DNA of 64,000 nucleotides, taken from Clostridia bacterium. GTDB lineage: Bacteria > Bacillota > Clostridia > HGM11514. How positions within the stretch are numbered: position 1 is the stretch's first letter; every line of letters starts with the position of its first letter. The position numbers were made by a program, and so were the translations under genes. Shown piece by piece: positions 1 to 64,000 of this stretch. Location of the stretch: NCBI GenBank assembly GCA_045586685.1, contig JAZNAU010000038.1, positions 1-64,000 on the forward strand, in the 5' to 3' direction. The notes beneath the pieces were generated by a model that worked only from the letters and a program-made list of their open reading frames with translations, ran no database searches and had not been told where the DNA came from.

Positions 1-287
1 ACTGCTTCCACCACTCACTGATGAAGTGCAGAGCGGGCTCGTAGTTAGCCAGGATCTCAATGGTCTTACCCTTGCGCAGTAAGATATTACGAAGTGCTGC
101 GTAAGTCGGAGGCCAACGGTCTTAGGAAGACAAAGTGGCCAAACAACTCCTTGGCTCACAGAACGACATGGCTACGATCCGACTTACTGCTTCCACCACT
201 CACTGATGAAGTGCAGAGCGGGCTCGTAGTTAGCCAGGATCTCAATGGTCTTGCCCTTGCGCAGTAAAATATTGCGGAGCGCTGCGT
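1..287. repeat. 102-bp direct repeat (1-102 and 186-287) around the adapter; artefactual
   Basis: The copies are identical except for 5 substitutions (positions 68, 83, 89, 92, 95 of copy 1), all synonymous in the pgi frame. Confidence 0.9.
103..185 (+). other. MGI/BGI DNBSEQ sequencing adapter with 10-nt barcode (library artefact)
   Basis: AAGTCGGAGGCCAA(G missing)CGGTCTTAGGAAGACAA, then barcode AGTGGCCAAA (134-143), then CAACTCCTTGGCTCACAGAACGACATGGCTACGATCCGACTT. It is flanked on both sides by the same insert, as expected from circular-library read-through. Confidence 0.95.
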
Positions 288-1029
288 ACTGCAGAGCATC
301 GTTCTCTTCAAAATCAGCCTCGATAGCGCGGGCTCTTCCGCTGGCAGCACCTGCCATCAGCTGGTCGATATCAGCACCGCTTACAGCGATGGGAAGCAGG
401 CCTACAGCAGTCAGAACAGAGAAACGTCCGCCTACATCATCAGGTACTACAAAGGTTTCGTATCCCTGACTGTCTGCCTGAGTTTTCAGTACCCCTCTTG
501 CTTTATCGGTGGTGGCATAAATTCTCTTATTAGCCTCTTTTAAACCGTACTTTTCAATCAATCTCTTTTTAAACACACGAAACGCCAAAGCAGGCTCGGT
601 GGTGGTACCGGATTTTGATATAACATTGATAGAAAAATCGCGATCGCCCACAATATCAATCAATTCCTGCAAATAGGTGGAGCTGATAGAATTCCCTGCA
701 AAATAGATATCTGGAGTATCCTTTTTTTTCAGATTATAAAAAGGAGATTGTAAAAATTCAATAGCAGCACGGGCACCTAAATAAGAACCACCGATGCCGA
801 TAACAATCAACACCTCTGCTTCCTTTTTAATTTTTTCTGCAGTTGCTAAAATTCTGTTAAACTCCTCTTTATCATAAGTAAAAGGCAGATTGACCCAACC
901 TAAAAAATCGTTTCCCTCTCCCGTTCCTTTCATTAAAGTTTGGTTTGCAAGAGCTACCTGTTCTTGCAGACAGTCTATTTCTTTTGCAGATAAAGCACTG
1001 TTAGACATGTCGAAAGAAATCTTTTTCAT
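186..1029 (-). CDS. pgi: Glucose-6-phosphate isomerase, 3'-truncated by the adapter/contig end
   Basis: Motifs [34 protein letters not shown]. The apparent stop codon is created at the adapter junction. Confidence 0.95.
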
Positions 1030-1048
1030 AACAAATCACCTTTCTGTT

Positions 1049-1582
1049 TTAAAATATTTCTTTTTTTATTTTATCCACAGTTTTCATTACAAAATACAAT
1101 ACAGGTGCCTGAATCACACAAGCCGCAAATTTTAACAATGCACGGATGAAAAACCACATCCAGCCATTGGAACCGTATAACAATATCAACCAGACAGTTG
1201 TCATACCGATTTCCACCACAGCCGTATCAATTACCTTTGCTAAAACCGCTTTTAACAAAGTCACTTGTTTTCCGTAAAAGAAAAAAGAAAAAATCACGCC
1301 GCTAATTATTGGATTTAATGCAAACCAAAAGCAATACGGTCCGTCTGTATACAGAAGATAACTGACAACATCCGTCACAAATCCTGCTGCTGCATTTACA
1401 ACAGGGCCAAATAACTGAGCAATCATAGCAGATGCGAGAAATCCAAAGGATACTTGAAAATCCGGAGTAAAACGAAGTGTGGCATATGCAGACAGGACCA
1501 CACCTACCGCAACCAGCATAGCAGTTGTAACCACACTTTTCGGATTTTTTAACTCTTTTACAGATTGACGAAACTGATTCAC
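1049..1582 (-). CDS. folT: Folate ECF transporter S component
   Basis: About 177-aa hydrophobic protein with an S-component pattern (FGP..AAAG..D), a GTG start after GAGAGGAGG and a THF riboswitch upstream. Confidence 0.85.
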   Translation of the reverse strand: MNQFRQSVKELKNPKSVVTTAMLVAVGVVLSAYATLRFTPDFQVSFGFLASAMIAQLFGPVVNAAAGFVTDVVSYLLYTDGPYCFWFALNPIISGVIFSFFFYGKQVTLLKAVLAKVIDTAVVEIGMTTVWLILLYGSNGWMWFFIRALLKFAACVIQAPVLYFVMKTVDKIKKEIF

Positions 1583-1645
1583 AATAAAAAAACCTCCTCT
1601 CAAAGTTTACCGTTACTCCTCCGAGAGGCTGTCCTCATGATTTGT

Positions 1646-1766
1646 AACAGCGGGATGCGGTATTTGTATCGCAAATCCATGGATTTTTCGTTCAGGAGGC
1701 AACTCCCCGTCCCTCTGACACTTACAAAGATAAAACTTTGCACAACGCACAAATACCTACTCTGTT
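1646..1766 (-). promoter_or_regulatory. THF (tetrahydrofolate) riboswitch with a 20-nt hairpin insertion
   Basis: Minus strand reads CAGAGUAG..GCGUU[insert]AAGUG..GACGGGGAGUUGCC..AACGAA..UUGCGAU..CGCAUCCCGCUG, matching the THF aptamer consensus, directly upstream of folT. Confidence 0.9.
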
Positions 1767-1830
1767 CTGTTTTACTATTATTATACACCAATTTTAAAAA
1801 AAATGCAATATATTTCCATACTTTTAAAAA

Positions 1831-1858
1831 AAATACCACCTAAAAACAGGTGGTATTT
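1831..1858 (-). terminator. Intrinsic terminator of the D,D-carboxypeptidase gene
   Basis: AAATACCACCT/AGGTGGTATTT hairpin with a U-tract on the minus strand. Confidence 0.75.
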
Positions 1859-1861
1859 ACG

Positions 1862-2992
1862 TCAATTAACAGCAAGCCATTTCTGAAGAATGGTTCCATA
1901 GATGCGGAAAACACCTGCTTTTTTCACATTTGATGCAACCACTGTATTGACTGTTCCAAGGGTTTTACCGTCTAAGGAAAAAGAAATTTCTCCTATTATG
2001 TCTCCATGTTTGACAGGTGCAACAAGGCGGTCTGGCATGGTTAATTCACGAGTTACTTGCCCTTTTTGTTCTTTTTTTACAACAGCAGAAAAGGAATCGG
2101 ATGCAATGACAGATACCTTTTTATCAACCCCCTTTTCTATCGGAAGTACAGTTAACTCCTCTCCTTTTTCCACACCTAGTTCCAAAGCATAAGAGGCAAA
2201 TCCCATATTAAGAAGAGATGATGCGTCGGCAAATCTTTCTTTTGAGGTAGGGCATCCCAACACCACTGCAATCAACTCCATTCCATCACGCATAGCTGAT
2301 GCAGACATACAAAAGAGAGCCTCATCTGTTGAACCGGTTTTAATTCCGGTGGCACCCTCATAAAAGCGAATCAGCTTATTTGTATTGGCAAGGGTAAAAC
2401 TACCGTCGCGCAAGCTATCCATCCAAATTGTTAAAAAGGGTCTTATAGAATCGTGACTTAACAACTCTCTGGACAGAATCATCAAATCATGGGCACTGGA
2501 ATAGTGTTCTTCTGCCGGCAATCCGTTACAATTTGCGAAATGGGTATCAGTCAACCCTAACTCCTCTGCCCTTTTATTCATCATTTCGACAAAATTGGAT
2601 TCACTTCCTGCAAGATGTTCTGCCAAAGCCACCGCAGCATCATTTCCCGATGCTACCGCTATGGATTTAAACAAATCACTTACGCTGATGGTTTCGTTTA
2701 CACTCAGAAACACTCTGGAGCCTGTCATAGAAGAAGCATATTCGCTGACTGTTACCATGTCATCCATTGAAATTTTCCCTTTGTCTATTGCCTCAATTCC
2801 TAAAAGCATTGTCATAATTTTGGTGACACTTGCCATAGGAAGCCGTTCCTTTGCATTTTGTTCATACAAAATCTGACCGGATGTTCGTTCTACTAAAATG
2901 GCTGATTTTGCGGATAAATTCATTTCTTCTGCATTGACAAAAATTCCTGAACATAAGAAAAACACCAGTGAAAATGCTAATATACGTTTCAT
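1862..2992 (-). CDS. dacF: Serine D-Ala-D-Ala carboxypeptidase (DacF-like, peptidase S11)
   Basis: Signal peptide; SxxK (ASVTK), SxN (SGND) and KTG motifs; PBP5 C-terminal domain. Confidence 0.8.
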   Translation of the reverse strand: MKRILAFSLVFFLCSGIFVNAEEMNLSAKSAILVERTSGQILYEQNAKERLPMASVTKIMTMLLGIEAIDKGKISMDDMVTVSEYASSMTGSRVFLSVNETISVSDLFKSIAVASGNDAAVALAEHLAGSESNFVEMMNKRAEELGLTDTHFANCNGLPAEEHYSSAHDLMILSRELLSHDSIRPFLTIWMDSLRDGSFTLANTNKLIRFYEGATGIKTGSTDEALFCMSASAMRDGMELIAVVLGCPTSKERFADASSLLNMGFASYALELGVEKGEELTVLPIEKGVDKKVSVIASDSFSAVVKKEQKGQVTRELTMPDRLVAPVKHGDIIGEISFSLDGKTLGTVNTVVASNVKKAGVFRIYGTILQKWLAVN

Positions 2993-3089
2993 TACTATCC
3001 CTCCGTTCCCACTTATTTTATGTAGATTACATGAAAGTTAGAACAAGTGTTTCAGTCAAGACCCTCAAACCGTGGTATTCGTTAATACA

Positions 3090-3127
3090 AAAACTAGCAA
3101 TCTTTTTTACAAAAGATTGCTAGTTTT
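3090..3127 (-). terminator. Intrinsic terminator of the uxa operon
   Basis: Perfect AAAACTAGCAATCTTTT/AAAAGATTGCTAGTTTT inverted repeat. Confidence 0.8.
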
Positions 3128-3135
3128 AAAACCAT

Positions 3136-4503
3136 TTATAAAGTTACACCGTCTTTGAAAATTGCAATTTCACGGTAGCCGTTTTGTTCGTGCTTCGCCT
3201 CTGTTCCGTTGGCAGTTTCCAAAATAAGCTGATACAGCTTTTCCGTTTCCTTCTGCCAATCAGCACCATCCACCAACACACCAGCGTCAAAATCAATCCA
3301 AGTAGGTTTCTTCTCAGCAAGGGGGGTATTAGTAGAAAGTTTTAGTGTAGGAACACAGCTTCCCACAGGGGTTCCCCGTCCTGTAGTAAATAAAATCATG
3401 TGAACACCGGAGGCGGCTAATTGAGTCATGGCGACCAAATCATTTCCCGGACCGTACAGTAAATTCACGCCCGATTTCTCTGCCTGTTCACCTGTATCCA
3501 ACACTGCCGTCACAGGATAACGACCGCTTTTTTGCACACATCCTAAAGATTTTTCCTCCAGTGTTGTAATACCGCCGTCCTTATTTCCAGGAGAGGGATT
3601 TTCATACACCGGCTGACCATGAGCGGTAAAATAATCTTTAAACCGCTGAATCATACTAACGGTTTTATGAAACAGTATTTCTGTTTCGCAACGGTTCATG
3701 AGCAATGTTTCCGCACCGAACATTTCAGGGACCTCCGTTAATACACAGCCTGCCCCCTGCTCCACCAAAACATCACAAACCCGTCCCACAAGAGGATTAG
3801 CGGTAATTCCGCTTAATCCGTCACTTCCGCCGCATTTTAAGCCTACGCGAAGCTGACTGACCGGAAACTCCTTCCGTTTTTCTGCGTTCGCCTGTTTTTG
3901 AAGCTTTCGAATTATGGCAATTCCTTCTGCCATTTCATCTCCGCAATCTTGAACATTTAAAAATGCAATTCGTTTTGTGGGTTCTAATCCAAGTGTATCA
4001 ATTCGATTGTTTTCACAGCCCAGTCCTAAAACCAAAACACCGCCTGCATTGGGGTGATGTGCCAGAGAACAGAGAAGAATTCTGGTGTTTTCCAAATCTT
4101 CTCCCAACTGGGAACAACCGTAAGGATGAGGAAAGGCAAGAGCACCTGTTTGTTCAGCAAGCTTTAAGGCAAGCTGATTGACACATCCGACAGTAGGCAA
4201 AATCCACACATCATTTCGGATGCCAACCTTTCCGTCTTCCCGTTCATACCCCCAGAAGGTATCCTGACAGTTCACGTTAGGAAAAACAAGGTCAGGCTCA
4301 TACACATAGTCCAGGTGATTGGTCAATGCAGTTTTTAAATTATGACTATGTACCTGTTCCCCTTCTTTGATGTCGCAAAGTGCTTCCCCAATGGGATATC
4401 CATACTTAATTACCTTTTCTCCCTTGGCAATGGGCTTTATAGCATACTTATGACCGGTTGCAGGATTTACCTGAACCGAATCATTAGGATGAATCTGAAT
4501 CAT
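3136..4503 (-). CDS. uxaA: Altronate dehydratase
   Basis: SAF N-domain (GHKYA..GEKVIKYGYPIG), GLKCGGSDG, NPSPGNK.GG, FTTGRGTP. Confidence 0.93.
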   Translation of the reverse strand: MIQIHPNDSVQVNPATGHKYAIKPIAKGEKVIKYGYPIGEALCDIKEGEQVHSHNLKTALTNHLDYVYEPDLVFPNVNCQDTFWGYEREDGKVGIRNDVWILPTVGCVNQLALKLAEQTGALAFPHPYGCSQLGEDLENTRILLCSLAHHPNAGGVLVLGLGCENNRIDTLGLEPTKRIAFLNVQDCGDEMAEGIAIIRKLQKQANAEKRKEFPVSQLRVGLKCGGSDGLSGITANPLVGRVCDVLVEQGAGCVLTEVPEMFGAETLLMNRCETEILFHKTVSMIQRFKDYFTAHGQPVYENPSPGNKDGGITTLEEKSLGCVQKSGRYPVTAVLDTGEQAEKSGVNLLYGPGNDLVAMTQLAASGVHMILFTTGRGTPVGSCVPTLKLSTNTPLAEKKPTWIDFDAGVLVDGADWQKETEKLYQLILETANGTEAKHEQNGYREIAIFKDGVTL

Positions 4504-5780
4504 AGACTCATCTCCTTTGCAAATCGGCTGTAATCATCTCCCCAAAGAGAAGCATCAGCCAAAATTTCTTCCAAGGTTCCTTGTTGGATTTTTTGAATAA
4601 CCTTTTCATCATCACATGGAGTTCCTGTTTTGTACCAACGAATCAGATATTCCCATGCTTTTAGTCCGTTTTTCGCCACAATTCCCTGTTTTTCCAAATC
4701 TAAAACAGTAGGCAGAACACGGGCACAATATTTGCTGACAGAATTCAATGAAATGGAACTAAGCTTATGGTGCAGATAAGGATTTAAAAATCTCTTTTGT
4801 ACTGCATTCCAGAATTCTTCACATTCTTCCTTGGGCAAATCTAATGTTTTAATGGCTTCATTCTGAATAAAATCAGAAACAAAGGAGAAGATTTCCTTGT
4901 TTTTCATGCAATCCTCTACTGTTTCCATTCCAGACAACAATCCCAGACAAACCATAGAGGTGTGCGCACCATTTAAAATACGAACCTTTCGTTCCCGATA
5001 AGGGGTAATATCGTCTGTTAACAATACATTACATCCCGCCTTGTCAAAAGGCAATTCTGCAAACAAACCTTTCCCTTCAATCGCCCAAAAATGAAAGGAT
5101 TCTGCACTGTTTCTAAAAGTATCTTCATAAGGAAGCTCTGCATCTGCCGGAAATCCTGATACAATTCTGTCAACCAAGGTACTGCAAAACTTATTTTCAT
5201 TTTCTAACCAAGCGATAAAATCTGTTCCCAGATTCCAAAGCTTAGCATAACGAAATACATATTCCCGTAACACAGCACCATTTCGTTCAATCAATTCACA
5301 GGGAAGAATCCAAAAACCGGGCAATCCCAAGGTAAAACGCTGATACAGTAGTCTTGTCAGCTTTGCAGGATAAGTGGAAGGCGGTGTCTGTTCAAAAGCA
5401 TCTTTTTCATCAAAAGCAATACCTGCTTCTGTGGTATTAGACACAATAAACCGCACTTCCGGCAAGGCAGCCAGCTCCAAAAATTGTTCAAATTGTTCGT
5501 AAGGACAAACCATGCGGTCAATCACATCAACAATCTGTGTTTCTTCTCCGTCCAAGTCACGAATCAGATTGGTATAAAGATAATCCTGAGCGGCAAACTC
5601 TTCCATTCTTCCTTTGGGTTCAATAGGCTTTACCACTACAGCACTACCGTTAAATACGCCCTTATTGTTTAAAATTTGCAACATCCAGTCAAAAAATCCA
5701 CGTAAGAATACGCCTTCTCCGAACTGAATGATCTTCACAGGCCGCTTTTGTTTTACGATTGCTTCATTTATTTTTTTCAT
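4500..5780 (-). CDS. uxaB: Tagaturonate reductase (altronate oxidoreductase)
   Basis: IQFGEG.FLRGF, SNTTEAGI, PCELI, TLVDRIV, KVRILNGAHT. Confidence 0.92.
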   Translation of the reverse strand: MKKINEAIVKQKRPVKIIQFGEGVFLRGFFDWMLQILNNKGVFNGSAVVVKPIEPKGRMEEFAAQDYLYTNLIRDLDGEETQIVDVIDRMVCPYEQFEQFLELAALPEVRFIVSNTTEAGIAFDEKDAFEQTPPSTYPAKLTRLLYQRFTLGLPGFWILPCELIERNGAVLREYVFRYAKLWNLGTDFIAWLENENKFCSTLVDRIVSGFPADAELPYEDTFRNSAESFHFWAIEGKGLFAELPFDKAGCNVLLTDDITPYRERKVRILNGAHTSMVCLGLLSGMETVEDCMKNKEIFSFVSDFIQNEAIKTLDLPKEECEEFWNAVQKRFLNPYLHHKLSSISLNSVSKYCARVLPTVLDLEKQGIVAKNGLKAWEYLIRWYKTGTPCDDEKVIQKIQQGTLEEILADASLWGDDYSRFAKEMSL

Positions 5781-7138
5781 TTGTAATCACCTAAATATTC
5801 TTTGGTATTTTCAACCATTTCGTTAAACAACTTTCTCGCATCATTCAGGTCAATACGAATCAGAGGATCTTTTGCAAATGCCATAAATGCAGTTTCTAAA
5901 TCACGGTTCTGCACAGCATCCAAAATCAACTGCTGATTGGTAACATGAGGCATAATAAGTCCCAAAGGTCCTTTCGGCAATTCTCCAGCCATTACAGGAA
6001 TAACAGAATCAGAAGTAAATGCCGCATTGGTTTCCACGATAGCACCCAGAGGCAGATTGGGAATCTGACCCATATTAGGCAGGTTTACGTTGGTTACCAA
6101 ATCGCCCAAACCTAAAATTGCCTTCATCTGGATAACTCCTTCTTCTCCGGAAGGATTCAATTTGAAGGGCTGTTTTCCTGTAGCAAGATTGTTACTCTTA
6201 TCCAAACGTTCTTGCAACTGATTGGTACGATATGATACAGGAGTTAAGTGGAATTTCCAGTTTTCTACTGTTTCAGGATCTTTCAGATACCAATGACCGG
6301 GACAAAATTCTGCCAAGTGGCGGTCTCCTGCTGCTGCAATGGTACCATAACGCATAAACAAGTCCATTTTGACACAGTTGCGATTGTACATAGGATGGTC
6401 TTCGCTATAGTAATCTACACCTACACCTATTTCTGATTTCTGTTTGCAATATTCTTCGTACATAGGGAATAAGTCTATTCCTTTATAATTGGCTTTGTTA
6501 ATCCAGGTAAAGTGGTTAATTCCCATAACGTTAACAGTGATATCCTGTCTGGGAATTTCTTCTTTACCCAGAACTTCCTTAACCATTTTAGCTAAAAAGT
6601 TCTGAGTACCGAATACTTCGTGGCAGCAACCAAATGCTTTAATTTCGGGGAAAGCACGATACAGCATTCCAACGCTTAAGGTCATGGGGTTGGTATAGTT
6701 AATAACCCATGCCTTAGGACAGCATTCCTTGATTTTCAATGCAAAATGCTCCATCATAGGAAGAGTTCTCAAAGCGCGAATGATTCCTCCGGGGCCTGCG
6801 GTATCACCTACAGACTGATAAATGCCGTATTTTTCCGGTGCGTGAACGTCTGATTCCATTTCAGCAAAGGTGCCGGGCAAAATGGAAATTACAACAAAAT
6901 CCGCCCCTGTCAAAGCTTCTTCTATTGTATCGGCAGCAAAATAGGTATTCGTATTTGCTTCAGGACAATCCTTAGGAATTTTATTTCCGATAATTTCATT
7001 TGCCTTTGCAGCCTCTTTGTCAATGTCATACAAATAGACGTCGGCTGTAAAAGATTTTTCTGTTGCCAAATCACTCATCAGATTCCATGCCCATCCACGG
7101 GAACCTCCGCCCAAATATGCGATTTTTACTTTTTTCAT
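5777..7138 (-). CDS. Glycoside hydrolase family 4, probable alpha-galacturonidase (LplD-like)
   Basis: GGGSRGW NAD-binding motif, GDTAGPGG, NYTNPM and GCCHEV (the CHEV motif typical of GH4 alpha-galacturonidases); cotranscribed with uxaBA. Confidence 0.85.
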   Translation of the reverse strand: MKKVKIAYLGGGSRGWAWNLMSDLATEKSFTADVYLYDIDKEAAKANEIIGNKIPKDCPEANTNTYFAADTIEEALTGADFVVISILPGTFAEMESDVHAPEKYGIYQSVGDTAGPGGIIRALRTLPMMEHFALKIKECCPKAWVINYTNPMTLSVGMLYRAFPEIKAFGCCHEVFGTQNFLAKMVKEVLGKEEIPRQDITVNVMGINHFTWINKANYKGIDLFPMYEEYCKQKSEIGVGVDYYSEDHPMYNRNCVKMDLFMRYGTIAAAGDRHLAEFCPGHWYLKDPETVENWKFHLTPVSYRTNQLQERLDKSNNLATGKQPFKLNPSGEEGVIQMKAILGLGDLVTNVNLPNMGQIPNLPLGAIVETNAAFTSDSVIPVMAGELPKGPLGLIMPHVTNQQLILDAVQNRDLETAFMAFAKDPLIRIDLNDARKLFNEMVENTKEYLGDYK

Positions 7139-7375
7139 AACTTTTCGTTCCTTTCCGCCCACAAAAAAATATTGTTGGATGATACACTTCTTACCGTGAG
7201 CAGATAAAAAGTGCTTTTGCCTGTTTCGCCTTAAAATACATCCTTTCGATATATAGCTTACCGCATTTTTTTAAAGTTTTCCTTTGAAATTTTGTCATTT
7301 TTAATTTTTTTCTTGAAATTATTGCTTTCTTTAATTAAATGTGATATAATGAAAACAATAACTAACAAATAGCAG

Positions 7376-8203
7376 GTGAAAACAATGGCAACACATAATA
7401 ATTTCATTCCCGGTCAAGGAATTTCGGTTCAATACTCCAGAAAAAGAGTGGGTACTACTATGAAGTCCCTTCATTGCCACGACCACTATGAAATTTACTA
7501 TCAAATAGAGGGAACCCGTACATATTTTATCGATAATAACTGTTATCCCGTCAAAGCGGGAGATGTGATTTTGATTTCAAAAAATATGCTTCATAAAACA
7601 GTTTCCTGTGACGCAGGGGCATACAGCCGTATCGTGGTGTATTTTACAGATCATTCTATTCCCGCCTGTCTTCAAGACGTAGTAGCACAGTTGTTTTCCT
7701 GTCCTACTCTTACATTAAATAATACCGAAGAAATTAAAAAACGTTTTATGGATTTATTTGAAATAGAAAAATCCACAGAACCTTATAAGATAGAATGGAT
7801 GAAATGCCGTCTGTTTGAATTGCTTCTTTCCTTAACAAAATCGGAACAAAAAAACAGCATTGCTGATGATTTCATTTCCGTAACAACTTCTTTTTTAAAG
7901 AGTCATTTATCAGAATCACTGGCACTTTCTAATGTAGCAGCCCATTTTTCCTTTAGTCCGTCTCATTTTTCTCGCAAATTCAAAAAAGAAGCAGGAGTAG
8001 GATATCAGGAATATATCATCGGTCTGCGCACTCAATTAGCAAAAGAACTGCTGGAAGAATCCGATATGAATATTACTGAAATTGCAGGACAATGCGGATT
8101 TGGAGATAGTAATTATTTTTCTTCTGTATTCCGCCGTGTTTATAAAATGTCCCCACGTACTTATCGACAAAGTATACTCCAACCAAAGGCTGACACAATG
8201 TGA
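7376..8203 (+). CDS. AraC-family transcriptional regulator (cupin sensor + double HTH)
   Basis: HCHDHYEIYY cupin; C-terminal IAGQCGFGDSNYFSSVFRR..SPRTYR; divergent from the uxa operon. Confidence 0.93.
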   Translation: MKTMATHNNFIPGQGISVQYSRKRVGTTMKSLHCHDHYEIYYQIEGTRTYFIDNNCYPVKAGDVILISKNMLHKTVSCDAGAYSRIVVYFTDHSIPACLQDVVAQLFSCPTLTLNNTEEIKKRFMDLFEIEKSTEPYKIEWMKCRLFELLLSLTKSEQKNSIADDFISVTTSFLKSHLSESLALSNVAAHFSFSPSHFSRKFKKEAGVGYQEYIIGLRTQLAKELLEESDMNITEIAGQCGFGDSNYFSSVFRRVYKMSPRTYRQSILQPKADTM

Positions 8204-8227
8204 AACCAGAATTAGAATATACAGAAT

Positions 8228-8251
8228 AACCCGCCATGTAAATGGCGGGTT
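8228..8251. terminator. Bidirectional terminator between araC and the acyl-CoA synthetase gene
   Basis: AACCCGCCA-N6-TGGCGGGTT hairpin between convergent genes. Confidence 0.75.
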
Positions 8252-8260
8252 TCTTTACTG

Positions 8261-10531
8261 CTATTTATTCTGTTCTCTCAATTCTACTCTTCTTATTTTA
8301 CCGCTGATGGTTTTGGGTAGCTCTTCGGTAAACTCCACAATTCTTGGGTATTTGTAGGGAGCAGTGTGAGTTTTTACATAGGTCTGGATTTCCTTCTTCA
8401 GTTCATCCGTCCCCTCTGTTCCCTTTGTCAGCACGATAGTCGCCTTCACCACCTGACCGCGGATTTCATCGGGCGCAGCGGTTACAGCACATTCCAGAAC
8501 ATAGGGAAGCTCCATAATCACACTTTCAATTTCAAAGGGTCCGATACGATAACCGGAAGACTTAATGACATCATCCACACGGCCTACATACCAGAAATAT
8601 CCGTTTTCATCCCGCCAAGCAGTATCTCCTGTGTGATACAATCCGTCATGCCAGATTTCCTCTGTCTTTTCAGGTTGGCGGTAATAACCCTTAAACAAAC
8701 CGCAGGGATTTCCCTGTTCAGTATGAACAACAATTTCCCCCGTTACACCATCTTTAACAGATTTTCCATTCTCATCCACAATATCCACCTGATACAAGGG
8801 GCTTGGACGACCCATAGAACCGGGAATGGGTGTCGTACCATAAAAGTTCCCGATGGTAAGAGTGGTTTCTGTCTGACCAAAACCTTCCATAGGGCTAAGA
8901 CCCGTTGCTTTTTTCCACTGTGCAAACACTTCAGGGTTTAACGCTTCTCCTGCAACCGTACAGTATTCCATAGAGCTTAAATCATATTTACTCAAATCTT
9001 CTTTAATAAAGAAACGATACATAGTAGGCGGTGCACAGAAGGTTGTAATCTGATATTTAGCAAACATAGGAAGAATATCATCTGCATTAAAACGATCAAA
9101 GTCATAAGTAAATATTGCCGCTTCGCTAAGCCACTGACCGTACAGTTTTCCCCACAACGCCTTTCCCCATCCAGTATCGGAAATGGTGAAATGCAAACCG
9201 TCTGGATTTACATGATGCCAATATTTTGCGGTAATATAATGACCCAAAGGATATTGGAAACTATGAGTTGCAATTTTGGGATAACCTGTAGTTCCTGAGG
9301 TAAAGAACATCAGCATATCATCCGTACCGCAAGCAGCGTCTTTGGCTCTCGGGAAGGAATCAGAACTGACCTCCACCCCTTCATCAAAATTATGCCAGCC
9401 CTCTCTGACTCCGCATGCCATAATTTTTGTTTTAAGAGTAGGACAGTTAACTTCTGCCAAATCCACTTGCTCTGCTACATCGCCGTCTCCCGTACAAACA
9501 ATGGCACTGACCCCTGCTGCTTGAAAACGGTACTCAAAATCGTGCTGAACCAGTTGGTTGGTGGCAGGGATTACGATTGCACCGATTTTATGCAACGCCA
9601 AAATGGAGAACCAGAACTGATAATGCCGTTTTAATACCAGCATGACCCTGTCTCCCCGCTTAATTCCCAAGGACTGAAAGAAATTCGCGGTTTTGGAAGA
9701 ATATCGGCTCATATCAGAGAAGGTAAAGCGGCGTTCCTCATGATTTTTAGACAGCCAAAGCATTGCCAATTTATCCGGACATTTTTCTGCCAGACGGTCA
9801 ACCGTATCATAAGCAAAATTATATGTTTCTTCATTGGTAAAAGAAATACTGTTCAGAATACCGTTTTCGTCAACAGTAGTCTGAATAAAGTCAGAGGAAA
9901 TATCATCAGGTCTTTCCTGAACCGAAACAGATTTATGTTGAATAGGTTGGGTCACAGGGTCGCTTGCTCCCCCAACAACAATCGCATAGAATTGGCAGGG
10001 TTCTCCGCCCACTGCAATCATACCGTGAGGAGTTGCACTGTTGTAATAAACCGAATCACCCGCATTTAATATTTCTATCTTTTCCCCTATCTGAATCTTC
10101 AGTGAACCAGATACCACAATATCCATTTCCTGTCCGCCGTGGGTTGAAAGCTCAATAGCTTTATCCTGTTGTTCGGGCAGAAAGGGGGCAGTTACCATAA
10201 AAGGTTCTGCCAGCTTACTTCGAAACATGGGGGCTAAGTTATTATAGACAAAACCACGCCGTCTGTGTATTGGCAATCCTTCCCCTCCTCTTGTAACGCA
10301 GTGAGAAGAAAGGGTAGGAGATTCTCCACTAACCAAATCTGTTACTTCCACTCCAAAGGCAGAGGCACATTTGAAAATAAAGGTAAAGCTAAAATCAGAT
10401 TCTCCTAATTCCTTTTTCAGGTACTCTTCTGCAGAAGTGGCAGTAATTTCTGCCATACGTTCCACACTCAGACCCAGAATTTCACGAAGCTCCTTAATTC
10501 TTGCACCAATTTCCTTAATTTTCTGTTCCAC
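8261..10531 (-). CDS. XRE-HTH/cupin regulator fused to a medium/branched-chain acyl-CoA synthetase (AMP-forming)
   Basis: Residues ~1-186 are XRE HTH + cupin (H.GQE..., DSVYYNSATPHGM). Then FTSGTTGYPK, DTGWGKALWGKLYGQW, EGFGQTE, YHTGD, GR.DD and KTISGKI of the ANL adenylation family. Confidence 0.9.
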   Translation of the reverse strand: MEQKIKEIGARIKELREILGLSVERMAEITATSAEEYLKKELGESDFSFTFIFKCASAFGVEVTDLVSGESPTLSSHCVTRGGEGLPIHRRRGFVYNNLAPMFRSKLAEPFMVTAPFLPEQQDKAIELSTHGGQEMDIVVSGSLKIQIGEKIEILNAGDSVYYNSATPHGMIAVGGEPCQFYAIVVGGASDPVTQPIQHKSVSVQERPDDISSDFIQTTVDENGILNSISFTNEETYNFAYDTVDRLAEKCPDKLAMLWLSKNHEERRFTFSDMSRYSSKTANFFQSLGIKRGDRVMLVLKRHYQFWFSILALHKIGAIVIPATNQLVQHDFEYRFQAAGVSAIVCTGDGDVAEQVDLAEVNCPTLKTKIMACGVREGWHNFDEGVEVSSDSFPRAKDAACGTDDMLMFFTSGTTGYPKIATHSFQYPLGHYITAKYWHHVNPDGLHFTISDTGWGKALWGKLYGQWLSEAAIFTYDFDRFNADDILPMFAKYQITTFCAPPTMYRFFIKEDLSKYDLSSMEYCTVAGEALNPEVFAQWKKATGLSPMEGFGQTETTLTIGNFYGTTPIPGSMGRPSPLYQVDIVDENGKSVKDGVTGEIVVHTEQGNPCGLFKGYYRQPEKTEEIWHDGLYHTGDTAWRDENGYFWYVGRVDDVIKSSGYRIGPFEIESVIMELPYVLECAVTAAPDEIRGQVVKATIVLTKGTEGTDELKKEIQTYVKTHTAPYKYPRIVEFTEELPKTISGKIRRVELREQNK

Positions 10532-10559
10532 AAAAAACGCCTCTCTTTCTTTTTTTTAA

Positions 10560-10838
10560 AATAAAAAACCGCCCCAAAGAAAAGATTCTTTGAGACGGGA
10601 ATCAACATTTGGATTTTTTCCCGCGGTACCACTCAAATTGCGTTTATAAAAAACGCCACTCACAGGCTCAAACAAGCCCCATGCCTTAACGTAGCATACT
10701 CACGAAAGGTGCCTACTCACATCTGTTTTCTGGCCTTCAGCTCAAAAGTGATAAGTCATTGGAACGCTCTGACATTGGCTTGCAGCAACCACCAACTCTC
10801 TGTGACATTTCGTCCCGACCGTCTTCGTCATCGCTTTT
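10560..10838 (-). promoter_or_regulatory. T-box riboswitch, predicted specifier AUC (Ile)
   Basis: Minus strand shows a GA motif (GCGAUGA..UGAGC), AGAGAG and GCUGCAA distal loops, specifier AUC-A at 10750-10752, T-box AAUUUGAGUGGUACCGCG (10622-10639) and a terminator with U-tract. Confidence 0.9.
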
Positions 10839-10848
10839 ATTGAGTTTA

Positions 10849-10877
10849 ATTATACCACTGTAAAAATCATTTGTCAA
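10849..10877 (-). promoter_or_regulatory. Sigma-A promoter of the T-box leader
   Basis: TTGACA-17-TATAAT on the minus strand. Confidence 0.85.
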
Positions 10878-10898
10878 TAGTTTTTTTATATTTTTTTG

Positions 10899-12341
10899 CT
10901 ATCGTCTTCTCATAACACTCTCCAACGCGTACCGAAGAGCATCAATGGAATGATTGTCCCGGTCAGGATATCCTGAAATGACCTGTCCTTTGGTATCCTG
11001 CTCATATTCATATTCCAAAAACTCCTTTGCAGCAGCAGGACATCTCTTAGGGTCAATAATAATTTCATTTAATGACGAAAGCCACTTCATAGAAAATTCC
11101 ACACTCCCGGGGCCCTTTCTGGCTCTTCGCATCAAGAAACCCATTTCACGAAAATGGTTAATGGATTTGGGTCCTTCTCCCCCGCTGTCTGCCACAATTT
11201 TATCCCCATTTTTCACACCATGTTCCCGAAGTAATGATGCGATTGTTTCGTTTGTCAGCTTGTTTCCGCTGATTTCATCAAACACATACACCCTCCTTTC
11301 ATTTGCCTGGAAATGTACCGCTATATAACGAAAAGGATCAGGATACCAGCCCCAGTCGATTCCTCTGTAAATACGGTCAAAATTATTGATTTCATCATTG
11401 GTAATGTCTCGTAAGATGACATTGTCAAATACCGCACCCCCTGTGCCGTTTGCCTCTCCCAAATATTCATGAGCATACCGTTCCGGGCGAGAATTTTTCA
11501 AATGCTCTGCATCGTCTAAAAACTTCTGACCAAGCCAACTGGGCGGAACCGTAAGGAAACTGCTTTTATGGACCAGCATTCCTTCCTTTGGCTGTTTGAC
11601 ATACAAATTCACCCACGCCTTGGAGGATTGAGGAGGATTAAAGCTTTTAAAAACAGTAAACTCCCCTTCTCCTCGCAACACAGACTGTTCAATGTTTCGG
11701 ATTTCCTCCTCCGATTCAAATTGATCCAGTTCCTCAAACCACAGAACGCCGATAAAACCAAAGGCGGGCTTAATGGATTTCAGTTTTCCGGGGTCGTCTG
11801 CTCCGCGGAAATAAATTTTTTGCCCTGTTTTCTTGTACTCAATTTCCATAGGATTTGATTTACAGTTAAATTCCGATTCTAATCCCAATGTACCGATTGC
11901 CCATTTATATTGGGCATATACACTGTCACGTAAGGTATCCTTTACCCGTCTGCAGGCAAGAATATGAAGTTTGGGATTATTAAGCATTAACTCTAAAGTT
12001 ACAAGGCTGATAAACGTTGATTTACAACTTCCGCGTCCTCCGTGAAGAAGATATTCACTGTGCTTCTTCTCTGTAATATCACGGTATAGGTCAACAAATG
12101 AGGAGGCAAGAAGATGTGCGGGCAACCGAAAATTTTCTCTGTTCCCTTTTTGTTCAATAAAATCAGAAACCTCTTTTATAACCGCGGGATTCCCCTTTTC
12201 AACCGCCTGTTCAAACAACTTTATGGCAAGGAGCATGGTGTTGTTCCTGTCCTTTTTTGGAATTTTATATTGTGCAAATAATTCTTCCTGGTCACAGGGG
12301 CTTGTGGCCAGTTTGGATAAGTATTTTTGAAATTGATTCAT
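10899..12341 (-). CDS. PBSX-family phage terminase large subunit with a TerS-like N-terminal extension; orphan (no other phage genes nearby)
   Basis: Walker A HGGRGSCKS, IYFRGADDPGKLKS, Walker B LWFEE, motif III SFNPP, RNase H-like nuclease GIDWGWYPDP and D.DNHSIDALRYA. ATG at 12341 follows GAGGGAG. Confidence 0.92.
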   Translation of the reverse strand: MNQFQKYLSKLATSPCDQEELFAQYKIPKKDRNNTMLLAIKLFEQAVEKGNPAVIKEVSDFIEQKGNRENFRLPAHLLASSFVDLYRDITEKKHSEYLLHGGRGSCKSTFISLVTLELMLNNPKLHILACRRVKDTLRDSVYAQYKWAIGTLGLESEFNCKSNPMEIEYKKTGQKIYFRGADDPGKLKSIKPAFGFIGVLWFEELDQFESEEEIRNIEQSVLRGEGEFTVFKSFNPPQSSKAWVNLYVKQPKEGMLVHKSSFLTVPPSWLGQKFLDDAEHLKNSRPERYAHEYLGEANGTGGAVFDNVILRDITNDEINNFDRIYRGIDWGWYPDPFRYIAVHFQANERRVYVFDEISGNKLTNETIASLLREHGVKNGDKIVADSGGEGPKSINHFREMGFLMRRARKGPGSVEFSMKWLSSLNEIIIDPKRCPAAAKEFLEYEYEQDTKGQVISGYPDRDNHSIDALRYALESVMRRR

Positions 12342-12364
12342 CTGATTTTCACTCCCTCTGATTC

Positions 12365-12408
12365 TATTATAACACAAAAAAGTTGCCATGAATTGTAAAG
12401 ATGGCAAC
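12365..12408 (-). promoter_or_regulatory. Terminase promoter: extended -10 plus palindromic operator candidate
   Basis: TGTTATAAT extended -10 on the minus strand and inverted repeat GTTGCCAT-N11-ATGGCAAC (12382-12408) over the -35 region. Confidence 0.55.
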
Positions 12409-12410
12409 AT

Positions 12411-12444
12411 AAAAATCCCTCATTCTCCACGAACAAGGGATTTT
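12411..12444 (-). terminator. Terminator after typA-DUF3343, insulating the terminase gene
   Basis: AAAATCCCT..AGGGATTTT hairpin with a U-run on the minus strand. Confidence 0.65.
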
Positions 12445-12449
12445 CCTAT

Positions 12450-12695
12450 CTATATTTTTTGATATCTTCCGTCTTTGTATAAAAAGCGGTCACGAACGGG
12501 AATTTTATTTGTTTCGGAAAGGTTACAGACTCTACTGTAATCACGCTCCGACACAATCAAACTGTAACTGCACCCCTTTTGGCTCAAATCCTGCGGGGTA
12601 TGCACTACAGACAGAGAAATCCCCTGTCTTTGACACAGCTTTTGCAGACGTTGGGCAGTTGTCACCGAAGACACAACCAAATAATATTTGGGCAT
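12450..12695 (-). CDS. DUF3343-family small protein
   Basis: SVT.A....K....GI...V..TP..LS..GCSYSL pattern; RBS GGGGAG. Confidence 0.75.
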   Translation of the reverse strand: MPKYYLVVSSVTTAQRLQKLCQRQGISLSVVHTPQDLSQKGCSYSLIVSERDYSRVCNLSETNKIPVRDRFLYKDGRYQKI

Positions 12696-12755
12696 ACTTC
12701 TCTCCCCTTTTGTAATTTTGCGCAAAAATGCGTTCATTACATTATATGCAAGGGG

Positions 12756-14576
12756 TTATTTTTTGTTTCGAGCCTTTCCTCTCAAATCATTGTTCAGAAT
12801 TCGTTTTCTCATACGCAAATGTTCAGGCGTTATTTCTAACAGTTCATCATCTGCAATAAATTCCAGACATTGCTCCAATGACAAGTTTCTCGGAGGAGTC
12901 AGTTTTAATGCATCATCCGACCCTGATGCACGGGTGTTTGTCACGTGCTTTTTCTTACAAACATTGACCACCACATCATCATAACGACTGTTTTCACCGA
13001 CTACCATACCTTCGTACACTTCTACACCGGGACCAATAAACAAACTTCCTCTGTCCTGTGCATTAAACAATCCATACCCCACCGAAGTCCCTGTTTCAAA
13101 AGCGACCAAAGACCCTCTCTGTCTGCCTCCGATGTCTCCTTTATAGGGTTGATATTCTTCAAATAAACTGTTCATCACTGCTGTTCCTTTGGTTTCGGTA
13201 AGTAATTGATTTCTGAAACCAATCAGACCTCTTGATGGAATCAAAAATTCCAGACGGGTATAGCCTTGGCTGGTAGGAATCATGTTGGTCATTTCCCCTT
13301 TTCGAAGGCTGATTCCTTCCATAACCGCACCTGTAAATTCATCAGGTACGTCAATCAAAAGCCGTTCAATGGGTTCGCATAGCACTCCGTCTATTTCTCT
13401 TGTGATAACTGCGGGCTTTGATACCTGAAATTCATACCCCTGCCGACGCATATTTTCAATCAAGACAGACAAATGAAGCTCTCCTCTGCCCGACACGGTA
13501 AAGGTATCCGCAGAATCCGTCTCCTCCACTTTTAAGCTAATATTAGATTCCAATTCCTTGAACAGTCTGTCACGCAAATGACGAGAAGTCACATAAGTAC
13601 CGTCACGTCCTGCAAAGGGACTGTCGTTTACCGAAAACTGCATGGATAAAACAGGCTGGTCAATCTCCACAAAAGGCAAAGCTTCAGGCTTTGAAGGGTC
13701 GCAAAGGGTTTCCCCAATATTGATATCCGTAATACCCGAAATGGCAATCAACTCACCAACGCCCGCTTCATCAATAGCAATTCGCTTTAATCCTTCAAAA
13801 TTATATAAGGTTGAAATTTTTGCATTCTTGTTAGTACCGTCATTTCGGCAAACAGTGACCGATGCTCCTAATTTTGCAATTCCCCGTTCTACTTTTCCGA
13901 TAGCAATTCTACCTGTGTATTCATCAAAATCTATGTTTGACACCAACATCTGAAAAGGCTCGTACTTTTCTCCTTTGGGCGGTGCAATGTGATTGACAAT
14001 CAATTCAAACAAAGGCTGTAAATCCGACGCCTTTGGATTTTCGGGAGCTTCACTCGCCCAACCATCTCTAGCGGAGGTGAAAATGACAGGAGAATCAATC
14101 TGCTCATCCGTGGCATCCAAATCCAAAAATAGCTCCAGTACCTCATCCACTACCTCGTACGGGCGGGCATTGGGACGGTCTACCTTATTCACTACAATAA
14201 TAGGTTTTAAATCCAAAGCCAGCGCCTTTTTCAGCACAAATCTGGTCTGTGGCATACAGCCTTCGAAGGCATCTACCACCAGCAACACCCCATCAACCAG
14301 TTCCAGACTCCGTTCCACTTCACCACCGAAATCCGCATGACCCGGAGTGTCCACCACGTTAATTTTTATATCCTTATAAAAGAGCGAGGTATTCTTGGCA
14401 AGAATGGTAATCCCACGTTCCCGTTCCAAATCGTTTGAATCCATGACCCGTTCCGCTACCTGCTCATTGTCACGAAAGGTTCCGCTCTGCTTGAGCATAG
14501 CATCAACCAGTGTAGTTTTACCGTGGTCAACATGGGCAATAATCGCTATATTTCTAATATTATTCTGTGCTACCAT
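12756..14576 (-). CDS. typA: Translational GTPase TypA/BipA
   Basis: [45 protein letters not shown] and the BipA C-terminal domain. Confidence 0.97.
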
Positions 14577-14777
14577 AATTTCAAAACTCCCTTCATCAAT
14601 TGATTAGTATATCATATTTTCCCTCTCATTACAATCTTTTTTTACAAAAAACAAATAAAATCATTCTGATTTGTAAAATTTTATCAATAAAGTTTTTTGT
14701 AAAACCTTGATTTTCCATGGAATTTGATGTATAATAGAACTAATTATCTAAACAACACTAGCAAAGGAATCCTTTTT

Positions 14778-15704
14778 ATGATTTATAGTAATATTCTTGA
14801 AGCAATAGGAAATACTCCCCTAATCCGTCTCCAGCACATGGTTGACGAAGACAGCGCGGAGATTTTGGTAAAGTTTGAGGGTCTGAATGTAGGCGGTTCC
14901 ATTAAAACCCGTACGGCTTTTAATATGATTTGCGATGCAGAAGAAAAAGGCTTCATTCATGCCAACACTGTTATTGTAGAGCCTACAAGCGGAAATCAAG
15001 GAATTGGTCTTGCTTTAGTAGGTGCTGTCCGTGGCTATAAAACAAAAATTATTATGCCCGATTCGGTCAGCGAAGAGCGGAGAAAACTGGTAGAACATTA
15101 CGGTGCGGAAGTAATATTGGTTCATGATAAGGGTAACATCGGAGAATGTATTGAAGAATGTTTGCGAATTGCAATGGAAATGAAAAAAAACAATACCAAC
15201 GTATTTGTTCCGCAACAGTTTGAAAACCCTGCAAATCCTGCCATTCAGCGTTCGCGTACAGCAGTGGAAATTTTGGAACAAGCAAATAAAAAGATTCACG
15301 GTTTTTGCTCCGGAATTGGCACAGGCGGTACCATTACAGGTATTGGCGAGACTTTAAAAGAAAAAAATCCCCATATCACCATTTGGGCGGTAGAACCGGA
15401 AAATGCAGCGATTTTGTCAGGCGGTTCCATCGGAACCCATATTCAAATGGGTATTGGAGACGGTCTGATTCCTCCTATCCTCAACTGTGATATTTATGAT
15501 GAACTCTGCATTATAAAAGATGAAGAAGCCATTCAATGCTCAAAAAATTTAGCATCTAAGGAAGGCATTATGTGTGGAATCAGCAGCGGAACCAATGTGG
15601 CTGCTGCTTTAAAACTGGCAAAAAAATTAGGAAAGGGAAAAACAGTGGTCACGGTACTTCCCGATACCGCAGAACGGTATTTTTCTACTCCTCTTTTTGA
15701 TTAA
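14778..15704 (+). CDS. cysK: Cysteine synthase (PLP-dependent)
   Basis: IGNTPL, GGSIKTR PLP lysine, EPTSGN.GI, GIGTGGTITG, GISSG, PDTAERY. Confidence 0.9.
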   Translation: MIYSNILEAIGNTPLIRLQHMVDEDSAEILVKFEGLNVGGSIKTRTAFNMICDAEEKGFIHANTVIVEPTSGNQGIGLALVGAVRGYKTKIIMPDSVSEERRKLVEHYGAEVILVHDKGNIGECIEECLRIAMEMKKNNTNVFVPQQFENPANPAIQRSRTAVEILEQANKKIHGFCSGIGTGGTITGIGETLKEKNPHITIWAVEPENAAILSGGSIGTHIQMGIGDGLIPPILNCDIYDELCIIKDEEAIQCSKNLASKEGIMCGISSGTNVAAALKLAKKLGKGKTVVTVLPDTAERYFSTPLFD

Positions 15705-15779
15705 GATATTCAATTCCTTATTCGCCCATAATAAGGATGTTTAACTTTATATTTGTTGGGCAGAAAGGCTATGATAACT

Positions 15780-16760
15780 ATGCAAAGTAACAAACGACCC
15801 GAAACAATGGAACGCATTAACACCAAAGCACTTGCCGATACCTTTATAGAAGAACAAGTTGCTCAAGTCCGTAATCAAGTGGGTGACAGAAAAGTTCTCC
15901 TTGCTCTTTCAGGAGGTGTAGATTCCTCTGTCGTGGCGGCACTGTTAATCAAAGCAATTGGAAAACAACTGGTATGTGTTCATGTCAACCACGGTCTGAT
16001 GCGAAAAGGAGAAAGCGAAGCAGTCATTGAAGTATTCCAAAATCAGTTGGATGCAAACCTCATTTATGTTGATGCAACCGACAGATTTCTTTCTAAACTG
16101 GAAGGAATTTCTGATCCGGAACAAAAGCGGAAAATCATTGGCGGAGAATTTATTGTAGTGTTTGATGAAGAAGCCCGCAAATGTACCGATATTGATTTTC
16201 TGGCTCAAGGTACTATTTATCCCGATATTTTGGAAAGCGACGGAGTCAAAGCTCATCACAACGTTGGCGGACTTCCGGAAGATATGAAATTCGAACTGGT
16301 AGAACCCATTAAGCTTTTGTATAAAGATGAGGTCAGAGTAGTAGGAAAAGCTCTTGGCTTGCCTGCTTCCATGGTTGACCGTCAACCCTTCCCCGGCCCC
16401 GGTCTTGGTGTTCGTTGTCTTGGTGCAATCACCCGTGATCGTCTGGAAGCTCTGAGAGAAGCTGATGCCATTTTAAGAGAGGAATTTGACAAAAGCGGTC
16501 TGGGTGCAACTGTATGGCAGTACTTTATTGCTGTGCCCGATGTGAAAAGTGTGGGTGTGAAGGACGACAAACGTTACGAAGGTTGGCCCGCCATTATCCG
16601 TGCCGTCAATACAACAGATGCCATGAGTGCCACCATTGAGGAAATCCCCTACAAACTTTTGCATCACATCACCCACCGCATTACCCACGAAGTTCCCGGA
16701 ATCAATCGTGTTCTCTACGACCTTACTCCCAAGCCTATCGGGACAATTGAGTGGGAATAA
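15780..16760 (+). CDS. guaA: GMP synthase ATP-pyrophosphatase + C-terminal domains only (no glutamine amidotransferase domain)
   Basis: LSGGVDSSV PP-loop about 45 aa from the N-terminus, QGTIYPD, HHNVGGLP, RQPFPGPGL, KP.GTIEWE. Confidence 0.88.
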   Translation: MQSNKRPETMERINTKALADTFIEEQVAQVRNQVGDRKVLLALSGGVDSSVVAALLIKAIGKQLVCVHVNHGLMRKGESEAVIEVFQNQLDANLIYVDATDRFLSKLEGISDPEQKRKIIGGEFIVVFDEEARKCTDIDFLAQGTIYPDILESDGVKAHHNVGGLPEDMKFELVEPIKLLYKDEVRVVGKALGLPASMVDRQPFPGPGLGVRCLGAITRDRLEALREADAILREEFDKSGLGATVWQYFIAVPDVKSVGVKDDKRYEGWPAIIRAVNTTDAMSATIEEIPYKLLHHITHRITHEVPGINRVLYDLTPKPIGTIEWE

Positions 16761-16842
16761 GCTTTCGTTATACCATTAAGACAAACCACATCTGAGAAAG
16801 CTTCCTTAGATGTGGTTTTTAATAAAAAACTGGAGGAAAAGT

Positions 16843-17334
16843 ATGAAAAGAGAACATTACATTTCATGGGATGAATATTTTATGGGAGTTGCGTTGCTTG
16901 CGGCAATGCGTTCAAAAGACCCTAACACACAGGTTGGGGCATGCATTGTAGACAACGAAAACCGTATTCTCTCCACCGGATACAACGGTTTCCCAAGCGG
17001 TTGCTCAGATGATGAATTTCCATGGGAACGGGACGGAGAATTTGCTGACACAAAATACCCCTTTGTGGTTCACGCAGAACTCAATGCCATTTTGAATGCA
17101 CATGGAAAAAAGCTGTCAGGAGCAAAAATCTATGTCGCTCTCTTCCCTTGTAACGAATGTGCAAAAGCCATTATTCAATGCGGTATTAAAGAAATTGTTT
17201 ATCTGTCGGATAAATATGCTACCACTCCTGGAACTCTTGCATCAAAACGAATGTTACAGGCAGCCGGAATCAAACTGACGCAACTCAAGCCTACTACCAA
17301 CACTCTTACCGTTAATTTTGAATGTGAAAAATAA
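16843..17334 (+). CDS. dCMP deaminase
   Basis: SWDEYFM, RSKDPNTQVGA, HAELNAI and PCNEC zinc motifs. Confidence 0.93.
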   Translation: MKREHYISWDEYFMGVALLAAMRSKDPNTQVGACIVDNENRILSTGYNGFPSGCSDDEFPWERDGEFADTKYPFVVHAELNAILNAHGKKLSGAKIYVALFPCNECAKAIIQCGIKEIVYLSDKYATTPGTLASKRMLQAAGIKLTQLKPTTNTLTVNFECEK

Positions 17335-17342
17335 GCTGAAAT

Positions 17343-17379
17343 AAAAAAACTCTTGAGCGAACAAGTTCAAGAGTTTTTT
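17343..17379. terminator. Bidirectional terminator
   Basis: AAAAAACTCTTGA..TCAAGAGTTTTTT between convergent genes. Confidence 0.8.
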
Positions 17380-18076
17380 ATTTTGTACTGTTTAAAATAT
17401 CTTCTGCCTGCATCTGTAATAAATATCCGCAATCAACCATGGCTGCTACTACCTGCTCTTGCCTCTGTTCTGCCAATTCCGGATTGACATCCAAAGAATA
17501 AACAGAAGGAGCATTAGGAATTCCTGCAAGAAGAGTACATTCATATTCCGTCATTTCCATAGGTGTTTTACCGAAATATCCCATAGATGCATCATAAATA
17601 TTATAATATCCGCTGCCGTAATAGATTCCGTTGACGTATAATTCTAAAATCTCCGACTTGGTGTACCGCTTTTCTATTTTCACCGCCATGAGAATTTCGG
17701 CAATTTTTCTCTGAGGAGTATCATCTGATGAAAAATAAATATTTTTGGCAAGTTGCTGAGTTAGAGTACTTCCCCCTTCCAACAGTTTTTTCGCCTTAAC
17801 ATCATTGACCAAAGCTCTTACAGTTCCTACTACATCAAATCCTTTATGATGATAAAACCGCCTATCCTCCACCGCAACAACCGCTTCCAGATAAATTCCG
17901 GGAATTCGGTCAATAGGAGTAAAATGCTCCTGAGTATGAATATCCTCTACCGCCTCGTCCAAGGGAAGATATGCTAAGGCTTGTTGATATTGTTGAAAAC
18001 CTTGATATGCCCATGTTCCGCCAATCGCAATGATAACAAGAAACGTTAACCAAATCAGTCTTTTCACAAATTTCAT
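17378..18076 (-). CDS. Monofunctional peptidoglycan transglycosylase (GT51)
   Basis: N-terminal TM; EDRRFY.H.G, GGSTLTQQLAKN, RK..E, K.EILELY.N, LAGIPNAPS; no transpeptidase domain. Confidence 0.9.
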   Translation of the reverse strand: MKFVKRLIWLTFLVIIAIGGTWAYQGFQQYQQALAYLPLDEAVEDIHTQEHFTPIDRIPGIYLEAVVAVEDRRFYHHKGFDVVGTVRALVNDVKAKKLLEGGSTLTQQLAKNIYFSSDDTPQRKIAEILMAVKIEKRYTKSEILELYVNGIYYGSGYYNIYDASMGYFGKTPMEMTEYECTLLAGIPNAPSVYSLDVNPELAEQRQEQVVAAMVDCGYLLQMQAEDILNSTK

Positions 18077-18218
18077 ATGCAAGTCCTCCCTTTCTATGTT
18101 CTATTTTAAAGGTAGCATATTTCGAAAAAAATGTCAAGTCAAATCAGTGATTTGTAAATAAATAGCAATATTTCTAAAGGGGGAATCCAATATCAGATTC
18201 CCCCTTTCACTCAAATTT

Positions 18219-19382
18219 TTATTTTAATTCACCGTTTTCTGCCATCAGATGTCCATTAACAAAAACTGCTTTTACTTGAATATCATCATCAAAAACCACT
18301 ATGTCAGCATCATATCCTTTAAGTAAATGTCCCTTGTTGTCCAATCCCATCACTTTCGCAGGATTTTGTGTCATCATCTGAATAGTTTCAGGAAGCGGAA
18401 TTCCTGCCCCCTTATGCATGGTTCTTACCAGACGGTCTGTTGTTGCAATACTTCCGGCAAATGCGGAACGGTCAGGCAGTTTTGCCACACCATCCTCTGA
18501 AATACAGCGCATTCCGCCTTTTAAGCTTCCTATCACATATTCCCCATCCGGCATTCCGGCTGCACGCATGGAATCTGTCACCATACAAATTTTATCAACG
18601 CCTTTAATTTTATAAATCATTTGCAGTAATTCAATAGGAAGATGACATCCGTCGGCAATGACCTCTACCATCATATCATCTAATAAAAAGGCAGATTCAA
18701 TCACCCCAAGATGACGATACCCTCCAATTCTTACAACGGTAGAGGTAGCGCTGTACAAGTGGGTAATCAGCTTACAACCCTGTTCAAAGCAAGGCAAAAT
18801 ATCCTCATATAAAGCACCGCTGTGAGCAATGGCACTGACAACACCTTTTTCTGTAAGAAATTTAGCAAACTCTGCACTCCCCTTCAATTCGGGTGCAAAG
18901 TCTATTCTCTTCACAATTCCAGACTTTAAATATTCTTCTGTTTCCTCTGTATTGATTTCACGGATGTAGTCAGGGTTTTGCGCACCGCAATTTTTAATAT
19001 CAAAAAAGGAACCTTCCATATGAGCACCACGGACCGTAGGAAAAGACATCCCATTTTTAATATTTTTCAATGCAGTTTTAGATTCTTCTATCGATGAACA
19101 AACTGTAGTCGGAAAAATAGAGGTTGTGCCATGGGTCAGATGCATTTTCGCAGCCGTCAAAACATTTTCTTCACCCGCGTCCATGAAGTCTGCTCCCCCA
19201 CCCCCATGAGTATGAATATCAATAAAACCGGCAGATACATAGCATCCCTTAGCATCATAAATTTCATCAAAGGGCAGGTCTTGGTCTGTTATCGCCTGAA
19301 TTTTTCCATCCTTAACAAATACAGACTGCCCTTCCTTCAATTCATGTTCTACCAGTATGCCGTTTATAATTTTTGTTACCAT
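18219..19382 (-). CDS. nagA: N-acetylglucosamine-6-phosphate deacetylase family
   Basis: GFIDIHTHG, GAHMEG, AHS, THLYSA, IADGCH, VTDSM, AGS. Confidence 0.88.
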   Translation of the reverse strand: MVTKIINGILVEHELKEGQSVFVKDGKIQAITDQDLPFDEIYDAKGCYVSAGFIDIHTHGGGGADFMDAGEENVLTAAKMHLTHGTTSIFPTTVCSSIEESKTALKNIKNGMSFPTVRGAHMEGSFFDIKNCGAQNPDYIREINTEETEEYLKSGIVKRIDFAPELKGSAEFAKFLTEKGVVSAIAHSGALYEDILPCFEQGCKLITHLYSATSTVVRIGGYRHLGVIESAFLLDDMMVEVIADGCHLPIELLQMIYKIKGVDKICMVTDSMRAAGMPDGEYVIGSLKGGMRCISEDGVAKLPDRSAFAGSIATTDRLVRTMHKGAGIPLPETIQMMTQNPAKVMGLDNKGHLLKGYDADIVVFDDDIQVKAVFVNGHLMAENGELK

Positions 19383-19428
19383 ACTATTTCCTTCTTTTTC
19401 AAAAATATTTAAATCATTTACTAATTTT

Positions 19429-21432
19429 TCAGTTGATTCTTCCTGCAAGACATCTATAATATACGTCCTTCAGTCCTGATCTTTCCAGAGCATCCACTAC
19501 ATTCAGTTCCGGTAAGGGATGAGCAAACTTGACACTATAACTATAGTGAGTCATTTTGGTTGCAAGGTTTTTTATAGAATCCCATAATTGTTCCGTCTCA
19601 TTTTCTTGCTCTAAGGCTTCATAATATTCAACAAACAGAGTGGTCAGCAAATAGACATCAATGCTGTAATGTAAACCTCTGATATCGGTGCTGATTCTGT
19701 TGCTTAAAAAGTTTTTCTTTTGTTTAAAGCGATTATCAGTTGGATTTAACGGGATCCCGCATACAAATTCTCCCTTTTGGGCATATAGCAAATCTGCTTT
19801 GGGCTGAATTTCCTCCATCAACGCCTGAGCTTGTTTCAATAATTCAACAGATTTGTGACCATATGCAACTGCGTTATTGCCCAGATGGTCATCACGGTAT
19901 AAAGGCTCAGTTGTTGTAACGCCGTCCCAATTCAAAAGATTGGAAAGGACGCTTCCGCCACACCATGCACGCCAACTGGAGCAATGCTTGGAGGCTTCTT
20001 CCACCAAACTGTATGCTTTCCTTGCGGTATCTGCAAAAGGACCATATAAATCGATGAAATATTTTTCCAACAGTTTGGAAACATCCTCGTTTTTATCCCA
20101 ACTAAGTTTTGCAAATAAGTACTGGGTCTGGGTTCTCATTCCCCATTCCAACATAGGAAGATGCATATAGGTCATTCCTGTAATTCCGATTTGAGCGTAA
20201 TATTTTAAATCTTTCTCAATTTTATCCGCAAACAGCAGGGACAAATCTTCAAATTTGGAAACGTTATAATACTCCAAAATCATCATAGGCATATCCTGCC
20301 ATGCCGTCATTACTTTATCATAATAACTGTTATAGCAACATTCCTCTGAATGCATTTCATGCTCATAACATCTTAAAATGGGAGCAAATGCCACATAATC
20401 GCCGGAGGTCTTTAAGTTTTCCGGAACCTTCTTTTCCGGAGGCAATAATGAAGTGGTGCCTTCATAAGAGCAAAACACCATACGAACCGGGTATTTTAAC
20501 ACTCCTTTTTCGGTTTCTTCATCAATTCTGGTTCTTAAATAAGAAAAGAAATTCAAGGTCTGGTCAGTGCCGTTTCCTAATGCTTTGCATTTTTCACACT
20601 GACAAGTGCCACCCCAGGTATCAAACCCCCAGATGTCCAGCCGGTCTGCCTCAGCCCAAATTGTTTGCATGCGTTCAAGTAAGTGCTGAAATAAATATTC
20701 CATCAAATCTGTATTACTCATACAAAACTGAACGTGCAATGCATTATCCGTGGTAATTTCATCTTCCCGTTGTCCATACCAATCGGGATGTGCTTCCAAC
20801 ATGGTTTGCCCTGTTTCCGTTGCTTTGTCGGGGTCTAAAATCTTTTCAAAAATATGACCTCCCGCCTTAAATTCCATTCCTAATTTTCTTTGGAATTTCC
20901 ATGTATTGGCACGATATGCTGCCATATTCATCTTATTTCTTGCCATCCACAAAAACAACTGAGCAGAATCCTTTAAAGGCCCTTCGAACTCAAAGCCACG
21001 ACCCAAATACATGGTGGGCTCGTAATGCTTACATTCAGGAATCTGTAATGCTTCAACCTTTTCCGGAACATATTCATCCCAAGGGGAATACCAACGAATC
21101 CCCTGTGCCTCTAACAACTCATAAACACCGTAAAGAAGACCTTTTCTGCCATCACCGGAAATAGTCACCTGTTTTCCATCCTCATGGATGGAAAAGCCTT
21201 GTCCGTCACCTACAACAGCTTTCAACAGAATGCTTTCTTCTCCCGGTTCATCTGTTACCTTTGCTTCCAGTCCAATACGGTTCAGATAGGTCACCAATTC
21301 CTCTGCTGCAAAACATACGGTACATCTTGTAGCACGATCCAAATCCGCTCTGAAATCAATAGTATCTTCCTCGTGTGCCCAAAGACGGTAATAATTGGCT
21401 CCTTCTTTGTAGGGCAAAACAATGTGAATCAT
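19429..21432 (-). CDS. DUF4838-like putative glycoside hydrolase, cytoplasmic
   Basis: N-terminal GH20/GH67-like beta domain (AAEEL..YL, ISG..RKGLLYGVYELLE..GIRW), H..HPDWY, QFCMSN, CQCEKC, L.W; no signal peptide. Confidence 0.6.
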   Translation of the reverse strand: MIHIVLPYKEGANYYRLWAHEEDTIDFRADLDRATRCTVCFAAEELVTYLNRIGLEAKVTDEPGEESILLKAVVGDGQGFSIHEDGKQVTISGDGRKGLLYGVYELLEAQGIRWYSPWDEYVPEKVEALQIPECKHYEPTMYLGRGFEFEGPLKDSAQLFLWMARNKMNMAAYRANTWKFQRKLGMEFKAGGHIFEKILDPDKATETGQTMLEAHPDWYGQREDEITTDNALHVQFCMSNTDLMEYLFQHLLERMQTIWAEADRLDIWGFDTWGGTCQCEKCKALGNGTDQTLNFFSYLRTRIDEETEKGVLKYPVRMVFCSYEGTTSLLPPEKKVPENLKTSGDYVAFAPILRCYEHEMHSEECCYNSYYDKVMTAWQDMPMMILEYYNVSKFEDLSLLFADKIEKDLKYYAQIGITGMTYMHLPMLEWGMRTQTQYLFAKLSWDKNEDVSKLLEKYFIDLYGPFADTARKAYSLVEEASKHCSSWRAWCGGSVLSNLLNWDGVTTTEPLYRDDHLGNNAVAYGHKSVELLKQAQALMEEIQPKADLLYAQKGEFVCGIPLNPTDNRFKQKKNFLSNRISTDIRGLHYSIDVYLLTTLFVEYYEALEQENETEQLWDSIKNLATKMTHYSYSVKFAHPLPELNVVDALERSGLKDVYYRCLAGRIN

Positions 21433-21441
21433 AACTTCCTC

Positions 21442-22188
21442 CTACAGCAAATCTGCTCCGCTGTCGCTATCGCAATACATGGTTACGCTTTTATGGCGAC
21501 GCATGATGGTAGCAGGACAATTTTCACTGATTTCTTCATGCACTGTTCTGGTAACCGCTTCTCTCTTGGTTGCCGCAGGAACAACACAGAACAGATGGTC
21601 TGCCTTAATCAATGCAGGAATGGTCAGAGAATAAGCATACTGAGGTACATCATCAAAGGTCGGGAAGCATCCGTCATTTACTTGTTGCTGACGGCATACA
21701 TCATCCAGCGTTACCTTCTTTAAAAGCTTGGTATCATTAAAATCTGCTTCCCCCGGGTCATTAAATGCAATGTGACCGTTTTCGCCAATTCCTAAGCATA
21801 CAATATCCGTAGGATACTGACGGAGAAGCTCTTCGTATTTATCCTGATGCTCAGAAATATAATATACATGACGGAAGGGAACCAAATCAAAAATGTGTTC
21901 CTTCAAAAAATGCTTAAAGGTCTGAGGAGCATCACTGTCCAGACCTACATATTCATCCATATGAAACGCATTGACTCTTGACCAGTCAATGTTTTGCTTA
22001 GAAAGTTCTGCAAGCATTTCGTTTTGTGAAGGAGCTGCTGCAAATACAACATTGATGTACTCCTTGGTTTCCAAAAGTTTATTCATGCAAGCCGCAGCAT
22101 CCAATGCGGCAGCTTTTCCCATTTCTGCCCTTGTATCAAAAACAGAAACATTTAATTCATCCTTTTTAAATTGTTTGATAAGACCCAT
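21442..22188 (-). CDS. Glucosamine-6-phosphate deaminase-like protein (NagB/6PGL superfamily)
   Basis: FHMDEYVGL, LGIGENGHIAFNDP, CPATI.R.H; AAAPSQ replaces the canonical TGSTP. Confidence 0.8.
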   Translation of the reverse strand: MGLIKQFKKDELNVSVFDTRAEMGKAAALDAAACMNKLLETKEYINVVFAAAPSQNEMLAELSKQNIDWSRVNAFHMDEYVGLDSDAPQTFKHFLKEHIFDLVPFRHVYYISEHQDKYEELLRQYPTDIVCLGIGENGHIAFNDPGEADFNDTKLLKKVTLDDVCRQQQVNDGCFPTFDDVPQYAYSLTIPALIKADHLFCVVPAATKREAVTRTVHEEISENCPATIMRRHKSVTMYCDSDSGADLL

Positions 22189-22315
22189 GAGATCTCTCCC
22201 TTTCTAATAATATTTTTAAAATTTTGATTGATTTCTTTCGCTTGTTCGGAATAAAGGAAAATATTTTTCATCTTTCCTATCAGTCTTCCGTTCCCAAATC
22301 AATCCAATCATTATA

Positions 22316-22347
22316 ATTATACCTAATTTTTGTCACTTTGTAAAGTG
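22316..22347 (-). promoter_or_regulatory. Sigma-A promoter of the nagB-like operon with a palindrome over the -35
   Basis: TTTACA-17-TATAAT; CACTTT-GT-AAAGTG palindrome at 22334-22347. Confidence 0.6.
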
Positions 22348-22466
22348 GTTTTTTTAAAGATTCCAAGTTTTTTCTCATATTATTTCAAATTTTGCAATTT
22401 GTACATCGAAATCCCTTTCACATCAAATTAACCCCTCATTTCGCTACGAAATGAGGGGTCCGATTT

Positions 22467-24281
22467 TTAATTAACCAGAATAATGATAGTGGATGCTTCG
22501 AAAGTGCCGTCCGCTTGTTTGACACCGCTGACTAACACCGATTCGCCTGGCAAAATCTTATCTAACGCTCTTGTGTTGTTATCATTTTTATTATCAATGA
22601 TTTTAGTTCCGTTACTCTTCTTTGTAAATACTTGAATCCGTTCTGTTGTACCGGAACCGCTGGTATCAGTTGCATATACATAGAGGAAGCCGTAACTGGA
22701 ATTTACAGAATCAATCACTCCCATCAAAGTATTTGTAGCTTGAACCACCTTTGAGGTAATCTTGATGATTGTGTCACTTTCCAAGGTAATATCAACAGCA
22801 TAACCCAATCTTAAATCATAAATATCTCCCGTTTCCCCATCAACTGTAATTTCCGTCGCATTGTTCAATGCATATGTAGAGGAAGTTTTTCCGTTATTCA
22901 CGGTAATGGAAGGTGTTGCAGAAATAATGATTTCTTCAATGGTTCCGCTGGTGTTTTTCTTCGTACTTGTTGCAATCACAGAGGAAACCTTATTATTGTC
23001 CAGAGTCAGTGTCAGATTATCCCCAACCAGCAAATCTTTTAATTCAACAAGCTTGGAGTTTTTCTTAACGGTTACTTTATTTGCTACCAAATAGGTTCTT
23101 TTTACACCGGAGGATGTTTCAGTAATAATTCCCAGTTCCGGTTCGTATACAATTCCCGCAAACTCAACAGAAGTAACCTTGTTTGTCCGCTGAGCGATTT
23201 CTATTTTGGCGATTTCGTCATTCTTCAGGTAAATTGTAACATTATCTCCTAATGTCAAATCACTGAAGGAAACAGCTTTATTATTATAGTGAATTTTACA
23301 TCCGGATGCCAAGGTAAACACAGTTCCCGTTGCAGAATCACTGGTGACAAGGGTTACTTCATTAGGAGTCCCAGTCTTTTTGGAGGTTACATATCCCTCT
23401 TGTACGCTATCTGCATCCAGAGAAATCACATCTACATAACGCAAAGAACCGTTATAATATTTCAAAACAACTGACTCACCGGATATTGCATTTGTAATAG
23501 ATTTCTTCTGACCGTTAATACGAACTTCTGCAGCTGCAGGAATTTCATATGCCTTTGCAGCGCCGGAGGTTTTTACGGAAATCGAAGAATTAGAAACTGT
23601 TACTACCTCTCCTGCTACATACGTAATGTTCAGGTCTTTAATGACACGATACAACATGGTTGCCATCTGAGCACGGTTCACTTCCACATTTGCACCAAAG
23701 CTTGTATCGCTCATTCCCACCATATACCCTTGATTCACTACATAGGATACATAATTCTTTGCATCATTGGGAATTTCATTTGCATCATCAAAAGACAAAG
23801 CTCCTGCTCCCAAGTTTTTTTCAGCACCGGCCGTTTTGGTTAAAAATACAGCTGCTTCATATCTTTTCAGACCCTTGTTAATCTTAGAAGAAGCAAGATA
23901 AGTCTGTAATTCGCTCTTTGTGAAGATACCATAATACATCAGCAATGCAATTTCAGACTGATTATTCAGGTTATAGGACTCTAAAAAATCACTATACAGT
24001 TCATTTGCCTTTTGAACAACATCCTGATTTGCAGATTCATAAAATCCGACAATACGTGACATGAACAACATCGCCTGTAACGTAGTCACTCCATCTGCAG
24101 GTCCAAATTCGGTTTCGCTGTATCCGGCAATTAAACCTTGCTCTGTCATAGAGTCAATCGCATCTCTTGCCCAATCCCAACGAGAATCGTTCAGGTCAGC
24201 AAAGGAAGAGGCAGATACCGTCATTCCCAACATCGATACTGTCAGTATTGCAATTAACAGTAATGAAATAATTTTTTTCAT
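22467..24281 (-). CDS. S-layer homology (SLH) domain surface protein
   Basis: Signal peptide; SLH repeats (FADL..WA..AI..GY..F.P, YV..GYM.G, VNRAQMA); beta-rich repeated C-terminal region. Confidence 0.88.
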   Translation of the reverse strand: MKKIISLLLIAILTVSMLGMTVSASSFADLNDSRWDWARDAIDSMTEQGLIAGYSETEFGPADGVTTLQAMLFMSRIVGFYESANQDVVQKANELYSDFLESYNLNNQSEIALLMYYGIFTKSELQTYLASSKINKGLKRYEAAVFLTKTAGAEKNLGAGALSFDDANEIPNDAKNYVSYVVNQGYMVGMSDTSFGANVEVNRAQMATMLYRVIKDLNITYVAGEVVTVSNSSISVKTSGAAKAYEIPAAAEVRINGQKKSITNAISGESVVLKYYNGSLRYVDVISLDADSVQEGYVTSKKTGTPNEVTLVTSDSATGTVFTLASGCKIHYNNKAVSFSDLTLGDNVTIYLKNDEIAKIEIAQRTNKVTSVEFAGIVYEPELGIITETSSGVKRTYLVANKVTVKKNSKLVELKDLLVGDNLTLTLDNNKVSSVIATSTKKNTSGTIEEIIISATPSITVNNGKTSSTYALNNATEITVDGETGDIYDLRLGYAVDITLESDTIIKITSKVVQATNTLMGVIDSVNSSYGFLYVYATDTSGSGTTERIQVFTKKSNGTKIIDNKNDNNTRALDKILPGESVLVSGVKQADGTFEASTIIILVN

Positions 24282-24479
24282 GTAACTTCACTCCTTATTT
24301 TATATTTGTTGCCATTTTTAAACAAATTTCTGTAAAAAAAGCAAGCTTATATTATAATAATGACATAAAACAAGTTATAAGTAAAGTGCTTTTTCTATTT
24401 TTAAACAAATCTTAACACATTTGTAATCACTTTCTCAAATTTTCTTGTTTTTTCCTGACAATTTTCCAGAAATTGTGCC

Positions 24480-24508
24480 TTGATTTTCTGTATGAAATGC
24501 CTTAGAAT
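24480..24508 (+). promoter_or_regulatory. Sigma-A promoter of the major S-layer gene
   Basis: TTGATT-17-TAGAAT; predicted TSS ~24514. Confidence 0.65.
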
Positions 24509-24513
24509 AGAGT

Positions 24514-24660
24514 ATGTGGTTGACATAACGTAATACCACGAGAGAACAATTCCTCTTAAATTCCCATATTATTTTGGCTTTGTTTCAAGGTTACGGAAAC
24601 AAAGAAACAACCACATCCCCCCTCGGGGGGAACAATAGAATCGGTATTGACAGTCGATTC
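24514..24660 (+). ncRNA. Highly structured 5' leader of the S-layer mRNA
   Basis: ATGTGGTTG (24514-22) pairs with CAACCACAT (24608-16), with an internal CTTTGTTTC/GAAACAAAG hairpin. CCCCC-CTCG-GGGGG and GAATCG/CGATTC hairpins follow. Confidence 0.55.
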
Positions 24661-24692
24661 ATTAAAAATTATTTGTTAGGAGGAAAGTAAAA

Positions 24693-27290
24693 ATGTCAAA
24701 AGCAAAAAAAACAATATCCTTTGCAGTAGTCATGATGATGTTGATCAGCATGTTCGTTCCGGTTTCTGCATTTACGGTTGCAGAAGATGTAAAAGGAACC
24801 GAATATGAAACTACTGCAGCGATCTTAGGCGCATTGAACATTATGGTCGGTGATGCTGAAACCGGCGATTTCAGACCCGAAGATGATATTCTGCGTTCTG
24901 AAGTTGCAACCGTAGCAGTCCGTACTTTGGGACTTGAAAAACTGGCAACAAGCTTTGCTAACAAAAAAGTGTTTGAAGACGTTGTAGAAGGCCACTGGGG
25001 TAATGGTTATATTAACGTAGCGGCTTCTCAAAAGCTGGTAGTTGGTGACGACGGTATCCACTTCCGTCCGGATGACAAGATCACTGTGGAAGAAGCCTCT
25101 GTTATCTTTACAAAGCTGCTTGGTTATGAAAACAAAGCAGAAGCTTCTGGCGGATTCCCAACCGGATATATGATTACAGCCAACTCCATCGGTCTGTTTG
25201 ACGGCATCAAGGGTGCAGAAGGCAATGCAACCCGTGGTCTGATTGCCCACATGGCCGAAAACGCACTGGAAATTAAAATGATGGAGCAAACAGGTTTTGG
25301 TAGCATCCCTACCTTTGAAGTAGTAGATAAAACAGTTCTGAACGATGTCCTGAACGTAACCAAGGAATACGGTCAGATTACTGCAAACATGTTCACCAGA
25401 CTGAATGGTGCAAGCTCTTCTTTGAAAAATAATCAGGTTGAAATCAACGAATCTGTTTACACTGACCTGACTGGTACAGCAACCTCTTTGTTGGGATACG
25501 AAGTCATGTACCTGCACCGCAACAACAAAACCACAGGGGATAAAGAAATCCTTCTGGCTCTCCCAGATAAAACCGCTATGTCCGAACTGACAATCGAAGG
25601 AGAAAATGTTGTAGCAATCACTGGTGATACTGTCCGCAAAGTGGAATACTGGGAAAACAAAGACACCGATAAAAAGACTCAGAATGTAAGCATTGCACAA
25701 AATGCTGTCATGATTTACAATGGTGTATACACCACCTTTGATTCCACTCTGATAAAGCCTGAAAGCGGATTTATTTCCGGAGTGATTCATCTGATTGACT
25801 CTGACAGAGATGACATTTATGACGTAGTAAATGTTGCGGCTTACGAAAACTATGTAGTAGAAGACACCTCTGTTGTAAGCTACAAGATTTTTGACAAATA
25901 TGAAAAATCTCCTTTGACCTTGGACCCCAACGACAAAACTATTAAATTCACTCTGACCAAGGACGGAGCAAACTACAAGTTTGAAGACCTGAAAGAATGG
26001 GATGTTTTGTCTGTAGCAAAAAGTCTGGACGGTACCGCACTTCATGTTATGGTATCTCATAATTCCGTAGAAGGTACTGTTACCGAACTTTCTAAAAACT
26101 ATGTGTATATTGACGGCGTAAAATATAAGGTAGCCGATAATTACACCAAGACCATTCAGTTAGACGATCAGGGTATATTCTACCTGGATCATTACAACAG
26201 AATCGCTGCAGTAGACAGCAAGACCAGATTTGCTGACCAGTATGCATACCTGTATGACGCATACTCCACCACTGCAGGAAGAAATGCAACCTTCATTATG
26301 CTCACCGCAAAGGGTGAAAAAGTAGAACTTAAGGGTGCAGAGAAAATGACCTTGAACGGTAAATCCGGTTTAAAACCCTCTGATGTAATGGCCGAAATCA
26401 CAGATGGTGAAGGAAATATTATTGCCCAGGTTGTTACCTTTGAAACAAACGAAACAGGAGAATTGAGAGTACTGGCAACTGCAAGCGACCTGACTGACGG
26501 CACCATCAATGATAAGGTGTTTGGTAAAAACGCAGTATTAACCGAAGCTGAATATCGTGCAAACGTAACAAAGCTTGGTAAGTATAACGTTGCTGAATCC
26601 ACCATTATCTTTGATATTCCTGCCAACAGCGAAAACTCTGCCTCTTATGTAGTTCGTAACAGATCCATGTTGGTTGACCAGAATAAGTATGATGCAATTC
26701 TTTACGATGTACAGGACGACCTGACAGCAAAAGTAATGGTAATCACAAATTCCGACGGTATTATCAGCGGCGAATCTTCTCTGGCAGTAGTTGACTTTAT
26801 TGCTACCACTCAGAATGCAGAAAAAATTACCGTTGACAAGCTGTATGCATTCCAAAACGGAAAGCAGATTGAAATCAACGGAACCGACGCAAACTTCTTT
26901 GTAGACGGTGAAGGAAACGCATTGAAACAGGGTGATATTATCCGTTTCAAAACCAATGCCAAAGGCGAAGTTGATGATTTTGAAATTCTGTTCCAGGTAG
27001 CCAACAAGGCAACAGAAGCAATCAAAGAACTTGATAAAGACACTTACACTGTATATGGTAAGGTAGACCGCAAGTTTGCAAACTCCATCAACGTGTCTGT
27101 AAACGGTGAAAACACTGCAAACTATGCAATCGACAACGCAATCGTTTACGACTACGATTCTGCTAAGGTGGAAAATCAGATTACCGTAGTAACCGCAGCA
27201 GACATTCAGAAATACGACGAAGCTGATGCAAAGCGCGTATTCATGAAGGTTTATAAGAATCAGGTTACTGAAATTGTAATTGTAAAATAG
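24693..27290 (+). CDS. Probable major S-layer protein (3 SLH domains)
   Basis: Signal peptide; SLH motifs (FRP.D.I.R.E, F.DV..HW..GYI, ATRG); strong codon bias (long antisense ORFs) consistent with high expression. Confidence 0.88.
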   Translation: MSKAKKTISFAVVMMMLISMFVPVSAFTVAEDVKGTEYETTAAILGALNIMVGDAETGDFRPEDDILRSEVATVAVRTLGLEKLATSFANKKVFEDVVEGHWGNGYINVAASQKLVVGDDGIHFRPDDKITVEEASVIFTKLLGYENKAEASGGFPTGYMITANSIGLFDGIKGAEGNATRGLIAHMAENALEIKMMEQTGFGSIPTFEVVDKTVLNDVLNVTKEYGQITANMFTRLNGASSSLKNNQVEINESVYTDLTGTATSLLGYEVMYLHRNNKTTGDKEILLALPDKTAMSELTIEGENVVAITGDTVRKVEYWENKDTDKKTQNVSIAQNAVMIYNGVYTTFDSTLIKPESGFISGVIHLIDSDRDDIYDVVNVAAYENYVVEDTSVVSYKIFDKYEKSPLTLDPNDKTIKFTLTKDGANYKFEDLKEWDVLSVAKSLDGTALHVMVSHNSVEGTVTELSKNYVYIDGVKYKVADNYTKTIQLDDQGIFYLDHYNRIAAVDSKTRFADQYAYLYDAYSTTAGRNATFIMLTAKGEKVELKGAEKMTLNGKSGLKPSDVMAEITDGEGNIIAQVVTFETNETGELRVLATASDLTDGTINDKVFGKNAVLTEAEYRANVTKLGKYNVAESTIIFDIPANSENSASYVVRNRSMLVDQNKYDAILYDVQDDLTAKVMVITNSDGIISGESSLAVVDFIATTQNAEKITVDKLYAFQNGKQIEINGTDANFFVDGEGNALKQGDIIRFKTNAKGEVDDFEILFQVANKATEAIKELDKDTYTVYGKVDRKFANSINVSVNGENTANYAIDNAIVYDYDSAKVENQITVVTAADIQKYDEADAKRVFMKVYKNQVTEIVIVK

Positions 27291-27327
27291 TCTGAAAAAA
27301 GAGTCTGACCTAACTCTCAAACTACTG

Positions 27328-27357
27328 ACAAACCCGCCACAAAAATGGCGGGTTTGT
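27328..27357 (+). terminator. Terminator of the S-layer gene
   Basis: ACAAACCCGCCA-N6-TGGCGGGTTTGT followed by T residues. Confidence 0.8.
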
Positions 27358-27421
27358 TTATCATTTTAATGAATAACATCTTGACTTTTGATCTTGTTTA
27401 TGGTATAATAAAATCTGTTAT

Positions 27422-27498
27422 GGGGGTATAGCTCAGTTGGTTAGAGTGCTTGCTTGACATGCAAGAGGTCGCAGATTCGAGCTCTGCTATCCCCACCA
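27422..27498 (+). tRNA. tRNA-Val(GAC)
   Basis: Cloverleaf with anticodon arm CTTGC-TTGACAT-GCAAG, TTCGA T-loop and encoded CCA; upstream TTGACT-17-TATAAT; downstream terminator. Confidence 0.96.
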
Positions 27499-27558
27499 CC
27501 TTTAAAGAGGTTGCTGCAAACCATTTTGCAGCAACCTCTTTTTTTCTTCATTGTTCCA

Positions 27559-29061
27559 TCATTCAAATGTTCCATATCGTCCCACATATTCTTCCAGTGT
27601 TCCAATGTTGTTTTCCTTCATTTTCATGGAATGTTCTTTTCCAATATATCGGATATGCCACGGCTCGTCCATATACCCTGTTACATTCTGCCATGCCTTG
27701 GTATAACGAACGATAAATCCATATTCATGGCAATGATTTTTCACCCAGTTATATTGTGGACTCCCGGAATAACCATACACATCTATGGCCAGACCTGTAT
27801 GATGCTCGCTTAACCCCGGACGAGCACTGTAGGTATCCACATTAGCACGGGAATCTCCTGCCAAATAACCGTTATACAAATTTCTTTGGTATTGTACAGA
27901 ACGATATCCTGAAATAGCGCTCAAAGCAACGCCTTGTGTGGCTGCTGCTCGTTTCATTTCATCAAAAGCGTCCGCTGTCTCGGCACGAAGCACACAACCA
28001 TCTGAATTTTTCTTTAAATCTCCAGGGACATAATCATCAGGAATTTTATGATACTTATTTACAATTACAAGTGGGTCCTGATTCAGTTTATCATGACCTA
28101 TCACAACATAATCCTCATATTCCCTCAAATCAAGGCGGGCATTCACACGCCAAATCACATCCTTGGCGTAATAGCCTGTCCTTTCCTGATAAGCCTGATA
28201 ACGGTCTTCGTTCTCCTCACAGTATCCCGCACTTTTCCAATATTCCTTTGGTGCTGTTTTCTCCGTTGCAGAAAGCAGAGATACCAAATTGGAAGAAGGA
28301 GAATACGAAGCTCTTACAATCATTTCGCCATCGGCAGTAGTTATCATTTCCCCTATAAAGGCGTGCTGCAAAACGGAAAAGGAAATAGATTCATTGTATC
28401 TCGTATAGGTTTGATTCGTAAACAAAGAAACATTTTCACCAAAAGATTTTGCCGTTGCTTCTTCCACCTCTTGCATCAATTCCCTATAGTTTTCCTCATC
28501 CATTTTATAATAATCAGTCAAATTATCTTCGCTCTCTTTTCCAAATGAAAGGAGATGATCTTTATATTTTTCTTTTACAAAGCTCCGTAAATCAATATAA
28601 CCGCTTTCGGGAGTATAAATAATTGCCATTTTTGTTCCATCTGCACTGTTTTCGTAATAATCGACCGTACAGTCAAAGAGTTCTGCAACAAAACGCAAAG
28701 GAACATATGTATAGTCATAAACAACTAAAGGGGCAACATCAATTTGATAACATCGTTCATTTCCGTTTTGTTCTGTAAACACAAAACGATTCCCGATAAA
28801 CAACTGTACTCTCTTTTCGTCACTATCAATCAAAACAGACTTTTCTTCTGCATTCCAGGTAATTGTCGCACCCATTTCTTCAAAAACGCTGCGCAGAGAA
28901 ACCATAGTTCTTCCTTCCATAACAAAGGGTTTTGGGTCGCTTTTTATTTTCCTGTCATCTATCATAACAACTATTTCTGCTTGATCCGTCGCCTCCGCCC
29001 TTTGTATGAATGGCGCACATATCAGAATCAGTGCTAAAACGACGCCAAAATATTTCTTCAT
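27559..29061 (-). CDS. Secreted protein: copper-amine-oxidase-like N-terminal (stalk) domain + M15B VanY/LdcB-type carboxypeptidase
   Basis: Signal peptide; GRTMVSLR..E.MGA.I.W and TYVPLRFVAE; SGYRS, ARPG.SEH.TGLAID, EPWHIRY. Confidence 0.85.
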   Translation of the reverse strand: MKKYFGVVLALILICAPFIQRAEATDQAEIVVMIDDRKIKSDPKPFVMEGRTMVSLRSVFEEMGATITWNAEEKSVLIDSDEKRVQLFIGNRFVFTEQNGNERCYQIDVAPLVVYDYTYVPLRFVAELFDCTVDYYENSADGTKMAIIYTPESGYIDLRSFVKEKYKDHLLSFGKESEDNLTDYYKMDEENYRELMQEVEEATAKSFGENVSLFTNQTYTRYNESISFSVLQHAFIGEMITTADGEMIVRASYSPSSNLVSLLSATEKTAPKEYWKSAGYCEENEDRYQAYQERTGYYAKDVIWRVNARLDLREYEDYVVIGHDKLNQDPLVIVNKYHKIPDDYVPGDLKKNSDGCVLRAETADAFDEMKRAAATQGVALSAISGYRSVQYQRNLYNGYLAGDSRANVDTYSARPGLSEHHTGLAIDVYGYSGSPQYNWVKNHCHEYGFIVRYTKAWQNVTGYMDEPWHIRYIGKEHSMKMKENNIGTLEEYVGRYGTFE

Positions 29062-29339
29062 ATTATTTGTTCCTCCTTTATTCCAACGGGTTATTCACAA
29101 AAAGACAACAGCACCTTTCCTTTGTGTTCGCTGTTTCCGTTCCGTTTTAGGCAAAGTTTTTTACCATAATCAAATTATAACATATTTCATACAATTCGTC
29201 AAATGTCATAAAACCTTATTTATCTAATTTTTTGTATCGATATAATGTTAATTCATTTTTTTGAAAAAATATATTTATTTTTCAAAAAATGCTTGACATA
29301 TTTAAAAAGTTCTGCTATAATAATATATGTTGTTGAAAC

Positions 29340-29415
29340 GGGCGCATAGCTCAGCTGGGAGAGCATCTGCCTTACAAGCAGAGGGTCACAGGTTCGAGCC
29401 CTGTTGTGCCCACCA
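29340..29415 (+). tRNA. tRNA-Val(TAC)
   Basis: Cloverleaf with anticodon loop CTTACAA and CCA end; TTGACA-17-TATAAT promoter upstream; terminator at 29416-29443. Confidence 0.97.
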
Positions 29416-29447
29416 AAAAGGACTTGCAAATGCAAGTCCTTTTTCCT

Positions 29448-29789
29448 TTATTTATTCCACATCAAAAAATGATAGCTGTCCAAAATCTGAACATATTTTG
29501 CAAGACGTTCATATAAAGGATGTGCTTTTTCTCCAAATTGTTCTTCCACTTCTTTTCCTAAATCAATCAAGCTTTTTGTTCCGTCAAACCGTTGCCATAA
29601 AAAACTGCCCAGTTCATCCATATGAATATAGCTTATTTTTGGTTTTCTAAAGAGTTTTTGAGCGATTAGGTTCATAAATCCCTTGTTTTCAATGGCAAGG
29701 GTAACAATCCCTGCCTCATCTGCAGTCCAGTCAAGACCATTTGCCCGACAAGGGCGGCGTTCAAGATAATTTCCCTCTTTCATCTTCAT
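29448..29789 (-). CDS. PqqD-family (RRE-like) protein
   Basis: MDELGSFLWQRFDG..S...L...V...F winged-helix pattern; 3 nt downstream of the OPT gene. Confidence 0.75.
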   Translation of the reverse strand: MKMKEGNYLERRPCRANGLDWTADEAGIVTLAIENKGFMNLIAQKLFRKPKISYIHMDELGSFLWQRFDGTKSLIDLGKEVEEQFGEKAHPLYERLAKYVQILDSYHFLMWNK

Positions 29790-29792
29790 TGT

Positions 29793-31691
29793 TTAGCTTC
29801 TTTTCTTCCAAAGGGAAAATTTCAATACGCTCAAGATAATCAACCCAAATACCACCAGACTTCCAATATTAGAAACAAAAGTCGGAACAAGTCCGGACAG
29901 GTTGATTGCCTTATCGATACCGAATACTGCAAACAATGCAAGCAGGATTCCCACTAATCCTTCTCCGGCAATCATACCGGAACAGAACAAAATGCCGTCA
30001 TTTACAATCACTTTCTTTTCTTCTTCCTTACGTTTCATCTTATCTAATGCCAACCGAACCAATCCGCCAACCATAATGCATGCATTCAACTGTACAGGCA
30101 GATAAACGCCGATTGCAAAGGGAAGAACAGGAATACCAACAACTTCTGCAACAACAGCGATAAACACGCCGATAAATACCAATCCCCAAGGCAGATTGCC
30201 TTCCATAACGCCTTCTACAATCATTTTCATCAAAGTTGCCTGAGGAGCTGCCAGTTCTGCACTGCCAAAGCCCCATGCACTATCCAACAGATACAATGTT
30301 CCCCCGATTGCCAAAGCTGCTGCAACAACACCAATCACTTCGCCAATCTGTTGTTTCTTAGGGGTGGCACCCAGCAAGTAACCGGTCTTTAAATCCTGAG
30401 AGGTATCACCGGAAATTGCCGAAACAATACAAATAATAGAACCAATAGCAATGGCACTTGCCATGCCAACTGTACCGGCACTTCCTGTCAATTTCAGAAG
30501 CAAGGTTGCAATCAGCAAGGTTGCGATTGCCATACCGGAAACAGGGTTGTTACTGCTTCCAACCAAACCTACCATACGGGAGGAAACAGTTGCAAAAAAG
30601 AAACCAAAAACAACAACAATCACTGCCCCCAGCAAGGTTACAGGAATTGCAGGAACCAACCATACCAGTAAGGTCAGGATAACAAGGGCAATCAAAACAA
30701 TTGTCATACTCAAATCCTGAGCTGTACGCAAATTACTGCTTGACTTACTGCCTGCAACACTCTTCATAGCACCTGCAAAGGTGGTGATAATCAAAGGTAA
30801 AGATTTAATCAGACTGATAATTCCCCCTGCCGCCAGAGCACCGGCACCAAGATATCTGATATAAGAACCCCATATTGCACCTGCTCCACCATCAGCATAC
30901 ATTTGTCCGATGGAAGCTGTGCCGGGATAAAGCACAATTTCTGCACCAAATAATACAATCAAAGGAATCAGGACTAACCAGCTTAATACACCGCCGGCGA
31001 ACATATAAGAAGAAATTCTTGGTCCGCAAATATAGCCAACGCTCATAACAGCGGGATATATCTGAGTTCCAATTTCACCGGCAAAGCCCTTTACCGAAGC
31101 AGATACTTCCCCGGCAACCAATTTCAAACCATCAATGATAAACTTAAAAACAGCGGCAAACCCCATACCTGCAAACACTGTTGATGCATTCGCTCCGCCT
31201 TTTTCCCCTGCTAAAAGAACCTCAGCACAAGCTGTTCCTTCCGGATAAGGAAGAACCCCGTGTTCTTTCACAATCAAAGCATTCCTCAAAGGAACCATAA
31301 AAAACACACCAAGCAAACCGCCAAGAAGTGCAATCAAGGTAATTTCCATAATCCCCGGCTTGTCCATCACGCCGTCCTTTGCCCACAGAAACAATGCAGG
31401 AAGCGTAAAAATCGCACCGGCTGCCAAGGATTCTCCAGCAGAACCGACCGTCTGAACAATGTTACTTTCTAAGATGGAGTTTTTCCGCATAATCACACGG
31501 ATAACTCCCATTGCAATTACCGCAGCAGGAATAGATGCCGAAACGGTCATTCCTACTCTCAATCCCAGATAGGCATTTGCTGCACCAAATACCACAGCCA
31601 AAATAATCCCCATAATAATTGATGTTACAGTAATTTCGGGAGTAATTTTTTCTGCCGGGATATAAGGTTTAAAATTATTATGCTGTTCCAT
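29793..31691 (-). CDS. OPT-family oligopeptide transporter (YSL-like clade)
   Basis: ANAYLGLRVG, SIPAAVI, YPEGTACA, SNNPVSG, QDLKTG.L.GATP, APQA.LM. Confidence 0.93.
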   Translation of the reverse strand: MEQHNNFKPYIPAEKITPEITVTSIIMGIILAVVFGAANAYLGLRVGMTVSASIPAAVIAMGVIRVIMRKNSILESNIVQTVGSAGESLAAGAIFTLPALFLWAKDGVMDKPGIMEITLIALLGGLLGVFFMVPLRNALIVKEHGVLPYPEGTACAEVLLAGEKGGANASTVFAGMGFAAVFKFIIDGLKLVAGEVSASVKGFAGEIGTQIYPAVMSVGYICGPRISSYMFAGGVLSWLVLIPLIVLFGAEIVLYPGTASIGQMYADGGAGAIWGSYIRYLGAGALAAGGIISLIKSLPLIITTFAGAMKSVAGSKSSSNLRTAQDLSMTIVLIALVILTLLVWLVPAIPVTLLGAVIVVVFGFFFATVSSRMVGLVGSSNNPVSGMAIATLLIATLLLKLTGSAGTVGMASAIAIGSIICIVSAISGDTSQDLKTGYLLGATPKKQQIGEVIGVVAAALAIGGTLYLLDSAWGFGSAELAAPQATLMKMIVEGVMEGNLPWGLVFIGVFIAVVAEVVGIPVLPFAIGVYLPVQLNACIMVGGLVRLALDKMKRKEEEKKVIVNDGILFCSGMIAGEGLVGILLALFAVFGIDKAINLSGLVPTFVSNIGSLVVFGLIILSVLKFSLWKKRS

Positions 31692-31784
31692 AAACCTTCT
31701 CCGTTTCCGCCGTATCAATACGGCATATTTTATACCAATTCATTATACCATAGGTCGACAAAAATTTCAATAACAAAATAATTC

Positions 31785-32231
31785 CTATAACAATTTTTCT
31801 AGCAATCCGGTACAACCCCGAACAATATCATCATAGGTCACATAAAAATTTCCGGTATACCAAGGATCTGCAATATCCCCGCCCTCTGCAAAATCCAATA
31901 ATTTGCATACTTTGTTATCCTTATCTTCCCCAATAATACGAAGAATATTTCTTACATTCATGGAATCCATGGCAATCAAGTAATCATATTCCTGGTAATC
32001 AGCTTTCGTCAGTTGAACAGCGTATTTCCCCGCTGTTGAAATTCCCACCTCTGCCAATTTTTCTCTTGTTCCGTAATGAACAGGATTTCCCAGTTCTTCA
32101 CGACTGGTAGCAGAAGATGCAATTTGAAAGGAATCCTCCACCCGTTTCTTTTTCACCATATCTTTTAATACAAACTCAGCCATAGGGCTTCTGCAAATAT
32201 TTCCATGGCAAACAAACATTATTTTTATCAT
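31785..32231 (-). CDS. Low-molecular-weight protein tyrosine phosphatase
   Basis: FVCHGNICRSP P-loop; DIADPWY. Confidence 0.95.
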   Translation of the reverse strand: MIKIMFVCHGNICRSPMAEFVLKDMVKKKRVEDSFQIASSATSREELGNPVHYGTREKLAEVGISTAGKYAVQLTKADYQEYDYLIAMDSMNVRNILRIIGEDKDNKVCKLLDFAEGGDIADPWYTGNFYVTYDDIVRGCTGLLEKLL

Positions 32232-32285
32232 CGTTTCCTCCGAAAAAAACCGATGCAGATTTTCCGCATCGGTTGATTGGTTTTC

Positions 32286-33311
32286 TTATTTAATAACTTT
32301 AATCCAGCCTTCCGGTGCCTGTAAACGCCCCATCTGAATACCGGTCAGAGTATCGTACAACTTCTTGGTTACAGGACCCATCTCGGTCATACCGCTGGGC
32401 AAACAAATTTCTTTCCCGTGATCCACAATCTTACCAACAGGCGAAATAACAGCTGCAGTTCCGCACAGACCACATTCTGCCATATCATATACTTCTTCTA
32501 ATGCGATAGGCCGTTCTTCCACCTCCAGACCTAAATAGTCTTTTGCAACAATCATCAAAGAACGTCTGGTAATAGAAGGCAGGATGCTATCAGATTTAGG
32601 TGTCACAATCTTATTATCCTTAGTAACAAAAATAAAGTTTGCACCGCCTGTTTCTTCAACATAAGTATGGGTTGCAGCATCCAGATACATATTTTCATCA
32701 AAGCCCTTGTTATGAGCATCCACAATAGCATGCAAGCTCATTGCATAGTTAAGACCTGCTTTTACATGGCCTGTTCCGTTAGGAGCTGCACGGTCAAAAT
32801 CACTGACACGGATAGTAAGAGGTTTCACACCGCCTTTAAAATATGGACCAACAGGCGTTGCCAGAATTCTAAACTGAAATTCATCTGCCGGTTTTACACC
32901 GATTACAGGATTGGTTCCAAACATAAAGGGACGTAGGTAAAGGGTTGCACCGCTTCCGTAAGGAGGAACAAAATCCTCGTTTGCTTCTACGGTTTTTACT
33001 ACAGCTTCAACAAATTTATCTTCAGGAAAAACTGGCATTTCCAATCTTTTTGCAGATGCCGCCATACGCTCTGCATTCAAGTCAGGGCGAAACACAACAA
33101 TATTCCCCTTTTCCGTTGTATAGGCTTTCAAGCCTTCAAAACAGGTTTGGGCATACTGCAATACACAGGCACATTCATTTAATACAATGTTGTTGTCATC
33201 ACTTAATACGCCTTCATCCCATGCACCGTCTTTAAATTCCGATACATAGCGTTTATCCGTTTTTATATAGCCAAATCCAAGGCTTCCCCAATCAATATCC
33301 TTTTTTGCCAT
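32286..33311 (-). CDS. ilvE: Branched-chain amino acid aminotransferase
   Basis: LQYAQ.CFEGLKAY, LYLRP, K.GLNYA, EE.GGAN, ILPSITR, GTAAVISP. Confidence 0.96.
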   Translation of the reverse strand: MAKKDIDWGSLGFGYIKTDKRYVSEFKDGAWDEGVLSDDNNIVLNECACVLQYAQTCFEGLKAYTTEKGNIVVFRPDLNAERMAASAKRLEMPVFPEDKFVEAVVKTVEANEDFVPPYGSGATLYLRPFMFGTNPVIGVKPADEFQFRILATPVGPYFKGGVKPLTIRVSDFDRAAPNGTGHVKAGLNYAMSLHAIVDAHNKGFDENMYLDAATHTYVEETGGANFIFVTKDNKIVTPKSDSILPSITRRSLMIVAKDYLGLEVEERPIALEEVYDMAECGLCGTAAVISPVGKIVDHGKEICLPSGMTEMGPVTKKLYDTLTGIQMGRLQAPEGWIKVIK

Positions 33312-33431
33312 TTTGATTCATCCTCTCTGTAAAACATTTATTTAATTCATTATATCATAAAAAAATTTGAATTACAATAGTTTTTCTGAGAAAAAAGAAA
33401 TTCCTGACAGATTCTCTATCAGAAATTCTCG

Positions 33432-34466
33432 TTATTTTAAATTCAATTTTCCCATCTGGTCTTTTACAAGTTTGAACTGAGTTCTTGCGCGATCCAAATT
33501 TTGTTCGGGATAGTTTGTTTTAAAATAGATATCCCCATTCAAATAATCAGCCAGAAATCTGATTCCGCATTCATAAGTCATAATGACAATCGACCATGGA
33601 AGTAATTCCTGTTCCTTTGGTGTCACAGTGTCCCCTGCTTCTTCTAAAAAGCCTTTTGTAAATGCCTCGTAAATAGGCATTACAAAATAAATTTTATCCA
33701 AATCCTTTTCATCTTCCGGTCCGCTACTGGCTCCGAATCGGAGAGCATCACCGTAATCATATAACAAAGAGCCGGGCATAACTGTATCCAAATCGATGAC
33801 ACAAATCCCCTCACCCGTATCGTCATCTAACATAATATTATTAAACTTCGTATCATTATGAGTTACTCTTAACGGCACCTCTCCAGACTTTATTGCATCG
33901 GTAATCAAAGAGGCATATTTGCTGATTTCCATTGCAAACTCCAGCTCCGATTGAACAATATCCAATCTGCCTGCGCGGTTATCCAAAACCGCCTGACGTA
34001 ATTGTGCTACTCGTTTGGGAGTATCATGAAACTGCACAATTGTTTCATGCAACTGTTCTACAGGAAAATCAGCAAGACGTTTCTGAAATTTCCCAATTAC
34101 TTTTGCCGCCTGATACATCTGCTGGGAAGATTGCGGAAGATTATATGTAGTTGCTCTATCTACAAAATTGTAAACACGGTAACAATCATTTCCATCCTGC
34201 AAATAATTGTCACCCTCTGTAGTTTTAACGACAGAAAGGGTTTCACGACAAGGATCTCCCCCTTCGGCTAAAATCTTCTTTTTCAAGTGCTCTGTAACTG
34301 CCAGTATGTTTTCCATGACCTGATCAGGTCTTTTAAACACAGTTGTATTGATTCTTTGCAAAATATAATTTCGATTACTTTTTGCAAGATAAGTATCATT
34401 GATATGTCCATCTCCGTAAGACTCTATCTCCACATCAATATCAAACTTTTTTAAAATTTCTTTCAA
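33432..34466 (-). CDS. Phosphotransferase, N-acetylhexosamine 1-kinase (NahK)-like
   Basis: G.GHINDTY, YILQRIN, HNDTKFNN, IDLDTVMPG, RFLADYL.GD.YF; probable TTG start coupled to the upstream stop. Confidence 0.8.
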   Translation of the reverse strand: MKEILKKFDIDVEIESYGDGHINDTYLAKSNRNYILQRINTTVFKRPDQVMENILAVTEHLKKKILAEGGDPCRETLSVVKTTEGDNYLQDGNDCYRVYNFVDRATTYNLPQSSQQMYQAAKVIGKFQKRLADFPVEQLHETIVQFHDTPKRVAQLRQAVLDNRAGRLDIVQSELEFAMEISKYASLITDAIKSGEVPLRVTHNDTKFNNIMLDDDTGEGICVIDLDTVMPGSLLYDYGDALRFGASSGPEDEKDLDKIYFVMPIYEAFTKGFLEEAGDTVTPKEQELLPWSIVIMTYECGIRFLADYLNGDIYFKTNYPEQNLDRARTQFKLVKDQMGKLNLK

Positions 34467-34467
34467 A

Positions 34468-35304
34468 CTATAAGCCAATATACTGGCCTTCTTCCCACAA
34501 TTCCTTGAGTGCCTCCTGTACACCGGGAGTATCCTCCCGATAGGTAACACCATGCCAGCGGTCAGTTGTTACAAACACCTGAACTTCTTCCCCTTTGGAG
34601 ATTTCGTTGTCAATAACAAAGGGCAGATACAACTCCTGTTTCAAGGGATTGGTCAGATTTTGGGTAAATGCATAGAATTCCCGCTCCAGCACATCAAAAA
34701 ACTCAGGCTTTAACCCCCAAAAGTTCATAGATACAATCGTATCTTCCGAAAGACCGCTGTTTTTATCCAAATCAGTATGCTCTGTTACATTAAGCAGACG
34801 ACCATTTTCGGTTTTACAAACTCCGCGGCATACCGTTCCGTTTTCAGTCAAGGTGTTTCCCAACAAATAACCCGCCATACAACTTCCACCGCCGTTTTTC
34901 AAATGGTTGGCAACTAATTCATAGGCTTTTTTTCCATAAAAATCATCCGCATTGATGGCAGCAAAGGGGGTTTTTACTTTCTCTTTTGCACAAAGCACTG
35001 CGTGTGCCGTTCCCCAAGGCTTGGTTCTTCCTTCCGGAAATGCACCTTTCAGATAAGAATCAGGCTTTTGAAATGCATAATCCACATCCATAAATCGACG
35101 TGCTCTTTTGCCGACAGTATTGTCAAAATCCTCAAGCATTTCTTCTTTAATGACAAAAACCACTTTGTTGAATCCTGCTTTTGCTGCATCATAAACAGAA
35201 AAATCCAAAATAGCTTGACCGTCCGGTCCCATCGGTGCCATCTGCTTGAGGCCACCAAAACGACTGCCCATTCCGGCTGCCATTACAAGTAATATCAAGT
35301 CCAT
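34468..35304 (-). CDS. Sugar-phosphate nucleotidyltransferase
   Basis: MAAGMGSRFGGLKQ, KPWGTAHA, INADDFYG, VSMN.WG, W.GVTY.ED. Confidence 0.88.
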   Translation of the reverse strand: MDLILLVMAAGMGSRFGGLKQMAPMGPDGQAILDFSVYDAAKAGFNKVVFVIKEEMLEDFDNTVGKRARRFMDVDYAFQKPDSYLKGAFPEGRTKPWGTAHAVLCAKEKVKTPFAAINADDFYGKKAYELVANHLKNGGGSCMAGYLLGNTLTENGTVCRGVCKTENGRLLNVTEHTDLDKNSGLSEDTIVSMNFWGLKPEFFDVLEREFYAFTQNLTNPLKQELYLPFVIDNEISKGEEVQVFVTTDRWHGVTYREDTPGVQEALKELWEEGQYIGL

Positions 35305-35403
35305 ACAAATCCTCCTCATTAAGGTAGTACCAATATATAAAAACACACCAAAAGAACGCTCTTTAAAGCGTTCTTTTGTTATTCATAAAAAATTATGATC
35401 CAA

Positions 35404-35916
35404 TTAGTTTTGAGGAATGGAAAGTTCTCTGCGGTTATCTTCAATCAAATCGAGCGCATCGTTAATGTTGCTCAAAGAAGCCTTTGCATCACTCAATGAT
35501 TTATTTAACACTTCCTGACTGTCAATAATCACTTCTTCAACCTTCGCAAGCAAACCGTCGGAATATTGAATAATACTTTCGCGAATTTCACGGGCATTTT
35601 CCTGAGCCTGATCCACAATTTCTTCAGCTTTTTGCTGAGCCTGAACAACAACAGTCTCTTCCATTACCATTTCTTCAGCCTTTGCTTTTGCATCGGCGAT
35701 AATTCGATCTGCCTCATTTTGAGCCTCATGCAAAATATGTTGACGTTCTTCCTTGACCCATCTTGCCTGTTTTAAATCTTCAGGCAGGTTCAAGCGGATT
35801 TCTTCAATCAAATCCAACAATTCTTCCTTGTCCATTAAACTTTTTCCGGACAGCGGAATTGATGCACCCTTTTCCACAGTTTCTTCCAATACATCAATCA
35901 ATTCTAATAAATCCAT
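35404..35916 (-). CDS. Conserved coiled-coil protein downstream of coaD (DivIVA/ATP synthase b-like)
   Basis: LP.DL..A.W...ER..IL..A..EA..I pattern in the typical rsmD-coaD-X context. Confidence 0.7.
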   Translation of the reverse strand: MDLLELIDVLEETVEKGASIPLSGKSLMDKEELLDLIEEIRLNLPEDLKQARWVKEERQHILHEAQNEADRIIADAKAKAEEMVMEETVVVQAQQKAEEIVDQAQENAREIRESIIQYSDGLLAKVEEVIIDSQEVLNKSLSDAKASLSNINDALDLIEDNRRELSIPQN

Positions 35917-35921
35917 TTCTT

Positions 35922-36413
35922 TTATTCCCCTTTCGGTTTCATTAGCTTTTTGTAAATTAACGGTATAATTTTTTCGGGCACCATACCTTCCAGCTTACCG
36001 CCATGATAAGCCAGTTCCCGCACAATGCTTGAACTTAAAAATGAATAATCAGTGCTTGTCATCATAAATAATGTCTCAATTTCAGGATTTTGCTTACGAT
36101 TGGCCATTGCCATCTGAAGTTCATATTCAAAATCAGATACCGCACGCAAACCCTTAATAATTGTCTGAGCCTTTTTTAATGTTGTGTAATCAACCAAAAG
36201 TCCGTCAAAGGTATCGATTTCAACGTTTTTCAAATGCTCTGTCGAAACCTTAAGCATATCCAGCTTTTCGTTAACGGAAAAAGCGGGATGCTTGGTACTG
36301 TTATGCAGAACTGCAACAATCACACGGTCAAAGATTTTTGCAGAACGTTCAATAATATCAAGATGACCGTTTGTAACCGGATCAAAGCTTCCGGGATATA
36401 CAGCAATTTTCAT
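35922..36413 (-). CDS. coaD: Phosphopetetheine (phosphopantetheine) adenylyltransferase
   Basis: [33 protein letters not shown]. Confidence 0.97.
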
Positions 36414-36414
36414 C

Positions 36415-36954
36415 TTACTCTCTCCTCTGATAAATAAGCACACCTATGCTGCCATAGTAATTTTGCCGATACAGAGAAAATGCTTCGTTATGAACAGGTT
36501 CTGTTTTTTTGTCACATTCATAAATCAAGAATCCGCCTGGCTCAATGCTTTCAGCACAAAGCTGAAGCAAACGAGGCAATATTTTCATTGCATAAGGAGG
36601 ATCAGCAAAAATCAACGTATACTGTTTTCTGTTTTGCTTACAAAATCCTTCCCAATCAATCTTTTTTAATAAAGCTCGTTCTTTCAGATGCGTATGTTCC
36701 AAATTTTCTTCTGCTACTTTCAATGACCGTGGAGACCCATCAACAAATGTTGCATGAATTGCCCCTCTTGACAAGGCTTCTATTCCCAATGCACCGGAAC
36801 CGCAGAACAAATCAAGCACTGTAGCGCCTGATATTGAAAACTGAATCATATTAAACATGGCTCCCTTTACTTTATCAGTAGTGGGACGAACCAAGTCCGT
36901 TCCAAAAACAGTTTTCAATTTTGTTCCCCGTGCTGTGCCGGAAATGACTCTCAC
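36415..36954 (-). CDS. rsmD: 16S rRNA m2G966 methyltransferase
   Basis: [35 protein letters not shown]. Confidence 0.95.
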
Positions 36955-37093
36955 ACAAAATCCCCCGCAATTTTACTCTATATTACTATTTTACAATATA
37001 TCAGAATTTTGTCAATAGTATTTTGAAAATTTATTAGAAAAAATTATTTCTTTTTTATTGCATTTTTTGAACAAAAATTACATATTGATTGCT

Positions 37094-37687
37094 TTAGTGA
37101 GTCAAGTCTGTCGGTAAAAAAGTATTTTCACATCGAAACAATCCCTTTTCCGTCACTAATGCATTCATTTTTATATCATGGGATTCGGAAGGAATATGTT
37201 CGTAAACCTGAAATTCAAAACAAAACCCTATCAAATCTGCCGAAGAATCCTTCAAAAGTCTGTCATAACAGCCTTTTCCGAAGCCCACTCTGTTGCCTGC
37301 TTTATCAAACGCAATTCCGGGAACAAGAATCACATCTGTTTTTGACATATCTGCCATCTGTGTTCCCAACGGCTCTGACACGGAAAATGCTCCTTTTAAA
37401 AACTTTGTATCGGGCAAAGCATAAAACGGAGTAATTTCGCCGCTTTTTTCATCTGTTACAGGAAAAACCACCGTCTTTCCGTCACGAAATGCAGCCTTAA
37501 CAATAACAGATGTATCTGTTTCGTTTCCTAAAGGCATATAAAGCATAAGCTGTTTACTGTTTTTATAGTAATTACTTGCCAAAAAAAAGTTTGCCGCAAC
37601 AGTGCTTTTTTGTATCACATCTTCTTTTTTCATGGCAGAACGCATTTTTTTTGTTTGTTTTCGAATTTCACTTTTCATCTTCATCAC
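37094..37687 (-). CDS. 5-formyltetrahydrofolate cyclo-ligase
   Basis: VPGIAFD..GNRVGFGKGCYDR; HD..M. Confidence 0.93.
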   Translation of the reverse strand: MMKMKSEIRKQTKKMRSAMKKEDVIQKSTVAANFFLASNYYKNSKQLMLYMPLGNETDTSVIVKAAFRDGKTVVFPVTDEKSGEITPFYALPDTKFLKGAFSVSEPLGTQMADMSKTDVILVPGIAFDKAGNRVGFGKGCYDRLLKDSSADLIGFCFEFQVYEHIPSESHDIKMNALVTEKGLFRCENTFLPTDLTH

Positions 37688-38857
37688 TTAAATATACAAT
37701 GTATCAATTTGCATCACTACTCTGTAACGCTCATCCGTTTGTTGAATCAACCGTGAAACTTCCGCTATCGTTTCCTTTTTCTTCTGTTCGTCAAAGGTAT
37801 AGGGAACCACCAAATCAAAAATCAGATTTACACGGTTTTCGCCATCTGTAATTCTAAAATCGTGAATAGAAAACCGGGGATCGATTCCCTTACAAATTCC
37901 TTCTGTCATTTCCCGAAGCTGATTGGTTCTCACACAATTAACTAAAATCGGGTCCATGTGAATGACCAGTATAATTCCTAATTCACTGTTTGCTAACTGT
38001 TCCAATGAGTCAATTTCCTCATGCACCACAATCATATCCGCATCGCTGGGGACCTCCGCATGGACGGATGCCATAACCCGACCGGGTCCGTAATTATGCA
38101 CAATCAAATCATGCATTCCCACAATGTATTTCCCTGACATCACAATTTCACTCAAACGTTCTACCGTTTCCTTTTCAGGTGCGGTTCCCAACAACAAACT
38201 AATGGTATCACGGGCAACTTCATACCCCGACCGGAGAATCAAAGCCGACACTGCTACGCCCACATATCCGTCAATGGAAAAGGGTAAAAAATAACCAATT
38301 ATTGTAGAAACAATAACCGCTCCGGTGGAAATTACATCATTCAAGCTATCCCGTGCTGTTGCAAGAAGCAAGCTTGACTGAATCTTTTTTCCAAGGTAAC
38401 GATTATAGGAATACATCCACACCTTTACCAACATGGATGCCGCTAAAATAACAATGGCCACAGGATAAAAGGAAACCGCTTCCGGATGAATGATTTTTCC
38501 AACCGAGCTTTTCAACAGTTCCACCCCTACCATCAAAATCAAAAAGGAAACAATCAGCGAGGCGATATACTCCACTCTGCCGTGTCCAAAAGGGTGCTCG
38601 GGGTCAGGCCGTTTGTTGCTCATTTTAGCACCAATCACAGAAACCACCGAGGAACCAACGTCAGATAAATTATTAAACCCGTCTGACAAAATGGAGATAC
38701 TGTTCATCAAAAGTCCCGTTGTCAGTTTTAAGAGAAACAAAAAGAAATTGCACAGAATCCCTACCGTACCGCTTAACACACTGTACCGTTCCCGTACTTT
38801 TTCGTCTGATACATTTTCATAATCAAATACAAATTTCTTCAGCAAAAAACGAATCAA
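37688..38857 (-). CDS. Cation diffusion facilitator transporter
   Basis: D..NNLSD, PD.EHPFGHGR.EY, DS.ND, HDLIVH.YGP. Confidence 0.92.
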   Translation of the reverse strand: MIRFLLKKFVFDYENVSDEKVRERYSVLSGTVGILCNFFLFLLKLTTGLLMNSISILSDGFNNLSDVGSSVVSVIGAKMSNKRPDPEHPFGHGRVEYIASLIVSFLILMVGVELLKSSVGKIIHPEAVSFYPVAIVILAASMLVKVWMYSYNRYLGKKIQSSLLLATARDSLNDVISTGAVIVSTIIGYFLPFSIDGYVGVAVSALILRSGYEVARDTISLLLGTAPEKETVERLSEIVMSGKYIVGMHDLIVHNYGPGRVMASVHAEVPSDADMIVVHEEIDSLEQLANSELGIILVIHMDPILVNCVRTNQLREMTEGICKGIDPRFSIHDFRITDGENRVNLIFDLVVPYTFDEQKKKETIAEVSRLIQQTDERYRVVMQIDTLYI

Positions 38858-38951
38858 AAAAATGCCTCCATTTCGATCAGGACATAATTACTTTTTATAA
38901 AAACTTATACAAAACAGGCAGTCTCAACAAGGTAAGACTGCCTGATATTTA

Positions 38952-39197
38952 TTATCTTCCCAGATAACTTTTGAGAAGCTCTTCCAACAGTTCATCCCGC
39001 TCCAGACGGCGAATCATACCGCGGGCATTGTTGTGACTGGTAATATAGGTAGGATCACCTGAAAGAATGTATCCAACCATTTGATCAATGGGATTATATC
39101 CCTTTTCCGTCAATGCCTGATATACTGCATGAATAATCTGGCTGGTCTCCCCTGCTCTGTCGTTCTCAAATTTGAATTTCATTGTTCCATCTGTCAT
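38952..39197 (-). CDS. IreB/ReoM-family phosphoprotein (UPF0297)
   Basis: [29 protein letters not shown]...ERDELLEEL. Confidence 0.92.
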
Positions 39198-39274
39198 GAT
39201 CACTCACCCTCACTTTCAAAAAAATCCGCTTATATATAGCATATAACAAATTCGGAAAAAATGCAAGTGTTTTT

Positions 39275-41641
39275 TTAATTTTTTCTTAATTCAACATGCA
39301 GTTTTTCTTCCAGACGGGTTAAAATTTTATCCATTACCCCGTTTACTTCCTGCTCTTCCAAGGTTTTGTTGGCATCACGGAATACAACAGAGTATGCAAC
39401 ACTCTTCTTTCCTTGGGGAATCTGCTTTCCTTTGTAGATATCAAACAGCTTGATTTCTTCAATCAATGCCTTACCGCACTGACGAATGATTTCTTCAATA
39501 CTGCCCACTTCAACCTCATCATCACAAAGCATTGCCAAATCTCTGGTTACTGCAGGGAATTTAGGCAGTGCATGGTAAGTTTTTTCAGGTTTCATGTGTT
39601 CTAACAGCAAGGTAAAGTCGATACTTGCCATCAGCACCTCCCTGTCTAACTCATAGTTGTTGCAAACCGCAGGGTGCACTGCTCCAAACACACCCGCACT
39701 GACACCCCCTACAATCAATTCTGCTGTTTTTCCGGGGTGGAAGGTAGGATCGTCCTTCTTCGCTTGCACCTTATATTTGGCAATATTCAGGGTTTCCATC
39801 AACTGTTCTACTACACCCTTCAAATCATAAAAATCTACATTGCCATACATTCCAATCGTCACAAACTCCCGTTCCTCCGGAAGCTCTGTTACAGGCAAAG
39901 CTTTGGGATAATAAACCGCCCCCAGTTCAAACAACCCTACATTTTGATTCCGATGGCTGTTATTTAAGGACAGTGCTTTTAACATTTCATTATAGTGTTG
40001 AGTTCTCATGACGCTCTGTTCTTCCCCTAAGGGATTCAAAATAGTCACACATTCCCGTAGGTTTGAACTGCTGGGGATATTCAGCTTGTCAAAAGATTTG
40101 GGGTCAGTAAAGGAATAGGTATAAATTTCATACAAACCTCTCGCGGTTAACGCTTTTTTCACCGCATCCTCGGTTGCTTGTTTCAAGGTTTTTCCACCCG
40201 CAACCGATTCTCCCTTCATGAGGGTAGAGACAATTTTATCATAACCGTAGAATCTGGCAATTTCCTCTGCCAAATCTGCTTCCGTTTCCAAATCTTTGCG
40301 AAAAGTGGGAGGATACACTTGACCTTCCTTCACCTCACACTCCAACCGTTCTAAAATACGAATCATTTCACTTTCTGCAATGTCCGTCCCTAAAAAGGCG
40401 TTAATTTTTTCAGGACGAAGTGTAATTTCTGTTCTCTCAGGCAATGTACCGCAAACATCAATCACACCGCCTACCACTTCCCCGGCGCCCAGCTCACATA
40501 TCAGCTGGCAGGCACGATTCACCGCATCTAACGTAACGTTGGCATCCAGTTCCTTTTCAAAGCGGGCAGAACTTTCCGTTCTCATTCCCAAAGCCTTGGC
40601 AGTAGAACGAATGGATGCACCGCTAAAGTTGGCACTTTCAAACACGATTGTTTTCGTTGTTTCTTGAATTTCACTATTCTGCCCGCCCATGACACCCGCA
40701 ACCGCTACAGGTCTTTGAGCATCACAAATCACCAGCATATCAGGTGTCAGACTCCGTGTTACATCATCTAATGTAACAATAGTTTCTCCATTTCTCGCAT
40801 TACGGACACAAATGCTGTTACCTTTCAGAAAATCAATATCAAATGCGTGCATAGGCTGACCATATTCCAACATAACATAATTGGTAATATCCACAATATT
40901 GTTAATGGCACGCACTCCGCATCCTTCCAGCCGTTTCTGCATCCACATAGGAGAGGGCTCAATCTTAATATTCTTCACCACACGGGCAGTATAACGCGGG
41001 CAAAGTTCAGGTGCTTCCACGCTTACAGAAATAAAATCTTCAATTTTTTCACTGTTTTCTTCTACAGTCACTTTCGGAACAGAAAACTCCTCATTTAAGG
41101 TAATGGCAGATTCCCGTGCCAAACCAATGATACTCAGGCAATCAGGACGGTTGGAGGTAATATCAAAATCGACAATCACCTCATCTAACCCTAAGGTCTT
41201 TTTAATATCTTCGCCAAGGGGGGGCTCACCATCTAAAATCAGAATTCCCGTTGCAACACCTTCTGTCATGCCAAGCTCATCTGTAGAGCACAACATCCCT
41301 TCGGACACAACCCCTCGCAACTTACCTTTTTTAATGACTGTTCCGTCAGGCAAATGAGAACCATGCAGAGCAACAGGCACAAAAGCACCTTCAAACACAT
41401 TTTTGGCTCCCGTTACAATCTGAATGGTTTCTCCTACATTCACTTGACAAACCACCAATTTATCCGCATCAGGATGTTTCTCAATTTTCTCAATTTTTCC
41501 TACAACAACCTTTTCAATTCCTTCCCCTACCATTTCAAAGGCATCTACCTTGGAACCTGACAAGGTCATGGCATCACAATATTCTTTGGGTGTTACCCCT
41601 ACTTTTGTATAATCATTCAACCAACTCATTGGCATTTTCAT
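39275..41641 (-). CDS. pheT: Phenylalanyl-tRNA synthetase beta subunit
   Basis: tRNA-binding OB fold (HPDADKL), NRPDCLS, VDITNYV, FDX-ACB C-terminus. Confidence 0.98.
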   Translation of the reverse strand: MKMPMSWLNDYTKVGVTPKEYCDAMTLSGSKVDAFEMVGEGIEKVVVGKIEKIEKHPDADKLVVCQVNVGETIQIVTGAKNVFEGAFVPVALHGSHLPDGTVIKKGKLRGVVSEGMLCSTDELGMTEGVATGILILDGEPPLGEDIKKTLGLDEVIVDFDITSNRPDCLSIIGLARESAITLNEEFSVPKVTVEENSEKIEDFISVSVEAPELCPRYTARVVKNIKIEPSPMWMQKRLEGCGVRAINNIVDITNYVMLEYGQPMHAFDIDFLKGNSICVRNARNGETIVTLDDVTRSLTPDMLVICDAQRPVAVAGVMGGQNSEIQETTKTIVFESANFSGASIRSTAKALGMRTESSARFEKELDANVTLDAVNRACQLICELGAGEVVGGVIDVCGTLPERTEITLRPEKINAFLGTDIAESEMIRILERLECEVKEGQVYPPTFRKDLETEADLAEEIARFYGYDKIVSTLMKGESVAGGKTLKQATEDAVKKALTARGLYEIYTYSFTDPKSFDKLNIPSSSNLRECVTILNPLGEEQSVMRTQHYNEMLKALSLNNSHRNQNVGLFELGAVYYPKALPVTELPEEREFVTIGMYGNVDFYDLKGVVEQLMETLNIAKYKVQAKKDDPTFHPGKTAELIVGGVSAGVFGAVHPAVCNNYELDREVLMASIDFTLLLEHMKPEKTYHALPKFPAVTRDLAMLCDDEVEVGSIEEIIRQCGKALIEEIKLFDIYKGKQIPQGKKSVAYSVVFRDANKTLEEQEVNGVMDKILTRLEEKLHVELRKN

Positions 41642-41655
41642 GGCTATCCCCTCCT

Positions 41656-42675
41656 TTAAAACTGCTTTAAAAACCGTACATCGTTTTCGAAGAACAAACG
41701 CAAATCGTCAATATCATATCGACGCATTACAATCCGTTCCAAACCGATACCAAAGGCAAAACCGCTGTAAACTTCCGGATCAATTCCACAGTTTTTCAGC
41801 ACTTTTGGATGCACCATACCACAACCTAAAATCTCAATCCATCCTTCGCCTTTACAAACGCGGCAACCTTCTCCACCGCATACAAAACAGGAAATATCCA
41901 TTTCTGCAGAAGGCTCTGTAAAGGGAAAATGATGAGGACGGAACCGCACCTTTACTTCCTCTCCGTACAGTTTCTTTACAAACACTTCCAGAGTACCTTT
42001 CAAATCTCCCATGGTGATTCCCTTATCCACCACCAAACCTTCAATCTGGTGAAAAACAGGAGAGTGGGTTGCATCTACCGCATCAGAACGGAACACTCTT
42101 CCCGGTGCAATAATACGGATGGGTGGCTGTTGCTTTTCCATCACACGCACCTGCATGGGTGAGGTCTGGGTTCTTAACACAATGTTATCGTTGATATAAA
42201 AGGTATCCTGGGTATCGCGGGCAGGATGATTTTTAGGAAGGTTCAACGCCTCAAAGTTATAATAATCATATTCCACCTCAGGACCTTCTGCAATAGAAAA
42301 GCCCATACCGATAAAAATATCCTTCAATTCATCTAAAACAGTTGTCAAAGGATGCGTTTTTCCAACAGGCCATTTTTTCCCTGGTACGGTAACATCCAGT
42401 GTTTCATTGCTTAACTTCTTTTCCAATTCTGCTTGTTGAAGCTTATTTTTTGTCTTATCCAGTTCCTCCTCAATAAAAGAACGAACCTGATTGGCTAACT
42501 GACCAATAAGCGGACGCTCTTCTGCAGAAAGCTGCCCCATACCTCTCAAAACAGAAGTAAGCTCACCTTTTTTTCCAAGATATTTCACCCTGATTTCTTC
42601 CAGACCGGCAATGGAATCTATGGTTTTCAAACTTTGTTCTGCCGATTGTCTGATTTGTTCTAATTGCTGTTTCAC
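41656..42675 (-). CDS. pheS: Phenylalanyl-tRNA synthetase alpha subunit
   Basis: HPARD.QDTFY, LRTQTS, FPFTEPS, GFAFG.GLER. GTG start at 42675; the longer ORF runs through the T-box. Confidence 0.98.
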
Positions 42676-42699
42676 AAAAACTACCCCTTTCGGTAAAAA

Positions 42700-42945
42700 T
42701 AAAAAATCCTCCGCCCCAATTAGGGACGAAGGAAAAATTCTTCGCGGTACCACCCTGATTCCTGCAAATTCACAGGCACTCAAGTCCATGATAACGGTAT
42801 GAAACCGGCTTTTCCTACTGCAGTGTTCAGAAAAACAGCTCAACGGGCGAACTTCAACTCCGTATACTGATGAGGATGCTTCCAGCCGACGACATCCACT
42901 CTCTGACACCTTCTCACGAAATCTACTTTCCCGATCATCGCTTTT
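42700..42945 (-). promoter_or_regulatory. T-box riboswitch, specifier UUC (Phe)
   Basis: Stem I with AGUA/GAA loop E and GAAG-UUC-G specifier, T-box AAUCAGGGUGGUACCGCG, terminator with U-tract; upstream of pheST. Confidence 0.95.
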
Positions 42946-42983
42946 TTATATCATATCATAAATTTTACAATTTGTCAACTTTT

Positions 42984-43454
42984 TTATTCAATAACAATAC
43001 TCTTAATTTTCTGTTCTTCCAGAGGTCTGTCGCTGTAATCCGTCTGAACATTCGCAATTTCGTCCACCACTTCAATCCCCTCTACCACCTTACCGAAGGC
43101 TGCATATTGTCCATCCAGGTGTGGTGCGTCCTCGTGCATAATAAAGAACTGCGAGCCTGCACTGTCAGGATGAGCAGCACGAGCCATTGAAATAACGCCT
43201 CGGGTGTGTTTTAAGGGATTGTTTACGCCATTTTGTAAAAATTCTCCCTTAATCTGATAACCGGGGCCGCCCATTCCGGTTCCGTCAGGACAACCGCCCT
43301 GAATCATAAACCCAGATATCACACGGTGAAAAATCAATCCATTATAAAATCCTTCTTTCGCCAGCTTTTCAAAATTTTCCACTGTAATAGGAGCCGCTGT
43401 TTTATCTAACTCCAGCTTTATTTGTTTTCCGTTTTCCATTGTAATAAGAATCAT
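42984..43454 (-). CDS. Cyclophilin-type peptidyl-prolyl isomerase
   Basis: [35 protein letters not shown]. Confidence 0.95.
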
Positions 43455-43554
43455 TGTTAACATCCTTTCAAAAATATTGTAATTAGCTTGGATACATATA
43501 TATCGTGATTGTTATATCACATCTTTCCCCATTTGTCAAGCAAAAGATAACAAT

Positions 43555-44469
43555 TTATTCGCATTTTATTTGGTGAAATAATATATCAATTTCTTCTTTC
43601 AAGGGAGGATTGGTTCCTGGTGTCATACAAGCTGCGGTACCAAATGCGGCAGAAAGCCGAAGTGTGTCACAAAATGGCAAGTCATTTATCTGACCCGTCA
43701 AAAAACCCGCTACCGTACTATCCCCCGCTCCCACCGTAGAAACAACGGAGATTTTGGGAACAGAGATCCGATAATGTCCGTTTACGCCAATATAAACCAT
43801 CCCTTTCCCACCAAAGGAAATTAAAACATGGTCAATTCCGCTTTTGTAAAACGTTTTGGCAACCTCTAAACTCTGTTCCGGTTCCAGTTCCCTTCCTGCA
43901 AGAAAAGAAATCTCTTGTTGATTTGGCTTTATCATCATAGGTTGTAACTCAATCAATTCTTCCATAGAAAAGGAATTGGAATCAATCACAAGTTTTGCAC
44001 CGCTTTGCTTTACTTTATGTAAAAATGAAATGACCGCCTCCTTGGAAAGCCCTGAGGGAATTCTTCCGGTAAAGGTCACTATGCTTTCTTCATCCAGGGG
44101 CATCAGATCTATTATTTCATGTAAAATACCGTCATCCAACTGAAATCCATCAAAGCTAATTCTGGTTTCAGGGGTATGAGTACTATGCACCGTCAGATTT
44201 TCTCGGATTCTCCCCCTTGCCGTTACTGCCAGATAGGAAATACCGTCCGCATCCAAGCCCTTTTTAAATTCTTCTCCGTTTTCCGTTCCCAAAACGGTAA
44301 TAGCTGTATTTTCAATTCCGTATGAATGTAACGCACGGGACAAATTGATTCCCTTTCCTCCCGACTGACGGGTCAGGTTTGTTCCGTAATTTTCTTTATA
44401 TAATTGCAGATTTTCAATAACACAATGGACATCAAATGCCGGATTAAGTGTCAGCGTAATAATCTTCAT
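43555..44469 (-). CDS. 1-phosphofructokinase-family (PfkB) hexose kinase
   Basis: TLTLNPA.D, GGKGIN, IKPN..E, STVGAGDS. Confidence 0.9.
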   Translation of the reverse strand: MKIITLTLNPAFDVHCVIENLQLYKENYGTNLTRQSGGKGINLSRALHSYGIENTAITVLGTENGEEFKKGLDADGISYLAVTARGRIRENLTVHSTHTPETRISFDGFQLDDGILHEIIDLMPLDEESIVTFTGRIPSGLSKEAVISFLHKVKQSGAKLVIDSNSFSMEELIELQPMMIKPNQQEISFLAGRELEPEQSLEVAKTFYKSGIDHVLISFGGKGMVYIGVNGHYRISVPKISVVSTVGAGDSTVAGFLTGQINDLPFCDTLRLSAAFGTAACMTPGTNPPLKEEIDILFHQIKCE

Positions 44470-44555
44470 CAGCAAGACCTCCTTCTTCACTAAGGGGTTA
44501 TAAAAAATCAAACAAATAATAAGTAAAAATCCGCACACTCCTGTGTACGGATTTT

Positions 44556-44629
44556 TGGCTGCGAGAGAAGGATTCGAACCCTCACAAAGTGAGTCAGAGT
44601 CACTCGTGCTACCCTTACACAATCTCGCA
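44556..44629 (-). tRNA. tRNA-Gln(CTG)
   Basis: TGCGAGA..AGTGA-CTCTGAC-TCACT..GTTCGAAT..TCTCGCAGCCA; terminator hairpin immediately downstream. Confidence 0.95.
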
Positions 44630-44724
44630 ACGACAAATAATATTATACGATATAAATTCAATTTTGTCAAGCACTTTTTTTATTTTTTTCAATTTTTTTG
44701 GTTTCATTCAAAAACATGGAAAAT

Positions 44725-45660
44725 TTAATTTTGCCAATAAATTTGCTGTTCTCGCATGATTGGATAACGAACCAAACTATCTCCTTCCAGATTTTCCTTT
44801 TTTATATCAACACCGGAGATTCTGCTGTTTTCATAAGTGGTATAATAATAAATTCCTTCCTCTGTATTACAACAAGAAGAATACACCGTTCGTTCAAGGG
44901 TTCCGTTTTTTAGTCTGACACACCCTTTTTGTTGCTCTACCGATTTTAAAATATGGAAAAACTGACTGACTTCTTCACAAGGCTCGCAAAGGGAATGCTC
45001 CTTGACAAACACCCCTTTTACAAAACGTGAAAAGGAGGACAAATCACCGGGCAACCCATATGCCCCCAAACCTCTGCTGTACGGTTGTTCTTCCTGTTCA
45101 TTGGGGGTCAAATTGTTAAAATTTTGCAGTAACAGAAGTTGGGTGTTAAAAGGGGGATTGTTGGTCAGTACCCCTACGGGATTTTTCCATATTTTTAAAC
45201 CTTCTGTTAAGGGTTCTACCGTAACAGATTCCTGTTTGTCGCTTAACAGCCAATGAAGAGGCGTAACAGGCAATTCTTTGTTAAATGAAATATTTGAAAG
45301 TTGAATAGAAGAAAGCAGTTCAACCGCTTGTGCCGTACTCTTACACTGGCTGAGAATAAAGGGAATCAGCTCATAGGGAGCTATCCCAAAATTTTGTGGA
45401 AAATAATAAGCATTTCCCGGGAAATGAAGTCCTGCCATACTAAGTCCATGCTCGTTGGTTGCATCATAATACAAAGGATATTCGTCCACCACATATGCCA
45501 TTCCAATCATAGCATAATGGTTTTTGATTATTTGTGCGTTTCCAAAAGAGAAAGGAAACCGACGCGGTGTTACCGTTACCTCTTCCTCGTAAGAATATTC
45601 CAAGTCCAGATTTCTGCCAAAATAATGACCTTGTTTTAAAAATGAAATTGCCGTACACAT
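44725..45660 (-). CDS. Choloylglycine hydrolase family (bile salt hydrolase / penicillin V acylase)
   Basis: N-terminal MCT nucleophile, FGRNLD, YDATNE.GL, LTNNP.F, LPGD.SS.SRF. Confidence 0.9.
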   Translation of the reverse strand: MCTAISFLKQGHYFGRNLDLEYSYEEEVTVTPRRFPFSFGNAQIIKNHYAMIGMAYVVDEYPLYYDATNEHGLSMAGLHFPGNAYYFPQNFGIAPYELIPFILSQCKSTAQAVELLSSIQLSNISFNKELPVTPLHWLLSDKQESVTVEPLTEGLKIWKNPVGVLTNNPPFNTQLLLLQNFNNLTPNEQEEQPYSRGLGAYGLPGDLSSFSRFVKGVFVKEHSLCEPCEEVSQFFHILKSVEQQKGCVRLKNGTLERTVYSSCCNTEEGIYYYTTYENSRISGVDIKKENLEGDSLVRYPIMREQQIYWQN

Positions 45661-45803
45661 ACAAACACCCCCGTCAAATTTCTCTTACAAAAGTGTTTCC
45701 CAAAATCTAAAATATATTCAGTTTCTTCCTATATAAAAAGATTCCTCATTTCATTCAGAATAACCAAATCTGCTCTATCTGAACGGAGTGAAGAATCTTT
45801 TTG

Positions 45804-46160
45804 TTAATGTTTTGGCTTTGGTTTAAACAAAACCGCCACCAGCCAACCAAAAATTATAGCAGCGGCAATCCCTCCGGCTGTAGCGGTCAATCCGCCGGAA
45901 AAAACACCAATCAATCCCTTTTCGCCAATGGTTTTTACTGTTCCTTTTGCCAAGGTATATCCAAATCCAGAAATAGGCACTGTTGCCCCTGCTCCCGCGA
46001 ACTGAACCAAGGGTTCGTATAACCCTACCATGGTAAGGAAAACACCCGCAACCACAAATCCTGTTAAAATTCTTGCAGGGGTCAGTTTGGTATAATCAAT
46101 CAAAAGTTGCCCGACAACGCAAATAAGACCGCCAACCACGAAGGCTTTCAGATACTCCAT
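45804..46160 (-). CDS. spoVAE: Stage V sporulation protein AE
   Basis: AF.VGG.IC..GQ..ID.TKLTPARIL, GAGATVP..GFG, FKPK. Confidence 0.92.
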   Translation of the reverse strand: MEYLKAFVVGGLICVVGQLLIDYTKLTPARILTGFVVAGVFLTMVGLYEPLVQFAGAGATVPISGFGYTLAKGTVKTIGEKGLIGVFSGGLTATAGGIAAAIIFGWLVAVLFKPKPKH

Positions 46161-46177
46161 TTGTTTCACCTCAATGT

Positions 46178-46207
46178 AAGTATCTCCCTATTCTTCCTGT
46201 TATATAC
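46178..46207 (-). promoter_or_regulatory. Sigma-F-like (forespore) promoter of spoVAE
   Basis: GTATA-N15-GGAGATACTT matches the sigma-F consensus GYWTA-N15-GGnnAnAnTW. Confidence 0.6.
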
Positions 46208-47725
46208 CTATCTGGGAATTAGAATTTTCTGTCCTGTCACAAGATTTCCTTCTCCCAGCTTATTGGCTTTGATAATGCTGTCACGGGTGACGCTGTACCG
46301 TTTTGCAATATTCCACAAAGTATCACCTTTTTGAACAAAGCATATAACAAGGGACGGTCTTGTTTCGTTACATTCTGTATTATCAGACTCCTCTGCCTTG
46401 GTAACACAAGGAATCTGACCCATTTTCACAGCAGTTCCTTCTATATAAATAACCCCTCTGATTTCTACCTCGTCAGCAGACAGCAAATGATAAGAAAAAT
46501 GACCGGTGCTTACTGTCATATCACCACGATTCATTTCACCTTCCAGCTCTTGTGAAAAAGGCAGTTCCTTGGTAAGACTGCAATATTCTCCTTCCGAACT
46601 TTGATAAAGAATGGTAACACAGCATTTTCCTTCTACCCTTGTTTTTTCACCATGACAGGAAACTGCTTCTATCCATACGGAAGGTTCCATAAAATATATT
46701 CTGGAAATGGGCGGTTGCTCTTTGCAGAATAAATTTTCCCGAATTGCAATTTCTTTTGATGCAACGGGATGCAATTCGGAATAACATATGGTATCACAGG
46801 TACATTCCAAAGGAATTTCTGTGCAGAATAAGTCCTCCACAAGTTCTGTCTTTTCTGTAAGCATAGCACGAATCTGCACAAAAATTTTAGCATCTGCAAA
46901 CAACAGCCTCGTGTCCCCGTCGCTATCTTCGTCGGCTCTGATTTGAATCCCTGATAAATAAAGAGTCGAATGATCTTCCATTTCCTCTGTAACCCCTATG
47001 GCATCCACCACTTCTGTAAAGGGAATCACGTGCTCTGCATATTCTGTTGTTTCTTCCATACTATAATAGAAGAAACTCAGTACAATTTCCCCTTTTATCA
47101 TTGCTTTGTTGGTCATCAACCTTACTTCTGGCTCCCTGATTTTCCCCTCGCAAAATAAAATTCTGTGAATATCAGGAAGAGAACCATTTAATTCCGTTTG
47201 CTCTCTGACTGCCAAAACCTGATCCAAGCAAACATGCTCAGTAATATAAGTGGCAGGTTGGTACTTCATTTCTGTTTCGCAATCCGCCTCACACCCTGTC
47301 AGAACCCGATAAGTACAATCCTCTGAAAATTGTTTTTTGATACATACTGTCACCTTGAGATTCAGTTTCCTTGAATGATACAAATAATAGGAAACTTCTC
47401 CTACCTCAGCCTGTGCATCAACAAGCAATTGTTCCCCATCCACCCGCACAGTATGCTGAAACGGGAGAGAGGTATGAATTGCCTCCATCCCTGTCCCTTC
47501 TGCGGGCTGATAAAGAATATGGGCATATACCGTTCCACTTAATGTAATACGGTCACCGCCCGACTCTTTCGACTCAATGGCACAGGAGGTTTTAATCAAA
47601 AGCACCTTTCCTATATCCCCCTGTACATCCGGAACAATCACATCCTCCTCTGCTGTTTCCGCTGCAACCTCCCGAGCACGGATTTGATTCAGCGTAATAT
47701 CCTGATACTTTGCTTCAAACGCCAT
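46208..47725 (-). CDS. SPOCS (DUF3794) repeats + LysM spore coat morphogenetic protein (SipL-like)
   Basis: VPD...DI..V repeats; C-terminal LysM VQKGDTLWNIAKRY. Confidence 0.88.
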   Translation of the reverse strand: MAFEAKYQDITLNQIRAREVAAETAEEDVIVPDVQGDIGKVLLIKTSCAIESKESGGDRITLSGTVYAHILYQPAEGTGMEAIHTSLPFQHTVRVDGEQLLVDAQAEVGEVSYYLYHSRKLNLKVTVCIKKQFSEDCTYRVLTGCEADCETEMKYQPATYITEHVCLDQVLAVREQTELNGSLPDIHRILFCEGKIREPEVRLMTNKAMIKGEIVLSFFYYSMEETTEYAEHVIPFTEVVDAIGVTEEMEDHSTLYLSGIQIRADEDSDGDTRLLFADAKIFVQIRAMLTEKTELVEDLFCTEIPLECTCDTICYSELHPVASKEIAIRENLFCKEQPPISRIYFMEPSVWIEAVSCHGEKTRVEGKCCVTILYQSSEGEYCSLTKELPFSQELEGEMNRGDMTVSTGHFSYHLLSADEVEIRGVIYIEGTAVKMGQIPCVTKAEESDNTECNETRPSLVICFVQKGDTLWNIAKRYSVTRDSIIKANKLGEGNLVTGQKILIPR

Positions 47726-47755
47726 TGCGTTCCCTCCTTCACCAATTCTGTAACC

Positions 47756-47784
47756 ATTCTATGCCCGTCCTTTTAAAAATATGA
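47756..47784 (-). promoter_or_regulatory. Sigma-E-like (mother cell) promoter of the SPOCS-LysM gene
   Basis: TCATATT-N14-CATAGAAT on the minus strand. Confidence 0.65.
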
Positions 47785-47906
47785 ACAAAAAAATGGAAAG
47801 TTCTTGCCACTTACCGCCTTTCTGTGTTATAATAGATGTAACAGAAAAAATTACAAACGTTTTTCTACTATATATAATAGTAGAAACTCGAACTGGAGAG
47901 CAAACT

Positions 47907-49706
47907 ATGAATCAAAAAAACATTAGAAATTTTTGTATTATCGCCCATATTGACCACGGAAAATCCACTTTGGCAGACCGGCTTTTGGAAATTACGGGTG
48001 ATGTCAGCCAAAGAGAAATGGAACAACAGCTCCTTGACAATATGGATTTGGAACGGGAAAGAGGAATTACCATTAAAGCCCGTGCCGTCCGTTTGGTTCA
48101 CAAAGCAAAGGACGGAGAAGAATATATTCTGAATCTGATTGACACACCAGGACATGTTGACTTTAATTATGAAGTTTCCCGTTCTCTTGCAGCCTGTGAA
48201 GGTGCCATTTTGGTGGTAGATGCAGTGCAGAGTATTCAGGCACAAACCCTTGCCAACACCTACCTTGCCGTGGATCATGGATTGGAATTGTTGCCTGTTA
48301 TCAACAAGATTGATTTGCCCAGTGCACGGCCCGATTATGTAAAAGAAGAAATAGAAAATATTATCGGAATTGAGGCAACAGATGCTCCGTTAATTTCTGC
48401 CAAAAACGGAATTGGAATTGAGGAAGTTTTAGAGCAAATTATACAAAAAATTCCCGCACCCGAAGGTGACAAAACCAAACCCCTTCAGGCATTGATTTTT
48501 GATTCCTATTATGATGCTTACAAAGGGGTCATTGTCTATGTCAGAGTGGTCGAGGGAACCTTAAAATCCGGTGATATGATTCGGATGATGGCAACGGATA
48601 AAACCTTTGAAGTAGTAGAGGTAGGTTACTTAAAAGCAAACGGCACCGTGCTTTCCGACAAGCTCTCTGCCGGCGAGGTTGGATATATTGCCGCCTCTAT
48701 CAAAACTATGTCAGACACCCGCGTAGGTGACACGATTACCACTGCAAAAAACGGAGCAGTGGCGCCTTTGCCCGGTTATCAACAGGTAAACCCCATAGTT
48801 TTCTGCGGAATCTATCCTGCTGACGGTGCCAGATATGACGATTTAAGAGAAGCCCTATTAAAATTGCAGTTAAATGATGCCTCTCTGGTATTCGAACCGG
48901 AAACCTCCCTTGCTCTTGGATTTGGTTTCCGATGCGGATTTTTAGGACTTTTACACATGGAAATTATTCAGGAACGGCTGGAACGGGAATACAATTTGGA
49001 TCTGGTTACCACCGCGCCCAGCGTTATCTATAACGTATATAAAACCAATGGTGAAATGGTGGAAATTTCCAATCCTGCAAACCTTCCTCCCATAGCTGAA
49101 ATCGACCATATTGATGAACCTATGGCAAAGGCAGTGATTATGACTCCTACCGACTATGTGGGCAACATTATGGAGCTTTGTCAGGAACGTCGGGGTATTT
49201 TTAAGGATATGCAATATATTGATACCGACCGTGCAAGTCTTCACTATATTTTGCCTTTAAACGAAATTATCTATGATTTTTTTGATACTTTGAAATCATT
49301 GTCACGGGGATATGCTTCTTTCGACTACGAACTGTCCGATTATCAACCCTCTAAATTGGTAAAACTGGACATTTTGTTAAACGGAGATATGGTAGATGCC
49401 ATGTCCTTCATCGTTCATGAGGGAAAAGCTTATGCACGGGGACGTAGAATTGCAGAAAAATTAAAAGAAGTCATTCCCAGACAGCTGTTTGAAATTCCCA
49501 TTCAAGCAGCAATTGGCAGTAAAATCATTGCCCGCGAAACGGTAAAAGCAATGAGAAAAGATGTACTTGCCAAGTGCTACGGCGGTGACATTACCAGAAA
49601 GAAAAAATTACTGGAAAAACAGAAGGAAGGAAAGAAACGGATGCGTCAGGTGGGCAGTGTAACGGTTCCTCAGGAAGCCTTTATGTCCATTCTGAAACCC
49701 GATTGA
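47907..49706 (+). CDS. lepA: Elongation factor 4 (LepA)
   Basis: [42 protein letters not shown]. Confidence 0.98.
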
Positions 49707-49714
49707 TTACAGTT

Positions 49715-50821
49715 ATGAAAGGACTTTATCTTCACATTCCCTTTTGCAAATCAAAATGCCCGTATTGCGACTTTAATTCCTATCAAGGAAAAGAAGAACT
49801 GATGCAGGAATATGTGTCCGCAATGCTCCATCATATTCGACAAAGTAAAGAACAAATTCCAAATCGATTCGACACAATTTTTATTGGCGGTGGTACCCCC
49901 ACCGCCCTTTCTGATTCTTTACTGAAGGAATTACTGTATAATTTACGAACTCTTTTCCCGGATACCGTTTCAGAATTCACCGTTGAAGCAAATCCCAAAA
50001 CTTTGACAAAGGAAAAAATGCGGATTCTAAGTGGCTATGGCGTGAACCGCATGAGCTTAGGTTTACAAGCTTGGCAGAATTCATTATTACAAACATTAGG
50101 CAGGACTCATACAAGAGAAGATTTTTTAGAAAGCTTAGAGATGATTTTCGCATCAGGTATCAACAATGTAAATGCCGATGTCATGTATGGCTTACCAAAC
50201 CAAACAATAGACAACTGGCAGGAAACGCTGGAAAGCTTAACCGCTTTGGAGTTGCCTCATATTTCCTGTTACTCCCTTACCATTGCAGAAGGTACACCTT
50301 TTTCTCAAAAACTCCCCGCTCCCTTGCCCGACGAAGAAACGGAACGGGAAATGAATCATTTGTCGAAAAAGATTTTGTCAAAAAAGGATATTTTTCGATA
50401 CGAAATATCAAATTACGCCAAGACAGGTTGGGAATGTAAGCACAATCTGATTTACTGGAAGGGTCAGGAGTATGCCGCCTTCGGTGCAGGGGCAAGCGGA
50501 TACTTGCAGGGAATCCGATATACATGGGAGGAAAATCCGGAGGCTTACATCCGTCACGTCAACGAAAATACCATTTTGCCCTATGTACAAGAACAGGTAA
50601 TGGATTTTTTGGGAGAAAGCATTATGCTTCGTTTGAGACTGACAGAGGGTGTCAACTTTTTAGAGATGGAACAGCAATTCGGTCCTCATTGGATAACCCC
50701 CTACGAAGATGTCCTTCAAAAGCACATCAACAACGGTTTACTCCAAAAAAACCAACACAGTTTTGCTCTTACCGATTACGGCTTCGATCTTGCCAATTAT
50801 GTCATGGCAGACTTTGTGTAA
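49715..50821 (+). CDS. hemW: Radical SAM heme chaperone HemW (HemN-like)
   Basis: LYLHIPFC..KC.YCDF, GGGTP, YEISN, HN..YW; follows lepA. Confidence 0.92.
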   Translation: MKGLYLHIPFCKSKCPYCDFNSYQGKEELMQEYVSAMLHHIRQSKEQIPNRFDTIFIGGGTPTALSDSLLKELLYNLRTLFPDTVSEFTVEANPKTLTKEKMRILSGYGVNRMSLGLQAWQNSLLQTLGRTHTREDFLESLEMIFASGINNVNADVMYGLPNQTIDNWQETLESLTALELPHISCYSLTIAEGTPFSQKLPAPLPDEETEREMNHLSKKILSKKDIFRYEISNYAKTGWECKHNLIYWKGQEYAAFGAGASGYLQGIRYTWEENPEAYIRHVNENTILPYVQEQVMDFLGESIMLRLRLTEGVNFLEMEQQFGPHWITPYEDVLQKHINNGLLQKNQHSFALTDYGFDLANYVMADFV

Positions 50822-51095
50822 AGCGACGCATTTTAAGACGATTTAAGGCACCTTTTTTTCTTGCCGTATCCTAATATTATTTTTAAAAATCAAGTCTTAT
50901 TTGACCAATTTTAGGGGTGTTTTTAAGACACCCCCTTTTTACTCCCTAAATTTTACCATTTTTTGTGTTATATTTTCCATTTATTTCAAAATATTGGTAT
51001 TTTTTTGCCCCGTTTTTAAAAAAAATTTAAAAAAATTTTTATTTTCTCTATCCCGCATAGTTCCTGTGTTTTTCGTAAAGCACGAGCAACCATTT

Positions 51096-51149
51096 TGCAA
51101 CATTTTTGTAATAAAGGGGTTGACAAAACCCTTTCCTTTGGTTTATAAT
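51096..51149 (+). promoter_or_regulatory. Sigma-A promoter with an upstream WalR-like direct repeat
   Basis: TGCAAC-N5-TGTAAT (51096-51112) just upstream of TTGACA-18-TATAAT. Confidence 0.55.
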
Positions 51150-51186
51150 ACGCAGTGTTCGAAAAAAACGACAGGAGGTCAAAGTT

Positions 51187-52221
51187 ATGTTGCAGAACAA
51201 AACGGCATCCTTTCACAGAGTATTTTTCTGTGTGATTGCCGCCATTGTACTTCTGCTGAGTATGATGATCACAACCGGTTTTACCACGATCAAACACGTC
51301 ACCATTGATGACGGGTCGGGAGAACTCAGAACTGCTGTTACCATGAAAGGAACAGTCAGTGCGATTTTAGCAGAGCAAAACATTAAAATTAAAAAAGGTG
51401 ATATTGTAACACCCGCATTAAATTCTAAAGTGTTGCGGGACCAGCAGATTTCCATTCAAAGAGCAGCACAGGTGGTTATGACCATTGACGGTGCATCCAC
51501 CACATATTATTCCGTTGCTCGCACAGTAGGAGAATTCTTAGACGAAGCCAATATTGTTGTTGGTGAACATGACGGATTCAACGCTACTATGGCAGATGCC
51601 ATAAAGCCCGGAATGAACCTTACCATCGACCGTGTCAATGAGTATCACTACACCGTTGATGAAGCCATTCCCTTTGTTGTAAAAGAAACCAGCACCTATT
51701 CTCTTCCTAAGGGTGAACACAATGTTGTTCAACAAGGTCAGGCAGGGGTTATGCAAAGACAGTATGTTGCCCGTTACGAAAACGGTGTAAAGATTTCAGA
51801 AGAATTGATCAGCGAATCAATCACCCAACAGCCTGTTGATGAAATAAGAGAAACAGGATTGTTAGATGTGGTTCCCACCTCTGCGGGTAATATCGCAGTT
51901 CGTGCTACCTACTACATGCAGGCAACAGGATACGACATAGGCTATGAAAGCTGTGGAAAGTTCCCTGGGGATCCCCTTTACGGAATTACAGCTACCGGAA
52001 TTCGTGCAACTTATGGCGTTGTAGCAGTAGACCCCAGAGTAATTCCTTTAGGCTCCAAGCTGTTTATTCAGACTACCGACGGTTCCTTTACCTACGGCTA
52101 TGCCTTAGCGGCAGATACCGGCGGTGCAATCAAAGGAAACAGAATTGATTTGTGCTTTGATTCCAGACAGGATGCGCTGAATTTTGGCAGACGCGATGTT
52201 GTTGTCTATGTTTTAAACTAA
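51187..52221 (+). CDS. YabE/RpfB-like cell-wall protein (DUF348 repeats, G5, 3D domain)
   Basis: TM anchor, TV...L repeats, G5 (Q.G..G), 3D domain (VAVDPRVIPLG, A.DTGGAIKGNRIDL). Confidence 0.9.
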   Translation: MLQNKTASFHRVFFCVIAAIVLLLSMMITTGFTTIKHVTIDDGSGELRTAVTMKGTVSAILAEQNIKIKKGDIVTPALNSKVLRDQQISIQRAAQVVMTIDGASTTYYSVARTVGEFLDEANIVVGEHDGFNATMADAIKPGMNLTIDRVNEYHYTVDEAIPFVVKETSTYSLPKGEHNVVQQGQAGVMQRQYVARYENGVKISEELISESITQQPVDEIRETGLLDVVPTSAGNIAVRATYYMQATGYDIGYESCGKFPGDPLYGITATGIRATYGVVAVDPRVIPLGSKLFIQTTDGSFTYGYALAADTGGAIKGNRIDLCFDSRQDALNFGRRDVVVYVLN

Positions 52222-52281
52222 ACTGAACACATAATGAACGGGTCCTTTAGATCCGTTCATTTTTCCGTTCAAAAAAGGAGA

Positions 52282-53157
52282 ATGGACATGAATCCCTTAG
52301 CAAACCCAAAAATTATTAAACATATCATGCAAAAAAACGGTTTGCAGTTTAACAAACGCTACGGTCAGAACTTTCTGACAGATGAAGGTGTATTGCATAC
52401 CATTGCAGACGGTGCCCGTATTTCAAACAAAAACGTTCTGGAAATCGGACCTGGTTTAGGAACTCTTACCTGGGAACTTGCCTCTCGGGCAAACAAGGTG
52501 GTTTCGGTTGAAATTGACAAAGGATTGACTGAAGTTCTGGAAGATACCTTACAGGAATTTGATAATGTCACGGTGCTCCATCAGGATATTTTAAAAACCG
52601 ATTTAAAGAAATTGGTAGAACAGGAATTCGGAGGAACACCCCCTACCCTTGCTGCCAATCTGCCTTATTACATCACCACCCCCATTATCATGTATCTGTT
52701 GGAATCAGGCATTTCCTTTCCCAACATAGTCATCATGATTCAGAAGGAGGTGGCAGAGCGTATTGCCGCCAAACCAGGCGGTAAGGATTACGGCGTACTG
52801 ACCATTGGGGTGAACTTTTACGCAGAACCCGAAATTCTTTGTCACGTTCCGGCAGAATCCTTTGTTCCAGCACCCAATGTTGATTCCGTGGTTCTCTCCT
52901 TAACCCCCAGACCCCACCCTACCTGTAAGCCTCAAAATGAGCAAGCATTTTTCACCGTAGTGAAAGGGGCATTTGCTCAGCGTAGAAAAACACTGTTAAA
53001 CTCCTTATGCGGTGCAGGTTGTTTCAAAGGCTCAAAGCAAGATATTGCCGCATCTGTTTTAGAAGCCGGAATCGATGCAGGACTTCGAGGTGAAGCTCTT
53101 TCCATGGAACAGCTCTGCAATTTAGCGGATGTTTTTTGCAAAAATAAGCTAATTTAA
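52282..53157 (+). CDS. rsmA: 16S rRNA dimethyladenosine transferase
   Basis: GQNFL.D, LEIGPGLG.LT, ANLPYYITTP, QKEVAER, F.QRRKTL.N. Confidence 0.97.
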   Translation: MDMNPLANPKIIKHIMQKNGLQFNKRYGQNFLTDEGVLHTIADGARISNKNVLEIGPGLGTLTWELASRANKVVSVEIDKGLTEVLEDTLQEFDNVTVLHQDILKTDLKKLVEQEFGGTPPTLAANLPYYITTPIIMYLLESGISFPNIVIMIQKEVAERIAAKPGGKDYGVLTIGVNFYAEPEILCHVPAESFVPAPNVDSVVLSLTPRPHPTCKPQNEQAFFTVVKGAFAQRRKTLLNSLCGAGCFKGSKQDIAASVLEAGIDAGLRGEALSMEQLCNLADVFCKNKLI

Positions 53158-53297
53158 AATAAATTCTTACGTATTTTTTGGTTTTTTTGTATAATTTTTC
53201 TTAAAAAATAGAAAAATTTCAAAAAAACCATTTACTTTTTTGAGATTTTGTAGTATAATAAATACCAAATGGCGCTTTAACGAAAGGAGTTTTTATT

Positions 53298-55052
53298 ATG
53301 ACTAACAATAAAGCTGTTCTGGCATGGCTGGAAGAAATGAAAGCGATGACCAATCCGGATCAGGTAATCTGGTATACCGGCTCTGCTGAACAAAAAGCAG
53401 AATTGACAAAGCAGGCTGTGGCAGAAGGAACTTTGATTGAACTCAATCAGGAAAAATTGCCCGGTTGCTATCTGCACAGAACAAAGGAAAATGACGTAGC
53501 CCGCGTGGAAGACCGCACCTTCATCTGCACTACCAACAAAGAAGATGCAGGCCCCATCAACAACTGGATGGCTCCCGCTGATGCATACAAAATGCTGGGT
53601 GATTTGTATAAGGATTCCATGAAAGGCAAAACCATGTATGTAGTTCCCTTCATCATGGGTGTTCCCGGTTCCCCCTTTGCAAAGGTGGGTATCGAATTAA
53701 CCGACAGTATCTATGTTGTACTGAATATGGATATCATGACCCGTGCAGGGAATGTTGCTCTGGATGAACTGGGTGACAGTGATGATTTCACAAAGTGTCT
53801 CCATGCAAGCAAGGATATTAACGCTGATGAAAGATATATCGTTCACTTCCCTGAAGACAACACCATTTGGAGCATCAACTCCAACTATGGCGGTAACGTT
53901 TTGTTGGGCAAAAAATGTCTGGCTCTGAGAATTGCAAGCTATCTGGGTAAACAGGAAGGCTGGATGGCAGAACATATGCTCATCTTAGGTCTGGAAAATC
54001 CGAAAGGTGAAAAGCACTATATTGCTGCTGCATTCCCCAGTGCTTGCGGTAAGACCAATCTGGCAATGCTGATTCCTCCCCTGTCCGGTTACAAAGTAAC
54101 CACAGTTGGTGACGATATTGCATGGTTAAGAGTTGGTGAAGACGGAAGATTGTGGGCTGTGAATCCCGAAGCAGGTTTCTTCGGTGTTGCTCCCGGAACC
54201 TCCTCTAAAACAAACAAAAATGCTCTGGAAACAACCATGAGCAATACTATTTTCACAAATGTTGCCTTGAAGCCTGATGGTACTGTTTGGTGGGAAGGCA
54301 TGGACGGCGATGTCCCCGAAGAATGCATTGACTGGAAGGGAAACCCCTGGACAAAAGAAATGGGCGAGCAAGGCATCAAGGCTGCTCATCCCAACTCCAG
54401 ATTTACTGCTCCTGCGGCTCAATGCCCCTGCATTTCTCCTGAATTCAGCAGTCCTGCAGGTGTACCGATTTCTGCTATTGTATTTGGCGGAAGACGTGCA
54501 AAGACCGCTCCTTTGGTATATCAGTCCTTTAACTGGCAACATGGTGTATTTGTTGGTGCTACCATGGCTTCTGAAACCACTGCAGCTGCCGCTGGTGCTG
54601 TAGGTGTTATCAGACGCGACCCCATGGCAATGCGTCCTTTCACCGGTTACCACATGGGTGACTATTTCAAACATTGGCTGGAAATGGGCAAAAAGATTCC
54701 CAATGCTCCTAAGATTTTCCACGTTAACTGGTTTAAGCAAAATGATCAGGGTAAGTTTATCTGGCCCGGATTTGGTGATAACTTACGTGTACTGAACTGG
54801 ATTTTGGACCGTTGCGATGGTAAGGTTGATGCAACCGAAACTGCTATCGGTTATTTGCCCAAAGCAGAGGATCTGGATATTTCCGGTCTGAATCTGTCTG
54901 ATGAAGTAATGGCAGAATTACTGTCCGTTGACAAAAACGCATGGTTGGAAGATGTTGCAAACCAGAAAGAATTCTTTGCACCTTTGGGTGACAGAATGCC
55001 CGCTGAACTGTTGGAAGAACAGGCCGCTCTGGAAGCAAGACTGTCCAAATAA
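53298..55052 (+). CDS. pckG: Phosphoenolpyruvate carboxykinase (GTP)
   Basis: DVARVE, YGGN.LLGKKC, AFPSACGKTNLAM, GDDIAW, NPEAGFFGVAPGT, HPNSRF. Confidence 0.97.
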   Translation: MTNNKAVLAWLEEMKAMTNPDQVIWYTGSAEQKAELTKQAVAEGTLIELNQEKLPGCYLHRTKENDVARVEDRTFICTTNKEDAGPINNWMAPADAYKMLGDLYKDSMKGKTMYVVPFIMGVPGSPFAKVGIELTDSIYVVLNMDIMTRAGNVALDELGDSDDFTKCLHASKDINADERYIVHFPEDNTIWSINSNYGGNVLLGKKCLALRIASYLGKQEGWMAEHMLILGLENPKGEKHYIAAAFPSACGKTNLAMLIPPLSGYKVTTVGDDIAWLRVGEDGRLWAVNPEAGFFGVAPGTSSKTNKNALETTMSNTIFTNVALKPDGTVWWEGMDGDVPEECIDWKGNPWTKEMGEQGIKAAHPNSRFTAPAAQCPCISPEFSSPAGVPISAIVFGGRRAKTAPLVYQSFNWQHGVFVGATMASETTAAAAGAVGVIRRDPMAMRPFTGYHMGDYFKHWLEMGKKIPNAPKIFHVNWFKQNDQGKFIWPGFGDNLRVLNWILDRCDGKVDATETAIGYLPKAEDLDISGLNLSDEVMAELLSVDKNAWLEDVANQKEFFAPLGDRMPAELLEEQAALEARLSK

Positions 55053-55067
55053 GTATAAAATCTCTTT

Positions 55068-55100
55068 AAAGGCAATCACACAGTAGTGATTGCCTTTTTT
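55068..55100 (+). terminator. Terminator of pckG
   Basis: GGCAATCAC/GTGATTGCC hairpin followed by T6. Confidence 0.85.
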
Positions 55101-55182
55101 ATGTATTTCAAACAAATTTATTTGACAGTTTTTTTGTTTTATGGTATAATAATTTTATGTTATGGGAAAGGATTTTGTCAGT

Positions 55183-56847
55183 ATGAAACGCAGAAAAATT
55201 TTTCTTTATGTATTTGGAATTTTAATGATTGCTATGGTAGCACTTGCCGGAAGCAAGGGCTTTTTTTCTGATCCCGCCTATTTTATGGAAAGGCTGACTC
55301 ATAAAGTACAACAAAAATATTATGCCTTGACAAAATCGGAGCCCGAAATTCAGGAGGAAATTATCACCACGGCTGACCACCATAAGGTATTGGTGGATCA
55401 TCCAAAGGGCTACAGTGTTGCCTTCCCTGAAAACATGAGCTTTGACCGCTCTATTGCCCCTGAACAAATTAAGGCATATAATGATTCCGTAACTGTTGTT
55501 GTCACTCGGGAATGGGCACCTTATGAAGATGTATTTTTCTTTATAGACCATTATCTGAACAATTATTACTTAAACGAAACCTTTATTGCCCAAAACAACA
55601 TTTCCATTGAACGGAACGAAACCTTTCAAATGGAAAACGGTGCCAGAGCACAACTTATTTCCCTTACCCGCACCCCTTCGGAAGGCTCAAAAGTTACCCA
55701 AAACGCATATACCTACTTTTTTGTTGAATCCATAACGGGAAAACAAGCATTTTTCCGTATGATGTTTAAAGGAAAAAGTCACGAGGAACTGAACCCAATC
55801 GTTGAAGAAGCCGTTTCTTCCTTTGAGGAAATTTCCATAAAGGGTGGAAATGTATTTCATGCTGATTTTGCTCCCGTCATTCCTGAAAGCTGGAATAAAG
55901 AAACCACTGAGCTTTATAAAAATATCAAAACCTCAAAAGATATGAAATGGGGTTTATTTGTGGACGGCTCTTATACTGATGATAAAAAATATCAATGGTT
56001 TGATGATTTGGAAAAGAAGGTTGACTATACCTTTGATTTCAGCCTTCACTATGTAAACTTAAATCATGGTTTTCCTGTGGAAGAATTACAAAAAATGTAC
56101 GATAAAGGAAAACTGACCGAGCTTACCCTGCAAATTTCTTATCATGCCAACGACAATTTGTTTGGTAAAAACATCAATCTGGATTTGTATGACGGAATGT
56201 ATGATGAAGAAATCCGTGAATTTGCCCGCGGTGCAAAAGAGTTTGGTCATCCTTTCCTATTCCGCTTAAATAACGAAATGAACAGTGATTGGGTGAATTA
56301 CTCCGGCGTTGCCGCCCTTTCCGATCCGGATATTTTTATTGACAACTGGCAGAGAATTTACCGGATTTTTGAAGAAGAAGGGGTTGACAATGCCATCTGG
56401 ATTTTTAATCCTAATGCAGAGGATTGCCCTCCCTGTCATTGGAACTCGTACATTTCTTATTATCCAGGAAATGAATATGTTCACATGATTGGTCTGACAG
56501 GATATAATACGGGCACTTATTATGCCGAATTGTATCATGAAAAATGGCGTACTTTTGATGAAATCTATCGGGAGCCTTATGACAAATATATGAATGTATT
56601 TTCTGAATTCCCCTTTATTATTACCGAATTCGCCTCAAGCTCAAAAGGCGGTGACAAAGCAGAATGGATTACACAGATGTTTTCCTCTATGAAAGAGTAT
56701 CCCAATATTAAAATGGCTCTTTGGTGGTCCAGTGCCGACTACGATATGAGGGAGGAGTTTTATAAAACCTTAGCCCGACCCTACTGGTTGGACGAGACGG
56801 AAGAAACCACAAATGCATTCCGCGAAGGAGTCAAGGAATATAAATAA
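55183..56847 (+). CDS. Membrane-anchored glycoside hydrolase family 26 protein
   Basis: N-terminal TM; FRLNNEMN..W acid/base, YYPG..YV...G..GYN, ITEF nucleophile. Confidence 0.8.
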   Translation: MKRRKIFLYVFGILMIAMVALAGSKGFFSDPAYFMERLTHKVQQKYYALTKSEPEIQEEIITTADHHKVLVDHPKGYSVAFPENMSFDRSIAPEQIKAYNDSVTVVVTREWAPYEDVFFFIDHYLNNYYLNETFIAQNNISIERNETFQMENGARAQLISLTRTPSEGSKVTQNAYTYFFVESITGKQAFFRMMFKGKSHEELNPIVEEAVSSFEEISIKGGNVFHADFAPVIPESWNKETTELYKNIKTSKDMKWGLFVDGSYTDDKKYQWFDDLEKKVDYTFDFSLHYVNLNHGFPVEELQKMYDKGKLTELTLQISYHANDNLFGKNINLDLYDGMYDEEIREFARGAKEFGHPFLFRLNNEMNSDWVNYSGVAALSDPDIFIDNWQRIYRIFEEEGVDNAIWIFNPNAEDCPPCHWNSYISYYPGNEYVHMIGLTGYNTGTYYAELYHEKWRTFDEIYREPYDKYMNVFSEFPFIITEFASSSKGGDKAEWITQMFSSMKEYPNIKMALWWSSADYDMREEFYKTLARPYWLDETEETTNAFREGVKEYK

Positions 56848-56868
56848 ACCACAAATGGAGGGAATTCT

Positions 56869-57978
56869 ATGTTTGGTCCAAAGAACAGACAATTGGGATT
56901 TGGTTTTATGCGTCTTCCCATGAACGATAATGATGTAGATTATGCCCTGACATGTCGCATGGTGGATTATTTTATAGAAAACGGTTTTTGCTATTTTGAT
57001 ACTGCAAAGGGGTATCTTGACGGAAAAAGCGAAATTGCGATTCAAAAATGCCTGACCTCTCGTTATCCGAGAGAACGCTATCTTCTGGCGAACAAGCTTT
57101 CCACCAATTTTTTTGAATCAAAGGAAGAAATCCGTCCCCTCTTTGAAGAACAGCTAAAAGCCTGCGGTGTGGATTATTTTGATTTTTATCTGATGCATTG
57201 TCAAAATAAAATGTTATATGAAAAGTATAAAAAATGCGAAGCATACGAAACAGCATTGGAATTGAAAAAAGAGGGAAAATTTAAGCATTTTGGCATTTCC
57301 TTTCACGATACACCTGAAATGCTGGAGCAAATTTTAATGGAGTATCCTCAAATTGAGGTAGTGCAGATTCAGTTTAATTATGCCGATTATGAAAGTCCGT
57401 TGATTCAATCAAGAAGATGCTACGAGGTATGCCGTAAATTTAATAAACCGGTTATTGTTATGGAACCGGTCAAGGGCGGCAGTCTTGTCAATCTCCCCCA
57501 TCAGGCAAAAAAAGTTCTGGAGGAGCTTCAGAGCGGCAGTGTGGCAAGTTTTGCTATTCGATTTGCAGCGGGCTTTGAAGAAGTGAAAATGGTACTCTCA
57601 GGTATGGGCAGTATGGAAATAATGACGGATAATGTAAAATCAATAATGAATTTTTCTCCTTTGGACAAAAAAGAACAAGAAACAATCAAACAGGTATGCT
57701 CCATTCTTGATTCTGAGAATTTGATTGCTTGTACCTCCTGCCGTTACTGCACAGAGGGCTGTCCGAAAAATATTCTGATTTCTGATTTATTTGCATGTAT
57801 GAATAACAAATCCATATGGAAAAATTGGAGTGGAAGGTATTTTTACAACATTTATACCAAAAACAACGGAAAGGCAAAGGATTGTATTGGTTGCGGAAAA
57901 TGCGAACAGAGTTGTCCTCAACAGCTACCCATCCGCACACTGTTAAAAGACGTATCAAAGGAATTTGATCAATCATAA
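56869..57978 (+). CDS. Aldo/keto reductase with C-terminal 4Fe-4S dicluster
   Basis: LGFG.MRLP, YFDTA..Y, VMEPVKGG, CTSCRYC...CP, CIGCGKCE..CPQ. Confidence 0.92.
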   Translation: MFGPKNRQLGFGFMRLPMNDNDVDYALTCRMVDYFIENGFCYFDTAKGYLDGKSEIAIQKCLTSRYPRERYLLANKLSTNFFESKEEIRPLFEEQLKACGVDYFDFYLMHCQNKMLYEKYKKCEAYETALELKKEGKFKHFGISFHDTPEMLEQILMEYPQIEVVQIQFNYADYESPLIQSRRCYEVCRKFNKPVIVMEPVKGGSLVNLPHQAKKVLEELQSGSVASFAIRFAAGFEEVKMVLSGMGSMEIMTDNVKSIMNFSPLDKKEQETIKQVCSILDSENLIACTSCRYCTEGCPKNILISDLFACMNNKSIWKNWSGRYFYNIYTKNNGKAKDCIGCGKCEQSCPQQLPIRTLLKDVSKEFDQS

Positions 57979-58026
57979 AAATGGAAAGGGTTTGTAGTAA
58001 AATTTTGCTGCAAACCCTTTTTTATT

Positions 58027-59358
58027 TTATCGAGATGGGCGATCAAAAAAATCTTTTGTCAGCTCTTTTACTCTATTACTTAGGAAAAACAAGGCAATCA
58101 GGTTGGGTACTGCCATAAGTCCGTTAAAAAAATCTGCCAGCTCCCAAACGGTTGTCAGCCTCATGACACACCCAAAAAATATTAAAATAATATAAATACC
58201 CCGATACCAGGCAAGAGCCTCCCCTCCTACCAGATACTCCATACAGGTTTCACCGTAATAATACCATGCGATAACGGTTGCAAAGGCAAACAAGGTAAGA
58301 GAAAAAGGAACCACAAATTTCCCTAAAGGAAATGCGCAAGAAAAAACAGATTGTAATAACAATTCCCCTGATTGCTCCAAATACAACTGCGAACTTAACA
58401 AAACAAGGGCGGTAACAGTGCACATGACAATGGTATCAAAAAATACTTCAAAAGCACCCCACATCCCCTGTCTGACAGGGTGGTCTGTATTTGCGGTAGA
58501 ATGAGCAATGGGAGCACTTCCCAACCCCGCTTCATTGGTAAATATTCCACGGGCAACACCTATACGGATTGCCTTTCCAATTCCTGTTCCCATCAAACCA
58601 CCCCCTACAGCCTGTACCGTAAATGCATTACGAAAAATCATGGAAAACGCATTTCCGATTCCCGCTCTTTGCTGAAACAACACGATCCCCGCACTTATCA
58701 TATAAAAAAGTGCCATAAAGGGCACCAGAAATGATGTGACACCGGCAATTCTCTGCATTCCGCCAATCAGCACCAGACCTGCAAGGAGAGCCGCAATCAA
58801 TCCCGTCATCCAAAAAGGAATGCCAAACACCTGATAAAGTCCTCCTGCCATGGCATTGGACTGCACCATGTTTCCAACACCAAAGGAACAAAAAACACCA
58901 AATACACAAAATAAAAAGCTGAGCTTTTTGCTTCCAAGTCCTTTTTCTATGTAATACATCGGACCTCCCTTCCATTCCCCACTTTTATTTTTTTCACGAT
59001 ATGCAACAGCCAATGTAACCTCCGAAAATTTAGTCATCATCCCAATCAGGGCAGAAACCCACATCCAAAAGATCGCTCCTGCTCCCCCTTGCATCAAGGC
59101 AACCGAAACACCTACAATATTTCCCGTTCCCACCGTTGCCGCCAGAGCCGTTGACAATGCCTGAAAAGAAGAAATCTCTCCCTTTGTCCCCTTCGAGGGC
59201 CTGAACAAGGAGAAAAGAGTGGAAGAAAGCACCGTTTTCCATTTGCGAAATAATATTCCTTTGGTATTTCCAATTAAATATATCCCACATCCTGACATGA
59301 GAATCATCATAGGAATTCCCCATAATATGGTTTCGTTCCACCATTGTAATAGTTTCAT
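58027..59358 (-). CDS. Alanine/glycine:cation symporter (AGCS/AlsT)
   Basis: LAATVGTGNI, GGAGAIFWMW, GGPMYYI, RGIFTNEAGLGS, DTIVMCTVT. Confidence 0.93.
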   Translation of the reverse strand: MKLLQWWNETILWGIPMMILMSGCGIYLIGNTKGILFRKWKTVLSSTLFSLFRPSKGTKGEISSFQALSTALAATVGTGNIVGVSVALMQGGAGAIFWMWVSALIGMMTKFSEVTLAVAYREKNKSGEWKGGPMYYIEKGLGSKKLSFLFCVFGVFCSFGVGNMVQSNAMAGGLYQVFGIPFWMTGLIAALLAGLVLIGGMQRIAGVTSFLVPFMALFYMISAGIVLFQQRAGIGNAFSMIFRNAFTVQAVGGGLMGTGIGKAIRIGVARGIFTNEAGLGSAPIAHSTANTDHPVRQGMWGAFEVFFDTIVMCTVTALVLLSSQLYLEQSGELLLQSVFSCAFPLGKFVVPFSLTLFAFATVIAWYYYGETCMEYLVGGEALAWYRGIYIILIFFGCVMRLTTVWELADFFNGLMAVPNLIALFFLSNRVKELTKDFFDRPSR

Positions 59359-59380
59359 TTTATTTCACCCCTCTCCTCTT

Positions 59381-59409
59381 ACAGTATGAAAAAAAGGAGA
59401 AGTTTATGA
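59381..59409 (-). promoter_or_regulatory. Sigma-E-like promoter of the AGCS transporter
   Basis: TCATAAA-N14-CATACTGT on the minus strand. Confidence 0.5.
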
Positions 59410-59446
59410 AAAAAAGCCAATGTCAACACGACATCGGCTTTTCGTA

Positions 59447-60058
59447 TTATCTTCTGTCTTTTAGTTCTTTAAATACATCCTCGTAAGAAACTCCCTGTTG
59501 TGCAAGAAGTACAGTCAGGTGATACAACAAATCTGCAGTTTCAGCAGCAATCTCGGCTTTATCGTTATTTTTTGCCGCTAAAATGGTTTCTACACACTCT
59601 TCCCCAACTTTTTTGGCAATCTTATCAATTCCCGCATCCAATAAATAATTGGTATAAGAACCGGGTTGAGGGTTTTGTTGTCTGTCTTGCACCACGTCAT
59701 AGAGTTCTGTAAGCATATTGGCAGTTTCCACACCTGTTTCGTTCCAATTTCCTTCTTCATACTTTCGATAAAAACAGGATTTATTTCCGGTGTGGCAAGC
59801 AGCTCCCGTCTGTTCCACACGAATTAGCAAACAATCACCGTCACAATCAAGTCTTACAGACACCACCTTTTGAATATTTCCGGAGGTATCTCCCTTTCTC
59901 CATCGTTCCTGACGGCTTCTGCTATAAAACACCGTTCTGCCCGTTTCTATGGTTTCTTGTAGGGTTTCTTCATTCATGTAGGCTACCATTAACACCTGAT
60001 CGGTATCATCATCCTGAATGACTGCGGGAATCAATCCGTTCTGATCATAATTTATCAT
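59447..60058 (-). CDS. hisIE: Bifunctional phosphoribosyl-AMP cyclohydrolase / phosphoribosyl-ATP pyrophosphatase
   Basis: YSRSR...W.KG.TSG, DCD.D, ACHTG..SCF, SYT..L, KKVGEE..E, DLLYH. Confidence 0.95.
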
Positions 60059-60063
60059 ATTCC

Positions 60064-60783
60064 TCATCCTTTCAATTCCTTTACCGCTTCTGTTAAATTG
60101 ATGGTTTTTTGATACAGTGCCTTTCCAATAATAGCACCTGCAGCGCCCGTTTTTTGAATTTCGGCCAAGTCCTCTATTCTTGCAACACCGCCTGAGGCAA
60201 TCACACCAACCTTTGGGACTGCTTGGACCATGGCGGCAAGCCCTTTTACATTGGGACCGCACATCATACCATCTGTATCAATATCGGTGTAAATAATATG
60301 TTTTACACCAATTTGTTCCATTTCTTTTGCAAATGTAACCGCATCCGTATCACTTACCTCAAGCCAACCGGAAACGGCAACCAAACCGTCTTTCGCATCA
60401 ATTCCAACGGCAATTTTTTCCCCGTATTTTTCCACCGCTTGACAAACAAAATCAGGATTTTTCAAAGCGGCAGTGCCTAAAATGGCACGGGCAACCCCCA
60501 TGGAAAAATACCGTTCCAACTGCTCCATAGATCGAATCCCTCCGCCTAATTCCACAGGAATATCCAAGGCATTCACAATATTTTCAATCACAGTAGCATT
60601 TTTTGAAACACCGTCTTTTGCACCGTCCAAATCAACCAGATGCAGAAACTCTCCCCCCATGTTTTGCCACATAAGTGCTGTTTCCACAGGGTTTTCAAAA
60701 TAGACCGTCTTTTGGTCAAAATCTCCTTTTTTCAGTCGCACACAACATCCGTCTTTTAAATCTATTGCAGGATACAGTATCAT
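60064..60783 (-). CDS. hisA: ProFAR isomerase
   Basis: [28 protein letters not shown]...GPN, ASGG. Confidence 0.96.
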
Positions 60784-61415
60784 TCAATCAGTCCTTTCAG
60801 CTTGTTCACAACCTCTAAAATCCGTTCTCGTTCCAGTTTGGCACTGACTCGGTTCACCACCAGCCTTGCAGATAATTCGCAAATGGTTTCCAGCACCTCA
60901 AGACCGTTTTCTTTTAAGGTAGCTCCACTTTCTACAATGTCCACAATGACCTCGCTGAGTCCTACCAAGGGCGCCAACTCTACCGAACCGTTCAATTTAA
61001 TCACTTCAATGGTCTGTCCCTTTTTTATTTGAAAATAATTTTTTGCAATATGAGGATATTTGCTTGCTACACGAAGGTTATGAGAGGAATGTAAGGAATC
61101 TGCCATACTGGGCGGTCCTGCTACAGCCATACGGCAAGCTCCAAATTTCAAATCCAGCATTTCATATAAATTTCTGCCTTCCTCAAGCAAGGTATCCTTT
61201 CCCACAATTCCCATATCTGCTGCACCATATTCTACATAAACAGGAACATCTGATGCTTTTACCAGAATAAATTTGAATTTATGGGTTTCATCCGTAAAAA
61301 TCAGCTTTCTGGTTTTGGTTTTCATTTCAGCGCACTCAAATCCCAACTGTTCAAAAAGGCTGATGGCAAAATCCGCAAGTCGCCCCTTTGCCAATGCTAC
61401 AGTAATATATTTCAT
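60780..61415 (-). CDS. hisG: ATP phosphoribosyltransferase, short form
   Basis: A..KGRL, DVP.YVEYG..D.G..GKD.L.E, GSVELAP..GL...IVDIVE.G.TL..NGL. Confidence 0.96.
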
Positions 61416-62635
61416 GCAAGCACGCCTCCTTCCATAAGCTGTTCATTTCCTGATACCATGTCACATTTTGTAATTCCCTTTTCATCACAACGATAAAGGG
61501 CTGGAATTCCTTTTTCTCTTGCGTAATTAACAGGGTCTTCTTCCCCCAAATAGTATTCTGTCCGAATACCGGAGGCTCTTAGCTGTTCAGCAAGACAGCG
61601 TGCTGTTTTACTATCTCTTCCGAACACAAGAGCACCAACGCTTTCTAACTCGCTTACAACACCTTGTCGATACAGAGCATCAGCAAGCAAGTCTAGATAA
61701 AGTGCTGCTCCCGTTGCGGGGCTGTCTTTTCCAAACCGACTCATCAATCCATCATACCGTCCCCCCGCACAAACCTCAAAACCAACGCCACGTGCAAAAC
61801 CCTTAAAAATAATTCCTGTATAATAATCCAAACTTTGCACCATTGCCAAATCAAGAGAAACATAGTCGGATAAACCATATTCTTCCAATATGGTATATAC
61901 TTCCCGCAAGTTTTTAATTGCTGCCTCTGCCCGTTTTCCGGTAGTCAGCTTTTCTGCCTGTTCCAACACTTCTGCACCGCCAAACAAAGAAGGCATCTGC
62001 AAAATCAGCTCTGCCTGTTCAGTAGGAACATTACAGTGATTTAATAATTCCTGTACCCCAAAAATATTTTTTTGGTCAATAAATACTCTGATTTGCTCCG
62101 TAATCTCTGGCTCAAGTCCGGTCTGCTCCATCAGTTCCTTAAATATTTCCACCTGACCGATTTCAATCTGAAACTCCTTCAATCCGCATGCAAGCATACT
62201 GCGGATTGAGGCGGCAATGACCTCGGCATCTGCCTCGGCACCTTTTAAACCAATCAACTCAATTCCCGCTTGAGAGGTTTCACAGGGGCGAATTCCGCCT
62301 TGATAATTACGAAACACTTTACCCGCATAACACAGCTTTTGAATGTCACCGTTCAATTTGGTGGCAGTCAGTCGTGCAAGGGGTGTGGTCAAGTCGGGGC
62401 GAAGAACCAGAATTCTTCCTTCCCGATCAAAAAACTTAATCATCTTTTCCTGAGTCAGTAATCCCTGACCCCCTTCAAACACATCGTAATATTCAATTTC
62501 CGGAGTCGTTACCTCCGTATATCCATATCCGGAAAACACTTGCATCACATCATTTCGCACCTTACGAATCCGATAGGCTTCCCTTTGAAGCAGATCCGAG
62601 GTTCCCTCCGGAGTATGCAGTCTTCTGCTCAGCAT
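61412..62635 (-). CDS. hisZ: ATP phosphoribosyltransferase regulatory subunit
   Basis: HisRS-like: P.G..D, LRPD.T, Q.G.ELIG, YYTG..F, GGRYD.L; precedes short hisG. Confidence 0.94.
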
Positions 62636-62655
62636 AATATCTCTCCTTACTTTAT

Positions 62656-62675
62656 TGCTTTATCTAACTAAAGTA
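62656..62675. promoter_or_regulatory. HisR (YerC-type) operator candidate
   Basis: TGCTTTA-N6-TAAAGTA palindrome between the promoter and RBS of hisZ, matching the Firmicutes HisR box pattern CTTTA-N6-TAAAG. Confidence 0.6.
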
Positions 62676-62798
62676 ATTATACTCTATTTTTTTCCCTTTG
62701 TCAAGAGTTTTTTTAAGAAAAATGGATTTTTCCCTTGAAAATAATTGCACATAGTTTTTTTTTATGTTATAATTAAAAGATAGAAAACAAAAAGGGAT

Positions 62799-63962
62799 GT
62801 GAACTCCATGAGATATTTAACCACAGGAGAATCTCACGGCAAGGGGCTGACTGCAGTCATCGATGGTCTTCCCTCTCAGATGCCTGTAAATCTTGAGGAA
62901 ATCAATCATTATATGGCATTACGGCAGACAGGCTACGGACGTGGAGACAGAATGAAGATTGAAACCGATCGAGTTGAATTTTTGTCGGGTGTCAGAGGCG
63001 GTTTTACCACCGGCGGACCTGTTACTATGTGGATTCAAAATAAGGATTACGAAAATTGGGAATGCTATACCAATCCGGTAGAAATAAAAGCGGGCCGTGA
63101 AGTCACCAAGCCACGCCCCGGTCATGCCGATTTGTACGGTGCGCTAAAGTATGGTCATTCGGATATCCGTAATGTGCTGGAACGTGCCAGTGCAAGAGAA
63201 ACAGCCGCACGGGTTGCTGTGGGTGCATTTTGTATGCAATTTTTAAAAGGCTTGGGCATTACTTCTTTTTCCCATGTAACCGCATTGGGAGGTATTTGTT
63301 CCAAAACGGAGTACACTTCTTATGATTTTGCAAATAAGGTTGAAAATTCCCCTGTCCGCTGCGGAGACAAAACCGCATCCAAAAAAATGATGGAAATGAT
63401 TGATAAAGCAAAAGAGGCTGGAGATTCTTTAGGGGGTGTAGTACAGATTGTCATTCGTAACCTTTGCCCCGGCATCGGCAGTTACGTACAATGGGACGAA
63501 AAATTAGATGCAAAGCTTTCTTATGCGTTAATGAGCATTCAGTCAGTAAAGGGAGTTTCCTTTGGTATGGGATTTGATGCAGCATCACTCCCCGGCTCTT
63601 TGGTGCATGATGAAATTTTCTATCATAAACAAGAAGGCTTTACCAAAGAAACCAATCGTGCCGGAGGAATTGAAGGGGGTATGAGCAACGGTCAGGATAT
63701 TGTCATTCAGGTTGCATTAAAGCCCATCCCCACTCTGTATCAGCCTTTAAAAACCGCTGACCTTCTAACAGGAGAACCCTTGACAGCCGCAGTGGAACGA
63801 AGCGACACCTGTGCTGTTCCGGCTGGTTCTATTGTTGCAGAATGTGTAGCTGCTTCTGCCTTGGCAGAAGTTCTTTGCACACAATTCGGTACAGGTTGTT
63901 TTGAAGATTTTAAAGACAGATATCAAAAATTTTCAATACGCACAAAAGGAATCATTGAATAA
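62799..63962 (+). CDS. aroC: Chorismate synthase
   Basis: T.GESHG, PRPGHAD, ERASARETA, N..GG.EGG.SNG, ERSD.CAVP. Confidence 0.97.
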   Translation: MNSMRYLTTGESHGKGLTAVIDGLPSQMPVNLEEINHYMALRQTGYGRGDRMKIETDRVEFLSGVRGGFTTGGPVTMWIQNKDYENWECYTNPVEIKAGREVTKPRPGHADLYGALKYGHSDIRNVLERASARETAARVAVGAFCMQFLKGLGITSFSHVTALGGICSKTEYTSYDFANKVENSPVRCGDKTASKKMMEMIDKAKEAGDSLGGVVQIVIRNLCPGIGSYVQWDEKLDAKLSYALMSIQSVKGVSFGMGFDAASLPGSLVHDEIFYHKQEGFTKETNRAGGIEGGMSNGQDIVIQVALKPIPTLYQPLKTADLLTGEPLTAAVERSDTCAVPAGSIVAECVAASALAEVLCTQFGTGCFEDFKDRYQKFSIRTKGIIE

Positions 63963-64000
63963 AAAAGTGCGGCAGAAGAAAAAACTTCCGCCGCAAAGTG

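Follow-up and report, generated by a model that had tools for sequence, protein, structure and literature searches.

For a long time gene transfer agents (GTAs) were believed to occur almost only in Alphaproteobacteria. In Rhodobacter capsulatus the agent RcGTA is encoded by a head-tail cluster and by dispersed accessory loci under common control, with GafA as regulator. The gene for the large terminase (TerL) lies inside the main cluster; the dispersed loci contribute head spikes, tail fibres, maturation and lysis functions as well as regulators. RcGTA is unable to package the whole of its own gene set together; it is inherited vertically, with purifying selection acting on it, and its small terminase (TerS) has no DNA-binding domain. 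PBSX of Bacillus subtilis is a defective prophage; it has genes for head, tail and lysis and packages DNA of its host. Its genes form a contiguous cluster, with xtmA (TerS) beside xtmB (TerL) and with a repressor and a sigma-like factor of its own.

For gut Clostridia, multi-operon GTA-like elements and packaging of random DNA were reported in 2026 (PMC12946183, Nat Commun). As described in the accessible parts of that report, GTA-like packaging is common in this group by particle sequencing, and only FpGTA of Faecalibacterium has been tied to genes (PMC12946183). The system which we describe here resembles FpGTA, as far as these parts go, in its occurrence in gut Clostridia, in having phage-derived head and lysis genes spread over more than one chromosomal operon, in its conservation throughout a genus and in showing no obvious DNA-binding small terminase (PMC12946183). 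FpGTA, in contrast, is podovirus-like, with TerS, TerL, portal and capsid all encoded in operon I (PMC12946183), whereas the present system has a lone TerL, a tail of siphovirus type (tape measure, Dit, Tal) and a sequence motif shared by four or more units. FpGTA is documented by particle, proteomic and packaged-DNA evidence (PMC12946183), the present system by its genes. We set the two apart by gene content, from what the available parts of the report give for FpGTA.

The window, i.e. the whole stretch of 64,000 nucleotides that was analysed, lies on contig C38 in the small, 56-contig, 1.55 Mb genome of a gut bacterium. The organism is known solely as a metagenome-assembled genome. A preliminary description made from the window had placed a PBSX-type TerL of 480 aa between typA-DUF3343 and a T-box leader, separated from the typA unit by a terminator and equipped with its own ribosome binding site (RBS) and extended -10. 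This arrangement was borne out by Pfam and Rfam searches and by inspection of the signals, with the following features:

8261-10531, minus strand: HTH-cupin-AMP-ligase gene downstream of terL
10569-10598, minus strand: terminator of the T-box unit
10588-10840, minus strand: T-box leader (91.1 bits, E 1.2e-20; Rfam gathering score 93)
10849-10877, minus strand: consensus sigma-70 promoter of the downstream unit
10899-12341, minus strand: terL, a stop-free coding sequence of 480 aa for a PBSX-family large terminase
12352-12402, minus strand: promoter-like motif of about 48 nt before terL, with extended -10 and weak -35; its 3' end overlaps the RBS GAGGGAG
12412-12444, minus strand: hairpin with T-run, intrinsic-terminator-like, an inverted repeat with 14-nt arms; ends the typA-DUF3343 unit
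12450-12737, minus strand: DUF3343/Se_S_carrier gene (Pfam), a host gene upstream of terL, outside the particle system
12450-14576, minus strand: typA-DUF3343 context unit, collinear in the sister species G001 (dS 0.65 and 0.56)
12756-14576, minus strand: typA (Pfam), a host gene upstream of terL, outside the particle system

The open reading frame of terL spans 10899 to 12410 on the minus strand, and the start common to all homologues is the ATG at 12341. The default Rfam search missed the T-box leader because its score lies just under the gathering score. Together with its promoter and the AMP-ligase gene this leader belongs to a separate host unit 3' of terL (8261 to 10877, minus strand), which is found in the sister species G003 and absent from G001. 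The terminator scan made no call for the hairpin at 12412-12444; its pairing is kept in G001 through a two-sided change (T-A to C-G). Upstream of terL we found TGTTATAAT as extended -10, and the RBS occupies 12352-12358. A search for att-like direct repeats around terL gave chance-sized repeats only. The palindromic operator TTGCCAT-N11-ATGGCAA that had also been proposed was rejected: its left arm occurs at the terL locus only and is imperfect in the sister species, its right arm belongs to a motif common to other loci, and the palindrome is not conserved.

TerL exceeds all curated cut-offs of its family, with 132 bits for Pfam Terminase_3 (E 2.3e-38; cut-off 23), 57 bits for Terminase_3C (E 4.2e-15; cut-off 27) and 138.5 bits for the NCBIfam model TIGR01547 “PBSX family phage terminase large subunit” (cut-off 105). 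The usual setting of a TerL, beside small terminase and portal genes, is not found at this locus; the family membership nevertheless stands, because the family is not defined by gene context. The protein is composed of three parts:

12057-12341, minus strand: N-terminal extension (aa 1-95), helical, ahead of the ATPase domain
11454-12053, minus strand: ATPase domain (aa 97-296; Pfam Terminase_3) with Walker A GGRGSCKS, Walker B WFEE and SFNP
10920-11342, minus strand: RNase H-like nuclease domain (aa 334-474; Pfam Terminase_3C; 2wbn alignment)

An alignment of 18 sequences confirmed the motifs named in the preliminary description. Invariant columns on the ATPase side are G101-G102-R103-G104-S105-K107-S108, W201-F202-E203-E204 and S233-F234-N235-P236, on the nuclease side D329, D385 and D460/N463/H464/D467, and the catalytic residues of both activities are unchanged in all 18 homologues. 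We conclude that TerL retains an intact predicted ATPase (Walker A/B) and intact predicted RNase H-like nuclease residues. The C-terminal domain aligns over 183 residues to the solved nuclease of the SPP1 terminase (2wbn, E 6e-33), with the motifs GIDWGW, ADS and DNHSIDA kept. This likeness to SPP1 G2P, and a portal of SPP1 Gp6 type encoded elsewhere in the genome, both point to headful (pac-type) packaging. SPP1 itself, in contrast, is virulent; its genes for TerS (G1P), TerL and portal lie side by side, and its pac site is defined.

For the N-terminal extension no Pfam family was detected at E≤0.01. An AF2 model is helical for aa 3-63 at a mean pLDDT of 65, and a fold search with the extension returned nothing at E≤0.001, the best matches having E values of about 4-5. 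At the same position the TerL proteins of relatives carry fused small-terminase domains (Terminase_2, 5e-16; GP3_package, 4e-8 and 2e-7).

The terminase had been regarded as an orphan, with no other phage genes in the 64 kb. Within contig C38 this holds for all structural and DnaD-like proteins used as queries, but at the level of the genome it is false. Using tblastn with the proteins encoded beside terL in relatives we located exactly one isolated portal-capsid-tail-lysis operon, on contig C50. It comprises 19 tightly packed, undisrupted ORFs on the same strand, without a terminase, in the order promoter, portal, scaffold, major capsid, connectors, tail tube, short tape measure, Dit, Tal, fibre-like proteins, holin-like proteins and amidase. 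Matches to PHROG (portal, 9e-112; major head, 2e-81; adaptor; tail completion; tape measure) and Pfam families (SPP1_portal, Sipho_Gp37, Amidase_2) support these assignments. The upstream flank consists of amino-acid biosynthesis genes, which read by eye as dapA/dapB/asd/DAHP synthase/pheA, and holds no terL; the cluster stops 221 nt short of the contig end. The GC content of terL (0.422) and of the C50 cluster (0.423) is host-like (genome, 0.41). As queries against the whole genome all 19 cluster proteins matched C50 only, in single copy each. Likewise only one terminase was found, since terL itself was the sole match for the TerL protein query and Pfam Terminase_6N, and TerL_ATPase (PF03354) had no match.

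The genome also encodes two DnaD-like proteins, of winged-helix, replication type, which as queries matched only C30 and C34. A fold search with a DnaD-like protein gave only weak winged-helix/initiator matches (best E 3.5e-3), so that the label “small terminase” cannot be assigned to it, and a protein atlas search gave HTH_36-type leads only. No small terminase or regulator of the particle system was identified. Head, tail, packaging and lysis genes of phage origin are present without integration or lysogeny functions next to them, as in a GTA, with the caveat that the replication-type DnaD-like genes carry the same promoter motif. Two tyrosine-recombinase fragments were seen at contig ends. 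Phage satellites (PICI or capsid-forming PICI) carry an integrase, att sites and their own replication module and rely on a helper phage for tails. A relation to them is contradicted by the absence of flanking repeats and of recombinases at the loci, by the full tail and lysis set, and by the lack of a second terminase that would mark a helper prophage.

The sequence in front of terL recurs in front of the C50 operon. Its consensus, derived by eye, is GCAAGTCATGGCAACTTTTTTGTGTTATAAT-AGAATCAGAGGG (extended -10, weak -35). A pattern search of the genome gave 6 matches at up to 3 mismatches, compared with 0-1 for a reversed control. We also built an nhmmer profile from relatives only (18 sites from four relatives), which recovered the same six sites at E values of 3e-14 to 8e-9 (5.6e-13 upstream of terL), the next match having an E value of 0.029. 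Four of the six sites precede terL, the portal operon (C50) and the two DnaD-like genes (C30, C34); the other two precede decayed DnaD-like remnants (C9, C33). In G001, G002, G003, G005 and G006, the five genomes examined, the motif stands upstream of the portal and also upstream of terL or of a DnaD-like gene before terL. A sigma-54 reading of TGGCAAC-N-TTGT was discarded: GG is replaced by AG at two of the four gene-linked sites and GC is missing. An Rfam search of the conserved stretch upstream of the portal promoter returned nothing credible. The portal leader also holds a conserved hairpin. By sequence evidence, the proposed system comprises four intact motif-preceded units on four contigs of the assembly:

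Unit 1, typA locus: promoter and terL
Unit 2, C50, next to pheA: promoter and operon from portal to amidase
Units 3 and 4, C30 and C34: promoter and DnaD-like winged-helix genes

Next, we consider the conservation of both main units. Each of the six other genomes of the genus has intact copies of terL and the portal gene, and terL also occurs in all three genomes of a second genus in the family. Between this genome and G001 terL shows a dN of 0.036 and a dS of 0.91 (omega 0.039), and omega is again 0.039 in comparison with G003; the portal gene has an omega of 0.080 at a dS of about 0.5. The dS of terL (0.91-0.95) is above that of the flanking host genes (0.56-0.65), and in dN it matches the neighbouring host AMP-ligase (0.039) and stays under DUF3343 (0.067). 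Identities to G001, G003 and G006 are 93, 93 and 80% for TerL, 92, 89 and 75% for the portal and 93, 88 and 72% for the host enzyme PheA. The claim that terL is maintained by the host is supported by its low dN/dS, its presence throughout the genus and its collinear position in G001 and G003. The portal operon adjoins pheA in the same two sister species and lies 1.6 kb from pheA in G006. In species further away than the closest three, both cassettes have different flanks, and homology ends exactly at the promoter. Conservation of typA-DUF3343-terL synteny, a check proposed in the preliminary description, was seen in the closest species but not across the genus. The TerL proteins of six genus genomes form a clade with support 100/100 and diverge in parallel with PheA; however, the tree is a polytomy above genus level, and the seventh genome (G004) has a divergent TerL (61%) and portal (52%), both outside the genus clade. 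In the class the family is patchy (22 of 399 genomes at E≤1e-100). The polytomy, the divergent G004 and the patchy spread indicate that horizontal origin or replacement occurs, as in ordinary phages. Within the genus, G004 excepted, we find vertical inheritance and purifying selection as in GTAs, with omega values of 0.04-0.08.

We consider it likely that terL encodes the packaging motor, an ATPase with a headful nuclease, of a host-kept, phage-derived particle system that is split into co-regulated loci. The system is best read from these data as vertically inherited, dispersed and GTA- or PBSX-like, with TerL encoded in trans. With RcGTA it shares the head-tail cluster plus dispersed loci, whereas RcGTA has terL in the cluster and an unrelated, alphaproteobacterial ancestry. 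With PBSX it shares the TerL family (TIGR01547) and a Firmicute host, and it differs by its dispersed genes and by the lack of a detectable TerS gene. In the proposed mechanism some factor would fire the promoter common to all units, leading to their co-expression, and the C50 products would form proheads. TerL, provided in trans, would dock on the portal and fill the heads with DNA. This step would need no recognisable sequence-specific small terminase, as the N-terminal extension of TerL occupies the position of the fused TerS in relatives; packaging may accordingly be non-specific. Tails would then join the filled heads, and holin and amidase would release the particles. With its genes at four or more loci the system could not package itself as a unit, and in this it would resemble a GTA or PBSX. 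The replication-type DnaD-like genes count against this reading, as they are not expected under a strict GTA definition.

The outcome of particle release may be gene transfer or killing. Particles acting as PBSX-like killers (a head-bearing tailocin) or in altruistic lysis would leave TerL with the same task of filling heads. Such a function is suggested by the match of TerL to the PBSX-family model, by the complete siphovirus-type tail (Dit, Tal, fibre-like proteins) and lysis genes on C50, and by PBSX itself, which packages host DNA yet acts as a bacteriocin. We nevertheless consider it unlikely: PBSX forms a single block of genes that includes its regulators, whereas the present system is dispersed, and a pure tail-killing device would not need the strong purifying selection seen on heads, portal and terminase.

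In relatives the genes are arranged differently. There terL, portal and the following genes up to the tail are contiguous, and host-like genes with homologues in the present genome lie directly upstream; the same upstream membrane-protein gene was found at 10 of 15 loci. A replication or lysogeny module was not found directly upstream of these loci. When we probed 80 related loci with the two Xer-like proteins of the genome for integrases there was no match, although phage integrases are distant from Xer. The genus g3 has two operons with a related promoter, one relative (L043) keeps only head and lysis genes at its locus, and G004 has a second DnaD/replisome-organiser-like gene upstream of terL. 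The dispersed layout probably arose from a contiguous cluster, in the order promoter, DnaD-like gene, terL, portal and so on, by duplication or translocation of promoter-bounded cassettes.

Since interspecies homology breaks off at the promoter on one side and exactly at the stop codon on the other, the cassettes could also be parts of an element that still moves, be it a phage, a satellite or a self-copying cassette, and their conservation would then reflect selfish spread. Their positions differ in G002, G005 and G006, several promoter-DnaD-like copies exist, some of them decayed and with A-rich tails, and G004 combines a divergent set with the additional gene upstream of terL. Against this, there are no flanking direct repeats and no recombinase adjoins any cassette examined, each structural gene is present in single copy with a divergence that tracks the host enzyme, and the three closest species, at a dS of 0.6-0.9, keep the cassettes in the same places. 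We regard continued mobility as quite improbable.

A still lower probability is given to the loci being leftovers of one or more decaying prophages, with terL lacking a present function. This is compatible with the local isolation of terL, with the two promoter copies that precede only decayed DnaD-like remnants and with the reduced locus of L043. It is largely refuted by omega values of 0.04 for terL at a dS of about 0.9 and 0.08 for the portal at about 0.5, by the intactness of all 20 genes, by catalytic residues invariant in 18 of 18 homologues, and by the presence of terL and portal in every genus genome with the promoter conserved at both loci. Finally, co-option of TerL for another role, such as that of a decoy nuclease directed against phages or of a different DNA translocase, was suggested by its solitary position among core genes with an own promoter. 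It is scarcely credible, since the genome has a cognate head-tail operon which lacks a terminase, carries the same promoter and diverges from the sister species in parallel with terL, and since the orthologue in relatives has the canonical terL-portal position. Of the three roles put forward in the preliminary description the scattered GTA-like system fits, and the decoy and the co-opted translocase become unnecessary because the cognate head-tail operon exists.

Returning to the packaging motor of a split particle system, a more specific version can be offered as a tentative possibility. In an uncultured order of gut Clostridia with small genomes, a siphovirus-type GTA may have been kept over the lifetime of the genus as promoter-bounded cassettes, in which one dedicated promoter would wire together the solitary terminase, the head-tail-lysis operon and the DnaD-like genes. 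The DnaD-like proteins could act as the switch, either by binding and activating the GCAA-repeat promoter in the manner of GafA or by initiating a local over-replication from which packaging is fed, as happens in Bartonella. The N-terminal extension of TerL, a fused domain without HTH, would replace the small terminase and permit sequence-independent packaging.

A literature phrase search for lone terminase genes found no reports. As far as the accessible parts of the report describe them, the system would be a variant within the multi-operon GTA-like elements already known from gut Clostridia (PMC12946183). Next to FpGTA, it would represent a second architecture, seemingly unrelated, in which the tail is of siphovirus type, the terminase is set apart from portal and capsid, and a sharply defined promoter motif marks out the members. 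A split system of this kind would escape prophage finders because they see a lone terminase and a terminase-less structural cluster, and before a phage gene is called an “orphan” the whole genome should be considered. The motif can serve as a starting point in the search for the regulator and, in metagenome-assembled genomes, for other systems split in this way.

The terL open frame covers 10899-12410 on the reverse strand, and the start codon shared by all homologues is the ATG at 12341, so that the protein has 480 aa. TerL matches Pfam Terminase_3 (2.3e-38) and Terminase_3C (4.2e-15), several PHROG large-terminase families as well as NCBIfam TIGR01547 "PBSX family phage terminase large subunit" (138.5 bits, cut-off 105). 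When 18 full-length homologues, drawn from three lineages, are aligned, the Walker A motif (G101-G102-R103-G104-S105-x-K107-S108), W201-F202-E203-E204 and S233-F234-N235-P236 are invariant, as are D329, D385 and D460/N463/H464/D467 of the nuclease. The solved structure of the SPP1 G2P nuclease (2wbn) aligns to the C-terminal 183 residues (E 6e-33) with its nuclease motifs kept. For the 95-residue N-terminal extension neither a family match nor a fold match was obtained; at this position relatives carry fused small-terminase domains (Terminase_2, 5e-16; GP3_package, 4e-8 and 2e-7). The neighborhood of the gene is arranged as follows:

Upstream of terL: genes for TypA and a DUF3343/Se-S-carrier protein (Pfam)
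12412-12444: hairpin and T-run ending the typA unit
10899-12410, reverse strand: terL
Downstream of terL: consensus sigma-70 promoter, T-box leader and HTH-cupin-AMP-ligase gene (8261-10877, reverse strand)

The stem of the hairpin is preserved in a sister species by a two-sided change, and the terL start is preceded by TGTTATAAT and GAGGGAG. Apart from a palindromic "operator" upstream of terL, which is not conserved, the open frame, family matches, motifs, neighbors and signals bear out the preliminary description of this locus. The T-box leader scores 91.1 bits (E 1.2e-20), two bits below the Rfam gathering score, and is therefore missed by a default Rfam search. Together with a perfect sigma-70 promoter it controls a 756-aa fusion of an XRE-type HTH, a cupin and an AMP-binding (acyl/aryl-CoA ligase-like) domain, an unusual cargo for a T-box.

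Portal and capsid genes are found among the neighbors of terL in relatives. Searching the genome of the window (G000; 1.55 Mb, 56 contigs, 97% complete), in which the window belongs to contig C38, with the proteins of these neighbors revealed a cluster of 19 uninterrupted ORFs on one strand of contig C50, spanning 12.6 kb and comprising:

Portal (PHROG 533, 9e-112; Pfam SPP1_portal)
Scaffold-like protein
Major head protein (PHROG 422, 2e-81)
Head-tail adaptor, tail completion protein and tail-tube-like protein
Short tape measure of 335 aa
Dit, Gp37-like Tal and three more tail-end proteins
Two small holin-like proteins and an Amidase_2 endolysin

Read by eye, the translations of the ORFs upstream of the cluster suggest dapA, dapB, asd, DAHP synthase and pheA. 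The 19 ORFs include no terminase, and each cluster protein is present in a single copy in the genome. Conversely, terL is the only terminase found in G000: the TerL protein query and Pfam Terminase_6N match it alone, and the TerL_ATPase profile has no match in this genome. The gene had been regarded as an orphan, and a search for an isolated portal, capsid and tail cluster elsewhere in the genome had been proposed; with such a terminase-less cluster on C50, the orphan status fails genome-wide. The composition of both loci is host-like (GC 0.422 for terL and 0.423 for the cluster, versus 0.41). Tyrosine recombinases in G000 comprise two Xer-sized genes, with motifs XerC/D-like by eye, and two fragments at contig ends (C13:10-147 and C6:26016-26348), which may belong to an unassembled mobile element.

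Extended frames upstream of terL and of the portal gene encode an identical peptide, which pointed to a common DNA motif. The 21-nt stretch upstream of terL occurs six times in G000 at ≤3 mismatches, compared to 0-1 occurrences of the reversed pattern, and its matches include sites upstream of the portal and of two paralogous genes of 215 and 251 aa on C30 and C34. A profile made from 18 sites, all from four sister genomes and none from G000, likewise finds six matches in G000 (E 3e-14 to 8e-9; the next is 0.029): those of portal, terL, the C30 and the C34 gene and two further sites (C9:78745-78795 and C33:9976-10026). The consensus, read by eye, is GCAAGTCATGGCAACTTTTTT(G/A)TG(N)TATAAT-A(A/G)AA(N)TA(G/T)AGGG. 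Its -10 is of the extended type, its -35 is poor, and it has two GCAA(G/C)T boxes spaced at 10 nt, a build that suggests a need for an activator or for a sigma factor dedicated to it; a sigma-70 scan at the portal site called no promoter. In five other genomes of the genus (G001, G002, G003, G005, G006) the motif lies upstream of the portal and of terL, or of the DnaD-like gene directly preceding terL, and in the second genus of the family (g3) both operons have a related promoter, ACCGCAA(G/C)TTT...TATAAT.

Between the motif and the portal start of G000 we noticed a leader hairpin (AAAGGGATTCG-loop-CGGGTTCCTTTTTT, L021:6975-7040), kept with variable loops in five of five leaders (G000, G002, G003, G005, G006); it may be an attenuator or an antitermination target. 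In addition, a stretch of about 35 nt, CTTAAGTTTCGTTGCTCTGGGGCATAGGCTTTT, upstream of the portal promoter of the genus (L021:6890-6935; L115 in G002; L117 in G003) has a similar counterpart ahead of the HTH-terL promoter of g3 (L015 in G008; L016 in G010); it has no Rfam match.

The small genes on C30 and C34 have weak matches to two PHROGs, "DnaD-like helicase loader" and "replisome organizer". An AF2 model (pLDDT 73) shows an N-terminal winged helix and a helical C-domain, and the best fold matches of the winged helix, themselves weak, are N-domains of plasmid initiators (E 3.5e-3). The g3 gene at the equivalent position carries HTH_36 and DnaD_N and overlaps terL. A DnaD-like gene is located directly upstream of terL in G005 and G006, with overlapping stop and start codons in G006, and a longer one lies one gene further upstream in G004. 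Candidate roles are a small-terminase surrogate, an activator or a replication initiator. In G010, three TGTGGATAA repeats (L016:9180-9300) lie immediately before the promoter of the gene, DnaD_N-HTH, that precedes terL; they resemble DnaA boxes and hint at an origin-like region. All that follows the C9 and C33 motif copies is decayed sequence from the repeat-rich central part of the C30-type gene. These and other extra copies (L120, L124, L129), with short SD/KS-type peptide-repeat remnants and A-rich tails, look like decayed DnaD-like genes; copies of the promoter-DnaD-like cassette seem to arise and then decay.

The order consists of this family alone (12 genomes). terL is present in all six other genomes of the genus (93, 93, 89, 80, 78 and 61% identity) and in three of three genomes of the second genus (55-57%); it was not found in the single genomes of two further genera (89 and 92% complete). 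The portal occurs in all six genus members, always on a separate contig from terL, in the two g3 genomes searched and in one genome without a terL match. In the two least saturated pairs omega of terL is 0.039 (dN 0.036-0.037, dS 0.91-0.95), and a reading of the gene as a remnant is unlikely. Omega of the portal is 0.080; the flanking host genes have dS of 0.56-0.65 and dN of 0.0085 (typA), 0.067 (DUF3343) and 0.039 (AMP-ligase).

C38 929-13673 is matched collinearly by a G001 contig, apart from the T-box/AMP-ligase unit (8261-10877); this unit is absent as a whole from G001 and present in G003, which is itself collinear over 12401-8538. The portal operon including pheA is collinear in G001 and G003; in G006 pheA shares a contig with the operon and lies 1.6 kb upstream of it. 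Divergence runs in parallel, with identities to G001/G003/G006 of 93/93/80 for TerL, 92/89/75 for the portal and 93/88/72 for PheA. In a maximum likelihood tree of 29 TerL sequences six genus members form a 100/100 clade, (G006,(G005,(G002,(G003,(G000,G001))))), which joins g3 and two other lineages in a polytomy. TerL of G004 falls outside this clade and the G004 portal has 52% identity, which counts against strict vertical descent. The TerL family is patchy in the class (22 of 399 genomes at E<=1e-100). In G002, G005 and G006 homology to G000 ends exactly at the motif, that of terL ends at its stop codon as well, and the flanks differ. Such breaks at the cassette edges indicate that promoter-bounded cassettes were relocated during the history of the genus.

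Among 80 related loci taken from public genomes, a group with 57-63% TerL identity has terL, portal, scaffold, capsid, connectors, tube, Dit and Tal contiguously and carries its own conserved promoter. Its upstream ORFs have homologues in G000, some of them ribosomal-protein genes by eye; no replication or lysogeny genes were seen by eye among these ORFs, whose comparison set was G000 alone. In 10 of 15 loci one and the same divergent membrane-protein gene lies upstream. Farther relatives (47-55%) are ordinary phage head modules. In the simplest history, an ancestral cluster running from promoter and DnaD-like gene through terL and portal would have been domesticated and then, in this genus, split as promoter-bounded pieces were duplicated or translocated, with subsequent reciprocal loss.

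Two further features were noticed at these loci. At L043, from a related MAG, terL, portal, scaffold and capsid are directly followed by amidase and holin-like genes and then by host genes; tail genes are absent at this locus, which represents a tail-less variant or else one more split system. A highly conserved sequence of about 100 nt is located upstream of the divergent transporter-like gene, between this gene and the terL promoter (…TTCCCTACGTTGGCATTATCCAAATCAGGTTACGGGTCGAA…CTCCCCGATATTTATTT; L038, L047, L050, L051, L052), and looks like a riboswitch-type leader.

Most likely TerL would act as the trans-encoded motor of the head-tail-lysis operon on C50. The SPP1-type portal and the nuclease point to headful packaging, and the lack of a recognisable DNA-binding small terminase suggests that packaging is of low sequence specificity. 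Since a system whose genes are spread over at least four loci cannot be packaged as a unit, the particles could not propagate it. GTAs and PBSX likewise make particles unable to propagate their own system. Of the functions originally proposed for terL, a decoy or a co-opted translocase is unlikely, and a GTA-like system is supported to the extent that sequence allows; the biological function is a putative one, with gene transfer and killing as the candidate outcomes.

Gut Ruminococcaceae, Oscillospiraceae and Christensenellaceae are reported to show GTA-like packaging commonly, and the Faecalibacterium GTA (FpGTA) has two operons 125 kb apart, with TerS, TerL, portal and capsid together in operon I and a podovirus-like particle (PMC12946183). 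Here, in contrast, terL is solitary and the tail genes are of siphovirus type. Two-cluster GTA candidates in murine gut bacteria are described in a 2026 preprint (10.64898/2026.07.08.737213). Multi-operon GTA-like elements are thus a kind already known; our literature search returned no description of a lone terminase. What is new here is the solitary terL cassette, the siphovirus-type tail set, the DnaD-like members and the defined shared promoter.
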